This document shows positions 1 through 64,000 of a stretch of DNA of 64,000 nt, piece after piece. Source of the stretch: Nitrososphaeraceae archaeon (GTDB lineage: Archaea; Thermoproteota; Nitrososphaeria; Nitrososphaerales; Nitrososphaeraceae). The notes under the pieces are model-generated. The model saw only the letters and a program-made list of their open reading frames with translations, did not search any database and was not told the origin of the DNA. Each line of letters begins with the position of its first letter. Within the stretch, counting starts at the first letter, position 1. Where the stretch lies: the NCBI GenBank assembly GCA_035250975.1, contig DATFEP010000067.1, positions 1 to 64,000 on the forward strand, written 5' to 3'. A program made the translations under genes and the position numbers.

Positions 1-134
1 AGGATACAGGTTCTGTCGAGGATACAGGTTCTGTCGAGGATACAGGTTCTGTCGAGGATACAGGTTCTGTCGAGGATACAGGTTCTGTCGAGGATACAGG
101 TTCTGTCGAGGATACAGGTTCTGTCGAGGATACA
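1..134 (+). repeat. Perfect 18-bp tandem repeat (AGGATACAGGTTCTGTCG), 7 full copies plus 8 nt, running off the window start; encodes (EDTGSV)n in frame with rps2
   Basis: Identical units with no spacers; frame from position 3 reads DTGSVE...EDTNPETENLEK with no stop into the ATG at 162. Confidence 0.97.
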
Positions 135-746
135 AATCCAGAAACAGAAAATTTAGAAAAGATGATTTTGTCAACCGGAATAAGAGTCGGTACTCCAGTA
201 AAAACCAAATCCATGTCACCCTATATCATTAGATCTAATCCGGAAGGTCTATACATTTTGGATATCAGTAAAACACTACAACGAATAGATATCGCGGCGA
301 AATTCATAGGCAGAACTGCCATATCCAAGGTAGCCGTAACCTCAGCTAGAGAATATGGCAAGAAACCAGTTGAAAAATTCTGTGAGGCAACGGGTGCTAC
401 TCCTATCCTAGGTCGTTTTATGCCTGGAACATTTACAAATCCATCATTACCAAAATATCTGGAACCAGAAATTGTGATTGTGACGGATCCACAGGCTGAT
501 CATCAAGCTGTTATAGAATCTACGAGGGCAGGTGTTCCAGTAATTGCTGTTTCAAATAGCGATAATGTTATTTCGAACGTAGATCTGGTTATCCCTGCAA
601 ACAATAGAGGTAGGAAAGCGCTAGCGACTGTTTATTGGTTACTTGCTAGAGAGGTAATGAAGAAACAAGGAAAGATCAAATCAGAGAAAGAAATGAAAGT
701 AAGTATAGATGATTTCGAAACCAAATTAGTAGAAGAAATGGTTTGA
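3..746 (+). CDS. rps2: 30S ribosomal protein S2 (5'-partial, acidic repeat N-terminal extension)
   Basis: GRFMPGTFTNP, VTDPQADHQA, DLVIPANNRGRKAL motifs of archaeal uS2; frame open upstream of 162 to the window edge. Confidence 0.95.
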   Translation, partial: DTGSVEDTGSVEDTGSVEDTGSVEDTGSVEDTGSVEDTGSVEDTNPETENLEKMILSTGIRVGTPVKTKSMSPYIIRSNPEGLYILDISKTLQRIDIAAKFIGRTAISKVAVTSAREYGKKPVEKFCEATGATPILGRFMPGTFTNPSLPKYLEPEIVIVTDPQADHQAVIESTRAGVPVIAVSNSDNVISNVDLVIPANNRGRKALATVYWLLAREVMKKQGKIKSEKEMKVSIDDFETKLVEEMV

Positions 747-1591
747 GAGATCTAAACAGGTCTCCCAATTTTGCAGGAATTTTCTATCCTTCTAAAAAAG
801 ATGAACTCTTAGATCTACTTAACAAATGTTTTTACAAGAGCTATTTTGGTCCAAAAGAGAAATATAACAAGTTATTCAAACAAAAGATTTACGGATTTGT
901 GGTACCTCATGCAGCATATGAATTCTCAGGATCTATTGCTGCTCAAGCATACTATGAAATTTTAGACCTAAATACCGACACATTCATAATAATTGCTCCT
1001 GACCATAATGGAATAGGAAGTAAAATATCTATCCTAACCCAAGGAACATGGCAAACACCTCTTGGAATTATAAAAATAAATACTGATATTGCATCCAAAA
1101 TAATGAAAAATTCAACAAAAATTGAGGTAAATGTAAGTGCTCATAAGATAGAACATTCGATTGAAATACAAATACCCTTTATCCAGTTTTGTAGAAAAAA
1201 TCAATTCAGAATAGTTCCCATTCTAGTAAGGGATCAAGATGTAGAAACTGCTATAGAACTAGGAAGATCGATCGCTGAATCAATATACGATGAAAATGTT
1301 ATCATTATTGCCACCTCTGATTTTACTCATTATGAATCCAATATACAGGCGCATAATAAGGATCTGGAATTAATTAAAACAATAGAAAATTTAGAAATAG
1401 ATTCATTTTATAGTACGATCAAAGATATGAACATTTCCTTGTGTGGACATGGACCTATCGCTTCAGTAGTGAAAGCTGTACAAATACAAGGAGCAAAAAA
1501 AGGGACTCTATTAAAATATGCTACTAGTGGTGAAATTCAATCAGATTATAGAAATACTGTAGTTGGATATTGTGCAATAGCATTCACATGA
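743..1591 (+). CDS. MEMO1 family / AmmeMemoRadiSam protein B
   Basis: AGIFYP, VPHAAY, EHSIEIQIPF, SDFTHY, CGHGP, VGY motifs; typical position after rps2. Confidence 0.9.
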   Translation: MRDLNRSPNFAGIFYPSKKDELLDLLNKCFYKSYFGPKEKYNKLFKQKIYGFVVPHAAYEFSGSIAAQAYYEILDLNTDTFIIIAPDHNGIGSKISILTQGTWQTPLGIIKINTDIASKIMKNSTKIEVNVSAHKIEHSIEIQIPFIQFCRKNQFRIVPILVRDQDVETAIELGRSIAESIYDENVIIIATSDFTHYESNIQAHNKDLELIKTIENLEIDSFYSTIKDMNISLCGHGPIASVVKAVQIQGAKKGTLLKYATSGEIQSDYRNTVVGYCAIAFT

Positions 1592-2583
1592 ACAATAGCC
1601 ACAAAATGAACACTTCAGCATCAGCGCCAGGAAAAATAATTCTGTTTGGGGAGCATTTTGTTGTTTATGATAAGCCAGCGATTCTTGCATCACTCAATAG
1701 AAGAATCTATGTGAAGGTAATTAGAAAACATTATGAAATAAATAACGAGATAGTAATTAATAACGAATTATTTGGAAATAAATCGTATCCTATTTCTATT
1801 TTTCGTAATTTAAAAGAACGAAAAATAATTAGTGATGAATATTATCCAATTCTGTTCATAACAAAAAAAATTTTTAATGAAAATAAATATAAAGAAAGTT
1901 TAGAATTTACTTACAAATCTGATATTCCTTATGGCATGGGGTTGGGTTCCTCTGCTGCTGCAGCAGTCGCTACAGTTGCAGCATTATCAAAGATATTTAA
2001 TAAGAAAGTCGAAGATAAAAAAATATTAAAATTAGCAATAGAAGCTGAAAAATTAGTACACAAGAATTCATCAGGAGCAGACTGTATAATTTCTGCTCAC
2101 GGTGGTCTAATATTCTTTCAGAAGCATACTAGATTCAAAAAGATATACCCCAAGAAAGTATTATCATTTATTCTAATAAATACTGGGATCAAGCATTCGA
2201 CTGGACAACTTGTAAATATTGTAAAAAAATATCAACAACAAAATTTAAGAGAGTTTGTTAATTTGTCCAAAGCATCAGAAGAAATTACAAAAAGGGCAGC
2301 AAGAGCATTAGAAGAAGGTGATAAAATTATGGTAGGTGAACTAATGACTGAAAATCAAAGATTATTACAAAAAATAGGTGTATCTAATAAAATAATCGAT
2401 AAAATCATTAATTTATGTTCAGCCTATGGTGCTCTTGGATCCAAGATAACAGGTGCTGGCGGGGGAGGATGTGTTTTGGTATTAACAGAACAAGAGAATA
2501 GAGAAAATTTTATATCAAAAATAAGAAAAGAAGGATTTGAGTGTATATCCGTAATTTTAGAAAGTAAAGGATTATTATATTAA
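1588..2583 (+). CDS. mvk: Mevalonate kinase
   Basis: APGKIILFGEH, PYGMGLGSSAA (GHMP), SGAD, KITGAGGGG; ATG 1588 overlaps the upstream TGA. Confidence 0.95.
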   Translation: MNNSHKMNTSASAPGKIILFGEHFVVYDKPAILASLNRRIYVKVIRKHYEINNEIVINNELFGNKSYPISIFRNLKERKIISDEYYPILFITKKIFNENKYKESLEFTYKSDIPYGMGLGSSAAAAVATVAALSKIFNKKVEDKKILKLAIEAEKLVHKNSSGADCIISAHGGLIFFQKHTRFKKIYPKKVLSFILINTGIKHSTGQLVNIVKKYQQQNLREFVNLSKASEEITKRAARALEEGDKIMVGELMTENQRLLQKIGVSNKIIDKIINLCSAYGALGSKITGAGGGGCVLVLTEQENRENFISKIRKEGFECISVILESKGLLY

Positions 2584-2617
2584 AATTTAAATCAAGTGTT
2601 TTTTTTCTATCTTTTAA

Positions 2618-3406
2618 TTGAGTAGCCAAGTTGGTTTAATAAAATTAGGTGGATCAATTATAACTAATAAAGATAAACCTCTGACTGCAAATCATCAGAT
2701 AATTACAGATCTTGCAAAATCTATATCAAGAATCAAACGACCATTAATATTAGTACATGGAGGTGGTTCATTCGGTCATTACTGGTCGGTTAAATTTGAC
2801 ATGCATACCAAACCAGAAAAATATAGCTCAAAAGGCATATCAATAGTTCATTCCTCCATGTTAGATCTTAATAAGATAATTAATGAAATTTTTGAAAAAG
2901 AAGGGCTTTACCCTTATAGCGTACCACCATTTTCGTTCCTAAACAACGGAAAGCCATCAAGACTTAAAATTAAAGAATTAGAAAAAATGACTGAACATAA
3001 TATTATTCCTATAACATACGGAGACGTCGTCCATATGCGTGAAAATAAATATTCTATACTTTCAGGTGACGTGATTATGAGGTTATTAAGTAATATTTTA
3101 AACCCGTACAAAGCTATCTTTACAATAAATGTAGATGGTTTGTACAATAACCTAATAGAAAAAAAAATAATACAAGAAATAAAACCATCGAGCTTCAATA
3201 TAAAGAATAAAAAGATAATAATGGAACAATTGGGTGAAATCAATGATGTAACCGGAGGTATGAAAAGAAAAGTTGAAGAGGCTATAAAGATTGCTCAACA
3301 TGGAAATGATGTTATTTTTCTCAATGGATTGCATCCATCTAACCTTGAAAAAGTATTCAAAGGAAAAAAAATCAAAGGTACAATTTTTAAAGCCAATAAG
3401 AAGTAA
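2618..3406 (+). CDS. ipk: Isopentenyl phosphate kinase
   Basis: IKLGGSIITNK, VHGGGSFGH, SGD, DVTGGM amino-acid-kinase motifs; between mvk and fni. Confidence 0.93.
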   Translation: MSSQVGLIKLGGSIITNKDKPLTANHQIITDLAKSISRIKRPLILVHGGGSFGHYWSVKFDMHTKPEKYSSKGISIVHSSMLDLNKIINEIFEKEGLYPYSVPPFSFLNNGKPSRLKIKELEKMTEHNIIPITYGDVVHMRENKYSILSGDVIMRLLSNILNPYKAIFTINVDGLYNNLIEKKIIQEIKPSSFNIKNKKIIMEQLGEINDVTGGMKRKVEEAIKIAQHGNDVIFLNGLHPSNLEKVFKGKKIKGTIFKANKK

Positions 3407-3415
3407 TTGAGAGAT

Positions 3416-4504
3416 ATGTCTGACAGTAAGGGAGAAGATATTAAAATCATTATGCAACGAAAGAAGGACGGAATAGATATTCCTCTTTCTAATAATGTTC
3501 AATCTAGGTTTTCTTCTACCTATTTAGAATATGTAAAACTAATTCACAACGCATTACCCGAAATTAATTATCAAGATATAGATCTTTCTACCAGTTTCTT
3601 AAATCACAAATTTGCATGTCCTATAATAATAGATTCAATGACAGGGGGAACACAGGAAGCTTCAAAAATCAATTTGCGGTTAGGCAGGATAGCAGAAAAA
3701 TACGAACTGGGCATGGGGCTTGGAAGTCAGAGGGCAGGATTAAAAAGTGAATCCCTAGCAGAAACTTATTCTATTGCAAGAAAAAATGCACCATCGGCAT
3801 TCTTGATCGCAAATATCGGAGGAGCTCAACTTGCTGAAGGACTAGATATAGATATGATTGAAAAAATCATTTCGATGATAGAAGCGAATGCTTTAGTTAT
3901 TCATCTTAACCCGCTACAAGAACTAATTCAACCAGAAGGAGAACCTCGTTATAAAGGTGTAGCCGATAAAATATCGTATCTTAAAGAAAAAATAGATGTA
4001 CCCATTATAGTAAAAGAAGTTGGATCTGGAATTTCGAAAGAGGTAGCTGTCAAGTTAGAAAAGATTGGAGTAAATTGCATCAATGTTTCTGGTTCAGGAG
4101 GAACGAGTTGGGCAGGAATAGAAGGGATTAGGGCCGGACGAGCAAAAGATACAATAAAAGAACATCTTGGAGAATTGTTTTGGGACTGGGGCATTCCTAC
4201 TGCTCTAAGCCTGATCGAGGCAAAAAAATCGGTACACATTCCATTGATTGCATCAGGGGGAATTAGAAATGGTTTGGAGATAGCGAAATGCTTAGTGTTA
4301 GGAGCAAAAATGTGTGCACTAGCTTATCCCTTTCTCTATGCAGCTTCCCAATCAGAAGAAACTCTTGTTAAATTTACAGAATTGATCATTACTGAACTTA
4401 AGAGTGTAATGTTTCTCACAGGCTCGTCAAATATTTCTCAATTACCAACATTAAGATATATATTAACAGGAGAATTAGCAGATAGGGTTACCAAAAATGA
4501 ATGA
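3416..4504 (+). CDS. fni: Type 2 isopentenyl-diphosphate delta-isomerase
   Basis: MTGG, GSQRA, HLNPLQE, KEVGSG, GGTSWAGIE, SGGIRNG. Confidence 0.95.
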   Translation: MSDSKGEDIKIIMQRKKDGIDIPLSNNVQSRFSSTYLEYVKLIHNALPEINYQDIDLSTSFLNHKFACPIIIDSMTGGTQEASKINLRLGRIAEKYELGMGLGSQRAGLKSESLAETYSIARKNAPSAFLIANIGGAQLAEGLDIDMIEKIISMIEANALVIHLNPLQELIQPEGEPRYKGVADKISYLKEKIDVPIIVKEVGSGISKEVAVKLEKIGVNCINVSGSGGTSWAGIEGIRAGRAKDTIKEHLGELFWDWGIPTALSLIEAKKSVHIPLIASGGIRNGLEIAKCLVLGAKMCALAYPFLYAASQSEETLVKFTELIITELKSVMFLTGSSNISQLPTLRYILTGELADRVTKNE

Positions 4505-5498
4505 CGACATTCAAAAGGACATAGATTCTCACATTAACGCTGTTAACAATTATCTTGTTTCATTACTAAGAGGTAACCCTAAAGAACTCTACCAGGCATC
4601 TTCTCATTACATCATAAGTGGAGGAAAACGTCTGAGACCCATAATGACAATAAAATCATGCGAAATGTTTGGAGGGTCAGAACAGGATGCTTTACCAGCT
4701 GCATCCGCAGTAGAATTTATTCATAATTTTTCCTTAGTACATGATGACATTATGGATAATGATGATTTCAGACACGGAATACCAACTGTACATAAACATT
4801 TTGGTATCGCTCTAGCCATATTATCAGGAGATATTCTTTTTTCCAAAGCATTTCAGGTACTGTCATGTAAGAGCAGCAATTCGACAAAGGATAGTTCTTT
4901 GTTAAAAATGGTTCAAAGACTTGCGACGGCCTGTATCGATATATGTGAAGGACAGTCGCTAGATATGCAGCTATCTAGATCAAATTCATTCCCTACAGAA
5001 GGAGAGTATATAGAAATGATCTCTAAAAAAACTGCAGCGCTTTTTGAGGTCTCTTGTTCTCTTGGAGCTCTCTCGTCTAAAGACGCAACAGAAGTAGATG
5101 TGAATAATTTAGCATCATTTGGAAGAAATTCAGGAATCGCGTTCCAATTGATAGACGATTTAATTGGAATTAAAGGTGATTCAAGGGAAACAGGTAAATC
5201 GGTTGGCAATGATGTTAGAGAGGGTAAAAAAACCTTTCCTATTCTTTTATCAATTAAAAATGCTGACTCATATCAGAAACAAAAAATTTTAAATGTTTTT
5301 GGAAATAAAGACTCTAGCAGTAATGAGATGGAGGAAGTGGTAAAAATAATATCTTCTCTTCATATAGAACAAATTGTTAGAGAGACAGCTATGAATTACA
5401 TAAAAAAAGCAATGGATTCAATAACTAGCTATGAACAATCAAAATCCAAAAAAATACTGCAAGAAATATCTTTTTTTATCATAAATAGGAGTAAGTAA
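4497..5498 (+). CDS. Geranylgeranyl diphosphate synthase (polyprenyl synthetase)
   Basis: GGKRLRP, HDDIMDNDDFRHG (FARM), KTA, FQLIDD (SARM), DVREGKKT. Confidence 0.93.
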   Translation: MNDDIQKDIDSHINAVNNYLVSLLRGNPKELYQASSHYIISGGKRLRPIMTIKSCEMFGGSEQDALPAASAVEFIHNFSLVHDDIMDNDDFRHGIPTVHKHFGIALAILSGDILFSKAFQVLSCKSSNSTKDSSLLKMVQRLATACIDICEGQSLDMQLSRSNSFPTEGEYIEMISKKTAALFEVSCSLGALSSKDATEVDVNNLASFGRNSGIAFQLIDDLIGIKGDSRETGKSVGNDVREGKKTFPILLSIKNADSYQKQKILNVFGNKDSSSNEMEEVVKIISSLHIEQIVRETAMNYIKKAMDSITSYEQSKSKKILQEISFFIINRSK

Positions 5499-5499
5499 A

Positions 5500-7227
5500 T
5501 TGGAATTTGATGATGATACCTTTAATAAAATAAAAATCATCATCTTGAAAAATGCTGTAGAATACGAGGAAGCTAGACTTGATGCCGTTATTTCAAAAAT
5601 AATAGCTATGGATCAGGATTACAAAAAAGAAATAAAAAAAATAATTCCAAAAATAAAAGAAGAGATTGACAAAATAAACGCGTTACCGAAAAAAAGTCAA
5701 ATAGAATTACTAAAAGAAATAGATCCCACTTATGGACATAAAAAAATAAATACTACGGATAAAAAGGAGTTTAATCTCCCTAAATTGAATAATGCCATAG
5801 AAGGTTTCGTTATAACTAGATTCCCACCAGAACCAAATGGATATCCCCATATTGGACATGCAAAAGCAGCTATAATTGACGAGGAATATGCAAGACATTA
5901 TAAAGGTAAATTTATTTTGAGATTTGATGATACTAATCCATTAAATGAGAAGATAGAATATTATGATGCGATATTAGAGGGCATAAAATGGCTGAAGATC
6001 AATCCAGATATAATTAAGAATACATCTGACGATATTAATTTATTACACAAATATGGAAAAGAAATAATAAAATCGGACAGAGCCTACATATGTACCTGTC
6101 TACCGGATACAATTCATAAATTACGAGCAAATGGAATCCAATGCAAATGCAGGAAAGATTTGTCTATCACTTTAGAAAATATGGATAAAATTTTTAGCGG
6201 GTATTTTCATACAAATGATGCTATCATAAGATTCAAAGGAGATATGTCTGGAAAAAATACAGCTATGAGAGATCCAACATTATTCAGAATAATTGAAAAG
6301 GAACATCCAAAACTAGGAAATAAGATATTTCTTTGGCCTACTTACGATTTTGCTGCACCCGTTGAAGATAGTTTGGACGGTGTAACTCATGCATTAAGAA
6401 CTAAAGAATATGAATTAAGAAATGAGTTGTATCGCACGATCTTAACGATCCTTAAATTGAGGATACCAGAAGTAATAGAATTTTCCAGATTGGAGTTTGA
6501 AGGGTTACCCGTTTCAAAGAGAAAAATAAAACCACTAATAGAAAATTCCGTTATCAAAGATTGGGATGATCCTAGGTTACCAACTTTAATTGCATTTAAA
6601 AAAAGAGGATTTACACCTGAGGCAATTAGACAATTTGTACTATCACTTGGATTGACCCTGTCAGAGACAAAGCCTTCGATGCAGATCCTTGAATCATTTA
6701 ATAGGAAAATAATAGAACATGAATCAAAAAGACTTTTTTTTGTAAATGAACCTTTTAAAATTACTTTAAAAAACTGCCCTCCCCTAGATGTTAAAATAAA
6801 GAACCATCCATCCTTGAATATGGGTACAAGAAATATTTCAGTTAAGGATATCTTATATATATCTTCGGTAGATGCCAGAAAGTTAAATATTGGAAGTGAA
6901 CTCCGATTAATAGAACTATATAATATAGTTATTAAAGAAATAAACTTTAAAGAAAAAGAGGCTTTGGCTGAATGCAGCGGAAAAGTATTGAGAAATGATA
7001 TTCCAAAAATTCAATGGGTATCTAATGAACGTTTTGTTGAATATAAAATTATTAAACCTAATGTACTGTTCATTAAAGAAAAATTTAATCCTGACAGTCT
7101 TGAAATTTTGCATGGATTCGCAGAATCTTTTGTGTCCACTTTATCAAAAGATACAAGAATCCAATTTATAAGAGAAGGATTTTGTAGAATAGAAGACAGC
7201 AACACCTCAATATTCACACACAAATAG
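5500..7227 (+). CDS. gltX: Glutamate--tRNA ligase
   Basis: RFPPEPNGYPHIGH, LRFDDTNP, VSKRK, WDDPRLPTL. Confidence 0.97.
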   Translation: MEFDDDTFNKIKIIILKNAVEYEEARLDAVISKIIAMDQDYKKEIKKIIPKIKEEIDKINALPKKSQIELLKEIDPTYGHKKINTTDKKEFNLPKLNNAIEGFVITRFPPEPNGYPHIGHAKAAIIDEEYARHYKGKFILRFDDTNPLNEKIEYYDAILEGIKWLKINPDIIKNTSDDINLLHKYGKEIIKSDRAYICTCLPDTIHKLRANGIQCKCRKDLSITLENMDKIFSGYFHTNDAIIRFKGDMSGKNTAMRDPTLFRIIEKEHPKLGNKIFLWPTYDFAAPVEDSLDGVTHALRTKEYELRNELYRTILTILKLRIPEVIEFSRLEFEGLPVSKRKIKPLIENSVIKDWDDPRLPTLIAFKKRGFTPEAIRQFVLSLGLTLSETKPSMQILESFNRKIIEHESKRLFFVNEPFKITLKNCPPLDVKIKNHPSLNMGTRNISVKDILYISSVDARKLNIGSELRLIELYNIVIKEINFKEKEALAECSGKVLRNDIPKIQWVSNERFVEYKIIKPNVLFIKEKFNPDSLEILHGFAESFVSTLSKDTRIQFIREGFCRIEDSNTSIFTHK

Positions 7228-7235
7228 GTGGAAAA

Positions 7236-8120
7236 ATGAAAATCGCTAGAATAAAAAACAATAAATTTGGAGAAACTTATGGAGTAGTGTCAAGAGACTT
7301 TAATAAAGTAATTACAAAAACCGAGATACAAGAACAAACAGGGGTACCTATACCGCAAAACATAAAGGATTTCATATTTGGAAATTGGATTGATGAATTA
7401 AAAAAATACGAAAGTAAATTAGTTTTTTCATTAAATATAGAAGATGTGGAATTACTCGCACCACTACCAAACCCCAGTAAAATTATTTGTCTTGCATTTA
7501 ATTACTATGATCATGCCCAAGATGCAGGACTAACTCCCTCTCAAGAACCAGTAATTTTTATAAAGCCAAGAACCGCCTTAAACAACCCATTTAACGATAT
7601 TCGTTGTCCTGGAAATGTGCAAAGACTTGATTATGAAGCTGAACTAGCGGTAATAATCGGTAAAAAAATAAAAAATATTTCGCAAGAAGATGCAATGAAC
7701 TCGATATTTGGATATATGATATTTCATGATGTATCTGCAAGGGATATTCAATTTAAAGATAAACAATTTACCAGGGGAAAGAGCATAGACACTTTTGCTC
7801 CCTGTGGACCGTGGATTACAACCGTAGATGAAGTTAAAGATCCTCAGAGTTTGAAAATAATTACAAAGGTTAACGATGAGATCCGCCAAAATTCCTCTAG
7901 TAGTAAGATGGTTATACCAATAAAGAAGATCATTTCTAGTTTAAGTCAATTAATGACCATAGAACCAGGTGACATCATCTCAACAGGAACTCCTGCAGGA
8001 GTTGCAATGTCTATGAATAATCCAAAATATCTAAAAGATGGAGATATTGTAGAAATAAATATTGAAAAATTAGGAAAGATAAGAAATAGAGTTGTTTTTA
8101 TAGAAAAAGTCAATTTGTAA
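7236..8120 (+). CDS. Fumarylacetoacetate hydrolase family protein
   Basis: NYYDH, DYEAEL, HDVSARD, GKSIDTFAPCGP, GDIISTGTPAGV. Confidence 0.92.
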   Translation: MKIARIKNNKFGETYGVVSRDFNKVITKTEIQEQTGVPIPQNIKDFIFGNWIDELKKYESKLVFSLNIEDVELLAPLPNPSKIICLAFNYYDHAQDAGLTPSQEPVIFIKPRTALNNPFNDIRCPGNVQRLDYEAELAVIIGKKIKNISQEDAMNSIFGYMIFHDVSARDIQFKDKQFTRGKSIDTFAPCGPWITTVDEVKDPQSLKIITKVNDEIRQNSSSSKMVIPIKKIISSLSQLMTIEPGDIISTGTPAGVAMSMNNPKYLKDGDIVEINIEKLGKIRNRVVFIEKVNL

Positions 8121-8423
8121 TCATAGATCAGTTCGTTGATACTTTTCAACTATTCTATTCAATTGAACATTTTTGGATTCCAACTCTTTAGAATAATATT
8201 CATAACATTTTATTAATTCTCCTCTTACATTAGACAACTGAATAGTAATGTTTAATGCATCTAAACAAGATTCGATAGACCGTTCTGTAGCAAAGACATT
8301 CATTTTACTATTAAATTGATCGATAAGTTTTTTTTGTTCGATTTTTTGCTCGTTTATTGTATTCACTAAATCTTTATTATCATCAAAATTTCTTGCATTT
8401 CTAATATTTGACCAATTTACCAT
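8121..8423 (-). CDS. Hypothetical coiled-coil protein
   Basis: 100-aa ORF with ATG filling the gap; helical charged composition. Confidence 0.7.
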   Translation of the reverse strand: MVNWSNIRNARNFDDNKDLVNTINEQKIEQKKLIDQFNSKMNVFATERSIESCLDALNITIQLSNVRGELIKCYEYYSKELESKNVQLNRIVEKYQRTDL

Positions 8424-8540
8424 TATGTTTAATTTTATTCAAGAATATCAATATTTGTGTTTTGCAAAAAAATGCTTCTAATTTTCTTAAATTTAGAATA
8501 ACACATATAAAGACTAGAAAGAATATTCACGATAGTTCTA

Positions 8541-9383
8541 ATGGTAGTTGAAAATAAAGCAACGGTATCTTATATTCGGGTTTTAAAAGAGGATCTTTGT
8601 ATTTTACGTATAAAATCAAACGATGGTCCTATTCCAGATTTTAAGGCGGGTCAGTTTTTAACACTTTCGCATATGAATCCAGACGAAGGAAAAATTGTGA
8701 GGAGGGCATATTCTATTGCCTCTCCACCTGAACAAAAAAAATATTTTGAATTACTCATAAGATGGGTTCGCAAACCATTACCAGGTCGACTAACTACTCA
8801 ATTATTTAATAAAAAAGAAGGTGAGCAAATTGGTTGGATAAAGCCAACAGGGGCATTTACAATAGATGAGAAAATGCATGATGGATCACCGGATAATAGA
8901 AGACTTGTTTTGATTGGTGGTGGCACAGGTTTGGCCCCCTTCATTTCTTACAGTCTTCACCTAAAAGCGGTAGGAAGTAAAAGGGAAATAGTTGTATTAC
9001 ATGGAGCTAGTTTTGTTGATGAGCTAAGTTATAGGGAATTACTTACTGATTTGGAAGAAGAAAGCTTAGACAAAGGAAAAGATAACTGGAATTTTAGATA
9101 TCGTGCAAGCATAAGTAGACCCCAAGAAGGTTTCAATAGATCATGGGGAGGACAAAAGGGAAGAGTAGAGTCATTCTTAAAGCCATATCCAGGCACTGAC
9201 AGGTCACCTCTTGAGAAGTTAGTTGGTGAAAAAGTAACTCCTGAAAATACATCATTTTATGTCTGTGGTTGGCAAGGTACTGTCGATGGAGTCCTTGATT
9301 ATCTTGTTCCAAAAGGGTTTGTAACTGATAGAAACAAAAGACCGGACGGAAATTACGACATAAAGTTTGAATCATACGGTTAA
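8541..9383 (+). CDS. Ferredoxin--NADP(+) reductase family oxidoreductase
   Basis: FKAGQF, RRAYSIAS (RxYS), GGGTGLAPF, YVCG. Confidence 0.92.
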   Translation: MVVENKATVSYIRVLKEDLCILRIKSNDGPIPDFKAGQFLTLSHMNPDEGKIVRRAYSIASPPEQKKYFELLIRWVRKPLPGRLTTQLFNKKEGEQIGWIKPTGAFTIDEKMHDGSPDNRRLVLIGGGTGLAPFISYSLHLKAVGSKREIVVLHGASFVDELSYRELLTDLEEESLDKGKDNWNFRYRASISRPQEGFNRSWGGQKGRVESFLKPYPGTDRSPLEKLVGEKVTPENTSFYVCGWQGTVDGVLDYLVPKGFVTDRNKRPDGNYDIKFESYG

Positions 9384-9409
9384 TTTTCTTATTTTTGTGC
9401 TGGTTTGAA

Positions 9410-9739
9410 ATGAGGTTTGAATACGAAGAATTCTTATCTGTAAATGAATTATTAATTTATATCGCTTCTATTGCACCATATATGAAACAATTACTTCCAA
9501 TTACAAGTTATAAAGGATATATTTTTTCCCTACTACCCATATCACAATCCTCAACAGAACATTTGATGATGGTCTACACTAAGGAAGGAATCCAAGGAAA
9601 TTTACTAGAGTTTGATATTTCCTCTAGAACTCACAAATCGGTTCAATCTGTCGAAAGACAAGACAAAAATTATTTTGTGGTAATAAAACCCAACTCTGCA
9701 ACATTAGCTGATAAAGCAATAGAAAATTTAGAGAAGTAA
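9410..9739 (+). CDS. Hypothetical protein, probably co-transcribed with the FNR gene
   Basis: ORF starting 26 nt after the FNR stop; ATG at 9410 preferred over TTG at 9395. Confidence 0.75.
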   Translation: MRFEYEEFLSVNELLIYIASIAPYMKQLLPITSYKGYIFSLLPISQSSTEHLMMVYTKEGIQGNLLEFDISSRTHKSVQSVERQDKNYFVVIKPNSATLADKAIENLEK

Positions 9740-9794
9740 AAAAAGTATTTTTCGATCTTAATTATTTTATTATTATTTTATTATTATTTTGCGG

Positions 9795-11372
9795 CTATAA
9801 TTTTGGTGGCATCGCAGCTGTTACAGAACGAGCTCTAGAATATCTTGCGATAATGTCTTCAGGTAATGTTCCATTAAAAAGATCCTTAGAGAGACCTCTA
9901 AGATATTTCATTATAGCCCAAGTTCCAAACTTGATAAGCCCTGCCATAAATAATTTCATTGGTGGACCATAGGATTTATTTCGTATAATAATTGGAATAA
10001 TATCATTAATAACTCTGAGATTATGTTCCCAACATTTCCAGAATAATGTAAATTGTGCCTCGTTAAGATTACCAAAATGCATAGAATTCTTTTCTGAAAA
10101 ATCTTGATACAATAATGGGGCAACCAAACCTCTCATATTCATTTGTTTGAAGTCATCTATCAAGTCAATAGTATACTGTGTTTCATCAGGAGTTTCGTCT
10201 GGCCAACCTATAATTAGAGTCAATGCAGGAAACCAATGATTCTCATTCAAAATTTTACATCCCTCTCTTACCACAGATCCCCATTCTTCAGGTTGAAAGG
10301 GTTTAGTTTTTACACCTAGATGTTTCTTAACCATTCTAGGCGCTACTGTTTCTACACCAAGATTAGTAGCTAACCATCTGCCATTAGAATCCATATCATT
10401 AATACTAGAAAGCTTCTTTATTAAATCAGGAGAAGAAGATACCGCTGAAAGTGTCATGTGAGTCGTACCAATAAAATTTGCACCTACACACTTAAGGCCT
10501 GTCCATAAATCTATTATCGCATCAGCATTAGGAATAAAATCTTTATTATCGCATCCGTATAATAACATTTCATCTGATTGAAGCCAAATTGAATCGAATC
10601 CATAGTTAAGATTAATCTTTGCTTCTTCCTGTAGTCTATTAAGAGGTATATCTTTTTTTGATCTCTTATTAACGTCGCAAAAATCACATCCTCTACCGCA
10701 TCCTCGCATAGCTTCAATAAGCGAATTAATCGTAGGTCCGTTTATTTTTGGAATATTTTCGATATTGCGAACAAAGGTATGCAATAATTCTGGTGCGTCC
10801 CCTTGCTCTAAATCATGAAAAAGATCCAAAGCAAGTTCATCAGCCTCCCCTATGACAACAGTGTCTATTCCATGAATATTCATCCGATCCGGTTTGGCTA
10901 ATTCCCAGGCGCCGTTGCCACCCACAACGACTTTAAAATTAAATTTCTTTTTGAGCTGAATTATTGAAGCACACATTTTTTTGAATTTCATTGCAACATA
11001 AGATAGTTTTTCTGGAGACATTGTTGTCGTCACTGGAGCCATTCCTAACGGGTCCATTACATTGATACCAACAACTTTGGTATGGGGCCCTATACATTTA
11101 TCTAACATCTCAGGATGAGCAAGAAAGACGTCATTACGATCGTATTCTTGTAATAAAGCACCTTCAATGCGTCTTAATCCACATTGGGCGACCTTCACTT
11201 GACCAGTAATTTTATCTGTTTCAACACTAGGACAAAAGAGTTTATCAAACACAAACTCCGGCACCAACTCATAAGGACCACATGCAATAAATCCATACAG
11301 AAAATTACCCCTATAATTAGTCATTAAACTTCTATCAGCTGTTAGAACTATCCGCTTACCTGAGAATGTCAA
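9795..11372 (-). CDS. B12-binding-type radical SAM protein, probable GDGT ring synthase (Grs family)
   Basis: CGRGCDFC (CX3CX2C); N-terminal B12-like domain (GINVMDPLG, VVVGGNGAW, VIGEAD); IVLTADRSLM start resembles Grs-type proteins as I recall them. Confidence 0.7.
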   Translation of the reverse strand: MTFSGKRIVLTADRSLMTNYRGNFLYGFIACGPYELVPEFVFDKLFCPSVETDKITGQVKVAQCGLRRIEGALLQEYDRNDVFLAHPEMLDKCIGPHTKVVGINVMDPLGMAPVTTTMSPEKLSYVAMKFKKMCASIIQLKKKFNFKVVVGGNGAWELAKPDRMNIHGIDTVVIGEADELALDLFHDLEQGDAPELLHTFVRNIENIPKINGPTINSLIEAMRGCGRGCDFCDVNKRSKKDIPLNRLQEEAKINLNYGFDSIWLQSDEMLLYGCDNKDFIPNADAIIDLWTGLKCVGANFIGTTHMTLSAVSSSPDLIKKLSSINDMDSNGRWLATNLGVETVAPRMVKKHLGVKTKPFQPEEWGSVVREGCKILNENHWFPALTLIIGWPDETPDETQYTIDLIDDFKQMNMRGLVAPLLYQDFSEKNSMHFGNLNEAQFTLFWKCWEHNLRVINDIIPIIIRNKSYGPPMKLFMAGLIKFGTWAIMKYLRGLSKDLFNGTLPEDIIARYSRARSVTAAMPPKL

Positions 11373-11454
11373 TACAGTAGCCTCTTAACACATGCTTTTT
11401 GAATCATATATAAATTTATTATCATAAACTTACGAGTATATCGTGTAGGATCTT

Positions 11455-11877
11455 TTAGTAAAATCCTCTTTCATGACCCATAAGCATTATAGATTTTAAC
11501 TGCTTTCTATTCAAATAATTGAGAGCATCATAGAAATTCGTCCATATATAATCATCATGTTCGTTGGAGAGAATAATTTCACGTATATTTGTTGTTGCAT
11601 AATAGAAACTTACCTCTTTTCTTGATTTTATTCCTTCTCCCTTGAAAAAAGAATAGCGTATTCGTCCTATGAATGATAAAATATTAAGAGAATTAATACC
11701 CGTCTCTTCTAAAACTTCTCTAAATAGTGTTTGAATTTCTGTTTCGCCGTCTTCTTTATGACCTTGTGGAAATCCCCAGTAACCTCTACGGTTTCGCAGT
11801 AGAAGAAATTCTGGATCCTTTTTACTTAATGGTGTTTGATATTTTATGACTGCACCAACAGATTTTTCTATATTCAC
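11455..11877 (-). CDS. NUDIX hydrolase (Ap4A-hydrolase-like)
   Basis: WGFPQGHKEDGETEIQTLFREVLEETG Nudix box; GTG start at 11877 (the longer ORF crosses the tRNA). Confidence 0.88.
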   Translation of the reverse strand: MNIEKSVGAVIKYQTPLSKKDPEFLLLRNRRGYWGFPQGHKEDGETEIQTLFREVLEETGINSLNILSFIGRIRYSFFKGEGIKSRKEVSFYYATTNIREIILSNEHDDYIWTNFYDALNYLNRKQLKSIMLMGHERGFY

Positions 11878-11961
11878 ACTACGATAGTTTTTATAAAATA
11901 GAATTATAATATTGTTTCTTAAAAATATTAATATCCAATTAATTTCATTATTTTTTATCGA

Positions 11962-12035
11962 GGGCCGGTCGTCTAGTCTGGTAGGATACGGCATTGGCAT
12001 TGCTGAGATCGTGGGTTCAAATCCCACCCGGTCCA
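11962..12035 (+). tRNA. tRNA-Ala(GGC)
   Basis: Acceptor GGGCCGG/CCGGTCC with G3:U70; anticodon arm CGGCA-TTGGCAT-TGCTG; T arm GTGGG-TTCAAAT-CCCAC. Confidence 0.96.
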
Positions 12036-12081
12036 CATAATTCAAATAATATAAAGTATTTATCTCATCAGACCGAAATAA

Positions 12082-12783
12082 TTGTATTTTGTTAACTGGG
12101 AGAGAGATATTGAAAAAATCAAAATTGGACAAAAAGTTTTTGTCATAAAGAAAAATAAACGCTTTAAAACAATAAGAGAGTTTATACTAATATTCATTTT
12201 TACAATTATATCTCTGATTTCTTGTCATCCTTCTTCACCTCCACCAATTGGAAAAAAAAAAATAGAAAATGAAGGTTTCAAAAATAGAGAGAAATTAGAA
12301 TTAATAGGAATTAAAACTCCAAGACTTATTTCCATTTCAAGTCAAGAAATTATAGAGGAATATGTTGAATATGGAAATCTTTATGAATATCTAGTAAAAC
12401 ACGATGATATTGCTATTGCTAGCAAAGCTGGAATAATGACTGGTATATTACATAATTCAGGTTATACATTTATTGATAATAAGAGTCAAAATTTTTTAGT
12501 ATCAAAAGATAAAGATCTCATTAGAATAGATCTAGGTCTAATGCAAGCGAATATTTCATTATTCGCAAAAAGTATGGATATAGGTACATTTTTAGGAAGC
12601 GTTCTCGACTTAGAATCGAAGAAATATCACGAGATAGAACGAGAGTATTTAGATGGATATATTAAAACAACAGGAAGTGTTATTCCTTACTTATCAGTAA
12701 TTTTAAGAAATGTGCTAGCTTTGGGTTTTGTAAATGATCATAACAAGATGATGAAAAACATGACCAAAAAATATAATAGCTAG
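12082..12783 (+). CDS. Atypical protein-kinase-like protein (Bud32/RIO/Kdo-like fold)
   Basis: VIKK, IKTPRL, EEYVE, LHNSG..IDNKSQN catalytic loop, IDLG. Confidence 0.65.
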   Translation: MYFVNWERDIEKIKIGQKVFVIKKNKRFKTIREFILIFIFTIISLISCHPSSPPPIGKKKIENEGFKNREKLELIGIKTPRLISISSQEIIEEYVEYGNLYEYLVKHDDIAIASKAGIMTGILHNSGYTFIDNKSQNFLVSKDKDLIRIDLGLMQANISLFAKSMDIGTFLGSVLDLESKKYHEIEREYLDGYIKTTGSVIPYLSVILRNVLALGFVNDHNKMMKNMTKKYNS

Positions 12784-13163
12784 ATAGGAGGAAGTTCTTG
12801 TCTTTTATCAAACCCTCCAGATCCAAATTTACAGTAAAAACATTGATCAGATTGCATATAAGGTATTCTTTGAATAACAATGGCACCTAGTTTTAATGCA
12901 AACTTCGTCATCAATCTATGTTTAAAAGGCATAGAGGGAATGACTTCCTTAAAATAAACATCATAATGATCTGGGCAAAATTTTAAAGTGATTTGGGCAC
13001 GTGGTTTATTTTGAGCTTTTGACTCATTAATTGTTCTAGTAAGTTGTATTTGTTCTCTTATATACTCATGTTTTGGGCAAGGACAATCTTTTCCTAACGG
13101 ATGTTTATATGCCGGAGTATTTTTCCAATCGAATTCGGGAAAATTCTTATCAAAATCATCCAT
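12780..13163 (-). CDS. Hypothetical Cys/His metal-binding protein
   Basis: CPCPKH, FCPDH, CFYC motifs. Confidence 0.75.
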   Translation of the reverse strand: MDDFDKNFPEFDWKNTPAYKHPLGKDCPCPKHEYIREQIQLTRTINESKAQNKPRAQITLKFCPDHYDVYFKEVIPSMPFKHRLMTKFALKLGAIVIQRIPYMQSDQCFYCKFGSGGFDKRQELPPI

Positions 13164-13289
13164 TCTTCTCTAATATATTAGAAGTAATATCATATAAATT
13201 GTGGGATGAAAAATTGCGATGTAAATATTAATATTTAATCTGATTATAAAAATATATATTTTTGATAATTTATAAAAAGTCAAAGCGGC

Positions 13290-14279
13290 GTGAATAGAAC
13301 GGAACAGAGTAATGTCAATAGCACAGAAGATAATTCAAAGAAAAATGATCAAGAACAAAATCTTATTTCTCTCAATTTGAATCTAAATACACTTATAGAA
13401 TTTAAGAATTCGTTAATAGAGGAACAGAAGAATGGAGAAACAAAGATTCAGGAAATAAATGAGAAAATAGAGAGAACAAAAAAAGAAGTTGACAAGGAAA
13501 GACAGTCACTCGAAGAGCTAAGAATAAGATTAAAGGAAATAAACGATGTAAAGGATGAAGAATTTCCCAAATTTATGGAACTTAAAGATCAGGTTATGAA
13601 AGCTAGAAACCAAATGAAGGTAATTGACGAGAAAACAGGTGTAAAAAATAATAAAGAGAGAACAAACATCAAACAATTAACTAGAACTCTAGAACAACTT
13701 GAAAGAGACATACAAACAAAAAAATTGTCGAAAGATGAAGAGAGGAGATTGGTTGTCAAATCAAAAGAAATTGCTACAAAGCTTCATGCTTTGAAAGTAA
13801 TACATAAAAAAGAAGATCAATTTAGGATGATTTCAACTCAATACGGCAGTTTAAAGTCAAAAATCAATGACATTTTTGATAAAAAATCTGAATTTGGAAA
13901 CAAAATAGGTGATCTGAAAAAGGTGTTAGACAATCTCTTGGACATACGTGAGAATTTGTACGAAGAAAGGAGAAAAATAATCCGAGCAATGAGAGAAAGT
14001 GCCGCAAAATTAGAAATGGTTGATACTCAAATTAATGCAATAGAATTTAGAAAATCAAAAATTACTGCTGTAGGAGGCAAGAGAAGATTTAGAGATTTAC
14101 GTGATAAGCAGTTCGTAGGTTTACAATCACCTAAAGAAAGAACCAAAAGAAATAAAGAGAATATCCAGATATGGAATTCTATGAAAGAGCAGGCATTAAA
14201 GAAGATGTCAAGTGGAGAAAAACTTACTTTTGACGAAATGAAGTTGATCTATAGTGATATGAGTTCATCTGAACTGTAG
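13290..14279 (+). CDS. Archaeal coiled-coil protein (COG1340-like)
   Basis: Heptad-rich; LERDIQTKKLSKDEERRLV and C-terminal GEKLTFDEM. Confidence 0.8.
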   Translation: MNRTEQSNVNSTEDNSKKNDQEQNLISLNLNLNTLIEFKNSLIEEQKNGETKIQEINEKIERTKKEVDKERQSLEELRIRLKEINDVKDEEFPKFMELKDQVMKARNQMKVIDEKTGVKNNKERTNIKQLTRTLEQLERDIQTKKLSKDEERRLVVKSKEIATKLHALKVIHKKEDQFRMISTQYGSLKSKINDIFDKKSEFGNKIGDLKKVLDNLLDIRENLYEERRKIIRAMRESAAKLEMVDTQINAIEFRKSKITAVGGKRRFRDLRDKQFVGLQSPKERTKRNKENIQIWNSMKEQALKKMSSGEKLTFDEMKLIYSDMSSSEL

Positions 14280-14360
14280 ACGATTTGTGTGACTTCATTT
14301 AGTTTGCTTAATGAATTTAATCTTTTAAATATTTATGTCATCATTAAAATGTAATAGCAA

Positions 14361-15536
14361 TTGAAAAATTTATATTTTACTCCTTATGGCGTGGGGCTAG
14401 GACATGCTAGTCGTTTAATCAATATAGCTGATAAAATTCAGGATGAAGAAATCAAGGTAAAATTTTCTTCTTATGGAGAAGCTGTGGAATTTATTTCTCG
14501 TTGTGGATATTACTGTTCAGATGTACCTCCAGTTGAATTTTCATGGAATACGCATGGGAGCTTTTCATTTAAAAATACTATTTCAAATATTCCGACATGG
14601 TTTACCAATTTTTCAATTCAAATAATAAGAGAAGTTGAAAATATGACCAAATTTTCACCACATCTAGTAGTATCTGACTCAAGATTATCTTCAATTATCT
14701 CTGCCAAATTATTAGGTATTCCTTCAATAGTAATATTAAATCAAATTAAACTGTTGCTATCTCCTAGATTACATTCTTTCAAGATTGCGCGATTATTTGA
14801 AGAGATCAACGCTGAATTCATGGGTATCTTTTGGTCTATATCTGACGAAATACTTGTACCTGATTTACCTCCTCCATACACTATTTCAGAAAATAATACC
14901 TGGAATACTGGTTCAGTAACAAAAAAAATCAAATATATTGGATTTATATCTCCACCTCACAGAATCTCCGAAAACCAAATTAACAAAGTATTGAAATTAC
15001 TTAATTTCTCGAAATCAAAACCTATAATTTTTTTTCACATAAGCGGGCCTCCCAAAACAAGAATTCCTATTGTTACTAAAATATTAAAAATGAAAGAATC
15101 ATTTGGTAGTAACCTTCAGTTCATCATTTCAGGGGGTAAACCGAATGGTGAAACGATTCCAAGAAAAATATCTGAAAATGGATGGTATTACGAATGGTGT
15201 CCAATTCGCGATGAACTTTTTGCATTAAGTGATATCATAGTAATACGAGGAGGTCATACTGCAATTTCTCAAGCAATCCAGTTTGGAAAACCAATAATTT
15301 CAATACCGATTGAGAACCACGCAGAACAAATAAATAATTCAGTTAAAATATCCAGAATTGGACTTGGCACTAAACTAGATAATAATGAAATTACTCCAAA
15401 AAAAATTGTTGAATCCATTTATGAAATATTAGATAATTCAAATTATTTGATGAAATCTAATGAAATAATGAATATAAGCAACAAATTAAATGGAGTTGAG
15501 AATGTTGTCGATATAGTTAGGTCGTATATTAGATGA
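14361..15536 (+). CDS. GT-B glycosyltransferase (GT28/MurG-like)
   Basis: GVGLGHASR, RGGHTAISQA, GKPIISIP, HAEQINN. Confidence 0.88.
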   Translation: MKNLYFTPYGVGLGHASRLINIADKIQDEEIKVKFSSYGEAVEFISRCGYYCSDVPPVEFSWNTHGSFSFKNTISNIPTWFTNFSIQIIREVENMTKFSPHLVVSDSRLSSIISAKLLGIPSIVILNQIKLLLSPRLHSFKIARLFEEINAEFMGIFWSISDEILVPDLPPPYTISENNTWNTGSVTKKIKYIGFISPPHRISENQINKVLKLLNFSKSKPIIFFHISGPPKTRIPIVTKILKMKESFGSNLQFIISGGKPNGETIPRKISENGWYYEWCPIRDELFALSDIIVIRGGHTAISQAIQFGKPIISIPIENHAEQINNSVKISRIGLGTKLDNNEITPKKIVESIYEILDNSNYLMKSNEIMNISNKLNGVENVVDIVRSYIR

Positions 15537-16643
15537 ATTCATGACAAATGTGATATTTTTAATTTCTTTTCTTAAGAATGAGAATCTGAATAAAGATTTT
15601 TTGTCGCCTGAAATGTTACCGGTTCTAATTTTTTTATTGATTTTATTTTCAAAATTTTTAATCAAATCAGCATTTTTGAAATGCAGATCAATACATTCGT
15701 CTGGATCGGAAAAAGCCATAGGAATCCATGGGATTTTATTATTCTTGTAACAAAGATTTATGATTTTTTCCATCATCCAGAAAGGATGAGTATAAAAACT
15801 AAATGGCACTAAGACGTTAGGATCGTTATTTGACATGATTATTGATTTTAATATTAAAAATTCTTCATATTGGCAGTCATCAATTGTAAATTTCAAGTCG
15901 GTAGACAATAAGCTTATAGAAATATGTCTATTTCCCATTTTAGAAAAAATCGGATGCAGAAGTTTCAGTTTTTTAGTAAGATCAGAGATGTTTGAATAAA
16001 CAATTAATATTTCTGGAATAAAACCAAAATTAGATATGGTTTTAATGCAATTCAAAGAGTAATCATTGTAATATATGGAAAAAATCTTTTTCTTATTATA
16101 ATTAAATGGAAGTCCGCCTATGCCATCGATTAATTTGATTAGTACATAAGTATTTAATTTCCCTATATAACAATAAATTTGCTTAATATTCATTCCTTTA
16201 GAGTTATTTGTCTTCAAACTTTGGTATTTTGTTTTATCAATAATCAAACCAGTGGCCATAAATTCTACGTCTCGTGAAATGAAATCTGGATTCTCGGATA
16301 CAACCTTAACCTGAAATCGTTCGTTGTATAGTATAATATTTTTAGTCACCGATAATATGAGACTCAATATATTTTTAATATTATTAGATGTAGAAACAGC
16401 TAATCCAATTTTTTTAATGCCTAAAAATGTAGACAAAATATTAAAAACATATAGATAATTTTGACTTGTTAAAACCAAAAAAGAATTCTCTATTGTGATT
16501 TTATAAGATTTTACATTGTGGGATTTCAAGGTTTTTATTATTGAAACCTTTATATCTTTAAGCAAATGTCTGTGAATTGGAAAAATTATTAATTTAATAT
16601 CTTTTCGCAATGTCATAATATTAACAAGTTTATCTAGGATCAC
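15486..16643 (-). CDS. ThiI-like THUMP-domain protein with degenerate PP-loop
   Basis: THUMP-like N-half and GIGGLP linker; no SGGxDS motif follows. Confidence 0.6.
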   Translation of the reverse strand: MILDKLVNIMTLRKDIKLIIFPIHRHLLKDIKVSIIKTLKSHNVKSYKITIENSFLVLTSQNYLYVFNILSTFLGIKKIGLAVSTSNNIKNILSLILSVTKNIILYNERFQVKVVSENPDFISRDVEFMATGLIIDKTKYQSLKTNNSKGMNIKQIYCYIGKLNTYVLIKLIDGIGGLPFNYNKKKIFSIYYNDYSLNCIKTISNFGFIPEILIVYSNISDLTKKLKLLHPIFSKMGNRHISISLLSTDLKFTIDDCQYEEFLILKSIIMSNNDPNVLVPFSFYTHPFWMMEKIINLCYKNNKIPWIPMAFSDPDECIDLHFKNADLIKNFENKINKKIRTGNISGDKKSLFRFSFLRKEIKNITFVMNSSNIRPNYIDNILNSI

Positions 16644-17566
16644 AAATTGTCTATCGTTTCTCTCACTTGATTTTTATCATATGCGTCGGGAGTTTTTTGC
16701 AAATATAAAATTAAATCTTCTTTTGCCAGTTTATTTTTATTTTGATTCAATCGGACAAACGCTCTGTTCTTATATATTGGGCCATATCTATTAGGATCAA
16801 TTTCAATAGCAGATGAATAATATTTTTCTGATTTTTCATAGTCACGATTTTTAAGGTAATAATTACCTAAACCTCTAAAAGCAAGATAATAACGAGAATT
16901 AATCGAAATTGCTTTATTAAAACAAATTACTGCTTCAGAAATATTTTTTTCACTATAGCAACTTCCAAGAATTGACCACGCATGAGCATTTTCGGGTTCA
17001 TTTACAAGGGCCTTATTTAATTTTTCAATGGCTGAGTCAAAGTTACCGACAAGAAAATCATTTTCAGCTTCAAAGCAGATCATATTTGAGTCTAAACAAG
17101 GTAATGCATTTCTTTTAACAATATTTTTCATATCGTTTGGTAACAGAATTATAGTTATATAATCTTCTTGTTCCCATTCTGATTCAAATTTTGATTCAGG
17201 AATAAAACCTTCCGTATCAGGCCTTGGGATATATGTCAAAATTCTCTTTTCCTCTTTATCATAACCCGAGATTAACATTGCATGTTGTATGAGGTCATAC
17301 AATCCAGGAAAAATTACTATAGGTGGAATTCCCTGATCTATTCTTTTTTTAATATCTACCAATGATCCCTTATAGATATAAAAACAAAAATCATTTTTTT
17401 CTGCAATTTTTAAGCTATCATGAATAGATATTAGCGATTTAAATCTTGAGGACTCGGCAAGTAAATTTTCTTGCCCCCAATATTTAAGAACTACCGAAAT
17501 TACTAGCGGTAACTTTGTATCTTCTTCAATCAAAGGTAAATTTAAATTGTTTGAAACAGATTGCAT
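16640..17566 (-). CDS. C39-peptidase-like domain plus TPR repeats
   Basis: VLKYWG, IDQGIPPIV, QHAMLISGYD; C-terminal TPR repeats (AWSILG, AFRGLG, IYKNRA). Confidence 0.8.
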   Translation of the reverse strand: MQSVSNNLNLPLIEEDTKLPLVISVVLKYWGQENLLAESSRFKSLISIHDSLKIAEKNDFCFYIYKGSLVDIKKRIDQGIPPIVIFPGLYDLIQHAMLISGYDKEEKRILTYIPRPDTEGFIPESKFESEWEQEDYITIILLPNDMKNIVKRNALPCLDSNMICFEAENDFLVGNFDSAIEKLNKALVNEPENAHAWSILGSCYSEKNISEAVICFNKAISINSRYYLAFRGLGNYYLKNRDYEKSEKYYSSAIEIDPNRYGPIYKNRAFVRLNQNKNKLAKEDLILYLQKTPDAYDKNQVRETIDNL

Positions 17567-17602
17567 TTAATATAGAAATGGATAAATCAAATAAAAATCA
17601 TC

Positions 17603-18163
17603 CTATCGCGAAATATTTAGGAAGGAATTAATTAAATATTCACCAATCTTACCACTTTTTTCCGGGTGAAATTGAAATCCAAAAATATTTTTATCCAAAT
17701 GCTTTAAGATTTCAAATTTATTACCTGGAGAGCTTGCTAGCGATTCCAATTGTGATGAAATTTTGGATATACAGTATTTGTGACTCTGATACGCACTAAA
17801 TGAAAAATTTGAAGGCAAGGATAAGCAATCTTTCAAAATTGTTATTTTTTTAAAACCTTGTATTACCTGATCCATTCTGTATAATGAACCTCCGAAATAA
17901 AGGTTTATCATCTCTGCGCCATAACAGATGCCTAAGAGGGGAATATCTGTTTGATAACAATATCTTATTATTCTGGTATTGACCATATTAGTCTCTTTAT
18001 TAATTTTCTTCCTTCCAGATAAAATGATGCAATCATAATCATGCAATCTGTCCATGTTTACTTGAGAATACAATTTAGAAAAAACATTTTTTTTAAATCT
18101 TACAGCATGAAAAAGGATATCCCTAGTAAAAGGTGAGGTGTTATCTACTATCAATGTATTCAT
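17603..18163 (-). CDS. Class I glutamine amidotransferase (GMP synthase subunit A-like)
   Basis: IILSG, PLLGICYG, QFHPE triad. Confidence 0.88.
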   Translation of the reverse strand: MNTLIVDNTSPFTRDILFHAVRFKKNVFSKLYSQVNMDRLHDYDCIILSGRKKINKETNMVNTRIIRYCYQTDIPLLGICYGAEMINLYFGGSLYRMDQVIQGFKKITILKDCLSLPSNFSFSAYQSHKYCISKISSQLESLASSPGNKFEILKHLDKNIFGFQFHPEKSGKIGEYLINSFLNISR

Positions 18164-18740
18164 TAGTAAGCAAAATGATGTTACATTATTTTTAGCTTTA
18201 GATGTTCAAATATGTTTCTTAAATTTGTAAAATTACTTTAAATTTCCATTGATTGTCTAATAAGTTTTCTAACAAATTCTATTATTTAATAGATATAACA
18301 AGAACCATAAAGTTTTGATAATCTCATAATTTTGACTTAATAAAAATAATAGTTAGATCGTAGAAATATTGACTTATGACCATTATTTTTTCACCAATTA
18401 CAGCACTAATTTAACTCTCATTTTTTTCGTACCTTGTGAATAATTCTCTAAATATGGTACACCAAGAATTTTTTCGATCATTATTACTATAAAACTCTCA
18501 ATAACATTTGTAACTTTACAGAGATTAAGACTGGCCTCCTTGTCTCTCCAGTATGTTGATGTTTTTATTTATATTTTGAAATTGATTTATTGCAATGCAC
18601 TGAACCTGTCATGTTGGTACTTTGTGCAAATAAAAAAATATTTATGTGAATCAAGGAATGACTCTTCAAACAATTATGTTGTTTTTGTTTAAAATATAAT
18701 TTTATGTTACTAAATTATAGGTAATATACTGTAATATTCA

Positions 18741-19886
18741 TTATAATACATCAGCTAAACTTTTTGACACTAAATAAATAGCTACCGGGTAAGGAACTGT
18801 CGCAGAGGAATTATCAAGATGATATTTTTTTTGTTTGAAAATTAACTTTAGCTTTGTTTTAACATTTATGTCTATATTTTCGTTTTCTTGAAAAAGACAC
18901 GCATCTGAAAAAGGATCAAAAGTATCTATGTTCTTGCACTTGACTTTTGAAAGACCACTTTTACTATTAATTGATCCTGACATTCTAAATATCCTATGGA
19001 TATCCATGGTAACATAAGGATCTATTTTAACGCCGATTGATTTCGTAATATTTTCAACCTCTTTCTTAAATTCATCATATCCACCGATTTTCTTTACATA
19101 TTTTGATAACTTATCGTTAGAAACACCCGGTAGATTTAATTTGTTAATTATTCTTTTTCGCCACCCATATGAAAATCCACTTTGCGGTATTTTCACAGTC
19201 AAGTTATATTTGTTTTTTCTCACACCAAGACTTCCTAAAGAAATATTCTTTCCCATCAAATAACCTGCAAGATCACTTCTAGCTTTTGAATCCAAAGTAA
19301 AATATTTTTGATCTATTGCAGTAATATGAAATCCTGTATTTCCAGAAAAATAAATAAAGATATATTTACTATCTATTCCAAAATCTTCAGTAAGAAATGA
19401 AATTAATTTTTTAGTTTCTTTTTTGAGAATTTTTATACAGACAGGACATGGAATAACAGTAGAATGTATCTTAGTACTTTTACATAGATCGCAAAGTTTA
19501 ATCAATTTTTGACTAACAATTCCGCATTCTTTGCAAATGAAGTATGTATGTTGCATCAGACATGGTGAGGCCAGATCTTTCAAATCTATATCAAAAATAA
19601 GATCAGCTCCAATCCATCTTTTTTCGTTCATTGGAAATGTCGGAAATTCGTAATATGAATTGGAATAATATATATCTGATGGAACATTTTGTAAAAGATA
19701 TGCGTTCAATTGACCAATATCGTCAAATGAAATATGTCTTATCATATCGGATTCGAAGTCCATGAATCCAAACTCTCGTTGTGAAATATTATGGGGACAT
19801 TCCAAAATATCTGTATTTTTAAAATAATATTCCTTGAAGGATTTTTGTAGAAAGTACAGATTCTTATTATTTGGTTTAATATTCAT
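18741..19886 (-). CDS. priS: DNA primase small subunit
   Basis: REFGF, ADLIFDID, FSGNTGFH, ID..VTMDIHRIFRM; Cys4 zinc insert. Confidence 0.95.
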   Translation of the reverse strand: MNIKPNNKNLYFLQKSFKEYYFKNTDILECPHNISQREFGFMDFESDMIRHISFDDIGQLNAYLLQNVPSDIYYSNSYYEFPTFPMNEKRWIGADLIFDIDLKDLASPCLMQHTYFICKECGIVSQKLIKLCDLCKSTKIHSTVIPCPVCIKILKKETKKLISFLTEDFGIDSKYIFIYFSGNTGFHITAIDQKYFTLDSKARSDLAGYLMGKNISLGSLGVRKNKYNLTVKIPQSGFSYGWRKRIINKLNLPGVSNDKLSKYVKKIGGYDEFKKEVENITKSIGVKIDPYVTMDIHRIFRMSGSINSKSGLSKVKCKNIDTFDPFSDACLFQENENIDINVKTKLKLIFKQKKYHLDNSSATVPYPVAIYLVSKSLADVL

Positions 19887-19888
19887 TT

Positions 19889-20908
19889 TTATTTTTGTAA
19901 TTTGTTTCTGCCAAATTGTAGGGGATTCTTTATTCCTTTACATTCATGAGTATAAAAACATAAATTCTCATTAGCAAGTTTGGAGCACGCAGGCACTGAA
20001 TATTTTGTTAAGCTGCCTCTTTGACCAGAGAGATGTTCTACTTGATATCGGGTTATCCGTTCATTAAAATCAGGAGCATTCTTGAATAAATCGATCACTT
20101 CTTCGCTGCCTTTACCGCAAGTTAGCATATATGTTGCTAAAAGAAATCTGGCAGAGTGTGGCAAATTTTCATTTTTATTTAGTAAGTCAATTGCATGATT
20201 AATACAGGGAGGATATTTTGAAGTTTTAGTTTGTAAATTCACTGGAAGAACTACCTTGTTTTTAATTGAATGTGCGTAAAAATTTATTGTATCAGGAAAT
20301 TTTACTATTTCCATTGTTTTTATTTTATTATATATCAGTATAGATAGTTCATTTCTAATAAGACGAACAGTCTCCTCAACATCCAGGTACACCAGTCCCC
20401 CGTTAACGGAGCGATTAATTAATTTCCAATCTTGTTCGTGAAATGAAGTTGATCTAACAAGATAATCTGAAATTCTCATTTTGAAAAGATTTGGAGTAAA
20501 CTCGTCCAAAACTATTTTAAGATCAAAAAGTTCATCAAAAATTTTCGAAATCAAAAGTTTTTTCTTTTTTACATCTTTTTCATGACGTAAGTCATCTATT
20601 AGAAACGATTCCACCCTCATTGCTTCTAGCAGACAATATTTTTTTGTAACAGATTCAATATTGATACATTTTATCATTATTAATGATATAAGAAACGTAA
20701 AGAGATCAATATCGTATTTTTCTAATTCGACAAAGACATTTCCAGTCAGTATTTCATGCTCTATTCTGTTTTTAGCTTTTTCCAAAATATGATTGAATTC
20801 AGGTCTAGCAAACTCGTCTATACCAAAATGAGTTTCTTTCACATACATACCTGCTTCCTTTAGAAAGGGATACTTTGCTAGATCATCTTTTCCCAATACA
20901 ATGCTCAA
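19889..20908 (-). CDS. priL: DNA primase large subunit
   Basis: KYPF, YPPCI, NLPHSARF, PDFNERITRYQVEH, C-terminal Fe-S Cys cluster. Confidence 0.93.
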   Translation of the reverse strand: MSIVLGKDDLAKYPFLKEAGMYVKETHFGIDEFARPEFNHILEKAKNRIEHEILTGNVFVELEKYDIDLFTFLISLIMIKCINIESVTKKYCLLEAMRVESFLIDDLRHEKDVKKKKLLISKIFDELFDLKIVLDEFTPNLFKMRISDYLVRSTSFHEQDWKLINRSVNGGLVYLDVEETVRLIRNELSILIYNKIKTMEIVKFPDTINFYAHSIKNKVVLPVNLQTKTSKYPPCINHAIDLLNKNENLPHSARFLLATYMLTCGKGSEEVIDLFKNAPDFNERITRYQVEHLSGQRGSLTKYSVPACSKLANENLCFYTHECKGIKNPLQFGRNKLQK

Positions 20909-20983
20909 TACATTATTAATAAATAAAGACCGAAATAAAAAACTACGTAACGATATTATCTACCGTACCAGCTCATTATCATT

Positions 20984-21862
20984 ATGAAAAATTTTGGGTT
21001 AAAAATTGGATTTCACGTTTCTATATCAGGATCAATTACCAACGCTATTATAAATGCTGAAGATCTTAATTGCACTGCTTTCCAAATATTTAGTAGAAAT
21101 CCACGTGGCTGGAATGCAAAACGATTAGGAGGAGAAGACATCCGCTCTTTTAAAAAAATGATTGATGAAAGCTATATTGATAAAAGATTTGTTATGGTTC
21201 ATATGCCTTATCTTCCTAATTTGGCATCTCCTGATGAAGAATCATATTATAAATCCAAAAGTACACTCTACGAGGAGATAACTAGATGCAGTTTACTCGG
21301 AATTTCTAGCATCGTTCTTCACCTTGGAAGTCATCTGGGTAGCGGTAAACAAAATGGTATTAACCAAATCGTCAATGCATGTAATTTTGCCACAGATACA
21401 TTTAAATCCACACATAAAAGACACGTTGCTCTAAATATTATATTGGAGAACAGTTCGGGTCAAAAAAATAGTATTGGTAGTAAATTTGAGGAAATTAGAG
21501 TTTTGTTAGATCAATTAAATGATAAGAAATATGCTGTTTGTTTGGATACCTGTCACGCATTTGCCGCAGGATATGATTTAAGAACTGAAGAGGAAGTAAT
21601 TAACGTCTTCAAAAAATTCGATGATATTATTGGATTAAGAAACCTTAAAGTATTGCATTTAAATGATTCTAAAGGTCAGCTCAATGAAAACAAAGACAGA
21701 CATGAACATATTGGACTTGGTTCAATAGGAAAACAAGGAATGAAGCAAATTTTAAAAATTAAATATCTTAAGCAAATCCCCATCATTATGGAAACTCCAG
21801 TTGATAATATAAGGGGCAACAAAGATAATATGAAAGCTGTCGTTGAACTGTTTAATAATTGA
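20984..21862 (+). CDS. nfo: Endonuclease IV
   Basis: GFHVSISG, QIFSRNPRGW, HMPYLPNLAS, CLDTCH, HLNDSK, DRHEHIG, METP. Confidence 0.95.
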   Translation: MKNFGLKIGFHVSISGSITNAIINAEDLNCTAFQIFSRNPRGWNAKRLGGEDIRSFKKMIDESYIDKRFVMVHMPYLPNLASPDEESYYKSKSTLYEEITRCSLLGISSIVLHLGSHLGSGKQNGINQIVNACNFATDTFKSTHKRHVALNIILENSSGQKNSIGSKFEEIRVLLDQLNDKKYAVCLDTCHAFAAGYDLRTEEEVINVFKKFDDIIGLRNLKVLHLNDSKGQLNENKDRHEHIGLGSIGKQGMKQILKIKYLKQIPIIMETPVDNIRGNKDNMKAVVELFNN

Positions 21863-21927
21863 TAGAAAATTGGAAAATTTGATTTTTGGACAGGAGATAG
21901 GAAAATTATATTGAGGATGAAGAATTA

Positions 21928-23385
21928 ATGACAAATTATGATACAATTATGAAGCTGTCGCTTGAGAGAGGTTTTTACTTTCCAAGTTCAGAGATTTATT
22001 CTGATGCCCCCGCAGGATTTTGGGATTACGGACCAAATGGAGTAAATTTAAAAAATAAATTCATAGAATTATGGAGAAAGGAATTGATTAGAACGGATGG
22101 TATGGTGGAAATCGATGGTTCTCAAATTATGAGTAAGAGTGTATTCAAGGCTTCTGGACATATTGATAATTTTTCAGATCCAGTAATAAAATGCATAAAA
22201 TGTAACCATACCCTACGAGCAGACAAGTACATAAACGAAAAAATCAATTTAAATATTCCAGAAGGATTAAAAAATGAAGAGATTGATACAATAATATTAA
22301 AAAATCAATTATTGTGTCCTAATTGTAGATCAAAATTTAAAAGTACAGAAAGATTTAATATGATGTTTAAAGTAGAAATAGGTCCAAATAAAGACGAAGC
22401 ATATCTTAGACCTGAAACATGTCAGACAATTTTTGTTGATTTTTCACGAATATTCAAAGTTATGCGAGGTAGATTTCCATTTGCAGTTGGACAAATAGGA
22501 AAGAGTTTTAGAAATGAAATAGCACCGAGACAAAGTCTTTTAAGACTAAGAGAGTTTTATCAAGCTGAAATAGAGATATTTTGTAACCCAAATAAATTAA
22601 ACAGTTTAGCGAAATTTGAAGAAATTAAAGACACAAATTTAAGAATTCAAATAGATTCAGAAATTAAAGAAATGACCGCAGAAGAGGCTTGGAAGAAAAA
22701 AATAATACCTAATAAATTAATTGGATATTACCTATCCCTGTTATGTTTATTTTATGAAAAAACAGGAATAAATATGAAAAAAACACGATTCAGAAAGTTA
22801 GCTGACGATGAAAAAGCATTTTATGCAAATATTGCTTTTGATTTTGAGGTTGAAACAAGTTTGGGTTGGTTAGAACTAGTTGCATGTAACTATCGTTCGG
22901 ATTATGATTTGAAACAACATTCATTATTGAGTAAGGAGAAGATGGAGGTTATAGACCCTGAGACTCAGGAAAAAATTCTTCCTCATGTATTTGAATTATC
23001 ATTAGGAATAGATCGAAGTGTATATACAATTTTGGAACATTCTTTTTTTCAAGATATAGATAATAAAAGAACGGTATTAAGATTAAATCCTCACCTAGCT
23101 CCAATTAGTATTGGAATTCTTCCTTTGATGAGAAATGAAGATATAGAAAATATTTCAAGACGCATTCACGATAATTTGAAAAGAAATTACGACACCTTTT
23201 ATGATGCTTCTGGTTCGATAGGAAGAAGATATAGAAGATTAGAAGAAATAGGTGTACCATATGCAATTACTATTGATCATACTAGTAAAACTGACAATAC
23301 TGTTACAATAAGGTATAGGGACACAATGAAACAGACAAGAATCAAAATAGATGAAATCAAGGATTTTTTCGATAAATCAATTTAA
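21928..23385 (+). CDS. glyS: Glycine--tRNA ligase (alpha2 type)
   Basis: DYGPNG, YLRPETCQ, GKSFRNEIAPRQ, SIGRRYRR. Confidence 0.96.
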   Translation: MTNYDTIMKLSLERGFYFPSSEIYSDAPAGFWDYGPNGVNLKNKFIELWRKELIRTDGMVEIDGSQIMSKSVFKASGHIDNFSDPVIKCIKCNHTLRADKYINEKINLNIPEGLKNEEIDTIILKNQLLCPNCRSKFKSTERFNMMFKVEIGPNKDEAYLRPETCQTIFVDFSRIFKVMRGRFPFAVGQIGKSFRNEIAPRQSLLRLREFYQAEIEIFCNPNKLNSLAKFEEIKDTNLRIQIDSEIKEMTAEEAWKKKIIPNKLIGYYLSLLCLFYEKTGINMKKTRFRKLADDEKAFYANIAFDFEVETSLGWLELVACNYRSDYDLKQHSLLSKEKMEVIDPETQEKILPHVFELSLGIDRSVYTILEHSFFQDIDNKRTVLRLNPHLAPISIGILPLMRNEDIENISRRIHDNLKRNYDTFYDASGSIGRRYRRLEEIGVPYAITIDHTSKTDNTVTIRYRDTMKQTRIKIDEIKDFFDKSI

Positions 23386-23422
23386 GTAGCACTTCTAATA
23401 TCAACCTCTAGAAAGACAAGAT

Positions 23423-23839
23423 ATGAAATTAGATAAAGAAAGAATAATGAACAACTGTAAGAAAGACGTTGAGAGAGATGACCTTGCTTTCGAGAAATGG
23501 GTTATCATGGTAAAAGATTATGAAAATCACCAAAAAAAAGATCCTAAAATTTTTATAAGACAATTTATGGCAGAGGGATATTATGAAGCATATGACATAG
23601 CAAGATCGTATGCAGAAAGGTCAAAACTGGAGATAATATGGTTTAAAGAAAAAAGGCTATGTCCTGAATATTATTCAAAGTATTTTCCTTGGCTAGAATA
23701 TTTTTGTACTTACTGCAATAGAAAATTTAATGATAAGGACCCGTTAGTTTGTAACATAAAAGGATGTCAAGCAATATTATGTTCTAGGAATTGTATTAAC
23801 AATCATATCCAATTAAGACATAAAGAAAATATAGACTAA
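23423..23839 (+). CDS. Hypothetical protein with C-terminal zinc finger
   Basis: CTYC...CNIKGC...CSRNC..NH....H. Confidence 0.75.
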   Translation: MKLDKERIMNNCKKDVERDDLAFEKWVIMVKDYENHQKKDPKIFIRQFMAEGYYEAYDIARSYAERSKLEIIWFKEKRLCPEYYSKYFPWLEYFCTYCNRKFNDKDPLVCNIKGCQAILCSRNCINNHIQLRHKENID

Positions 23840-23882
23840 GGTAGTTAGGAAGAGTAATACTAAAACTATAAAAAGAAGTAGA

Positions 23883-24482
23883 TCAGACTTTTATCAGTTC
23901 TGCATCAAAAAGCTGTTCTAGCAACTGTAATATTTCTTGTTCGATTTGTTGCCTTGGTAGTCCTAGTTGTTCTGAGAAGTGATCTGCTAATTGAGTGATG
24001 GTTTTTGTACCATCGCAAGAATCCCAAAATTTTACTATTGCATCATTTACCATAAAACTCTTGTTGTCATTGTTTATTAAGATGAAAGAACCATCTTCAC
24101 CTTTGGAAAACAAACCTTGTTTCTGTGGCTTCGCTGTTTCATAGTCAATCTGAAATCGAAGTTTTGGTTTACCAAAACCTAATCGTTCCCTTGCCTGAGG
24201 ATCCATTTTTTCGATTGTCCAGGGAGGATCCCATACTATATCCACATTTATATCACCAATACCATCTATTTTTTCCAAGTTTCGTTTTACATCACTCACC
24301 AAAGTATTGTGAAGAGGACATCCTCTTGTTGTCATCGTCATTTTAATATCAACATGATTTTTTTCATTCACGGTTACCCCATATATCAATCCCAGGTCAA
24401 CTATATTCACGGGTATTTCCGGATCCATACATTTCTTTAACTGACTATAAACTTGATCTTTAGTAACAATTTGAGATGACAT
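23883..24482 (-). CDS. DUF59/SufT Fe-S assembly domain fused to a PqqD-like (RRE) domain
   Basis: DPEIPVNIVDLGLIY, MTMTTRGCP, VWDPPW; C-terminal VND..VKFWDSCDGTKTI..L...EQEILQLLEQL..AELI. Confidence 0.85.
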   Translation of the reverse strand: MSSQIVTKDQVYSQLKKCMDPEIPVNIVDLGLIYGVTVNEKNHVDIKMTMTTRGCPLHNTLVSDVKRNLEKIDGIGDINVDIVWDPPWTIEKMDPQARERLGFGKPKLRFQIDYETAKPQKQGLFSKGEDGSFILINNDNKSFMVNDAIVKFWDSCDGTKTITQLADHFSEQLGLPRQQIEQEILQLLEQLFDAELIKV

Positions 24483-24531
24483 CTATAAAAAAATTATAGA
24501 GAAAGACGATAAAAATGTTATTGCATTTAAT

Positions 24532-25563
24532 TTATTTTGTATTCATCATCATTTTTATATTCCTTTTATAAGGAGGAAAAATGAGACCTTTTTCCGTTAT
24601 TATGGATGTGATAAGATCAGGAGGAGTAATATCAAACGCAGGATTTATTACTTTTATATTAGTAGGTGCAATTTTTTTTTCCCCTATCATTGTAACTTCT
24701 TCCTTAGAACGTTCTTCTATTACAATATCGTCAATATCATTCTTTAAATCAAAGCTAGATAATGGAGCAGCAACGTAAAACGGTATATTGTGGCTTTTAG
24801 CCAAAACAGCTATTTGGTAAGTTCCAATTTTGTTAAATACATGACCTGTATTCAAAATTCTGTCTGCACCCACTATAACATGTTTTATCCCTCCTTTTGT
24901 CATAAGATATCCAACCGCTGTGTCAGGAATGAGGCTAACATCAATATTGTCGTATTGCAATTCAAATGCCGTCAATCGAGAGCCCTGCATAACAGGTCTT
25001 GTTTCAGTAGCTATAACACGAATCTTCTTTCCAGATTCTTTAGCAGATCTTATTACACCTAATGCCGTTCCATATGCCACAGTTGCTAAAGATCCTGCAT
25101 TACAATGTGTCAATATGGTGTCACCATCTGAAAAAAGAATTTCTCCTATACTACCCATTGATCTATTAATAAAAATATCCTCTTCTGCCATTTGAATTGC
25201 TTCGTCTAACATGATTTCCTTCACTTTAGAAACGCTCTGAATATTTTGTATCTTTTGCATTAAACGATCGAGACCCCATTGAAGATTAATTGCGGTAGGC
25301 CTAGTTGCCCTAAGAAGGTTATATGCTTTGTTTAAATCTTTTAGTAATGACCCAATATTGCGTGAATTGCTTCTTCTAGCTGCAAGAACTAATCCAAAAG
25401 CTGCCGCTACTCCTATGGCAGGTGCACCTCTAACTATCATTTGTTTTATTGCTGCAGCAACATCTTTGTAGCTTTTACAATATACATATGATAACTTTGT
25501 AGGTAATTTAGTTTGATCAATTAATAATAGAGAATCGTCCTTCCATTGAACTGTAAGAAGCAT
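24532..25563 (-). CDS. mtnA: Methylthioribose-1-phosphate isomerase
   Basis: IDQTKLP, VRGAPAIG, TRPTAINL, THCNAGSLAT, ETRPVMQGSRLT, NPAFDITP. Confidence 0.93.
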   Translation of the reverse strand: MLLTVQWKDDSLLLIDQTKLPTKLSYVYCKSYKDVAAAIKQMIVRGAPAIGVAAAFGLVLAARRSNSRNIGSLLKDLNKAYNLLRATRPTAINLQWGLDRLMQKIQNIQSVSKVKEIMLDEAIQMAEEDIFINRSMGSIGEILFSDGDTILTHCNAGSLATVAYGTALGVIRSAKESGKKIRVIATETRPVMQGSRLTAFELQYDNIDVSLIPDTAVGYLMTKGGIKHVIVGADRILNTGHVFNKIGTYQIAVLAKSHNIPFYVAAPLSSFDLKNDIDDIVIEERSKEEVTMIGEKKIAPTNIKVINPAFDITPPDLITSIITEKGLIFPPYKRNIKMMMNTK

Positions 25564-25616
25564 ATTATTACCCTTCCTGTTAGACAATATGTGAAAAAGT
25601 AGAAATTTCACATATA

Positions 25617-27041
25617 TTAATTTAAAATATCTTCATGTTTTCCCAATCCAATTATCGAATATACGTTATTTGAATGACCTTCTCTATCGAGGATTCCTCT
25701 TCCATCATATATTGGAACGTCAGTTATATCACTAGCTATGGTCTTGTACTCTAAATGATCTGTTAAGATCATTATTAAATCTGTTTTTTCTATTGATTTA
25801 TAAAAATTGTTATAGAATGATGTATTTGGAAATTTTTTGATAGAATCGTCATTTTCAATTAACGGATCATGTACCCTTATTTCCTTAACTTTTAAAGTAT
25901 TTAATACCTTTATAACTTCATATGTTGGTGATAATCTTGTATCCGTTACACCTCCACGAAATGCTAGACCTAAAAGAGTAATTATCAGGTTGGTGCATTT
26001 TTTAGATCTTACTAACTTTAAAGCCTGTTTGACACAATACTTGGGCATAGTGTTATTTATTACTCTCCCTAACTTGGTCATTTTACTATCTATTCCAAGA
26101 TTCTTTGAACTATTTATTATAAATTGGGGGTATACCGGAATACATGCTCCTCCCACACCTACACCAGGTCTATGAATATGACAATAGGGCTGAGAGTTTG
26201 CAGCTGACCTCACTTCCCAGAAATCAATACCCAAATTTTCTGAATATATCGCCAGCTCATTTGCTAGAGCGATGTTTACATCCCTATAAACGCCTTCAAA
26301 TAATTTTTCAGTTTCAGCGGATTTTATGTTACTCATAGATATAATTCCTCTCTGATAAATTCTAGAGAAAAGTTTTGAGCCAAATATTAAACTTTTTTTT
26401 CCATATCCTGAAATAATTCCAGGATAATTTGATTCTATATCCTCTATAGCTCTTCCCTCATATATCCTCTCTGGATTGTAGACAACATAAAAATCATCTT
26501 CTACCTTCAATCCACTATATTTTTCTAATATTGGGACAACTAAAGCCTCTGTTGTCCCAGGAGGAACGCTTGGGTTAAGGGAGACAATATCATTTTTTTT
26601 CAAACCTTTAGCAATTTCTTTAGTTACTGTTTTGACAGCCATTAAATCAGCACTACCATCTGGGGCCAAGACAGGGACACATATCATCTTTAATAGTGAA
26701 TCACGTGATGCCTTGACCAAATCACTATATACAAAAAATCGTTTATTAAATATGCCTTCACTAAAAGCCTCACTAACTCCAGGTTCAGGAATGTTAGTTT
26801 TTCCTTTTTTTGCTAAATCCACAACTTTATTTGACTTATCAATCCCTATTACATATGCACCTGAGCGAAGCCAAGTAGCAGCAAGAGGAGATCCCACATG
26901 GCCTAATCCGTATATGGATATCTTATAGTGACCTGAAGATATTTTATTATCTAGTTCCAATAAAAATGAGTCGAAGTTAATTTGATCAAAATTCTTTTTT
27001 ACTTTTTTATTATTTGGTTTACTAATTTTTACATTATTCAT
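25617..27041 (-). CDS. Nucleotide-sugar dehydrogenase (UDP-ManNAc/GlcNAc 6-dehydrogenase-like)
   Basis: GLGHVG, NPER, AETEKLFEG.YRDVNIALANE, PGVGVGGACIP, LGLAFR. Confidence 0.92.
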   Translation of the reverse strand: MNNVKISKPNNKKVKKNFDQINFDSFLLELDNKISSGHYKISIYGLGHVGSPLAATWLRSGAYVIGIDKSNKVVDLAKKGKTNIPEPGVSEAFSEGIFNKRFFVYSDLVKASRDSLLKMICVPVLAPDGSADLMAVKTVTKEIAKGLKKNDIVSLNPSVPPGTTEALVVPILEKYSGLKVEDDFYVVYNPERIYEGRAIEDIESNYPGIISGYGKKSLIFGSKLFSRIYQRGIISMSNIKSAETEKLFEGVYRDVNIALANELAIYSENLGIDFWEVRSAANSQPYCHIHRPGVGVGGACIPVYPQFIINSSKNLGIDSKMTKLGRVINNTMPKYCVKQALKLVRSKKCTNLIITLLGLAFRGGVTDTRLSPTYEVIKVLNTLKVKEIRVHDPLIENDDSIKKFPNTSFYNNFYKSIEKTDLIMILTDHLEYKTIASDITDVPIYDGRGILDREGHSNNVYSIIGLGKHEDILN

Positions 27042-27162
27042 GATTTTTTAATTAATATTGCATTATTTGTTTTTTTTTACTATATACTGATTCCTAATGA
27101 ATGAAATTAATGGGATTTATTTTAATAACACAAGTATTTTATGACCCTCGCGTAATAATTGA

Positions 27163-28212
27163 GTGTTGTCGAGAACCAATTTTCAAGATCATACAATCTG
27201 TACTCTTGGATCTCACTGTTCTTTACAGGTTTTAAAAGGTGCCAAAGATGAGGGTTTTAAAACATTATTAATATGTGAGAAAAAAAGAGAAAATCTATAT
27301 CGAAGATTCTCATTCATTGACGATTTTATTATAGTTAATAAATTCAGAGATATATTGAAAGAAACGGTCTTTCAAAAATTACCCAATGAAAAAGTATACA
27401 TGATACCTCATGGGACGCTAATTTCTAATTTCCAGATAGACGAGATAGAGAATCTAGACGTGCCATTTTTTGGAAATAAATATATTCTCAGATGGGAGGC
27501 AGACAGAGAATTAAAACAAAAAATAATGCAGGAAGCAAAACTATCGACTCCAAGACCAATTAAAAACAAAAAGCTTATAAAAAAACTTTCAATCGTGAAA
27601 TTGCATGGAGCGGCAGGAGGTAAGGGATATTTTCTTGCGTGGAATGAAAGAAGTTTTCATGAGGCATGTAATAAATTAATTAAACAAAAAGTAATTAAAA
27701 GTGAGGATGATCTTTATATTCAAGAATATATTTTAGGTATTCCCGTTTATTTACAATTTTTTTATTCTCCGATAAAAAAAAATACAGAACTCATTGGTAT
27801 TGATAGAAGATATGAATCAGACATTGATGGCATAGGACGTGTTCCAGCACATATTCAACAAAATATTAAGTTGGATCCATCATACAACGTGATAGGAAAT
27901 TTTGCCCTTGTATTAAGAGAATCACTCTTACAAGACGTTTTTTTAATGGCAGATAGATTTGTGGATGTAACGAAAAAATTGGTATATCCAGGTATTCCAG
28001 GACCTTTCTGTCTTGAAGGTATTTATGATAGTGAGGGTAATTTCACGGTATTCGAGTTTTCAGCTAGAATTGTTGCAGGAACTAATCTCTTTATCAATGG
28101 ATCACCTTACTCTGATTTATTATTTGATGAGCCAATGAGCATGGGGAGAAGAATTGCAAGAGAGCTAAAAATAGCTATAAACACAAATATGCTCTCAAAA
28201 CTGGTTACATAG
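27163..28212 (+). CDS. purP: Formate-dependent AICAR formyltransferase (PurP family)
   Basis: TLGSHCSLQVLKGAKDEGF, PHGT, GGKGYF, FEFSARIVAGTN, MSMGRRIARE. Confidence 0.92.
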   Translation: MLSRTNFQDHTICTLGSHCSLQVLKGAKDEGFKTLLICEKKRENLYRRFSFIDDFIIVNKFRDILKETVFQKLPNEKVYMIPHGTLISNFQIDEIENLDVPFFGNKYILRWEADRELKQKIMQEAKLSTPRPIKNKKLIKKLSIVKLHGAAGGKGYFLAWNERSFHEACNKLIKQKVIKSEDDLYIQEYILGIPVYLQFFYSPIKKNTELIGIDRRYESDIDGIGRVPAHIQQNIKLDPSYNVIGNFALVLRESLLQDVFLMADRFVDVTKKLVYPGIPGPFCLEGIYDSEGNFTVFEFSARIVAGTNLFINGSPYSDLLFDEPMSMGRRIARELKIAINTNMLSKLVT

Positions 28213-28232
28213 TTTAATATCAGATTTATTTA

Positions 28233-28715
28233 TTAACCTCCCGTCATTTTAGTAAATTTATTAATCTTCTGCGTGGTAGATATATAATCCAAATTAGCCA
28301 GTGCCACTTCAGCAGATTTTCTTACTTCGCAGCTTTTATCATTCAATGCACGGGTTAGTGTTTCTCTCGCTTCCTCTGAGCCTATTACTCCTAAGGCTAT
28401 CGCTGCTTCATGTCGAACGAAAAAACTAGGGTCTTTATCTACTGCCTCACATAATGGTTTTATCCCGCTAGTAAACCCTAGCTGACCAAGAGAAAAAGCT
28501 GCTTCATGTCGCACCAATTTATCTAAATCATTTTTCAAAACAATGCTTATGGGTATTATAGATTCTTCACCTGCCATATCTGCAAATATACAGACAGCTC
28601 TAGTTCTAATGACGTGATCAGGATGAAAAAGTAAATTCCTGAAAAAATCTCTGTTATTGACGTTGAATTCGTTTTCCATCTTAGCAAGCATTAAAAGTCT
28701 CTCGTTACAATCCAT
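28233..28715 (-). CDS. HEAT-repeat protein with two His-Glu motifs (half-DOHH-like)
   Basis: LVRHEAAFSLGQ and FVRHEAAIALGVIG; about four HEAT repeats. Confidence 0.85.
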   Translation of the reverse strand: MDCNERLLMLAKMENEFNVNNRDFFRNLLFHPDHVIRTRAVCIFADMAGEESIIPISIVLKNDLDKLVRHEAAFSLGQLGFTSGIKPLCEAVDKDPSFFVRHEAAIALGVIGSEEARETLTRALNDKSCEVRKSAEVALANLDYISTTQKINKFTKMTGG

Positions 28716-28807
28716 CTTACTTGTCAGTTCAATATTTAGATATTTTTAAAAATTTAATTCTTATTAATTTTCATACGTTATTATACTGTTAAAAATATTA
28801 GTCTTTT

Positions 28808-29269
28808 ATGCGTGTAAGATATTGGCATCTTAACATTCAAGAAACACTTAAATGCAATTATCCACTGGAGAAAATAAATCACTGGGAAATAAAGTGCCTT
28901 TGTGGAGAATATCAGCATTTTGGAGTATTTTGGTTTAAGTATGGTACGCCTTTTGATAAAGAACCAGTTCATGGTATTTGTTTTTATTACAACGAAATAG
29001 AAGAAAAAATTGTAAAAGAATTAACAGAATATCTCTCAAGATTATTTGGTGGAAAGGTATTATTTAGACAGACTAGGGTTTTTCTTCAGGGATCCAAAGT
29101 ATTATTTGATCCTAAATCAATTGGAAAATTAGCTAATGATTTGAGTCTAAAATTTAATGTACCTGTAGAGATAACTATTGAATTAGAAAAAATATCAGAT
29201 GAAGAAATAACTGAAAACAATTTTAATTTTCCTGCTAAAAAGGCGTTGCCCATTGTAGGGACAGATTAA
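28808..29269 (+). CDS. Hypothetical protein
   Basis: 153-aa ORF with ATG, divergent from the HEAT gene. Confidence 0.8.
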   Translation: MRVRYWHLNIQETLKCNYPLEKINHWEIKCLCGEYQHFGVFWFKYGTPFDKEPVHGICFYYNEIEEKIVKELTEYLSRLFGGKVLFRQTRVFLQGSKVLFDPKSIGKLANDLSLKFNVPVEITIELEKISDEEITENNFNFPAKKALPIVGTD

Positions 29270-29325
29270 TTGTTTCAATAACTGTATTTTATACGTATTA
29301 GATTTTTTTCTTGACAAAAAATTTT

Positions 29326-29730
29326 TTAATTTCCTAGAATTGAATTTAATTTATTGACTAAAGTATACATACTTACAGGTTTACTTATAAAATCTAAGAC
29401 ATCCACTGAAGGAATTACTTTACTAAACTCTTCTTTATTGATTTCAAACGCTGTTATAAAAACTACTTTCATATCCGGATGATTTTCTTTTATTCTACGG
29501 AATAGTTCAAATCCATTTATCTTTGGCATCCTTATATCTGTAAGAACAAGGTCGTAGTAGTCAACAGGATTATTTTTTAATGAATTTAATGCTTCTTCTG
29601 CATCCATGAACGTGTTCACCTGAAATTTATTTTTGGATTCTAAACCTCTCTTAATAATTGACAAAATGTCTCTTTCATCATCAACAACCATTATTCGTGG
29701 TGGAATGTTCCTGCTCTTGGTGACACTCAC
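29326..29730 (-). CDS. Single-domain response regulator (receiver)
   Basis: MVVDDE, LTDIRMPKINGFEL, FITA, FISKP. Confidence 0.93.
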   Translation of the reverse strand: MSVTKSRNIPPRIMVVDDERDILSIIKRGLESKNKFQVNTFMDAEEALNSLKNNPVDYYDLVLTDIRMPKINGFELFRRIKENHPDMKVVFITAFEINKEEFSKVIPSVDVLDFISKPVSMYTLVNKLNSILGN

Positions 29731-29859
29731 GATAATTTTATCAATATTATCCTACTAAAAATGTTATCTATTTTCATGAAGTTTATTTTTTAAAATACGT
29801 TAATAATTTTGTGAATTATTTATGTAATATTGATATTACCGTAATTAACATCTAAGAAA

Positions 29860-30363
29860 ATGCATGATAAAATAAATAATGAATATTTAGATATGCTTAG
29901 TAGAGAAAAAATATCTGAGTTTAATGAATTTCGATTAAAGAATCTGACATTTAGACCCAATTTATCTGGCCAAGACTTTTCCCGCAAGGACCTTACTAAC
30001 GCTTATTTGAATGGAGCAATATGTGTTAAAACTAATTTCAATAATTGCATACTTGAAAAAACTAATTTTGTTCAAGCTGAATTAAATGGATCAAATTTTG
30101 AATCTGCAGATTTAACTGAAACATTATTCATGTACGCAGAAATGAAAGATTGTCGATTGATAAATTGCAATATGAATAAGACAAATTTTATGTGGGCAAA
30201 TCTCCAGAATTCGGATTTAGCTGGTAGTAAACTTGATGGAACGATATTTATAGAAGCATATTTACAGAATACGAATTTAGATAACTTAAAAATTGAAAAT
30301 GCATTTATAAAATTTGCTAAACTTGGCAATGGAGAAGATAGGGTTAATAAACTATTAAAGTAA
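29860..30363 (+). CDS. Pentapeptide repeat protein
   Basis: Repeated A/T-(N/D)-L/F-x-x units. Confidence 0.92.
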   Translation: MHDKINNEYLDMLSREKISEFNEFRLKNLTFRPNLSGQDFSRKDLTNAYLNGAICVKTNFNNCILEKTNFVQAELNGSNFESADLTETLFMYAEMKDCRLINCNMNKTNFMWANLQNSDLAGSKLDGTIFIEAYLQNTNLDNLKIENAFIKFAKLGNGEDRVNKLLK

Positions 30364-30412
30364 TCTCTATTCATATCAAGTTGATCAAATAAAGATATTT
30401 GAATGATTGAAA

Positions 30413-30640
30413 ATGAGCAATCGAAAAGCAATATTACTAGTAGACGATAAAGAAGAAACAAAAATCGCAAAAGAGATTCTATTTGTAAACAATATTGATT
30501 TTATCGAATATCATATTAGCAAATTTGAAGAAAGTTGTTGTGGGGAACTACCTACAACTAAAGCTCCTTCTATTATCGCACCAGAAGGAGTGTTTAAAGG
30601 AATTGATGGTATAAAAGAATTTGTTATCTTAAAAACATAA
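30413..30640 (+). CDS. Small glutaredoxin-like hypothetical protein
   Basis: AKEILFVNNIDFIEY...APSI...GVFKGIDGIKEF resembles a Grx fold; vicinal CC. Confidence 0.65.
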   Translation: MSNRKAILLVDDKEETKIAKEILFVNNIDFIEYHISKFEESCCGELPTTKAPSIIAPEGVFKGIDGIKEFVILKT

Positions 30641-31181
30641 CGATTTTATTTTGGTAATAAACAACAATAAAGAACATCTTAGTATTATAAAATAAAATTG
30701 AATTTAAAAACAAAATTGTGTCCTAACTGCTCTAGCATTTTTGATTAAAATATCTTTAGACATTTAGAAATATATTGCAAAAATGATGAATCAAATGTTA
30801 AAGGTGGATAAATGTTTTGTTTGGAGAACAAATTTTTAGTTCTTTTAAAAATATTGAGATTGAATTTGATCTGTCGTTTTATTAGTTAGTAACTTGGTTC
30901 ATTTCACTTATGTGTGAAAGGTGGATAAAAGTAATATTATTTACCATATTATGGTTACAATATAACAATATTTTAGTCTTCCCGAATTTTTGACAGGAAT
31001 TGAGATAGACGGTAGATATACATGTTTTCACACTTATGGATATTTTTATTTGGAAGAGAATAAATGATTTCCTTCATTAGTATGTCAGTTTTATTATTAA
31101 ATAATATAACGTTTGGCGGAATATATGAATTCGTGAACCTCAAAAACATAATGTTTTTTATACCGAATAATCTGTTTTCAG

Positions 31182-31724
31182 ATGGTGGGTATTAACAAGT
31201 TAGATTTAAAATCATTAATTGGAAACTATAAAGACTTTCCTAAGAAAGGAGTGATGTTTAGAGACGTTAATCCGCTTTTCAGAAACTGGAAAGTAACTCA
31301 AGAAATATCTAAAGAATTTATTAAGAAAAATGAGTCACAAGAAATAGATCTGATAGCAGGAATTGAGTCCAGAGGTTTTACTGTAGCCTCTTTACTCGCA
31401 GCAAATTTTAATAAAGGAATCGTCTTACTTAGAAAAGCAGGAAAACTTCCAGGAGATACAATAAGAAAAAATTATGAGATAGAATACGGCAATGCCATGA
31501 TTGAAATTCAGAGAGACGCTGTAAAAGAGGGGCAAAAAATTCTGATTGCGGATGATTTAATAGCCACCGGTGGTACTGCAGCTGCTGCCGCAGAATTAAT
31601 AGAAGAGATTGGAGGAAAAATTTTTGGATTTGCTTTTATTATTGAATTATCTTATCTTAGGGGAGCAGATAAACTCAGGGGTAAAGGTTATGAAGTTCGC
31701 TCATTGGTGAAATATGATGAATAG
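31182..31724 (+). CDS. apt: Adenine phosphoribosyltransferase
   Basis: DFPKKGVMFRD, GIESRGF, RKAGKLP, EYG, DDLIATGGT. Confidence 0.96.
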   Translation: MVGINKLDLKSLIGNYKDFPKKGVMFRDVNPLFRNWKVTQEISKEFIKKNESQEIDLIAGIESRGFTVASLLAANFNKGIVLLRKAGKLPGDTIRKNYEIEYGNAMIEIQRDAVKEGQKILIADDLIATGGTAAAAAELIEEIGGKIFGFAFIIELSYLRGADKLRGKGYEVRSLVKYDE

Positions 31725-32526
31725 AAAAATATCCGAGAATATCAACATAGGAATAATTGGAGGAACAGGAATTTATGATCCTAGTCTTTTCAATGTTATT
31801 GAAGAAAGAAAAGTTAATACCCCTTTTGGAGAACCTTCTGATAAAATAACAATATGTTCTTTAGGTGATAAAAAAATTGCTTTCATACCCCGACATGGAA
31901 AAGAACATAGATTACCGCCTCACAAAATAAATTTTCGTGCAAATATTTGGGCATTAAAAGATTTAGGGGTTAAAACAATTTTGGCTCCTTCAGCTGTAGG
32001 AAGTCTAAAAAAAGAATTTAAACCAGGGAATATCGCTATACCTGATCAATATATTGATTTTACCAAAAAAAGGGAATATACTTTTTATGACGGAGGGATA
32101 GTTTGCCACATCTCTCAGGCAGAACCATTTTGCAATGATCTTAGGGAAATCATTTGCCGACAACTAGAAAAGCTAAAATTTTCATATCATTATAAATGTA
32201 CTTATGTTTGTATCGAGGGTCCGCGATTCTCAACGAAAGCAGAATCGAATTATTATAGAAATGTATTAGACGCAAATATTATAGGTATGACCTTAATTCC
32301 GGAATGTATTTTGGCTAGGGAGATGGAAATTTGTTATCTTTCAATTGCGACTGTAACTGATTACGATGTCTGGGCAGACGTACATGTAACTTCTAGAGAG
32401 ATCGTAAAAACATTAAGTAAAAATGTTGAAAAATTAAGAACATTATTGTTAAATACGATACCAAAAATATCAGAAAAAAGAGACAATTGTAGTTGTGGCA
32501 AATCCCTTGAAAATGCTTTAATTTAA
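31714..32526 (+). CDS. mtnP: S-methyl-5'-thioadenosine phosphorylase
   Basis: GIIGGTG, PRHG, NFRANIWAL, SAVGSL, EGPRFST, GMT, VTDYD. Confidence 0.95.
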   Translation: MMNRKISENINIGIIGGTGIYDPSLFNVIEERKVNTPFGEPSDKITICSLGDKKIAFIPRHGKEHRLPPHKINFRANIWALKDLGVKTILAPSAVGSLKKEFKPGNIAIPDQYIDFTKKREYTFYDGGIVCHISQAEPFCNDLREIICRQLEKLKFSYHYKCTYVCIEGPRFSTKAESNYYRNVLDANIIGMTLIPECILAREMEICYLSIATVTDYDVWADVHVTSREIVKTLSKNVEKLRTLLLNTIPKISEKRDNCSCGKSLENALI

Positions 32527-32584
32527 TTCATCCTTAAATTTTAATTAAATTGTTCTTAGCACTAAAGATTTAAAGTTGCTTCTT

Positions 32585-32884
32585 TCAATCTGGTTTTTCT
32601 ATATTTTGAGGAAGGATTACATCGCCTTCAATTAACTTTCTCTGTACTGTTAATTGTAACTCTTCTGGATCTACACCCATTTTTTTAATTTTTGAGATAG
32701 ATGTATTTGAAAGTTTTATGCTTACGTTATGTCCTCCAATCCGACCGAAAGCAACAGAGGTAAACCTAAAACGATGATTATTAAGGATCACAAATCCTTG
32801 AAGTTTACTAGCAACTTCTCCTCCAGAACAGCTGGTAATAAACACATCAATCTTTAGATTGTTTTCTTCTCGAAAATAGCTCAT
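32585..32884 (-). CDS. Hypothetical protein
   Basis: 99-aa ORF, 4-nt overlap with upstream gene; AFGRIGGHNV. Confidence 0.8.
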   Translation of the reverse strand: MSYFREENNLKIDVFITSCSGGEVASKLQGFVILNNHRFRFTSVAFGRIGGHNVSIKLSNTSISKIKKMGVDPEELQLTVQRKLIEGDVILPQNIEKPD

Positions 32885-33303
32885 TTAGTCTTTATCTCTT
32901 TTGTAACTTCTACTGTTCTATTCACATTCTTTTCTACTAGGAAACTCCACCAGTCATTATCATCGATATGATAATCCTTTACAACAGTTTTAACATAGGT
33001 TTCATCATCTGTATCATAAAAACTGAAAAGACCTTCTTTAACAAGCTTTATTAGTTTCCATCTGTCTTTACCAAGTCTCTTTTTATTTATGACAACTGCC
33101 CATTTTTGATAATTTTCTATTTTAGGCATTCCTATATAGTCAACAATGTCTAGAACACCCAGTCGTTTTTCCTCACAAAATAATTCTTTGGTAATCACAC
33201 TTCTCCAAATATCAACTGCTCCGATAGTTCTGCCATTTTCATTTATGTTTATTACACCGAAGTAAACAATCTTGTCGTTGTTTTCTGAATTTTGTCTACT
33301 CAT
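32881..33303 (-). CDS. Hypothetical protein
   Basis: 140-aa ORF in operon-like arrangement. Confidence 0.8.
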   Translation of the reverse strand: MSRQNSENNDKIVYFGVININENGRTIGAVDIWRSVITKELFCEEKRLGVLDIVDYIGMPKIENYQKWAVVINKKRLGKDRWKLIKLVKEGLFSFYDTDDETYVKTVVKDYHIDDNDWWSFLVEKNVNRTVEVTKEIKTK

Positions 33304-33330
33304 TATTCATTCATTACATGACAATTATCC

Positions 33331-33687
33331 TTATTTAGTTCTTGCAATATCATATGGATGTTCCAAAAATAATCCAAGACTATCTATAAGAGAATTTTTC
33401 TTGAATTCAACGTTTTTTTCTTCACATAATCTCTTGTACCTATTAATGACTGCAAATCGAGGATGAAATACCTCGTAGAGATCTTGAGAATATTCTAACA
33501 ACATATTTTTAGAGATTAAAGAAACGATTAATTTTTTGCAAGTATTTATAGGGATACTATAATGATCAGATATTTCTTTAATACTCTTCATACCCTCAAT
33601 TATTATATAAAGAAAAATTTTTGTTTCTTCCTCAGATAATTCAAGGTTTTGTTTTAGTAAATTTATTAATTTCGATATGTCCTTCAA
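33331..33687 (-). CDS. TrmB-like winged-helix DNA-binding protein
   Basis: LSEEETKIFLYII.EG.KSIKEIS...L.SL..KNML pattern. Confidence 0.7.
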   Translation of the reverse strand: MKDISKLINLLKQNLELSEEETKIFLYIIIEGMKSIKEISDHYSIPINTCKKLIVSLISKNMLLEYSQDLYEVFHPRFAVINRYKRLCEEKNVEFKKNSLIDSLGLFLEHPYDIARTK

Positions 33688-33752
33688 TATTTTTATTTTA
33701 AATACAATTAAATATTAAACTTTGATTCATCTCAATATTAATTACAAAAACA

Positions 33753-34172
33753 CTAAGAAAGACTCTTGTTTACCAGTTTTTGACAATCTACCAACACGCT
33801 TTTTGAATTATCATATGTGATTCTCTCTAAAGTATCCACATACTCGGCCCATTTGAATCCTATGTGTTCATCAGAAAGAACAACCTTCAACGTATTAGTT
33901 TCTGCTAAATAATAAATCACATGTTTTGAAATCAATTTGTTATCACGTTTATATTTGTAAAAAATCTCTTTCCTAAAATTATTTTGGAGAGTAATATTTG
34001 TTATTCCTGTTTCTTCTTTTATTTCTCTAATGACTGTTTCAATTTCGCCCTCGTTTTCTTCTTTGTTGCCTTTCGGAAAATCCCAATGTCCTGAAACATA
34101 ATTCAATAATAAATAAAGAATCTTATTGTTAATTATAGTATACACAACTGCGCCCACAGAGGATTCGTTCAT
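33753..34172 (-). CDS. NUDIX hydrolase, bis(5'-nucleosyl)-tetraphosphatase-like
   Basis: SVGAVV, HWDFPKG...REIKEETG, LSDEH. Confidence 0.9.
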   Translation of the reverse strand: MNESSVGAVVYTIINNKILYLLLNYVSGHWDFPKGNKEENEGEIETVIREIKEETGITNITLQNNFRKEIFYKYKRDNKLISKHVIYYLAETNTLKVVLSDEHIGFKWAEYVDTLERITYDNSKSVLVDCQKLVNKSLS

Positions 34173-34201
34173 CTCACACCGTCAATTCGACTCAATTCTA
34201 A

Positions 34202-34482
34202 TCAAGAATTGCGTTTCCAAATGCAACGTGGGCATTTGTACGTTATCCTCAAGTTCCTTTTACATCTCCTGCAGTGACTGCAGTCACTTCAAAATCATCT
34301 TCTGTTAAATCACTTTCCTTATATGGTGGCAGATAGTCATGTATTTCCATCCACTCCTTAGAACTCATAAAGTATGAACAAAACCATTTCTTAGCAACAG
34401 CATCAAAAAATCCATGCTCATACATAAAATTACCTTGACTATCAGGTATATTTTTATGTTTTAATTTTTTCTCATTTTCCAA
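34202..34482 (-). pseudogene. Small zinc-ribbon-like gene apparently split by a -1 frameshift near 34252
   Basis: ORF 34249..34482 ends ...DVKGT-TGA; the -1 frame continues LRITYKCPRCIWKRNS to a stop at 34202. Confidence 0.55.
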
Positions 34483-35281
34483 ATCTTCTTACCCTATTTT
34501 GATAAGTACGTATTGCTCTGATGAGGTCAATCTTTCTAAATTCAGGCCAAAAGACATCCATAAAGATCAATTCGCTGTAAGCACTTTGCCATAAAAGAAA
34601 ACCACTCAACCTTTTTTCCCCAGATGTTCTTAATATCAAATCCGGATGAGGTTGGGGCAAATGAGATGTATAAAGGCATGATTCAATAATTTTTTCATTT
34701 ATATCATCTATTTTAATTACTCCAGAAATAACCATTGAACTAATTTTTTTAATGGCATCAAGTAATTCCTTTTGTCCACCGTATGCCACTGCTATATTTA
34801 AAAACATTGAACCGTATAACATAGTTTCTTCTTCCAAAATATGAAGTATGTCTTGAAGATCTTTTGGTAAAAGATCTATATTTCCAATCGCTTTAATTCT
34901 CATTTGTTTTTCATGAATCCTAGAATCATCTCGCAATTTACAGAGTTTACCATATAACAAAGAATAGATATTTTCGAGTTCATTATCAGCTCTTTTCAGA
35001 TTCTCATTCGAGAGAACATATACAGTCGTAATTTTTATCTCCAAATCATAAATCCAATTCAATAGATCTTCTGCTTTATCCGCGCCAACAAAATGTCCTT
35101 TATCTATTCCGATAAGATTATATTTTGCCCATCTACGATTGCCATCCAAGATTATTGCAATGTGCTTAGGGAGAGGTTCTCTAATAATTCGAGATTCTAA
35201 CCATCTTTCATAAATTTTATAAATGCCAGTTAATTTAAAGAGAAATTCAAAAATATTTTGTGAAGAGTAACCTATATTCAT
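34472..35281 (-). CDS. uppS: cis-prenyltransferase (undecaprenyl/dolichyl diphosphate synthase)
   Basis: PKHIAIILDGNRRWA, ENLKR, YGG, DLILRTSGEKRLSGFLLWQSAYSE, RRFG. Confidence 0.95.
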   Translation of the reverse strand: MNIGYSSQNIFEFLFKLTGIYKIYERWLESRIIREPLPKHIAIILDGNRRWAKYNLIGIDKGHFVGADKAEDLLNWIYDLEIKITTVYVLSNENLKRADNELENIYSLLYGKLCKLRDDSRIHEKQMRIKAIGNIDLLPKDLQDILHILEEETMLYGSMFLNIAVAYGGQKELLDAIKKISSMVISGVIKIDDINEKIIESCLYTSHLPQPHPDLILRTSGEKRLSGFLLWQSAYSELIFMDVFWPEFRKIDLIRAIRTYQNRVRRFGK

Positions 35282-35338
35282 TTATTATTTTTCGATTATT
35301 ATCAAAATAATCAATGCTTATTTATTTTATAGGATTCG

Positions 35339-36502
35339 CTATGATTTTAAGGATTCTCCATCTTTTCTATTTCTATAATATTGATAAAGGAACGTCGCTG
35401 CAACAAGAGTAATTGCGAGACCGATTAACAATGAAGAGATCAAGTTGAAAGGACTTGTACCTTCAGTAAGTACTGAAGTAAATTGTAAAATTGGGTAATA
35501 TAACAACACCAATATTACTATCCTTAATATATCAGACATCGTTCTGATACTGCCCTTAAACCAATTGCTGAGTAAAGTGCCAGCCATAATTGTCCCGATT
35601 CCAATCCACATCAACAGAATTGTACCTCTGATAAAACTTCCCACAATTTCTTTATTCGTAATAATCTCGTATGACTTCATATCATCCATAAAAATTCCTT
35701 CTGGAATATGAGATATGCCATTAACCACAGAGACCACAATTATCAACATTCCTGCGACTATTGAAAAAATCCTAATGAAACTAGTTGGATTTGGTTTTCC
35801 CAATGACCCAATAGATTTATCAATATCAAACGCCCTGATGATGAATGCACCTCCAAGAATGCTCAATACTAGAGCTATTGCCTCCCTTGTTAATCCAAAG
35901 ATTGTTGCTATCCCACTGGCTACCAATAGAGCACCGGGAACACCCAAAAAAAATCTTGAGTATCTGGGATCATAGACTAGCATCTTTACATACCTAGCAA
36001 AAACGGCGTACGAATATTCTACGCTTCGACTATGTCTAATTACAACTCTATGAATTGAAATAACCGGAATTAACGACTGGATTACAGGAATAACGGTCTC
36101 ATCATCTTCCCCATCAGAAACAATAACAGAAGCATCCGCTTTAAAAACATCTACAATAAATTGAATTTCGGAACCGATTTTTTCATCTCCCTCGATTCCT
36201 CTGTTATATTTACCAGCAACTAACGCTACTTCAGCTTGATATCCTCGTTTAAGAAGATCTTCATATGTCTTTACTGCTGCAAAAATGGCGTTTGCATCAG
36301 AATCTTCAGGATCTTCTATTGCCAATCGGGTACCGGCATTAATACAAGAATCCCTTCCTATAACAGGTGTTTCTATTCCACCTTTTGATCCTATATCATC
36401 ATCCCTATCTATACATAATACAAGTATACGATCATATTTTCTATTTTGTTTAGTTAATAAATCTCCTCTTGATAAACTTCGGTAATCATCATTTTTTGAC
36501 AA
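35339..36502 (-). CDS. DUF373 family membrane protein
   Basis: LVLCIDRDDDIG, DPEDSDAN, SDGEDDE, multiple TM helices. Confidence 0.88.
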   Translation of the reverse strand: MSKNDDYRSLSRGDLLTKQNRKYDRILVLCIDRDDDIGSKGGIETPVIGRDSCINAGTRLAIEDPEDSDANAIFAAVKTYEDLLKRGYQAEVALVAGKYNRGIEGDEKIGSEIQFIVDVFKADASVIVSDGEDDETVIPVIQSLIPVISIHRVVIRHSRSVEYSYAVFARYVKMLVYDPRYSRFFLGVPGALLVASGIATIFGLTREAIALVLSILGGAFIIRAFDIDKSIGSLGKPNPTSFIRIFSIVAGMLIIVVSVVNGISHIPEGIFMDDMKSYEIITNKEIVGSFIRGTILLMWIGIGTIMAGTLLSNWFKGSIRTMSDILRIVILVLLYYPILQFTSVLTEGTSPFNLISSLLIGLAITLVAATFLYQYYRNRKDGESLKS

Positions 36503-36733
36503 AAGGAGTCATTTATAAAATTCGTCAATGACATTAATTAATTTAACTAATAAAAATGATTTTCAGGCTGTTAATTTTTTATTTTTTAAAATATTTCTAT
36601 TTATCTGTTTAAAAATATAAAATCTAAAACCCATTTATCTTTTTTATTTAAAGTTTTCAATCCGACATATAAGAAATAATAAGTATAGTACTTACCAAAG
36701 GCTAAAACTACTTACAAAAATAAAACCTACATT

Positions 36734-38197
36734 CTACATATATTGCAAATCATTTTCTTCTTTCCAAAGATTGATTCGCTGGTGAAACCAAGGATAAAAG
36801 CTGGTATTTTTATCTTCAAATTGTTTTTTTATAATTTTAGCAATCGTTTTAGATACTTCCCCAGGTTCACCGTAAATTTCTTTTTTATTGTTTAAAGATA
36901 TTCCAAATCCTTCAAATTTATCATAAATATTATTTATCATTGATGGAAGCCATTCAGAGTTTATTGGAGGAATAAGTAAATTACTCTTGGCATCAAAAAT
37001 CGTTTCAGGACGATCAGTATTTAATCTAATAGTTAAAGAAAGAACATTTTTAAAATATAGTAATTCCTCTTGCATAGAACCTGAATCCGTCATCTCAGCC
37101 CAACAATTACCGCTATCAAGGAACTCTATTACTTGTCCATACTCTTTCCACAAAGGAGTAGTTAAAAATTTTTCTGGAAATTCTTTAGATAATGATTTAA
37201 TTTTATCTTCTAGACCGTAAAATTTTAATGCTGATTTAGTAGCATTCAGCATTACCAAGATGACCTTATGATCAGAATACTTTATAATATTAACAAGTCC
37301 ATGAATTATGGATTTGAATCTATGTTCTGTTAAATTTTCTCTCCTATGTATATCCATTCTAATCCATTTTCCTTTTTCAAGTTGAGGATAACAATCAAAA
37401 ATACTTCTGTTGACCTTTTGTTTCCTTTTTAGATGGATAGCATCTACTACCGAATTTCCAACGACATGAACAAATTCTTCAGGATATCCTTCTCTAACGA
37501 GGTTATCTTTATTGAGCTGAGTTGGTGCAAAAAAATACTGTGTTCCTGCTGAACATATCCAAGTATCTATCTGTTCTGGAAAAGGTTCTTCTCTAGCTAC
37601 AAACCACTTTCCGTGTAATTGTTCATGTACAAATTTTTCTACAATATCCAATGTCGGTTCTTGATTAACCTTAATTTTTTTCATAATTTCGGGACTCATC
37701 GATCTTAATCCCGCTTCGTTTTGGGCTACTTTTTGTCCCATTCCAAAAACCCAAGCAAGAGGGGCAATCCCTGCAACTAATGTATCTCCATGAACCACAG
37801 GGAGAAGTTTGGATGTCGAACCGAATTTTTCTTTGCAATAACGCCCTAATGATCCGAATTTAGTAATCAAGTCACTTGCTTTTTCCATTAGGTCACCTCT
37901 GATCTGCAAGTCACAGCCTACTGATTCTTCCAGTTTAAATTCTTTTATACCAAACCCTAAAATATCATCAAAATGTTGTCCTGTATCAATTACAAATACT
38001 GGAAGTTTTTCTCTTTTGGCTTCCACAACAAGAGGAGCTTGTTTGTAGAAATCAGGTTTAGTACCTATTACAACAGAAAGGATAGGACTGTTATCCGTTT
38101 TAGCTTTTGAAAAAATATCGGTTAATAAATCTGTATTAATTTTTATTGGTAATGTTTGTTTTGACGTATCAATATGCGCAATGCCATCACTTTTCAA
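36734..38197 (-). CDS. UDP-N-acetylglucosamine 2-epimerase-like protein
   Basis: GTKPD, TGQH, HGDT, EAGLRS, PFPEQ, FAPT, VGNSVVDA, HRREN, TDSGSMQEE. Confidence 0.88.
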   Translation of the reverse strand: MKSDGIAHIDTSKQTLPIKINTDLLTDIFSKAKTDNSPILSVVIGTKPDFYKQAPLVVEAKREKLPVFVIDTGQHFDDILGFGIKEFKLEESVGCDLQIRGDLMEKASDLITKFGSLGRYCKEKFGSTSKLLPVVHGDTLVAGIAPLAWVFGMGQKVAQNEAGLRSMSPEIMKKIKVNQEPTLDIVEKFVHEQLHGKWFVAREEPFPEQIDTWICSAGTQYFFAPTQLNKDNLVREGYPEEFVHVVGNSVVDAIHLKRKQKVNRSIFDCYPQLEKGKWIRMDIHRRENLTEHRFKSIIHGLVNIIKYSDHKVILVMLNATKSALKFYGLEDKIKSLSKEFPEKFLTTPLWKEYGQVIEFLDSGNCWAEMTDSGSMQEELLYFKNVLSLTIRLNTDRPETIFDAKSNLLIPPINSEWLPSMINNIYDKFEGFGISLNNKKEIYGEPGEVSKTIAKIIKKQFEDKNTSFYPWFHQRINLWKEENDLQYM

Positions 38198-38646
38198 TTA
38201 AATTTATCTGATCTAACTCCTTTCTTGGATTTTATGTAAATAAGGAATCCAATAATAAATATTCCTATACCTGCTATCACAAAAACGTATGGTATGTAAA
38301 TAATTAGGTTTTGGAAGAATTCAGATGGTATATTTGAAGAAATACTCAAAGAGACAAACATTCCTACTATCATCAAAACCCCGCTAACAGAAATCAATAT
38401 CCCACCTATTTCACTCCCGTAATTCCTAGAGAGTGCATAAACTATCCCAGCAAGAATAATTGACGGAGCTCCAGAAATGGATACAGTTTTAAATAATACT
38501 CCTTGGATATCTACAAATCTATCTGGACCTAATTTGTCTGGACCTACCAAAAAAAGATAGAAAGATGATATCAAAAGCACGAACATAATTGCTAGACCAA
38601 ACGAACCTAATGCTACCCATATTTCTAAAGGAAAGTTTAATTTCAT
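38194..38646 (-). CDS. Hypothetical four-TM membrane protein
   Basis: Four hydrophobic segments; 4-nt overlap with the downstream gene. Confidence 0.8.
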   Translation of the reverse strand: MKLNFPLEIWVALGSFGLAIMFVLLISSFYLFLVGPDKLGPDRFVDIQGVLFKTVSISGAPSIILAGIVYALSRNYGSEIGGILISVSGVLMIVGMFVSLSISSNIPSEFFQNLIIYIPYVFVIAGIGIFIIGFLIYIKSKKGVRSDKFN

Positions 38647-38672
38647 AATATATCACGACACGCCTACTTCTA

Positions 38673-39695
38673 TCACAACACACCTACTAATTTAGCAATC
38701 TCTTTTCTGGAAGCCGATCCAAGCTCTGCCGCTGAAGTTTCAGGTAAAACATTATTAACGAATACTCCAAATCCTTTTTCCAAGCCACTTAAAGCATATA
38801 ATTGTGGGAATACTTCAATATGCCAATGAAATTGTCTACTATTCTTTTTTTCCGGAGATAGTTGAAAGATGAGATTAAATGAAGGGTTTTTTAAAACCGA
38901 TGACATACCTCCAATAGTAGCTCTAAGAATCATAGCCAGATCAAAAACTTCTTTCTGAGAAATTTTGGTTAATGTAGTGGAATGTTTTTTGGGATATATG
39001 CAAAATTCATATGCATATAATGATGCCCACGGACAAAACGCAAGAAAATTATCTGTTGCGAGAACTTGTCGCGGTCCATCAGATTCAGTAGAAATAGCAA
39101 CGCATGAAGGACATGTTCCGTTTTCATTCACGAATCTGTGAGATAATAACGCTTTGGACTCGATCGTAGGCGGAACTTCTGAGAAAGTAACTATATCTAC
39201 GTGTGAATGGTCTATCTTCGTTCCCGAGAACGGTCCACTATTTATAAAAGCCGAGACATAGGTAACCTTTTTTTGAGTATAAAGCCACCTCATCCTATCT
39301 TGCAAAACCAAAAGAACATTTGACCATTGTTCGACGGAAATCTGAGAAAAATCTTCTGAATGGTTTGGTGTAGCAACTAATATTTGATGATATCCATAGG
39401 CGGGCTCACTATACAATGGTTTTTCCGTATATAATGAAGAATTATTGGGTACGAGGATTGGATACTTACTGTTAAAAACTCTAACATCCCAATCTTTAAT
39501 AATATTGCCTTCTGAATCTGACAATCTTTGAAGCATGCCACCCTTAATTACCAATGAAACAAGCGAAGGTTCTGTTAGATGCTCATTACCCGGACAATAA
39601 GGACATTCATTCATGGTACTTTTTTTTATATCATTAACTCTATCAGGAAAAATTACAAATTTATCCATAACATAATCCTTTCTTAATTCTCCCAA
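38673..39695 (-). CDS. galT: Galactose-1-phosphate uridylyltransferase family protein
   Basis: ELRKD, CPYCPGNE, GYHQIL, HSH, FHWHIEV, GLEKGFG. Confidence 0.85.
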   Translation of the reverse strand: MGELRKDYVMDKFVIFPDRVNDIKKSTMNECPYCPGNEHLTEPSLVSLVIKGGMLQRLSDSEGNIIKDWDVRVFNSKYPILVPNNSSLYTEKPLYSEPAYGYHQILVATPNHSEDFSQISVEQWSNVLLVLQDRMRWLYTQKKVTYVSAFINSGPFSGTKIDHSHVDIVTFSEVPPTIESKALLSHRFVNENGTCPSCVAISTESDGPRQVLATDNFLAFCPWASLYAYEFCIYPKKHSTTLTKISQKEVFDLAMILRATIGGMSSVLKNPSFNLIFQLSPEKKNSRQFHWHIEVFPQLYALSGLEKGFGVFVNNVLPETSAAELGSASRKEIAKLVGVL

Positions 39696-39899
39696 CGTAA
39701 TTTTCCTTCTAAAACGTCATTTCATCCTTTAATTAAAGGTTCTGGATCTGATGATAAATATTTTAAGAAAAATAAACAAAAATAGTTTTAGAAAAAATTA
39801 ACAACTGTAATTTCACTTTTGATAAGTATGTTGTGAAAAGATTTTCAGAACCATAAGTTTAAAATATAGTTTCTGAATTGATAGAATTGATAAAATAGT

Positions 39900-40154
39900 A
39901 TGACAATGCCAAAAGGTTTTGGATCAAATCCTAGTACCACGGGAAAGAGAAGTTTTACCGACTGGTGGACCAATGTTCCCTCAGATTTAAAACAAAAAGC
40001 CAGAAAAGGAGACGAGAGTAATAAACCATTATTAAATCAAGTGAATTATGTTTTATTACATCTTCATCTTGCCGGAAAACATGACGCAAAACCATCACAT
40101 GAAGAATTAAAAGATTGGTTGCATAGTGGTCAAGTAGACGTCCTTAGAAAATAA
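39900..40154 (+). CDS. Small hypothetical protein
   Basis: 84-aa ORF with ATG, followed by a T-tract. Confidence 0.8.
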   Translation: MTMPKGFGSNPSTTGKRSFTDWWTNVPSDLKQKARKGDESNKPLLNQVNYVLLHLHLAGKHDAKPSHEELKDWLHSGQVDVLRK

Positions 40155-40163
40155 TCCCACAGT

Positions 40164-40176
40164 CTTTTTTTTCTTT
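40164..40176 (+). terminator. Putative archaeal oligo-T terminator
   Basis: T-rich tract about 10 nt after the stop at 40154. Confidence 0.4.
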
Positions 40177-40302
40177 GGTTATGAAAATAAAATGTGAGTT
40201 TGATTTAATTATTTAAGTAGAAATAGAATTTAAAGATTCTGGATAATCTACTTATAGATAATTACATATTAAGTCTAATCAAACTCAAAGATTAAAATGT
40301 AA

Positions 40303-41355
40303 TCATTTGAATTCGTTCTGCAATATTTCTTTTTTCTTGCTCATATCAAAAATCTTATCAGTATGAGACAACGCATCATTGCGAGGTTTTTTAAAAATCA
40401 TCGACTGAACCAATAAGTGGTTCTCTGGAATTACCATGCCAGTCTGATCATCTGAATATGAAAATTTTAAAACATCATCTTGGCTTCTTATCAAACTTTC
40501 ATGAATATGGACCATATTGGTGTCACCGTGAGTAAATCCTAAATCCAATGCGGTCTTCCTTACATCAAGAGTACCCTTAGCAGAGTTTAGAATAGCAACC
40601 CCAAATTCATTATGAAATATTTCTAATACTTGATCTTTTAAAGGGGCTTTATTTTTAAATCTTATAAGTATCTGGTGTAAATGCATCATTCTAGAAGGAA
40701 CCTTGAAAGCTTCAACGTATAGGTTGGCTGCAGGAATAAAATCTTTGACATCGTCTTGATGGTGGGGATGCGAATCCCATTCTATCGAATCTTTGACTTC
40801 TTTCGAATCCTCTAAATCAGCCCATCTTCTAATAAGATTAACATCATATCTTATAATATCATCACTGAATTTCTCAATCAATGGTTGCATAATTCTCCCC
40901 ATCCCAGAAACGTTACAACTTCCTTGCATCACATATGATTTTCCTGATGCTTTATCATAATTTACTCTCGAATTATGTATCATATCAGCAACTGAATATT
41001 CTCCTAGTCTATCTTCCCCTCCTTGAAATATTGCCTTTTTTTTCATTGGAACGTACAACATTAGTTTATTTTTATATCCCATCCCCTCTTTTGCCGCGTC
41101 AATAATCACTTCAGAATCACGAATTCCATCTTCAATATAACCCGCAAATTCTAATTTTTTGCTCGCAAATTCATTTTCTGAAGTTTTAGGGATAAAAACT
41201 CTGTAACCTTTAGATATCGCTTCTTTAGCCCTTTCATCAGCACTATACTTTGCTATTCCCACCAACTCAATTTCCTCATCTACGCTAAAATATGTTGCCA
41301 ATCTTCTACCAATATTACCATAACCGTTAATGAACAATTTTACCATTCTAACCAC
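40303..41355 (-). CDS. gap: Archaeal (type II) glyceraldehyde-3-phosphate dehydrogenase
   Basis: INGYGNIGRR, AIFQGGE, GSCN, HHQDDV, MHLH, VIPEN. Confidence 0.92.
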   Translation of the reverse strand: MVRMVKLFINGYGNIGRRLATYFSVDEEIELVGIAKYSADERAKEAISKGYRVFIPKTSENEFASKKLEFAGYIEDGIRDSEVIIDAAKEGMGYKNKLMLYVPMKKKAIFQGGEDRLGEYSVADMIHNSRVNYDKASGKSYVMQGSCNVSGMGRIMQPLIEKFSDDIIRYDVNLIRRWADLEDSKEVKDSIEWDSHPHHQDDVKDFIPAANLYVEAFKVPSRMMHLHQILIRFKNKAPLKDQVLEIFHNEFGVAILNSAKGTLDVRKTALDLGFTHGDTNMVHIHESLIRSQDDVLKFSYSDDQTGMVIPENHLLVQSMIFKKPRNDALSHTDKIFDMSKKKEILQNEFK

Positions 41356-41528
41356 TAAAATCTTATTTGATATATGAAATTATTATACAATATATTTTTA
41401 TTTCTAAACAATATTTGGAAGTTTGTTATTATTTGTGGATTTACAGAAAATTATAGAATTACCTTTATCGGCTTATGTTTAGGATAACTTTAATAATTCA
41501 ATGCTTGATAGTAAAGTAACCAACATTA

Positions 41529-42116
41529 ATGAAACTATTAATTATCGATAATTACGATTCTTTCGTTTATAATATTGCTCAATTAATTGGAAAAAAGAAT
41601 ATCGAGACTCTGATATATCGAAATGATAAAATTGCATTAAAAACGATAGTAAAATTGGATCCTGACGGAATTATATTATCACCAGGTCCTGGAACTCCAG
41701 AAAATAAAAAATATTTCGGAATTTGTGATAATATCATTAAAGTACTTGGAATGAAAATCCCGATTTTGGGAATATGCTTGGGTCACCAAGGTATTGCGTC
41801 TGCTTTCGGTGGAAGAATACTTAATGCAAAGAAAACAAGGCATGGTAAGACAAGCCAGATTTTTTTTATGCCAGATCCTATCTTTGATGGACTAAAAAAT
41901 CCCTTCGTTGCAACTAGATATCATTCTTTAATAGCAGATAAAAAAACTCTTCCAAAGTGTTTGAAAGTTATTGCAAATTCATTAGATGATAATGAAATAA
42001 TGGCACTCACACATGAAAAATATCCAATAAAAGGAGTACAATTTCATCCCGAATCGATCCTGACTGGTGAAGGTATTAAGCTATTAAGTAATTTTATCAC
42101 ATTTACTAGAAAATGA
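41529..42116 (+). CDS. trpG: Anthranilate synthase component II
   Basis: IIDNYDSFVYN, SPGPGTP, GICLGHQ, RYHSL, QFHPES; overlaps trpD. Confidence 0.92.
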   Translation: MKLLIIDNYDSFVYNIAQLIGKKNIETLIYRNDKIALKTIVKLDPDGIILSPGPGTPENKKYFGICDNIIKVLGMKIPILGICLGHQGIASAFGGRILNAKKTRHGKTSQIFFMPDPIFDGLKNPFVATRYHSLIADKKTLPKCLKVIANSLDDNEIMALTHEKYPIKGVQFHPESILTGEGIKLLSNFITFTRK

Positions 42117-43195
42117 CAATTGATTCTTACTCGCAAAGCCTGAGTCAATCCATTAAAAAATTAGAAAGAAAAATAGATCTCTCTTATTCTGAATCTTATG
42201 ATATGTTTAAAAGAATTATTAATCGTGAGCTCACCAATCTTGAAGTTTTTTCGATCTTAAAAGTATTGGCCAACAAGGGAGAATCTGTTGATGAAATAAT
42301 AGCTTTAGTTGATCTTATTTATGATAAAGCAATAAAGATAACACCGAATATCAAAGGAAGTTTAATTGACATTTGCGGTACAGGTGGCGATAAAATAAAT
42401 ACTTTTAATATAAGCACCGCATCAAGTGTAGTTGCGTCAGCTGCTGGATGCAAGATAGCAAAACATGGCAATAGATCCTCCTCTGGAATATGTGGAAGTT
42501 CGGATTTTTTGGAAGCAATAGGTTTGGATTTGATAAAAGCGTCAGAAAATGCTTCAGGTTCTATCGAAACTATAGGGATAGGATTTCTCTTCGCACCATT
42601 TTTTCATCCAACTTTAAAAAGTCTATCGAAACTTAGGCAATCTATCGGTATGAGAACTATTTTTAACATCGTCGGTCCGTTGTGCAATCCGTGTACCAAT
42701 CTTACTGGACAAGTAATTGGAGTGTATGATAGCATGCTCTCTGAAAAGATAACAAAGGTAGCCTTAAAAAAGCATAGAAAATACATGATTGTTTACTCTC
42801 TTGATGGCGTTGATGAGTTGACAAATAGTGGAATGAATAATATTACTATAGTTGACAAAGGAAGGATCGATAAATTTGAGTTTTTTTCAACGAATTTTGG
42901 CATTACGAATGCTCCAATTGAAAAAATGTTGATAAAAAACAAGGAAGAATCTATCAGATTAACTTTGCAAGCAATTTATGGGACAGCAGAAAAAGAAATA
43001 GAAGATATAGTAGTTATAAATTCCGCGGCCTCTTTAATAACAGGAGATATTGTAAATAACTTTAAAGACGGGATAGAAATTTCTAGGGAATCGATAAAAA
43101 CTCAAGAAGCCAGAAAAAAACTCGAAACCCTAATAGACAAATATGGAGAGAAAGAAAAATTGATCGAGATAGAAAAAAAATTAGAATTATCATGA
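42113..43195 (+). CDS. trpD: Anthranilate phosphoribosyltransferase
   Basis: DICGTGGD..TFNIST, AKHGNRSSS..GSSD, RTIFNIVGPL, DGVDE. Confidence 0.95.
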   Translation: MTIDSYSQSLSQSIKKLERKIDLSYSESYDMFKRIINRELTNLEVFSILKVLANKGESVDEIIALVDLIYDKAIKITPNIKGSLIDICGTGGDKINTFNISTASSVVASAAGCKIAKHGNRSSSGICGSSDFLEAIGLDLIKASENASGSIETIGIGFLFAPFFHPTLKSLSKLRQSIGMRTIFNIVGPLCNPCTNLTGQVIGVYDSMLSEKITKVALKKHRKYMIVYSLDGVDELTNSGMNNITIVDKGRIDKFEFFSTNFGITNAPIEKMLIKNKEESIRLTLQAIYGTAEKEIEDIVVINSAASLITGDIVNNFKDGIEISRESIKTQEARKKLETLIDKYGEKEKLIEIEKKLELS

Positions 43196-43320
43196 TATAG
43201 ATACGTTACTTGTTATCTCCAGCTCATAGATAGGTAAAATAGAATAATTAGAAAATGAAGAGAAAATAATATTTGCGATGAAGCAAATATTTATATGAGT
43301 ATAACAAAAGAATCCAAATA

Positions 43321-43683
43321 TTGAGCTTTCAATTAACAACCTTGCAAGATAAAGAGAATATCCTACTTGGAAGGAGAGAAGTGAAATATTTCATAAAGGA
43401 AGCGGCTGGTAAATTAAGCAGGTTAGAATTGATAAATTCAATAGAGAAGAGCCTTGGGGTACAAAGAGATAAAATTTATCCAATTGAATTAAGAACTGAA
43501 AAAGGCAAAAATGATGTCCATGCACTAGTGTACATCTACGACAAAAAAGAGCAGTCTGAAAGACAGCTACCTAAGTATCGAATACTTAGAAGGCTTTCAA
43601 AAGATGAAAGAAAAAAAATAATAGACGAAGAGAAAGCAGCTAAACTAAAGGCAAAACAGGCTGCCAAAGCAGATGCGAAGTAA
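43321..43683 (+). CDS. rps24e: 30S ribosomal protein S24e
   Basis: [26 protein letters not shown]; upstream of S27ae. Confidence 0.88.
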
Positions 43684-43703
43684 ATCAGTTCCTGGTGATA
43701 GAG

Positions 43704-43889
43704 ATGGTCGACACAAAGAAAAATAAAGATTCTAAAATTTATCAATTCTACAAACTTGAGAATGATGTAGTAAAAAGAGTTAGAAGAGAATGTCCCAGGT
43801 GTGGAAAGGGAATTTTCATGGCTGAACATAAGGACAGACATACATGTGGAAAATGTGGATTTACTGAGTTTCTTCATAAAAAGCAATAA
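43704..43889 (+). CDS. rps27ae: 30S ribosomal protein S27ae
   Basis: [26 protein letters not shown]. Confidence 0.96.
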
Positions 43890-44596
43890 TAAATGCTTCT
43901 GATGATGATTAGTATTGGGTTAATAAATTAAAAGTAACAGAAATTCATTAGCTCTTCCTAAGGGTATTACTATAAATTATATTTTTTCAGAAAATAAAAG
44001 TGTTAGAAAATTTAAGATTAGAATACTTTTTTTTTCTCTTTATTACAAGTTTTTCATTTCATTTTTTTTAAAATTGTTTTTATGTTGTGAGAAGAAGGAA
44101 CATTTCAACAACAAAAGATACTTCTTTATTTAAATTATTTCATCTTTCATTTTTAATTATCAGATGCTATCGTTAAGACATAAAAAGCCAGATAAATATT
44201 TTGTTCTGGTCACCATATTATCAATAATTATAATTGTCCGTAAGAGAATTCTATCAGTTAATTCTTTTTTAAATTGTTGGATGAAGTACTTTTTAATAAA
44301 GTGAACTTTTGAAACATTATTGATCAACTAGGCTAAACAAGAGATAACAAAATAATTAACCTTCTTTCACTCATTATTTTCAAAACTTTAATGTTAAATA
44401 GGCTACATTGTAATATTTTTAATATATAATAAATTATTTGAGATGCAGTTCTAAAATTACCAAATATTTTAAGCTGATTAAGAAATAATTTTCCATGATA
44501 GTCTTTAATATCAAAATGAGACCAAGAAAAAAATGAAATAGCGTACTTTGGCTAATTGTTGCCATACCGCTGTAAAAAATTCAAAAGTTATTACGA

Positions 44597-45286
44597 TTAT
44601 CTTTCCAAAATATATCTTAATCTATTTTTAAGACTAGGCTCGACTTGAAAATTCAAAATAGAGGACACTGGTATTGAAATATTATTATCTTCTAGGCGAA
44701 TTTTTTTAATCATCAATCCTCTGTTTATCCAATTTTTGACAACCTGCTCTTCCAAATGTACATCCTTAAACCCATCTTGAAACTTATTTTTTAAACATGT
44801 CAAGAGAATGTTGTCGTTTTTGAATAGTTTCTTTGCATCAAATAACCGTTCAAAATCATCATATTTTTCTTCATAGAAAGTACTTTTTACATTATCTGAA
44901 TGAATGTTCATTTTCATAAAACGATTTACTAAACTCACATAATGTAAAAACTCATGTGCAAGTATCGTATGTATCGAACTCTTCAATCCATAGACGACAA
45001 GAGGAGCCGTTATCTGAATAAAAATAGATAAATCTCCCTTACTATTAATATCTGGAATTGTTCTAGCAAAAAGGAGACCGTACTGGTCAAACTCTATCAA
45101 GGATGACGATACTACAAGACTGGGTTCAATATAATATGGGGGGAATTTTATCATACTTGTTTTTTCAATTCTTTTGATTCCATCCAACAAAATGGAAAAC
45201 CGTTTTAAAATAATTTCATATATTTCCCTAGGTATCAGTTTATTGAGAAAAGCATCATTAATAGCAGTCAGAGGTTCACAATCCAT
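44597..45286 (-). CDS. Hypothetical protein with HEXXH zincin-like motif
   Basis: ILAHEFLHY. Confidence 0.75.
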   Translation of the reverse strand: MDCEPLTAINDAFLNKLIPREIYEIILKRFSILLDGIKRIEKTSMIKFPPYYIEPSLVVSSSLIEFDQYGLLFARTIPDINSKGDLSIFIQITAPLVVYGLKSSIHTILAHEFLHYVSLVNRFMKMNIHSDNVKSTFYEEKYDDFERLFDAKKLFKNDNILLTCLKNKFQDGFKDVHLEEQVVKNWINRGLMIKKIRLEDNNISIPVSSILNFQVEPSLKNRLRYILER

Positions 45287-45323
45287 TATTAGATAAGATC
45301 AAAATATCATAAATATAAAAAAA

Positions 45324-46475
45324 TTACGCGACAGTTATATCCAGAACGTCAAATTTTATACAAGTACATTTATTACCAATATATGATGAAACATTTGGTT
45401 CTATCCAATTCTTTCCCTCTATAAACTGTTTTACGGACAATCCGCTATCTGACAAAAAGGTAACAACAAAATCATATTCATCTAATCTCTTTACAGAGAT
45501 TTTGTAGATTTTCCTTTGAACTATTTTTGTTTTGTTTTTATATTTTATTGTAGAATTCTTCAGTTGCTTTAGTCTCAATAAATTTAAATTGTTTATAGGA
45601 AATAGTGTTTTCACATAGGCTTTTGTTTTTGATATATAATTTATGGTGTATTTTTTTATTGATTCTTTTTTTTCTTTTATCTTAAATAATATTCCATCCT
45701 CTTGGAAAATTATATTCTTTTTTATTTTCCTTTTTTTTGGGTTAATGATTTGGGCTATAAAAAATCTTCCCTTCCCTAAAACCATACTATTTTGATCTTC
45801 ACCTCCCATCCATGTAAAATTTACATTCTCGCAAGAGGTAAAATCCATCAAATGACGTTTTATGATCATTTCAATCGATTTTTTTTCATTATTGTTTTCA
45901 ATAAGGTTACATATCTTACATCCTCGTCCTTCACAATTATCACATTTGATTTTCCTTTGATGCATTAGTTTTTTCTTTGTATATCTGCAGATTAAGTAAT
46001 ACGTACGGGTTCGAAAGTCAACAGAAAATTCAAGATCATGAGATATTGAAACATTTATCAGCATATCAGGAGATTGTATTTTTAAAGGCTTTTTTAAAAC
46101 TTTTTCAAAATTATTTCTCACTGCATGATTAAAAGCTGATTTGATATTCTCTTCTCCACGTAGTTGAAAAAGAGACCTGAAATGATCTTCATTATCAAAC
46201 AAATGTGCAGGAAGAGAAGTTCCCAAACAATAAGAATCAAACTCATATTTATTTTTAACAGATATGAGAAAGGCTATTTCCTTTACAATTTCTTCTATGA
46301 TATCAAATAATCCCCTACAAATAAAACATTTTGAGGCAGAGTTATCTGTACTTGTTACCTTATGATCTTTAAGCATCGCGTACTTACCAATTAATATTTT
46401 TGCTGTATTGTTTCTTTTTAAACAATAATCACACAACATATAAAAATCATTGACAATATTTTCAGATTGTTTCAA
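45324..46475 (-). CDS. pus10: tRNA pseudouridine(54/55) synthase Pus10, divergent
   Basis: CDYC...CFIC zinc site, RYTK, GGEDQNSMVLGKGR, GLSVKQFIEG, PNVS, FDVLDI. Confidence 0.85.
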   Translation of the reverse strand: MKQSENIVNDFYMLCDYCLKRNNTAKILIGKYAMLKDHKVTSTDNSASKCFICRGLFDIIEEIVKEIAFLISVKNKYEFDSYCLGTSLPAHLFDNEDHFRSLFQLRGEENIKSAFNHAVRNNFEKVLKKPLKIQSPDMLINVSISHDLEFSVDFRTRTYYLICRYTKKKLMHQRKIKCDNCEGRGCKICNLIENNNEKKSIEMIIKRHLMDFTSCENVNFTWMGGEDQNSMVLGKGRFFIAQIINPKKRKIKKNIIFQEDGILFKIKEKKESIKKYTINYISKTKAYVKTLFPINNLNLLRLKQLKNSTIKYKNKTKIVQRKIYKISVKRLDEYDFVVTFLSDSGLSVKQFIEGKNWIEPNVSSYIGNKCTCIKFDVLDITVA

Positions 46476-46513
46476 ATTATTATTGCACTTAACTATTGTT
46501 ATTGTTAGTTACA

Positions 46514-47881
46514 TTAACCCAAACCGAAACGTCTCAACATTCCATGCATCTGTCTGCCTTTTGCCTGTTTCATCATACTTTTTGAATTATTGTATTGTTT
46601 TATCATTTCTTTAACATCATGTTCCATTATACCTGATCCTCTTGAAATTCGTTTTCTCCTTGAATCATTGATCACATTTGGATCTTTTTTTTCCTCTTTT
46701 GTCATTGATTGTATAACAAATCTCCATTTTTCAATCTTTGTTTGTAAATTATCTAGTTGTTCATCTTTTACCATACCAGAAAGTCCTGGAAGATTTTCCA
46801 TTACATTTCTAAATCCCATTTTACTTACATTTTCCATTTGAGAATAGAAATCTTCTATAGTCATTCTACCGCCTAACAATCTTTTAGCTTGGTTTGCGTC
46901 TGCTTCCAATTCAAGGCTTTTTGCCATTTCTAACAATGCCTTGATATCACCCATCCCCAATAAGCGCCCTACAAACCTAGTTGGAGAAAATAATTCTAAA
47001 TCATCAATCCTTTCACCAGTTCCGATAAACATAATTTTAGCTCCAGTGGCTGCAGAAGCTGCTAAAGCACCTCCACCCTTCGCAGTTCCATCTAGTTTAG
47101 TGATCAAAATTCCTCCCACTGGAGCGGCATCGTGAAATGCTTTTGCCTGATTGTATGCCTGCTGTCCAATAGTACCATCTATTACTAGGATGACTATATC
47201 AGGATTAATAACATTATACATATCATTCATTTCCTGTAATAATCCTGACTCTTCTTTGTGTCTTCCAGCTGTATCTATAATGATTACATCATAATCGAGA
47301 TTATCATAATACTTTAATCCATTTCTCACTATAGAAACAGGATTCTTATTATCTTCTTCTCCATAAACTTCCACTTTAATTTTAATGCTATTCATCTTCA
47401 ATTGTGTAAGAGCGCCAGGTCTCCACGTATCTGCACCTATAATAGCTGTTTTATATCCATGCCTGGTTAACCATCTCGCAAGTTTAACTGTACAAGTAGT
47501 TTTTCCGCTTCCCTGAATACCAAGCATCAAAATGATATTCTTCTTCCCAGGTTTAAAATTTAGAGATTCTTTTTCGTCTGAATAAGATTTCTCTATATTA
47601 GTTATGCTTGTTCCGCTATATCCAAGTAAAGAAGCAATTTCATTATAAAGTATTGTAATAATATGATCTTTTCTTGATAATCCTTTTGGAGACTGTTCAT
47701 TCAAGGCACGCTCTTTTAAATTCTTTGTAATAGAAAGCACCAATTTAACATTAATATCGGATTGCAATAATGATCTTTGGATATCCTTAGAGAGAGAATC
47801 AATCAATTCTTCATTTATATCCGATGCTCCTACTATTTTCTTGAGAGCGCTTCTTAATCCGGTCCGTAGATTATCAAACAT
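46514..47881 (-). CDS. ffh: Signal recognition particle protein SRP54
   Basis: GIQGSGKTT, DTAGRH, TKLDGTAKGGGALA, Met-rich M domain. Confidence 0.96.
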   Translation of the reverse strand: MFDNLRTGLRSALKKIVGASDINEELIDSLSKDIQRSLLQSDINVKLVLSITKNLKERALNEQSPKGLSRKDHIITILYNEIASLLGYSGTSITNIEKSYSDEKESLNFKPGKKNIILMLGIQGSGKTTCTVKLARWLTRHGYKTAIIGADTWRPGALTQLKMNSIKIKVEVYGEEDNKNPVSIVRNGLKYYDNLDYDVIIIDTAGRHKEESGLLQEMNDMYNVINPDIVILVIDGTIGQQAYNQAKAFHDAAPVGGILITKLDGTAKGGGALAASAATGAKIMFIGTGERIDDLELFSPTRFVGRLLGMGDIKALLEMAKSLELEADANQAKRLLGGRMTIEDFYSQMENVSKMGFRNVMENLPGLSGMVKDEQLDNLQTKIEKWRFVIQSMTKEEKKDPNVINDSRRKRISRGSGIMEHDVKEMIKQYNNSKSMMKQAKGRQMHGMLRRFGLG

Positions 47882-47882
47882 T

Positions 47883-48569
47883 TTACTTATCCATTAATAC
47901 AATATCCGTTATTTCTATTATACCTCTTTGTCCATCCCATTTAGTCTTTGAATTAAGAATTTGTAATCTCTTTTCATAGATTGGACAGTCAATAACAAGT
48001 GTTTCTGCTTCCCCTCCTTCAAATGCCACATTAAACCCATATTTTTTGCTTAACAAAAATAATTTTTCTAGTTTATCTTGATCTATAATTATGCCCAACC
48101 AAGCCTCATCAAGCCCCATTGCAGAGACACCAACTATGAGTATGAAGAATTTATGAATGAGTAGTTCCTTCATATATGAAAATTGGTCAGCTTCCCATAG
48201 TGGAGAATAAAGTATCAAATCATTATCTTTACAAATATTAAGAAAAATATTTTTTTGAAAATTTGAGAACAATCCTCCATTGACTAATCCTTCGATGTTG
48301 TATTCTGCCTTGGCAATTTTTACCAAATGATCTAGAGATTTTATTTCATCATCTAAATTGTTAATTTTAATGTTACCTTCGATAATGGGTATATTCATAG
48401 CTCTAGATTGTAATTCAGGAACCCCTTTATTTGGGAAGTGAAATAGAAGACTTTCTTCATTAGATGGATATAATGTAATCAAACATTCTATTGAAAATCC
48501 TTTTTTCTTAGCGAGATAGATAGCATATGTACTATCCTTACCGCCGGAGAAAAGACTCGCTAGTTTCAT
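47883..48569 (-). CDS. dph6: Diphthine--ammonia ligase (Dph6)
   Basis: SLFSGGKDS, SPLW, FEGGEAETLVIDCP. Confidence 0.9.
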   Translation of the reverse strand: MKLASLFSGGKDSTYAIYLAKKKGFSIECLITLYPSNEESLLFHFPNKGVPELQSRAMNIPIIEGNIKINNLDDEIKSLDHLVKIAKAEYNIEGLVNGGLFSNFQKNIFLNICKDNDLILYSPLWEADQFSYMKELLIHKFFILIVGVSAMGLDEAWLGIIIDQDKLEKLFLLSKKYGFNVAFEGGEAETLVIDCPIYEKRLQILNSKTKWDGQRGIIEITDIVLMDK

Positions 48570-48639
48570 TATTTATATCAATTAAATTAATAGCATATAT
48601 AAAAATAAAATATGGCAAAGCAGATGATACTTTTGATTA

Positions 48640-49023
48640 TTACATAGTGGAGAGTGAATTATGCTGCTGAATAGTTGCGTAATTGGGCTGCTCCGATATC
48701 TCTGGGAACAATCCTGCTAATTTATCATGTTTCTCTAGAAAATCTGCTCCCATAGACGTCGTCTTGTACAAACCAGTAACTTTGGAATATTCCATTAAAC
48801 CTTGTTTTACTGCTAATCGCAAATATCGAGTTATTTGAGAATGAGACACAGACGCCTTATTCATTATAGTTGTTTGATATTCCCATTTATTGGCAGCACA
48901 ACGAATTATAGATGCAATTATTCCTATATCAGTTCTATTTTTCAAAGAATCTTTACCTCTTTCTTCATTGTATGAATGCTGAATGATAGAATTCAATTTA
49001 GATAATAAAAAAACCTTTGACAA
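48640..49023 (-). CDS. Winged-helix transcriptional regulator (ArnR1/HTH_45-like)
   Basis: NRTDIGIIASII, TTIMNKASVS..QITRYL, YKTT.MG..FL. Confidence 0.8.
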   Translation of the reverse strand: MSKVFLLSKLNSIIQHSYNEERGKDSLKNRTDIGIIASIIRCAANKWEYQTTIMNKASVSHSQITRYLRLAVKQGLMEYSKVTGLYKTTSMGADFLEKHDKLAGLFPEISEQPNYATIQQHNSLSTM

Positions 49024-49299
49024 TTATTAACGACAAAATTGTTTGTTAAATTAAAACCGATAAAAAGAAATAATAAAAATTAATCAAAACACCTCAGCAA
49101 CTCATAATCTTCGTCACATACAAATTACAATGTATCGGACGGCTCTTCCTATACTTCATCGGCATTTGATTTGTTTATTATCTTTAATTTAAATTGATCA
49201 TTAATAAAGACTGCTCTTTTGGACAACTACTTTAAATACTGATTTTTTTTTATTCCAATCCGACGTGTAGAAATTCGGCAGTTATAGTTGATATCATCT

Positions 49300-49520
49300 G
49301 TCTATTCTTCTAGTAATATTACTAAACACGTGCTCGTATTATATCTTCAGTCTGCCTCTATTGTAAATGAAAGTAAACTCAGATGCAATCCAACGATTTG
49401 GTATACGAACTATCCACCTTCTTTATACCTGTTAATCTTCCATTTTGGTATCTGGGTTATCAATAACATCAATATCAAGAAATTTCTCCTCTCTTTATAA
49501 CAGGTTATCTCTATTTCTCC
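49300..49520 (-). mobile_element. Degenerate IS5-family-like transposase N-terminal remnant
   Basis: Minus-strand frames give KRGEI / LDIDVIDN / KEGG*FVY / VYFHLQ*RQTEDIIR, matching by recall archaeal IS5-type N-termini; contains stops and frameshifts. Confidence 0.6.
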
Positions 49521-49744
49521 CAGTGAAAGAGATACTAGCATTAAGATTGTTAGCTAAATAAGTTAGAAATCTGACTTATGCAACAAGACATTAGAACCAA
49601 ATAAAGAGATTTGAGTCAGGATAGTGCAAATACAAATGTGATTTAAAAGTAAAATAAGCTAAAGAATGTTTTTTTTGCACTTAATATTCATAAAATAAAA
49701 TGAAATAAAATTAATTTTTATTATCCTTATTTTATATTGAGAGT

Positions 49745-50797
49745 ATGATCTCTGCAAGGATAGTTAAAACAAATGAATCTCTGATAATTGAAAATATGCA
49801 GCAACCAAAACCTGTACATACACAAGTTTTGGTACGAGTTAAAGCTGCTGGTATATGTCATAGTGACCTACACTTGTGGGAAGGAGGATACATTGGTTCT
49901 GGCGGAAAAATTATGAAGGTAGAGGATAGAGGAGTTCGTTTCCCATTAACACCAGGCCATGAGGTGGCAGGTGTCGTGGAGGACATAGGAGAATCAGTGT
50001 CATATTTTCAAAAAGGAGACAGCGTATTGGTTTATCCTTGGATTGGGGATGAAATATGTTCGTCATGCAAGTCAGGGGATGAACATTTATGTGATAAACC
50101 TAGAACATTAGGAATTTATCAAGATGGAGGCTACTCAGACTTAATTCTTGTTCCTAATTATAAATACCTAATAAAATTAGAACAAGATGATTTTGATTCT
50201 GCAGCTTCTCTTGCATGTTCTGGGTTAACTGCTTATACAGCAATAAAGAAAGCAGCTGCAACTCCCAATGATAATTTGGTAATCATTGGAGCTGGCGGTT
50301 TGGGATTGATGGCAGTGCAGATAGCAAAATCAATCACTAATTCCAAGATTTTGGTTGTAGATGTGGACAATGAGAAATTAAATGAAGCGAAGAGATTAGG
50401 TGCAGATCACATTATCAATTCCGTAGAGACAGATCCTATCAAGAATGTAAAGGATTTAACAGGAGGACAGGGTTGTGAAATAGTAATAGATTTTGTAAAT
50501 AACAGTAAAACCGCTCCGGTAGCTATGGATAGTTTGAGAAAGAGAGGAAAATATATAATGGTAGGGCTATTCGGAGGATCATTAGAATTGAATCTCCCAT
50601 TGGTTCCCTTGAGAGCATTTAATATAATGGGCGCTTATACTGGAAGAATTACAGACTTGGTTGAACTAGTATCACTTTATAAAAAAGGAAAGATAAGTTC
50701 AGTTGTATCAAAGAAATACAAACTGGATGCCGTGAATGATGCTCTCCAAGATTTAAAGGACAGAAAAATTATTGGAAGAGCAGTATTTAATCCTTAA
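49745..50797 (+). CDS. Zinc-dependent alcohol dehydrogenase
   Basis: GICHSD, GHE, C..C.......C structural site, IGAGGLG, GRAV. Confidence 0.94.
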   Translation: MISARIVKTNESLIIENMQQPKPVHTQVLVRVKAAGICHSDLHLWEGGYIGSGGKIMKVEDRGVRFPLTPGHEVAGVVEDIGESVSYFQKGDSVLVYPWIGDEICSSCKSGDEHLCDKPRTLGIYQDGGYSDLILVPNYKYLIKLEQDDFDSAASLACSGLTAYTAIKKAAATPNDNLVIIGAGGLGLMAVQIAKSITNSKILVVDVDNEKLNEAKRLGADHIINSVETDPIKNVKDLTGGQGCEIVIDFVNNSKTAPVAMDSLRKRGKYIMVGLFGGSLELNLPLVPLRAFNIMGAYTGRITDLVELVSLYKKGKISSVVSKKYKLDAVNDALQDLKDRKIIGRAVFNP

Positions 50798-50839
50798 AGA
50801 AAATTTCTAATCTTCTCTTTTTAATCTTATTTAAATGTA

Positions 50840-50998
50840 TCCCGCGAGCAGGATTTGCCCCAAATAACAATTGTTACTTTGTTTGAGCCTGCGACAATTC
50901 GGTATCTGTTAAATGTAAGCCTGATAGGCTGATCACAACGGTTAGCTAAACAGCCAACTTCTACAGCCGAAAGCTCTACCAGGCTGAGCTATCGCGGG
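50840..50998 (-). tRNA. tRNA-Tyr(GTA) with two introns (50904..50960 at 37/38; 50855..50882 at 58/59)
   Basis: Acceptor CCCGCGA/TCGCGGG (C1:G72); stem TTCGG/CCGAA around CTGTAG|A; both insertions form BHB motifs; spliced T loop is CTCAAAT. Confidence 0.92.
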
Positions 50999-51020
50999 AT
51001 ATCTGCTGTGAAACATTTAT

Positions 51021-51029
51021 TATATATAA
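51021..51029 (-). promoter_or_regulatory. Putative TATA box of tRNA-Tyr
   Basis: TTATATATA on the minus strand 23-31 nt upstream of the mature 5' end; the genome is AT-rich so specificity is low. Confidence 0.45.
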
Positions 51030-51061
51030 TTGATTCTAAGCAGATATTCAAAGATTCAATT

Positions 51062-52057
51062 TCAATTCGACATGAATTCAGATAAATACAATGAGGAATA
51101 AGTAATTATTTTATCTGCTCCAGATCTTTTAAGTGAACCCAAGAGATTTAAAAGAAAGTGAATCTCATCTATAACTCCCATCTTTGATGCTGCTTTTATC
51201 ATCGAATATTCGCCAGACACAATCTGGACTACTGTTGGAGCGGTGTATTTCTTACTAACTTGATAAACCAAATCTAAAGAAGTAATAGAAGGTTTTAACA
51301 TTATCATATCTGCACCTTCTCGAATATCAAATTCAATCTCCCTAAGCACCTCCATGGTGTTGCAAAAGGATACCTGATAGGAAGATTTGTCCAAGTATTT
51401 CTGAAAGTTCAGGAATACTCCAGATTGAAAGGGTTTATAAAGGGACGAGGATTGTTTTGCTGAAAATGAAAGTATTTGTGTTTTCTTATAACCCTCAGTA
51501 TCCAGTTTTTCCCTAATACAGCGAACTTGACCATCCATCATTGACGAAGGAGCTACAATATCGGCTCCAGCGATGGAATGACTTAACGCTATCTTAGCAA
51601 GATAATCGACGGTTTGATCATTTTTAATTTCATTATTTTTGCTCGTTATACCGCAATGTCCAGATTCGTTATAGTTACATAGACATATATCAGTAATCAA
51701 TTTCAGTTTATCTCCAAAATTAGATTTCAATGTTCTTATTGTCTTTTGAACAACTCCGTTTGCTGAAAACGCGAAAGAACCATCTCTTGTTTTATTTCTC
51801 GGTATTCCAAACAATATGATTGATTTAATCCCTTTATCTACTACATCTCCTACCGAATCGATTATTTTATGATAGGGAATTTGAAAAATTCCAGGCATTG
51901 ATCCAAGTTGATGATACCTTGCCATCTCAGTAATAAAAATTGGATAAATCAGGTCATCTTTATATAGTCTAAAATTTTTTGTCAGTTCCAAGTAAAATTT
52001 TTGGTCTGATTCTGACATGTTTAGTACACTCTTGATGTAATTATTTATAACTTCCAT
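51062..52057 (-). CDS. hemB: Porphobilinogen synthase (divergent)
   Basis: DLIYPIF, SMPG, DICLC.Y..SGHCG, GADIVAPSSMMDGQV, GADMIMLKP, VSGEYSMIKAA. Confidence 0.9.
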   Translation of the reverse strand: MEVINNYIKSVLNMSESDQKFYLELTKNFRLYKDDLIYPIFITEMARYHQLGSMPGIFQIPYHKIIDSVGDVVDKGIKSIILFGIPRNKTRDGSFAFSANGVVQKTIRTLKSNFGDKLKLITDICLCNYNESGHCGITSKNNEIKNDQTVDYLAKIALSHSIAGADIVAPSSMMDGQVRCIREKLDTEGYKKTQILSFSAKQSSSLYKPFQSGVFLNFQKYLDKSSYQVSFCNTMEVLREIEFDIREGADMIMLKPSITSLDLVYQVSKKYTAPTVVQIVSGEYSMIKAASKMGVIDEIHFLLNLLGSLKRSGADKIITYSSLYLSEFMSN

Positions 52058-52102
52058 GAAAGAAGATCATACAATTTGATTCAATGATAAATTGCTTCTT
52101 TG

Positions 52103-52768
52103 TCATTTTTTTTCATCTTCAGAGAGAGTCCAAGGAAACCATTTCCCAATAATCCTTCCCCAATCTATTTTCAAGTATAGATAAATTATTACTACTAATA
52201 CTATGATACTCAGTCCTATTCCAAGATAAAGATAAATAGGATCGGTATTTCCGGAAGTAAGAGAATCAACAACAGGACGACCTAGGAAAACGCTACCAAA
52301 AACAATTATTTCATTTAAAATAAATTTTCCTGAGAATGTAGATATGGCAAATTTCCATGGACTATACTTTGCTAAACCAAGTGGAATATATACCAAGTCG
52401 TCAGGTATTGGAGTCATTGCTGCTATAAACGCCCCAGGCCATCCATATTTGGATACTAATCTTTGCAGGGGCAACATCCTCTTCTTAGTTTTGGTACTCA
52501 AAATACGTCGTCCGTAATAACTTGCATAAAAAATAATCAATTTAGCTATAACGGCACCTACAGCACTCGCAATAGATACAAGATGAGGATCTAATTGTTT
52601 ATCGATTCCTGCCGTAAACAAAACAGGAAAATAAGGAACTGGTATAAATACAACTATACTTGCCAGAAAACTTATTATCAGGATTCCTAAATATCTTCCT
52701 GTGTTACCATATTCTTCTACGTATCCAAAATCTTGAAAGAATGAAAGCAGATCATTAGTATTTTCCAA
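52103..52768 (-). CDS. DedA/VTT (SNARE-associated) family membrane protein
   Basis: FIPVP, YYGR, KYG..GAFIAAMTPIPDD...IPLG..KYS.WKF. Confidence 0.85.
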   Translation of the reverse strand: MENTNDLLSFFQDFGYVEEYGNTGRYLGILIISFLASIVVFIPVPYFPVLFTAGIDKQLDPHLVSIASAVGAVIAKLIIFYASYYGRRILSTKTKKRMLPLQRLVSKYGWPGAFIAAMTPIPDDLVYIPLGLAKYSPWKFAISTFSGKFILNEIIVFGSVFLGRPVVDSLTSGNTDPIYLYLGIGLSIIVLVVIIYLYLKIDWGRIIGKWFPWTLSEDEKK

Positions 52769-52898
52769 ATATCGTTACTCCTTTTCCTTGTATTTAATCG
52801 ATATTTAAGTGAATAATGTGATCAATAAAATTCCTTATAGATTTGATTATGATATTATTATCATATATTATTTTAATAAAAGTAAATATGTGTCTCAT

Positions 52899-54356
52899 TT
52901 AGTAGGATTTTGCAAAAATAACAACATGTTTTGAGGTCTTTTTACAGAATATACAAAGAGCATTTTCGTCTTTTTCCTTTGAATCAAAAGGAATTATCCT
53001 GATATCTGCACCGGTATCGTTTTTTATCTTATTTTCGCAATCTTCATTTCCACACCAAGTGGATAATATAAAACCGCTATTCTTATCTAATTTATCTCTC
53101 ATGTCATCGTAACTTGAAACTCTATGGAAATTATTCAGCTGAAACTGCAACGCCTTATCATACAATGCTTTTTGAATATCAGATAGAATAGTAGTAAGAA
53201 TTCTTATTAAGTCCTTTTTTCTTTCAATAATTAATTTCTCTTTTGTATCTCTTCTGACAAGTTCTAACTTTTCGTTATTTATATCCCTTGAACCTAGATT
53301 AATTCTAAGAGGTATCCCCTTTATTTCCCAATCATTGAACTTCCATCCCGAAGTATATTCATCTCTTGCATCCAGGTAACTTTTCAATCCTCCAGATACC
53401 AATTCCTTTTGCAAATTTTTTGATTCTTCAATTACAAAGTCTTTATTGTTATTTTTATAAATTGGTACGATAACTATCTGAATAGGTGCAATATTTGGAG
53501 GTAAAATTAAGCCTTTGTCATCTCCATGAACCATTATTAATGCGCCTATTAATCTCCAGGACATTCCCCAAGAAGTTTGCCATGCAAAATATTGCTTGGA
53601 ATCCTTTCCAAGAAATCTAATCTCGAATGGTTTCGAGAAATTTTGTCCTAGATTGTGAGATGTCGCCATTTGTAAGGCCTTGCCATCAGGCATTATTGAT
53701 TCGAGGCTGGTAGTATACGAAGCCCCAACGAATTTCTCTTTTTCAGTCTTTAAACCTTTGACTGTCGGGATAGCAAGATAATTTTCTATTAATTCTTGGT
53801 AATATCCTAAAATTAGTAAAACTTCATTTTCGGCATCGGTACTAGTTTCATGGACAGTATGTCCCTCTTGCCAAAGAAATTCAGAATTTCTTATGAAAGG
53901 TTTTGTAGATTTTATCTCCGCTCTCAGAGCAGAATTCCAAAAATTTATTTTTAAGGGCAGGTCACGATGACTCATTATCCATTTTGAAAAAATGTTATAA
54001 GCTAAAGTCTCTGAGGTTGGACGAACGGCTAATTTATCTGAAAGATTATTGTTCCCAGCCTTTGTAACCCAAAATACTTCTGGAGTAAATCCAGTAAAAT
54101 GGTCTTTCTCTTTAGAAAGAAGACTTTCTGGAATCAATATAGGTAAAAAACCATTTTCATGTCCAGATTCTTTTAGCTTCTTGTCAAGAATCTCTTTGAT
54201 ATTTTCCCAAATTCGATATCCATAAGGTCTAAGAATAATGAATCCCTTAACTGGAGAATAATCAACTAACCCGGATTTGGTAACCGCTTGTGTGTACCAT
54301 TCAGAAAAATTATCATTTTTTTTTACAGTTATTCCGATTTCCTTATAATCTGACAA
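52899..54356 (-). CDS. proS: Proline--tRNA ligase (archaeal/eukaryal type)
   Basis: FSEWY, RPTSET, EFLWQEGH, QMATSHNLGQNFS, GDDKGL.LPP, FAKSY. Confidence 0.96.
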   Translation of the reverse strand: MSDYKEIGITVKKNDNFSEWYTQAVTKSGLVDYSPVKGFIILRPYGYRIWENIKEILDKKLKESGHENGFLPILIPESLLSKEKDHFTGFTPEVFWVTKAGNNNLSDKLAVRPTSETLAYNIFSKWIMSHRDLPLKINFWNSALRAEIKSTKPFIRNSEFLWQEGHTVHETSTDAENEVLLILGYYQELIENYLAIPTVKGLKTEKEKFVGASYTTSLESIMPDGKALQMATSHNLGQNFSKPFEIRFLGKDSKQYFAWQTSWGMSWRLIGALIMVHGDDKGLILPPNIAPIQIVIVPIYKNNNKDFVIEESKNLQKELVSGGLKSYLDARDEYTSGWKFNDWEIKGIPLRINLGSRDINNEKLELVRRDTKEKLIIERKKDLIRILTTILSDIQKALYDKALQFQLNNFHRVSSYDDMRDKLDKNSGFILSTWCGNEDCENKIKNDTGADIRIIPFDSKEKDENALCIFCKKTSKHVVIFAKSY

Positions 54357-54401
54357 ACATTCATTCCTCTTTTAAAGAGCTTCCAATAATCATTTTAAAA
54401 A

Positions 54402-54713
54402 TTAAAGTGGTTCTCCACGGCAGTATACCTTCCCAGATATCCTACTATTGAAATTTTTACAAACATAACATGGTATAAAAGGCACTTCTTTTTGCAATAC
54501 CGGACAATCAACTGATTCCATTTTCATCCTTTTAAGCATTTTTGGACTAACTCCCTTTAATTTTAGTTTACCTTTGTCATCCATCATACCAATTCCCTTT
54601 AATTCATTTTTAACGTCATCAGTTAATCTAGAACTTTTTTCCGATAATTTTATAGGTACTATGAATTTTGTTTCAGTATCGACATTATTGTTAGAATTTG
54701 AATCTTCCATCAA
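54402..54713 (-). CDS. Hypothetical Cys-rich protein
   Basis: DCPV...CYVC...VYC C-terminal motif. Confidence 0.75.
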   Translation of the reverse strand: MMEDSNSNNNVDTETKFIVPIKLSEKSSRLTDDVKNELKGIGMMDDKGKLKLKGVSPKMLKRMKMESVDCPVLQKEVPFIPCYVCKNFNSRISGKVYCRGEPL

Positions 54714-54820
54714 AATATTTTTCCTTCAATAGAATATATTTGATTTCCTCATCAAAATTGTTTATGAAAAAAATAGAATTACTTTTTATATTATAACTGC
54801 TTTAAAACACTATTAACGAA

Positions 54821-56017
54821 TTGAATTCAGACCTGATACCGTGTAACAATAGTATTGTATCTGAAATTCTTCGAAAGTGTTTTGAAAAAAAAACTCTATC
54901 AAAAGATGAAATTCTTTTATTATTAGAATCAAAAGAAGATCGTTCTTTATTCCATGTTGCTTCCTTTCTGAAGGAAATTTATAAAAAAAAGACGATAACC
55001 TACTCAAGAAAAATTTTCATCAACATCACAAATTTATGTAAGGATTTTTGTTCCTATTGTACTTACAGGAAAGATCCTTATAATCAACAAGCAGTCATGA
55101 TGTATCCAAATGAAATATTGGAATTGGCAGAGAAAGGAAAAAAATGCAAGTGTACTGAAGCTTTGATAGTTTCAGGAGAAAGACCAGAAGAGCGGTATAA
55201 AGAAGCAAAAGATTGGTTGAGATCATTAAATTTTAAGTCTACTGCTGAATATGTTAGCAACATTTCAGAAAAAATAACTAAAAAAACCGGATTGCTTCCA
55301 CATTCTAATTTGGGAAATGTATCCAGAGATGAGATGAAAATGTTAAAAGATTATAATGTTAGTTTGGGATTAATGTTGGAGTCTTCAACCTATAGATTAA
55401 GAGGGAAAGGGATGGCTCATGAATACGCACCAAGCAAGGATCCAGGAATCAGGTTAGAAACAATTGAAAATGCAGGTATATTAAAAATTCCTTTGACTAC
55501 AGGGATATTGATAGGTATAGGAGAGAATATTGAGGAAATAATAGACTCGATTTTGTTAATTGGAAATATTAATTCAAAATTTGGTCACATTCAGGAAATT
55601 ATCCTTCAAAACTTTAGGCCAAAAACTAATACGAAAATGCATAATATGCCCCCTCCAGAAGATAATCTTTTTTTGAGATTGGTTGCAATATCACGAATAT
55701 TATTGCCTACAATGAATATACAAATTCCACCTAATTTATCTCCATTAAACTATAACTCGTTTATTGATGCTGGAATTAATGATTGGGGAGGTATTTCACC
55801 TGTTACTGTTGACCACGTAAATCCAGAATTTGCTTGGCCTGATATTAAAGACATAAAAAAAAATACTCAATCAAAGAACCAAATTTTGAGAGCTAGATTA
55901 CCTATTTATCCCGAATTTATAAAAAAAGAATTCATTAATCCAACTCTAGAAAATTATATAGATAATCTAATGGATGAAGAGGGATTAGTAAAAGAGGATT
56001 ATTTAAATGAATTTTGA
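54821..56017 (+). CDS. cofG: 7,8-didemethyl-8-hydroxy-5-deazariboflavin (FO) synthase subunit
   Basis: TYSRKIF, LCKDFCSYC, LPHSN, GLMLE, QNF.PK, QIPPNL, DWGGISP.T.DHVNPE.AWP. Confidence 0.95.
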   Translation: MNSDLIPCNNSIVSEILRKCFEKKTLSKDEILLLLESKEDRSLFHVASFLKEIYKKKTITYSRKIFINITNLCKDFCSYCTYRKDPYNQQAVMMYPNEILELAEKGKKCKCTEALIVSGERPEERYKEAKDWLRSLNFKSTAEYVSNISEKITKKTGLLPHSNLGNVSRDEMKMLKDYNVSLGLMLESSTYRLRGKGMAHEYAPSKDPGIRLETIENAGILKIPLTTGILIGIGENIEEIIDSILLIGNINSKFGHIQEIILQNFRPKTNTKMHNMPPPEDNLFLRLVAISRILLPTMNIQIPPNLSPLNYNSFIDAGINDWGGISPVTVDHVNPEFAWPDIKDIKKNTQSKNQILRARLPIYPEFIKKEFINPTLENYIDNLMDEEGLVKEDYLNEF

Positions 56018-57251
56018 AAGTATTCAAAAATACATTGACCCAGTAATTTCAGAAATTTTAGACAAAGCATTGGACAATAAAGAAATTACTATTTCTGAAG
56101 TACTAGAATTACTCGATTGTAAGGGAATGGAAATGAATATGTTAATTGCTGTTGCAAATTATCTTCGTAAAAATAAAAATGGCGATGTGGTTACATATGT
56201 TTTGAACAGAAATATTAATTTCACTAACGTTTGCATCAAAAGATGTGGATTCTGTGCTTTTAGTAGAGATTTTAGACAAGAAGAAGGATATTTTTTACCA
56301 ACTGAAGAAGTTATTAGGAGATCAAAAGAAGCATATCAATACGGAGCAACAGAAGTTTGCATACAAGCTGGACTACCTCCCAAGATGGATGGAAATCTAT
56401 ACGTGGAATTATGTAAATCAATTAAAAAAGAAATCCCCAATATTCATATTCATGCTTTTTCACCAGAGGAGATAATGTATGGAGCTCATCGTTCAAATAT
56501 TTCAGTAAAAGAATATCTAAGTAGGCTAAAAGACGCAGGACTAGATAGCATTCCAGGAACAGCTGCAGAAATACTTGACCAAGAGATTAGAAATATTATT
56601 TCACCTGGAAGAATTTCTGTAAAAGACTGGATTGATACAATAAAAACAGCCCACTCCATTGGAATCCCATCCACCTCGACAATTATGTATGGGCATATTG
56701 AATCTCACAAACACATAGCAGAACATTTGCAACTAATAAAAAACATACAAAAGGAAACTAGAGGGTTTACGGAATTTGTTCCCTTAAGCTTTGTTCATAC
56801 TGAAGCACCAATGTTTAACAAGAATTTAATAGACAATATAAAACCGGGTCCAGATGGAGCGTATGTATTGAAAGTGCATGCTGTATCGAGAATTTTCCTT
56901 AATAACTATATAAATAACATACAGGTTTCTTGGGTAAAGGAAGGTCCTAGGATGAGTCAAATCTTGTTAGATGCAGGAGTGAACGATTTTGGTGGAACAT
57001 TGATAAATGAAAGTATTTCTACATCCGCTGGTGCAAATAATGGACAAATATTAAAACCAAAGAATATCAGAAAAATAATTCACAGTGCTGGAAAAATTCC
57101 AGCACAGAGAACTTCAAGATATAAAATCATTAAAAAATTCTGTGAAGAAGACTATGATGACGAAGAGCTATTGGATAAGGTTGACGCCGAATCGTTTGGA
57201 TCATACCAAGAATTAATTAAATTAGATAAGTTCAGATTCAGGAAAGAGTAG
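56007..57251 (+). CDS. cofH: 5-amino-6-(D-ribitylamino)uracil--L-tyrosine 4-hydroxyphenyl transferase
   Basis: NRNINFTNVC...CGFCAF, PGTAAEIL, NIQVSWVK, NDFGGTL.NESIS; adjacent to cofG. Confidence 0.95.
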   Translation: MNFESIQKYIDPVISEILDKALDNKEITISEVLELLDCKGMEMNMLIAVANYLRKNKNGDVVTYVLNRNINFTNVCIKRCGFCAFSRDFRQEEGYFLPTEEVIRRSKEAYQYGATEVCIQAGLPPKMDGNLYVELCKSIKKEIPNIHIHAFSPEEIMYGAHRSNISVKEYLSRLKDAGLDSIPGTAAEILDQEIRNIISPGRISVKDWIDTIKTAHSIGIPSTSTIMYGHIESHKHIAEHLQLIKNIQKETRGFTEFVPLSFVHTEAPMFNKNLIDNIKPGPDGAYVLKVHAVSRIFLNNYINNIQVSWVKEGPRMSQILLDAGVNDFGGTLINESISTSAGANNGQILKPKNIRKIIHSAGKIPAQRTSRYKIIKKFCEEDYDDEELLDKVDAESFGSYQELIKLDKFRFRKE

Positions 57252-57398
57252 TTAAACCTCTTAAAACTAAACTAGAAAATTTATATATATCGATCTACTA
57301 ATAGCATTTTCATTTCAAGTGCAAACATCATATTTCTAAAATAAGAATTGGTAAGATTTATCAATAGTAATAGATTTTCATAAATTTTGTATAAATAT

Positions 57399-59081
57399 AT
57401 GAATAATTCTCTAAAAAATTCTTTCAAATGGAAAACATTGCAACATAATGGAGTTGCTTTTCCTCCAGATTATTCCTACAAGGCAATAAAAATTGGGATA
57501 AAAAATGATCAATTTCAATTAAATAAAGACCAAGAAGAATTGATATATGCTTGGGCAAAAAAGAAAGATTCTCATTATATTCGAGATAACGTATTTCAAA
57601 AAAACTTCTTAAAAGATCTTAAAAAATTATTACCTAATAGATTTCAATACATAAAAAATATTAGCGATATTGATTTTTCTGAGGCTTTCGGACTAGTCGA
57701 TGAAGAACAAAGAACAAAATATCTAGAGAAGGAAAAAATCAAATCATTACCTATAGAAGAGAAAAAAAAATTATCAGCAGAAAAGAAAAGACAAAAAGAG
57801 TTGTTGAAAAAAACATATGGCATAGCAATAATAGATGGAGTTGAAGTGGAGGTCGCAAACTGGTTAGTTGAACCACCGGGATTGTTTATGGGAAGAGGAT
57901 TACACCCTCTAAGAGGACGATGGAAACCAAGAATACGACCCCAGGATGTAATATTGAACTTGGATGAAAATTCTCCTGTTCCCGAGGGAGCATGGAAGAA
58001 AGTTGTACATGACCATACCTCTACATGGCTTGCAACATGGACGGAAACATTAACTAGTAAGAGAAAGTATGTTTGGTTACACGATTCTGCATTATTAAGA
58101 CAAGATAAAGATAGAGAAAAATATGAGAAAGCAAAAAATCTAGAAAAACATGTAGAGAAAATTGAAAAGGATATAATAAATAAAATGATTAACGAAAAAG
58201 ATCTTAATCAAAAAAAAATTGCAACAGTTTGTTATCTCATATTAAAATTAGCTATGAGAGTTGGCGACGAAAAAGATACTGATGAAACTGATACTGTAGG
58301 AGCATCAACTTTAAGAGTAGAACATATTAAATTTCCTGAAACAGATGATGGAAGAAAATTCATACAATTTAATTTTCTTGGCAAAGATAGCGTACCATGG
58401 CAAAAAACCATTGAAATAAGTTCCGTAGACACAAACACATTATATGAAAATCTACGATTTTTTATGATAAATAAACAGAAGGATAGTGAAATTTTCGACA
58501 ATATAAACTCTGCAAAGGTGAATTCTTTCTTAAGGAATATTGATCCTAAAAATGTTCCCGGATTGACCGCAAAAGTATTTAGAACATATTTAGCAACAAA
58601 AATTGTTAAAGATGCATTAAAATCGCCACCTATACAAGTGAGTAAAAATTCATCTGAAATCAAAAAAATCTATATCTCAAAAATCGCAAATTTAAGCGCA
58701 GCTATAGAATGTAATCACAAAAAAGGAATTGATCCTAATAATCCAGCAAGTAAGAAGGCGATCGAAAGATTAGAGGAATCATTGGAAAAAAAGAAGCAGA
58801 CAATTATGAATCTAAGAAATGATATCAATTTAAAAAAATGGAAAACAGAAAAGCAAAAAGAAAAGTTAGAATCCAGAATTGAAAAAATAACATATCAATT
58901 AAAACTGCAGAAGGAAACGCGTGACTACAATCTTGGAACATCATTGAGAAATTATATTGATCCAAGAGTGATGAAGTGGTGGATGGATAGCGTAGGTCTA
59001 GATTGGAAGAAAGTATACACAACAACCCTCCAAAGAAAATTTAAATGGATAGAAACATCTGAAATATCAAAGGATGTCTAA
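57399..59081 (+). CDS. DNA topoisomerase IB (eukaryote-like)
   Basis: KWKTLQHNG, EPPGLFMGRG.HP.RG, AMRVGDEK, FLGKDS, TAKVFRTY, CNH, GTSLRNYIDPR (catalytic Tyr). Confidence 0.96.
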   Translation: MNNSLKNSFKWKTLQHNGVAFPPDYSYKAIKIGIKNDQFQLNKDQEELIYAWAKKKDSHYIRDNVFQKNFLKDLKKLLPNRFQYIKNISDIDFSEAFGLVDEEQRTKYLEKEKIKSLPIEEKKKLSAEKKRQKELLKKTYGIAIIDGVEVEVANWLVEPPGLFMGRGLHPLRGRWKPRIRPQDVILNLDENSPVPEGAWKKVVHDHTSTWLATWTETLTSKRKYVWLHDSALLRQDKDREKYEKAKNLEKHVEKIEKDIINKMINEKDLNQKKIATVCYLILKLAMRVGDEKDTDETDTVGASTLRVEHIKFPETDDGRKFIQFNFLGKDSVPWQKTIEISSVDTNTLYENLRFFMINKQKDSEIFDNINSAKVNSFLRNIDPKNVPGLTAKVFRTYLATKIVKDALKSPPIQVSKNSSEIKKIYISKIANLSAAIECNHKKGIDPNNPASKKAIERLEESLEKKKQTIMNLRNDINLKKWKTEKQKEKLESRIEKITYQLKLQKETRDYNLGTSLRNYIDPRVMKWWMDSVGLDWKKVYTTTLQRKFKWIETSEISKDV

Positions 59082-59649
59082 TCTTATTCCATGATAGAAT
59101 TGATTATGCAAAGTTAAAATATATCTCTAGCACTGTTTTTCATTTATTATATTATTTTGTATTTGGTTATCACAACCGCCTTCTAAGAAATACAACAAAT
59201 GGAATAATATTTGTTACAAAGTTCAATTTTCATAAAACAATAATCGATAATTTAGAGAATTAGAAAAACAGAATAAGAAAAATCCCAGAAATCGCTAATT
59301 ATAATGTTCTTATAATAAAGTAATAATACAAGCAAGGGTGGATATCATTAAATAATACTTTAAAAAACTATATTCTTATAATTCTCAAAAATTAGCCAAT
59401 AGATCTCGAAATATTAGCTTTAGGTATGCCACACAAATTGCCACATTAAGCCAAACAATATCATAAATAAAAATAACAAGGAAGATAAGAAGATTGTTTA
59501 AAATCTTATATATTATTTTATAAGAATTTATATCTACTAACAGATTTATAAAAAAAATCGCGAGAATTATCGTCATAAATGACGCGGATTTTAATATGAA
59601 TAGAATATATATTACAAAAATTAAAATTTTCTTGAACGCTTCTGAGTTT

Positions 59650-59724
59650 GCCGGAGTGGCTCAGCTTGGTTAGAGCGTTCGACTCATAATCGAAAGGTCG
59701 CGGGCTCGAATCCCGTCTCCGGCA
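59650..59724 (+). tRNA. tRNA-Met(CAT), probably elongator
   Basis: Acceptor GCCGGAG/CTCCGGC; TTCGA-CTCATAA-TCGAA; T arm GCGGG-CTCGAAT-CCCGT; G1:C72 and no GGG/CCC anticodon stem argue against initiator. Confidence 0.93.
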
Positions 59725-59731
59725 TTTTTTT
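59725..59731 (+). terminator. Oligo-T terminator after tRNA-Met
   Basis: T7 tract directly after the discriminator base. Confidence 0.6.
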
Positions 59732-59935
59732 AAAAAATGATATAATTGAAAAATCTCTTAAGACTAAAGAATTACAAATATTAAATACAGAAATAAAGAT
59801 AAATTGAATTATAACACTATTTGCAAAAGGACAATAGATCTGAGTCAGATTTATTGATTCTTTCTTTGAAACTTCTACAAATTTAAATCACTATTAACTA
59901 TTTATTATTTATCAATATCACCAAATAGAGAATAC

Positions 59936-60613
59936 ATGAGTGAAACAGCCAATCTTAGAACAAGTAAATTTTTGATCGTACTTATCTCTTTTATAGGCTT
60001 GACTTTTTTTGTTCATGGCGGAATAACTAATAACGTTGATAATTTAATAACCAAGATTTTTTACAATATTGGGGGACTCCATAATACCATTGATGTAATT
60101 GTAATCATCATTTCATCTCTTGGAGATCTTTTTTTAATGGTAATAGTAGGATTAATTTTAACAATAATTAGAAGAACAAGGAGAATCGGACTGCTTGTAT
60201 TGATTTCAATTGTTATCCTTTCAGTTTCAACGATGTATATTAAACCGCTTGTAGGGAGATCTGCACCATTGGAACAATACATACCTAAATTTCATGTTCC
60301 TGATAAATATACTATCGAAAAAGACAGCATGATGCCAATTTCTAGAGACCTTTCATTTCCGTCGAATCACGCAGCTCGTGCTACTGCCTTTATAATAATA
60401 ATAGGTTTCTGGTTCAATGTTCAAGAAAAGAGAAATATAGTTGCAAGAATATTATGGATATTTCCTCTATCGATAGGATTCACGAGATTATACTTGCTTC
60501 AAAACTATTTATTTGATATAGTCGGGGGTTCGCTTTATGGGATAATAGTTGGATTAGTACTATGTAGATTAATAAAACTAAACAGAATGTCAGAGATGAA
60601 TAAATTTAATTAG
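59936..60613 (+). CDS. PAP2-family membrane phosphatase
   Basis: KPLVGR..P, SFPSNH, TRLYL..NY.FDIVGG (third-motif His appears replaced by Asn). Confidence 0.85.
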   Translation: MSETANLRTSKFLIVLISFIGLTFFVHGGITNNVDNLITKIFYNIGGLHNTIDVIVIIISSLGDLFLMVIVGLILTIIRRTRRIGLLVLISIVILSVSTMYIKPLVGRSAPLEQYIPKFHVPDKYTIEKDSMMPISRDLSFPSNHAARATAFIIIIGFWFNVQEKRNIVARILWIFPLSIGFTRLYLLQNYLFDIVGGSLYGIIVGLVLCRLIKLNRMSEMNKFN

Positions 60614-60658
60614 AATTTTTTATCTAGTTTTTTTTATTACTTGCATTCTTTCATGAAT

Positions 60659-61000
60659 TTATTCAGAATTCATGTGTTTCTCGTATATTTCAGAATTTAG
60701 TAATAACCATCCATAATGTTGTGGGTCGTGGATGTATTTTATATCTCTTAATATTACCTTGATCTTTCTCTTTCTCAATTCATCCAAAAAATATAATTGA
60801 ATGTTCAATCCGATTTTTTTTGAATAACTATTATTTTTTTCATTACGAGGGATGAGGATTCGGTAACTGAATTTATGTTCCTTTGCAAGTAAAATATAAT
60901 CTTCCACCATGCTTTCAGTAATTTTATTTATATCTTCTTCATGAGACATCTCCACTGTTTTATAAACAGGGAAATTTCTAAAAAACAAGGAGTCATTCAT
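60659..61000 (-). CDS. Hypothetical protein
   Basis: 113-aa ORF with ATG downstream of sufU. Confidence 0.7.
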   Translation of the reverse strand: MNDSLFFRNFPVYKTVEMSHEEDINKITESMVEDYILLAKEHKFSYRILIPRNEKNNSYSKKIGLNIQLYFLDELRKRKIKVILRDIKYIHDPQHYGWLLLNSEIYEKHMNSE

Positions 61001-61048
61001 AAATCGAAAATAGATATCATTTTTATTTGATATACTTTTATTTAGAAA

Positions 61049-61477
61049 TTAATAAAGATCTGAATCTTTCTCCAGTTTTTGAGCTGTGTTTGGTTCTTTG
61101 TCTTCATAGTATTTGACCATGCCCATCTTTAAAACCTTTAATGACAATAACGCGCATTTTATCCTAGCTGGACCCAAATTTGTTAGACCAATATTTTCTA
61201 AAATATCATCTTTCGAGATATCTTTTGCATTAGTTAAAGGTTTGTTAATAATCATCTCAGTCAGCATAGAAGCACTTGCTTGACTAATTGCACATCCTCT
61301 CCCATCGAATTTTATATCTTCAATATTTCCATCTTTAACCTTGAGATAAATATCAATTTGATCTCCACATAAAGGATTACTGTCGTGGATTACAACGTCA
61401 GCGTTTTCTAGTTTTCCTTTATTTCGAGGATTTCTATAATGATCTAATATAATTTCACGATAAATATCGTCACTCAA
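61049..61477 (-). CDS. sufU: SufU/IscU-family Fe-S scaffold or sulfur-transfer protein
   Basis: YREIILDHY.NPRN, NPLCGD, GCAISQASAS, RIKCA. Confidence 0.92.
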   Translation of the reverse strand: MSDDIYREIILDHYRNPRNKGKLENADVVIHDSNPLCGDQIDIYLKVKDGNIEDIKFDGRGCAISQASASMLTEMIINKPLTNAKDISKDDILENIGLTNLGPARIKCALLSLKVLKMGMVKYYEDKEPNTAQKLEKDSDLY

Positions 61478-62715
61478 AGTCGAAACAACTTTATAGCTTT
61501 GTCTAAAGCATTAATAAATATATTGATTTCCTCCCGAGTGTTATAAATGTAGAAACTGGCTCTTGATGTAGCAGACACGTCTAATTTTTCCATCAATATT
61601 TGCGCACAATGGTGTCCGGATCTAATTGCAATGCCATGATCGTTCAGGATAGTTGCAAGGTCGTGTGGATGAATATCACCCAAATTAAAAGATATAATGC
61701 CACCCCTACTTGAAAGATTAGGATCACCATATAATTTTATTCCCTTCAAACTTGACAGACACTCGAGAGCATACCTTGTCAGCTCTAATTCATGTCTACG
61801 AATATTATCCATACCAATCTTGTTCAAATAATCCAGAGCATGACTAAACCCTATTACATCTGCGATATTTGGAGTACCACCCTCATATTTATAGGGTAAA
61901 TCATTATACGTAGTTTCATATTTATGAACTTCCCTAATCATATCTCCGCCGCCTATGAAAGGATTCATGCATTCAAGAATCTCTTTTTTGGCATAAAGGA
62001 CACCGACTCCAGTTGGTCCAAGCATTTTGTGTCCTGAGAAAGCAAGAAATTCACAATCTAAATCTGTAACATCAGTTCTAATATGAGGAACAGACTGTGC
62101 CCCATCTACAAAAAATGGTATTCCAAATGAATGCGCATATTTTATCATCGACTCTATCGGTATTATGTTTCCTAACGCATTAGACATATGACTTAAAGAA
62201 ATTAATTTTACGTTATTCTGTTGAATATATGATTCCAGTTTACTTAAATCTAAATTTCCGTTGTTATCTACATTCAAGTATTCGATTTTTGCTTTTTTTT
62301 CCTTACACAACATTTGCCATGGAACTATATTACTATGATGTTCCAACTCTGATAGAATTATCGTATCACCTTTTCCGATAGCTTTTCGGCCCCAAGAATA
62401 AGCAACAAGGTTTATAGCTTCGGTGGCATTTCTCGTAAAAATTATTTCCTCACGTGAATGTGCGTTGATAAATTTACAAACTTTATCCCTGGTCATCTCA
62501 TATGATTCGGTAGCTTCTTCCGCAATCTGGTAGACTGCCCTATGAATATTAGCATTGTAGCTAGCATAATAATCAGAGATTGCATTGATTACAGAAAAAG
62601 GTTTCTGGGTAGTTGCAGCGTTATCAAAGTACACTAATGGCTTCCCATTAATGGTACGGGACAGAATAGGAAAGTCTTTTCGAATCTCATTTACTTCTAA
62701 TTGGGATGTTTGCAT
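61474..62715 (-). CDS. sufS: Cysteine desulfurase (SufS family)
   Basis: YFDNAATTQKP, EHHSNIVPW, DGAQ, SGHKMLGPTG, RSGHHCAQ. Confidence 0.95.
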   Translation of the reverse strand: MQTSQLEVNEIRKDFPILSRTINGKPLVYFDNAATTQKPFSVINAISDYYASYNANIHRAVYQIAEEATESYEMTRDKVCKFINAHSREEIIFTRNATEAINLVAYSWGRKAIGKGDTIILSELEHHSNIVPWQMLCKEKKAKIEYLNVDNNGNLDLSKLESYIQQNNVKLISLSHMSNALGNIIPIESMIKYAHSFGIPFFVDGAQSVPHIRTDVTDLDCEFLAFSGHKMLGPTGVGVLYAKKEILECMNPFIGGGDMIREVHKYETTYNDLPYKYEGGTPNIADVIGFSHALDYLNKIGMDNIRRHELELTRYALECLSSLKGIKLYGDPNLSSRGGIISFNLGDIHPHDLATILNDHGIAIRSGHHCAQILMEKLDVSATSRASFYIYNTREEINIFINALDKAIKLFRL

Positions 62716-62863
62716 AATATATGAATATATAACAATTAATAAATATAAATTGATTGAAAAAAATTTTGAAAGAAATTATTTTTGATTTGCTAGAAAAAGT
62801 TTCGTAAGTATCAGTTAACAATACCTTTCAAGAATTTCAAAGACTGCTCCTTAAAATTCATTC

Positions 62864-63310
62864 TTATGATCTGGCTTTTGTTGACCAAAATGTCCCTCCT
62901 GAATTTCTCCAATTTAAGTAATCTTTGATAATTAATTTATGATCGAATGCGAAGTCAATATTATTGATATTATCTAATGGGATCCAGTGTAATTCTTTTG
63001 CATCATCCCCGGCGTTTGGCTCTCCTCCATGCATAATGGTAATGAAAACAACAGTTAAAATATGTCCTCTTGGATCTCGTTTAGGATTAGAATAAACTCC
63101 AAGAATTTCAATAGGATGAATTTCTAGAGATGTTTCTTCAAAAACTTCCCTTATTAACGCTTCTTCTACTGTTTCACCTTCATCAACAAATCCACCTGGA
63201 AGGGCAAAAGTATCCTTAAAAGGATCATTTTGTCTTTTAATCACCAATAAAAAAGATGATTTTTGAATTATGGCATCAACTGTTGGTCTAGGATTTCTAT
63301 ATTCTTTCAT
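62864..63310 (-). CDS. NUDIX hydrolase (ADP-ribose pyrophosphatase-like)
   Basis: ALPGGFVDEGETVEEALIREVFEET, RDPRGH, AGDDA, AFDH. Confidence 0.9.
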   Translation of the reverse strand: MKEYRNPRPTVDAIIQKSSFLLVIKRQNDPFKDTFALPGGFVDEGETVEEALIREVFEETSLEIHPIEILGVYSNPKRDPRGHILTVVFITIMHGGEPNAGDDAKELHWIPLDNINNIDFAFDHKLIIKDYLNWRNSGGTFWSTKARS

Positions 63311-63370
63311 ATGACTAAATATCAAGGATTATTTTAAAAATATTATATATAATAAGTGTGAAAGACCAGT

Positions 63371-63613
63371 ATGCAACTTTTATGGAGAGAAGAATGGCTT
63401 AAGCCTTTAATAGATTATGAGATAAGTTCTGAAGAGTGTAATTTCTGCAAAAAAAAGTTCCTAGATTTTTCTTTTGTAACCTCATGTGAATTCTGTGACA
63501 TTGGGATAATGCATGATCATTGTGCGAACTCACATTTAGTGGGTACTCATTATCAGGAGTTGATAAAAAAAACAAAAAGATACAAGGAAAAACAATTACA
63601 TGATTTCCAATAA
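63371..63613 (+). CDS. Small zinc-finger protein
   Basis: CNFC...CEFC....H..C...H....H. Confidence 0.7.
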   Translation: MQLLWREEWLKPLIDYEISSEECNFCKKKFLDFSFVTSCEFCDIGIMHDHCANSHLVGTHYQELIKKTKRYKEKQLHDFQ

Positions 63614-63639
63614 TGTAGAGTTTAATTAGAAATATATTT

Positions 63640-63999
63640 TCATTCCTCATAGAGCCAACATTTCACATAACCGTCTTTCCCAATTTTATAATCTGGGGGA
63701 TTATTCTTACATTTTTTCATTGCATGTTCACACTGTGAGTAATACTTACAACCATTGGAATCGATTTTATCATTCAATATAGGCAATTTACCTCCGCTTG
63801 GATTTACTTCTTTAACTATAAATTCAGCCTTGGTATCTGGTATCTGTGATATCAAAGATTTAGTATAAGGGTGTTTTGGATTAAATATTATTTCTTTGGT
63901 AGAGTTTATTTCAACGAGTTCACCTGCATACATAATTCCTATCTTGTCTACTAATTGAGCAATTAATGGAATATCATGTGAAATTAATATAATACTTAT
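63640..63999 (-). CDS. Oligopeptide/dipeptide ABC transporter ATP-binding subunit, 3' portion (5'-partial)
   Basis: Frame open to the window edge: ISIILISHD (H-loop), IMYAGELVE, PKHPYT, C..C..C..C tail. Confidence 0.9.
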   Translation of the reverse strand: MSIILISHDIPLIAQLVDKIGIMYAGELVEINSTKEIIFNPKHPYTKSLISQIPDTKAEFIVKEVNPSGGKLPILNDKIDSNGCKYYSQCEHAMKKCKNNPPDYKIGKDGYVKCWLYEE

Positions 64000-64000
64000 C

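Follow-up and report, generated by a model that had tools for sequence, protein, structure and literature searches.

The gene P0001 occupies positions 28233..28715 on the minus strand of the window, by which we mean the whole stretch of 64,000 nucleotides analysed from a Nitrososphaeraceae archaeon (contig DATFEP010000067.1, assembly GCA_035250975.1). It starts with an ATG codon, ends with a stop codon at 28233-28235 (−) and encodes a protein of 160 amino acids with four HEAT repeats. The first-pass annotation of this DNA had described a HEAT protein of 160 residues whose two His-Glu motifs are set 32 residues apart, and this is borne out by the ORF listing and the translation: P0001 contains LVRHEAAFSLGQ with H70-E71 and FVRHEAAIALGVIG with H102-E103, separated by 32 residues. 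The first pair lies in the block L67-G80, LVRHEAAFSLGQLG, encoded at 28476..28517 (−), with its codons CAT GAA at 28503-28508 (−). The second lies in the block F99-G112, encoded at 28380..28421 (−), again as CAT GAA (28407-28412, −). Both blocks are supported by the sequence, the alignment to deoxyhypusine hydroxylase (DOHH) and the predicted dimer interface. Two further elements stand out. The N-terminal helix (residues 3-18, 28662..28709, −), supported by the AlphaFold2 monomer, the alignment and the predicted dimer interface, carries the invariant residues M13 and E14. The C-terminal tail F154-G160 (F-T-K-M-T-G-G; 28236..28256, −) is family-specific and has no counterpart in eukaryotic DOHH; the first-pass annotation had left it unmentioned.

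Pfam recognizes HEAT_2 (1.1e-17) and HEAT_PBS (4.8e-13) in P0001. The gene is present as a single copy, with one match in its own genome that is also the sole HEAT_2 match there. The AlphaFold2 monomer is all-helical and built of helical hairpins, with a pLDDT of 94.9. A chance open reading frame was considered and rejected, since the sequence is strongly conserved across several hundred clusters. Contigs from RNA libraries cover parts of the gene body with 90-99% likeness (runs X6 and X7, from one soil study) or reach only its 3′ end (run X1, from a different study); as the presence of contigs in such libraries proves no transcription and these stem from relatives, they are not counted here as evidence for expression.

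The first-pass annotation had made its interpretation depend on the conservation of both motifs in orthologues. The two His-Glu pairs, with their spacing of 32, are present in 123 of 123 homologues among the matches listed (with K or I replacing the R that precedes His-Glu in two of them), and both are intact in all 38 unbroken orthologues excised from genomes, the 39th locus (L043) being a broken copy of the gene. In the first block, L67 to Q78 and G80 are invariant (23/23 aligned sequences); in the second, F99 to A105, L108, G109, V110 and G112 are invariant in the aligned sequences, as are M13, E14 and C42 elsewhere in the family alignment. The end of the protein is equally constant: the C-terminal GG is found in 123/123 homologues among the matches listed and in 38/38 genomic orthologues, 37 of which terminate in T-G-G and one (L041) in P-G-G. 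For comparison, we took 160 generic long PBS-type HEAT proteins, in which 1461 repeats matched the repeat pattern. His-Glu occurs at the two variable repeat positions in only seven of these 1461 repeats, and only one of the 160 proteins has it in neighbouring repeats. The His-Glu motif pair thus exceeds chance, and its invariance, set against a rate of 0.5% in generic repeats, indicates a functional site.

These counts (123/123 among the matches listed and 38/38, versus 0.5%) weigh against the possibility, which we hold to be quite unlikely, that P0001 is a non-catalytic HEAT adaptor or a metal-binding or metal-sensing protein, in which the His-Glu pairs would be structural or serve metal storage and the likeness to DOHH would reflect common descent only. 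Such a role would suit the PBS-type HEAT proteins, which are mostly binding modules, the artificial alphaRep binders at the top of both the sequence and the fold matches, and the absence or breakage of the gene in some relatives. It fits less well with the predicted dimer interface, which brings the His-Glu residues to the dyad much as a shared metal site would, and with the confinement of the gene to genomes with an oxidase match, both described below.

Among solved structures, the best natural match to the single sequence is human DOHH (PDB entry 4d4z; E 7.5e-18), which scores 105 bits against the family profile; the sole entries ahead of it in the PDB search are artificial alphaRep and designed HEAT proteins. 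The family was also aligned by hhalign to a DOHH profile built from six eukaryotic sequences, with a probability of 99.4 and an E-value of 6.9e-22 (38% identity over 112 columns). P0001 had been said to match one DOHH half over nearly its full length. The match stands, covering residues 37-148 of 160 and spanning all four repeats of the DOHH C half. BLASTP against one eukaryotic DOHH gave 35% identity over 118 amino acids with the C half (1e-19) and 39% over 94 amino acids with the N half (3e-7). PBS-HEAT similarity of a generic kind raises all of these scores; judged on the sequence comparisons and on the trees described below, the kinship to DOHH goes beyond generic HEAT likeness, and we consider P0001 to be a real relative of the DOHH family.

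At the level of the fold, Foldseek with the monomer model gave a TM-score by query of 0.73 for DOHH (4d4z), 0.70-0.72 for alphaReps and 0.53 for CpcE. The profile and fold searches proposed in the first-pass annotation yielded DOHH as the best natural sequence match, with a fold score close to those of alphaReps: the predicted monomer fold cannot separate DOHH from these artificial proteins. A closer match to CpcE/F-type proteins had been named as a reason to abandon DOHH, and the PDB search returned CpcE (5n3u) with an E-value of 0.077, versus 7.5e-18 for DOHH. That P0001 is a bilin lyase of the CpcE/F or NblB type, or a phycobilisome-related or ordinary unspecialized HEAT protein, is suggested by the HEAT_PBS matches in Pfam and by weak NCBIfam matches to NblB, CpcE, CpeY and CpcF, yet we regard this as highly improbable given the sequence and fold scores (TM 0.53 for CpcE compared with 0.73 for DOHH). 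The lyase type was rejected because none of the NCBIfam scores comes anywhere near its cut-off (32.4 bits against 300 for NblB, 24.9 against 330 for CpcE, 20.9 against 600 for CpeY and 16.4 against 220 for CpcF). Archaea of the class Nitrososphaeria are not known to have phycobiliproteins.

The layout of eukaryotic DOHH given in the first-pass annotation was recovered in seven relatives of about 300 amino acids, of which UniRef names one deoxyhypusine hydroxylase: all have four His-Glu motifs, and the spacing within a half is 33 in the five measured. Eukaryotic DOHH (yeast Lia1; human 4D4Z/4D50) and the P0001 family have PBS/E-Z-type HEAT repeats in common, with two His-Glu motifs per four-repeat unit at identical repeat positions and with common flanks (R-H-E-A-A-[FY]-x-L-G-Q and V-R-H-E-A-A-x-A-L-G-x-I-G). 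The first His-Glu block of P0001 is the counterpart of HE-A-[AV]-[YF]-x-LGQ, with which each DOHH half begins, and the second block that of the second motif of each half, VRHEAA-x-ALG-x-IG. However, P0001 is the equivalent of one half, with 160 amino acids compared with about 290-340 for eukaryotic DOHH; its chain has four repeats and two His-Glu motifs, where DOHH arranges eight repeats with four motifs as a symmetrical dyad in a single chain. The spacing is 32 in the P0001 family and 33 in eukaryotic DOHH, and the inter-half linker with its (S/K)-x-D-P-A motif is found in the eukaryotic enzyme and is missing from P0001. The P0001 family has in addition the N-terminal helix, the invariant Cys42 and the invariant C-terminal T-G-G tail, and three residues before the second His it has a Phe (Ile in Caldarchaeum-type copies) where eukaryotic DOHH has a Met. 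Generic PBS-type HEAT proteins (alphaRep, MTH187 1TE4, YibA 1OYZ and CpcE/F) have the same fold and repeat consensus as P0001 and provide the top E-value matches, but they lack the His-Glu pair at the variable positions and fall outside the His-Glu clade in trees.

In these trees, all of the His-Glu proteins split from 12 generic HEAT windows with a support of 96/90. The split persists when the ten motif columns are left out (96/78) and when two short non-His-Glu HEAT proteins are added (96/87). Within the clade, the P0001 family branches off deeply on its own, next to a group of weak support (83/38) that contains both eukaryotic DOHH halves. A second half-size archaeal family, from Poseidoniales/Thermoplasmatota metagenome genomes (loci L044-L070), lies in the same clade and nearer to eukaryotic DOHH. 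Its members have about 155-160 amino acids, a single four-repeat unit and two His-Glu motifs. In 27 loci of this type (L044-L064, L066, L068-L070 and L072), identity to eukaryotic DOHH reaches 37-49% in the best tblastn segments; 26 of the loci have a readable pair, 18 of them with a spacing of 33 and eight with one of 32. These proteins have an N-terminal S-V-D-P-A-P that resembles the eukaryotic linker and do not have the T-G-G tail, and the 13 included in the tree are placed with or beside the eukaryotic C halves. The names seen for them are automatic database labels only, for example that of an ESM Atlas cluster, ‘Putative deoxyhypusine monooxygenase (DOHH)’. The clade also includes a 257-aa open frame from a Heimdallarchaeota metagenome (L071), with four His-Glu motifs spaced by 32 within each half. 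Here both halves are in one chain, as in eukaryotes; the branches are long and the best segment is 29% identical to eukaryotic DOHH. An archaeal full-length form was absent from the 20 matches to the search for longer proteins, which comprised giant HEAT proteins and eukaryote-type DOHH of about 300 amino acids. Finally, a second, divergent His-Glu paralogue occurs in Nitrosopumilaceae-type genomes, so that proteins of this kind may not be limited to a single role.

Given that one chain corresponds to one half of DOHH, the first-pass annotation had proposed a homodimer prediction, with and without aIF5A, as a check. The prediction without aIF5A is confident and places the His-Glu residues in the interface: with two iron ions included in the job, to which the tool gives no score, the three runs reached ipSAE values of 0.91, 0.91 and 0.85, compared with 0.00 for the best control. 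The runs have at least 96% of their contacts in common, and the partner pLDDT is at least 94. When the tool was calibrated, the mark was reached by 20 of 30 solved homo-pairs and by one of 23 single chains; with its custom alignment and its ligand, the present job differs from that calibration. The predicted interface involves residues 70, 71, 74, 99, 102 and 130, the C-terminal tail and the N-terminal residues 3, 6-7, 10-11, 13-14 and 17-18. Residue 99 contacts residues 99 and 102 of the partner across the twofold axis. Residues 14 and 17 contact residue 154 of the partner chain, and the N-terminal helix would thus pack onto the C-terminal tail of the partner. At the other end of this tail, residues 157 and 159 contact C42 of the partner and residue 159 also contacts its E71, so that the tail is predicted to clasp the partner beside these two residues.

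A natural counterpart of such a dimer was found in a broad protein search, which returned 39467 matches at E ≤ 0.001, mostly long multi-repeat HEAT proteins, with P0146, P0171 and P0185 as the useful rows. In P0146, a natural protein of 363 amino acids, two halves of the family are fused in tandem, with four His-Glu motifs in all. Its single-sequence model (pLDDT 74) matches human DOHH (4d4z) with TM-scores of 0.63 (by query) and 0.78 (by target), compared with at most 0.40 by query for all of the other listed chains. It should be noted that both the dimer prediction and the DOHH-like fold of P0146 may echo the memory that the models have of the solved DOHH structure.

We then consider the host. 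As anticipated by the first-pass annotation, both aIF5A and deoxyhypusine synthase are encoded in the same genome: aIF5A, at 145.8 bits against TIGR00037, shows S-K-P-G-K-H-G as the loop with the Lys to be modified, and two genes of the deoxyhypusine synthase (DS) family score 353.9 and 276.5 bits. A match to COX1 (haem-copper oxidase) was found in 69 of 69 sampled genomes with an orthologue, versus 84 of 332 others; the match in the P0001 genome, which is 94.6% complete, is weak (9.4e-6). Within its own order the gene is present in 58 of 60 sampled genomes, with about 63-70% identity to P0001, the pattern one would expect if it served a conserved protein as a housekeeping partner. Beyond the ammonia-oxidizer order it is patchy, with nine intact copies and one broken copy in the 17 genomes of one family (f12) and two strong matches in another (f31).

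In the neighbourhood test, the open frames of 66 loci were clustered (L005-L072 plus the deoxyhypusine synthase and aIF5A loci of the P0001 genome). Neither in the 38 loci of the Nitrososphaeria type nor in the 27 of the Thermoplasmatota type does a deoxyhypusine synthase or aIF5A gene adjoin the gene. Conservation of neighbours does not extend beyond single families; a thioredoxin-like frame, for instance, recurs in 20 loci. The neighbours in the window are a PurP-like gene, UDP-glucose dehydrogenase, an IF-2B/MtnA-like gene, APRT and an MTA-phosphorylase-like gene; since they are not kept elsewhere, we give no weight to a link with polyamine by-products. Sulfolobus acidocaldarius is reported to contain hypusine, as far as can be taken from a quotation of the original work (Bartig 1990, quoted in PMC5178350). 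Its genome has no HEAT_2 match whatever, so the P0001 family cannot be the general archaeal answer. Archaea would then own another hydroxylation route, and the P0001 family need not be a hydroxylase.

One may wonder at this stage whether a DOHH-like di-metal homodimer could act on another target (a protein side chain, a polyamine or a small molecule) or have a redox or O2-handling role specific to Nitrososphaeria. The absence of such a protein from hypusine-bearing Sulfolobus and the lack of deoxyhypusine synthase or aIF5A in the neighbourhood would be in keeping with this, as would the divergent second His-Glu paralogue in the same order, the T-G-G tail, C42 and spacing of 32, all foreign to DOHH, and the branching of the family outside the group that unites the eukaryotic and Thermoplasmatota halves with the Heimdallarchaeota protein. 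We nevertheless consider another target or role to be rather unlikely: the four His-Glu positions of a dimer, the G-Q that follows the first motif and the four repeats all align to DOHH, and the gene context hints at no alternative substrate. Eukaryotic DOHH is described as dedicated to eIF5A (PMC8153317).

We therefore favour the reading in which P0001 is a half-size member of the DOHH lineage and most likely a homodimeric deoxyhypusine hydroxylase, to which we assign a probability of about 0.5. The sequence features and their conservation, the relationship to DOHH, the confident dimer prediction, the pathway genes and the aerobic background are directly established; metal binding, catalysis and the substrate are what we infer. 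Each chain is the counterpart of a four-repeat half of the eukaryotic enzyme and bears the two His-Glu motifs of that half; in the proposed mechanism, two chains would pair about a twofold axis. Each would clasp its partner with its N-terminal helix and its invariant T-G-G tail, which would replace the covalent linker of the eukaryotic enzyme, and the dimer would gather four His and four Glu residues to bind two irons. Deoxyhypusine would be placed on the conserved Lys of aIF5A by deoxyhypusine synthase, and the di-iron site would then use O2 to hydroxylate this side chain, giving hypusine.

A broader and more tentative scenario, which seems to us somewhat less likely to be right than wrong, concerns the origin of the enzyme. 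Rather than being a eukaryotic invention, DOHH may have arisen in aerobic archaea, where a four-HEAT protein with two His-Glu motifs would have built a shared di-iron site by homodimerization, and Nitrososphaeria and Poseidoniales/Thermoplasmatota may still make true hypusine on aIF5A with this half-size form. Tandem fusion would have occurred more than once (in the Nitrosopumilaceae-type lineage of P0146, in Heimdallarchaeota and in eukaryotes), and the invariant T-G-G tail would act as a swapped clasp, extending to the active site of the partner and substituting for the covalent linker. Should P0001 prove to be a deoxyhypusine hydroxylase, this would show how an eight-repeat di-iron oxygenase evolved from a homodimeric four-repeat unit and tie the hydroxylation step to aerobic archaeal lineages; Sulfolobus, which does without the protein, would stay a case apart, still to be solved. 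The peroxo-diiron chemistry of DOHH, which is unusually stable, could then also be studied on a minimal and symmetrical scaffold.

The hypusine on a/eIF5A is among the most specific protein modifications known. As P0001 resembles one half of the iron enzyme that finishes it in eukaryotes, it is a testable candidate for the enzyme that has been reported missing in archaea. The presence of a conserved half-size DOHH relative in cultivable and globally abundant ammonia-oxidizing archaea makes the question of archaeal hydroxylation directly testable. In the literature searched, which covered few subscription journals, nothing was found on hypusine in Thaumarchaeota or on deoxyhypusine hydroxylase in Asgard, and no title on archaeal DOHH was seen; one paper that came up deals with an unrelated HEAT orthologous group. 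Papers of 2016, 2018 and 2021 state that archaea have no known DOHH orthologue and describe their hydroxylation step as unsolved. The remark of the first-pass annotation that no archaeal DOHH is generally recognized agrees with these papers, but not entirely with the databases: absent from the searched literature, the DOHH assignment is partly present in IMG, which labels 17 of 120 homologues among the matches listed as ‘deoxyhypusine monooxygenase’.

The gene at 28233–28715 (− strand) is a clean open reading frame with an ATG start that encodes a 160-residue protein of PBS-type HEAT repeats (Pfam), and its translation carries the two His–Glu motifs, H70-E71 and H102-E103, exactly where the first-pass annotation had placed them. 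The AlphaFold2 monomer, computed from a 23-sequence alignment (pLDDT 94.9), consists of an N-terminal helix (residues 3–18), helical hairpins and a long final helix reaching the C-terminus. The protein is the sole HEAT_2 match and the sole self-match in its own genome (2.49 Mb, 94.6% complete). A word-indexed search gave 2330 related clusters of 88–280 aa, of which the best 120 are 63–94% identical to the window protein and 148–215 aa long; the named members among these 120 are from Nitrososphaera or Nitrososphaeraceae. Both His–Glu pairs, 32 residues apart, are present in 123 of 123 sequences (the best 120 homologues, the query and two representatives), as is a G-G C-terminus preceded by F-x-[KR]-x-T. 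The 23-sequence family alignment has 47 invariant positions, among them L67 to Q78, F99 to A105, C42, M13, E14 and the terminal T158-G159-G160. The first-pass observation is confirmed. As a background, we took 160 generic long PBS-HEAT proteins with 1461 repeats fitting the repeat pattern used: His–Glu occupies the two variable positions in seven of these repeats, and adjacent His–Glu repeats occur in one of the 160 proteins. P0183 (1029 aa) is the sole protein of this set in which three neighbouring repeats have His–Glu at those positions (706, 736 and 767).

The window protein is very probably a genuine relative of deoxyhypusine hydroxylase (DOHH). In a sequence search of the whole PDB, artificial alphaRep proteins rank top because they are idealised consensus repeats, and the best natural match is human DOHH (PDB entry 4d4z; E = 7.5e-18, two matched stretches; 105 bits against the family profile), with residues 37–145 of the window protein aligned on chain residues 29–137. 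MTH187 (0.00097), YibA (0.0043) and CpcE (5n3u; 0.077) match far more weakly, and the closer kinship to CpcE/F-type lyases that had been considered was not seen. A search for longer proteins gave proteins of about 300 aa with four His–Glu motifs, one of them named deoxyhypusine hydroxylase in UniRef. The family profile matches the profile of six such DOHH-type proteins with a probability of 99.4% (E = 6.9e-22, 38% identity, 112 columns); the alignment spans residues 37–148 of 160 and all four repeats of the DOHH C half, in line with the proposed match to one DOHH half. By BLASTP against one DOHH-type protein, the C half is 35% identical over 118 aa (1e-19) and the N half 39% identical over 94 aa (3e-7).

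We then placed the family in a tree of 57 rows and 144 columns (IQ-TREE, LG+C20) with 18 family members, the two halves of a fused form (P0146, described below), 13 Thermoplasmatota-type halves, two Heimdallarchaeota halves, five eukaryotic N halves, five eukaryotic C halves and the 12 best-matching generic HEAT windows. A branch supported at 96/90 sets all 45 His–Glu-bearing rows apart. Most of the outgroup windows derive from idealised long repeat proteins, and this may favour their clustering. The support is 96/78 once the ten R-H-E-A-A columns are taken out, and 96/87 when the tree is extended by two short HEAT proteins of the same order lacking His–Glu and by a second paralogue (six rows). 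Inside this clade the Nitrososphaeria family forms a well-supported group (99/94) beside a weakly supported one (83/38) of all the rest; the family can therefore be called a deep relative of DOHH, and the tree is silent on whether it is an ancestor of the duplication.

A complex of two copies of the window protein was predicted from its own family alignment with two Fe carried along. It gave ipSAE values of 0.91, 0.91 and 0.85, compared with 0.00 in the best of three controls, with at least 96% of contacts common to the runs and pLDDT of at least 94. The mark used for this score is reached by 20 of 30 solved homo-pairs and one of 23 single chains, counts that apply here only roughly, because the prediction relied on a custom alignment and included a ligand. 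The predicted symmetrical interface comprises H70, E71, F74, F99, H102, E130, the N-terminal helix and tail residues 154 and 157–160; residue 99 contacts 99 and 102 of its partner, and residue 159 contacts E71 and C42 of its partner. Since the DOHH halves are a solved structure, the dimer score may reflect this likeness rather than independent evidence. An independent sequence hint for paired halves is given by P0146, found in an exhaustive protein search: 363 aa with two family halves in tandem and four His–Glu motifs. As read from its protein sequence, it would have arrived at the eukaryotic architecture independently, but it may be a gene-calling artefact. Its halves are mutual nearest relatives within a Nitrosopumilaceae-type subgroup, and the fusion would therefore be recent and lineage-specific. 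Its single-sequence model (pLDDT 74, pTM 0.71) has a global TM score against human DOHH of 0.63 by query and 0.78 by target, compared with at most 0.40 by query for the other chains listed. The T-G-G ending is gone from the first half and G-G is kept in the second, which fits, but does not prove, a role of the tail as a clasp. P0146 starts with a hydrophobic N-terminal stretch, which is poorly modelled.

His–Glu proteins of this kind also occur elsewhere in archaea. A scan with the eukaryotic DOHH alignment, over one genome per prokaryotic species, gave 30 confirmed loci; its patterns cannot match the Nitrososphaeria family, whose absence among the 30 is therefore uninformative. Twenty-seven of the loci (within L044–L070 and L072) lie in Poseidoniales, Thermoplasmatota or 'euryarchaeote' metagenome genomes and encode proteins of about 155–160 aa with two His–Glu motifs, the best segments being 37–49% identical to eukaryotic DOHH. 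Of the 26 with a readable pair, 18 have a spacing of 33 and eight a spacing of 32. At the N-terminus the proteins carry S-V-D-P-A-P, a motif similar to the linker between the eukaryotic halves, and some of them group with eukaryotic C halves (92/84). In a Heimdallarchaeota metagenome genome (L071:3001–3723), a 257-aa frame with four His–Glu motifs in two halves, each with a spacing of 32, is a putative full-size DOHH-like protein of an Asgard archaeon; its halves have long branches and group together (100/96). A Verrucomicrobiaceae metagenome genome (L067:3001–3845) has a DOHH-like match over 845 bases, in which the sole open frame with a His–Glu pair breaks off shortly past the second motif; the gene seems to be interrupted or of eukaryotic origin, perhaps a contaminant. 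Finally, Nitrosopumilaceae-type genomes contain a very divergent second paralogue of about 165–175 aa (L075–L080 in G203, G293, G044, G221, G076 and G251, respectively) with two His–Glu motifs at a spacing of 32, V-[KR]-H-E-A-[CS]-[YF]-Q-I-A-A-R-N and [KR]-H-E-A-x-E-x-L-G-L-M-R, and no T-G-G tail (6/6 fetched). It may serve as a heterodimer partner or act on a different substrate; self-match and HEAT_2 searches of the window's genome gave no copy.

The most likely reading, with a probability of about 0.5, is that the window protein works as a homodimeric di-iron deoxyhypusine hydroxylase. The main rival casts it as a metal protein or DOHH-like enzyme that has a different substrate or role. The own genome encodes aIF5A (145.8 bits; loop S-K-P-G-K-H-G) and, outside the window on contig C16, two adjacent, divergently transcribed genes of the deoxyhypusine synthase family (50583–51437, − strand; 51685–52587, + strand). 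This pair scores 353.9 and 276.5 bits with Pfam DS; one may be the deoxyhypusine synthase and the other a homospermidine-synthase-like paralogue. Across 401 genomes drawn evenly from the phylum, an orthologue (at least 165 bits; runner-up scores at most 65 bits) was found in 69: 3/3 of the own family, 54/56 of f2, 1/1 of f3, 9/17 of f12 and two of f31. Orthologues of the f2 type have Nitrosopumilaceae as source name, those of the f12 type Candidatus Caldarchaeum and Caldiarchaeum subterraneum. At E = 1e-5 or better there was none in the large families f10 (0/32), f18 (0/24), f5 (0/16), f21 (0/15) or f15 (0/12). A further f12 copy (L043 in G381:C30) is split into two matches (64.8 and 32.9 bits) and contains an internal TAG stop; this broken copy and the f12 and f31 genomes without the gene suggest that it is dispensable outside ammonia oxidisers. 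COX1 is matched in 69/69 genomes with the orthologue versus 84/332 without, an association that is descriptive only because the genomes are related, and f21 has COX1 in 15/15 genomes and the orthologue in none. A HEAT_2 control search matched eight of 14 named genomes, Sulfolobus acidocaldarius not being among them; hypusine has been reported for this species (Bartig, 1990, quoted in PMC5178350), and the family therefore cannot explain hypusine in Sulfolobales.

The half-size architecture is new for the DOHH kind and is unrecognised in the searchable literature; no proposal of an archaeal DOHH was found in the literature searched, whose coverage is incomplete. A 2026 review goes no further than stating that some archaea seem to depend on deoxyhypusine. 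Among automatic labels, IMG gives 'deoxyhypusine monooxygenase' to 17 of the best 120 clusters, which NCBI names HEAT repeat proteins, and the ESM Atlas uses a DOHH-type cluster name for a Methanobacteriota-labelled group. The DOHH-like half lends itself to direct tests in cultured ammonia oxidisers.

Close to the HEAT gene, no more than 4 kb away, are IF-2B/MtnA-like (24532–25611, − strand), adenine phosphoribosyltransferase-like (31182–31724, + strand) and MTA-phosphorylase-like (31714–32526, + strand) genes, whose functions salvage a by-product of polyamine synthesis; this arrangement is not kept in the other loci examined. The divergent neighbour of the HEAT gene is a 153-aa ORF (28808–29269, + strand) without a Pfam family, part of which is covered by RNA-library contigs from three studies.
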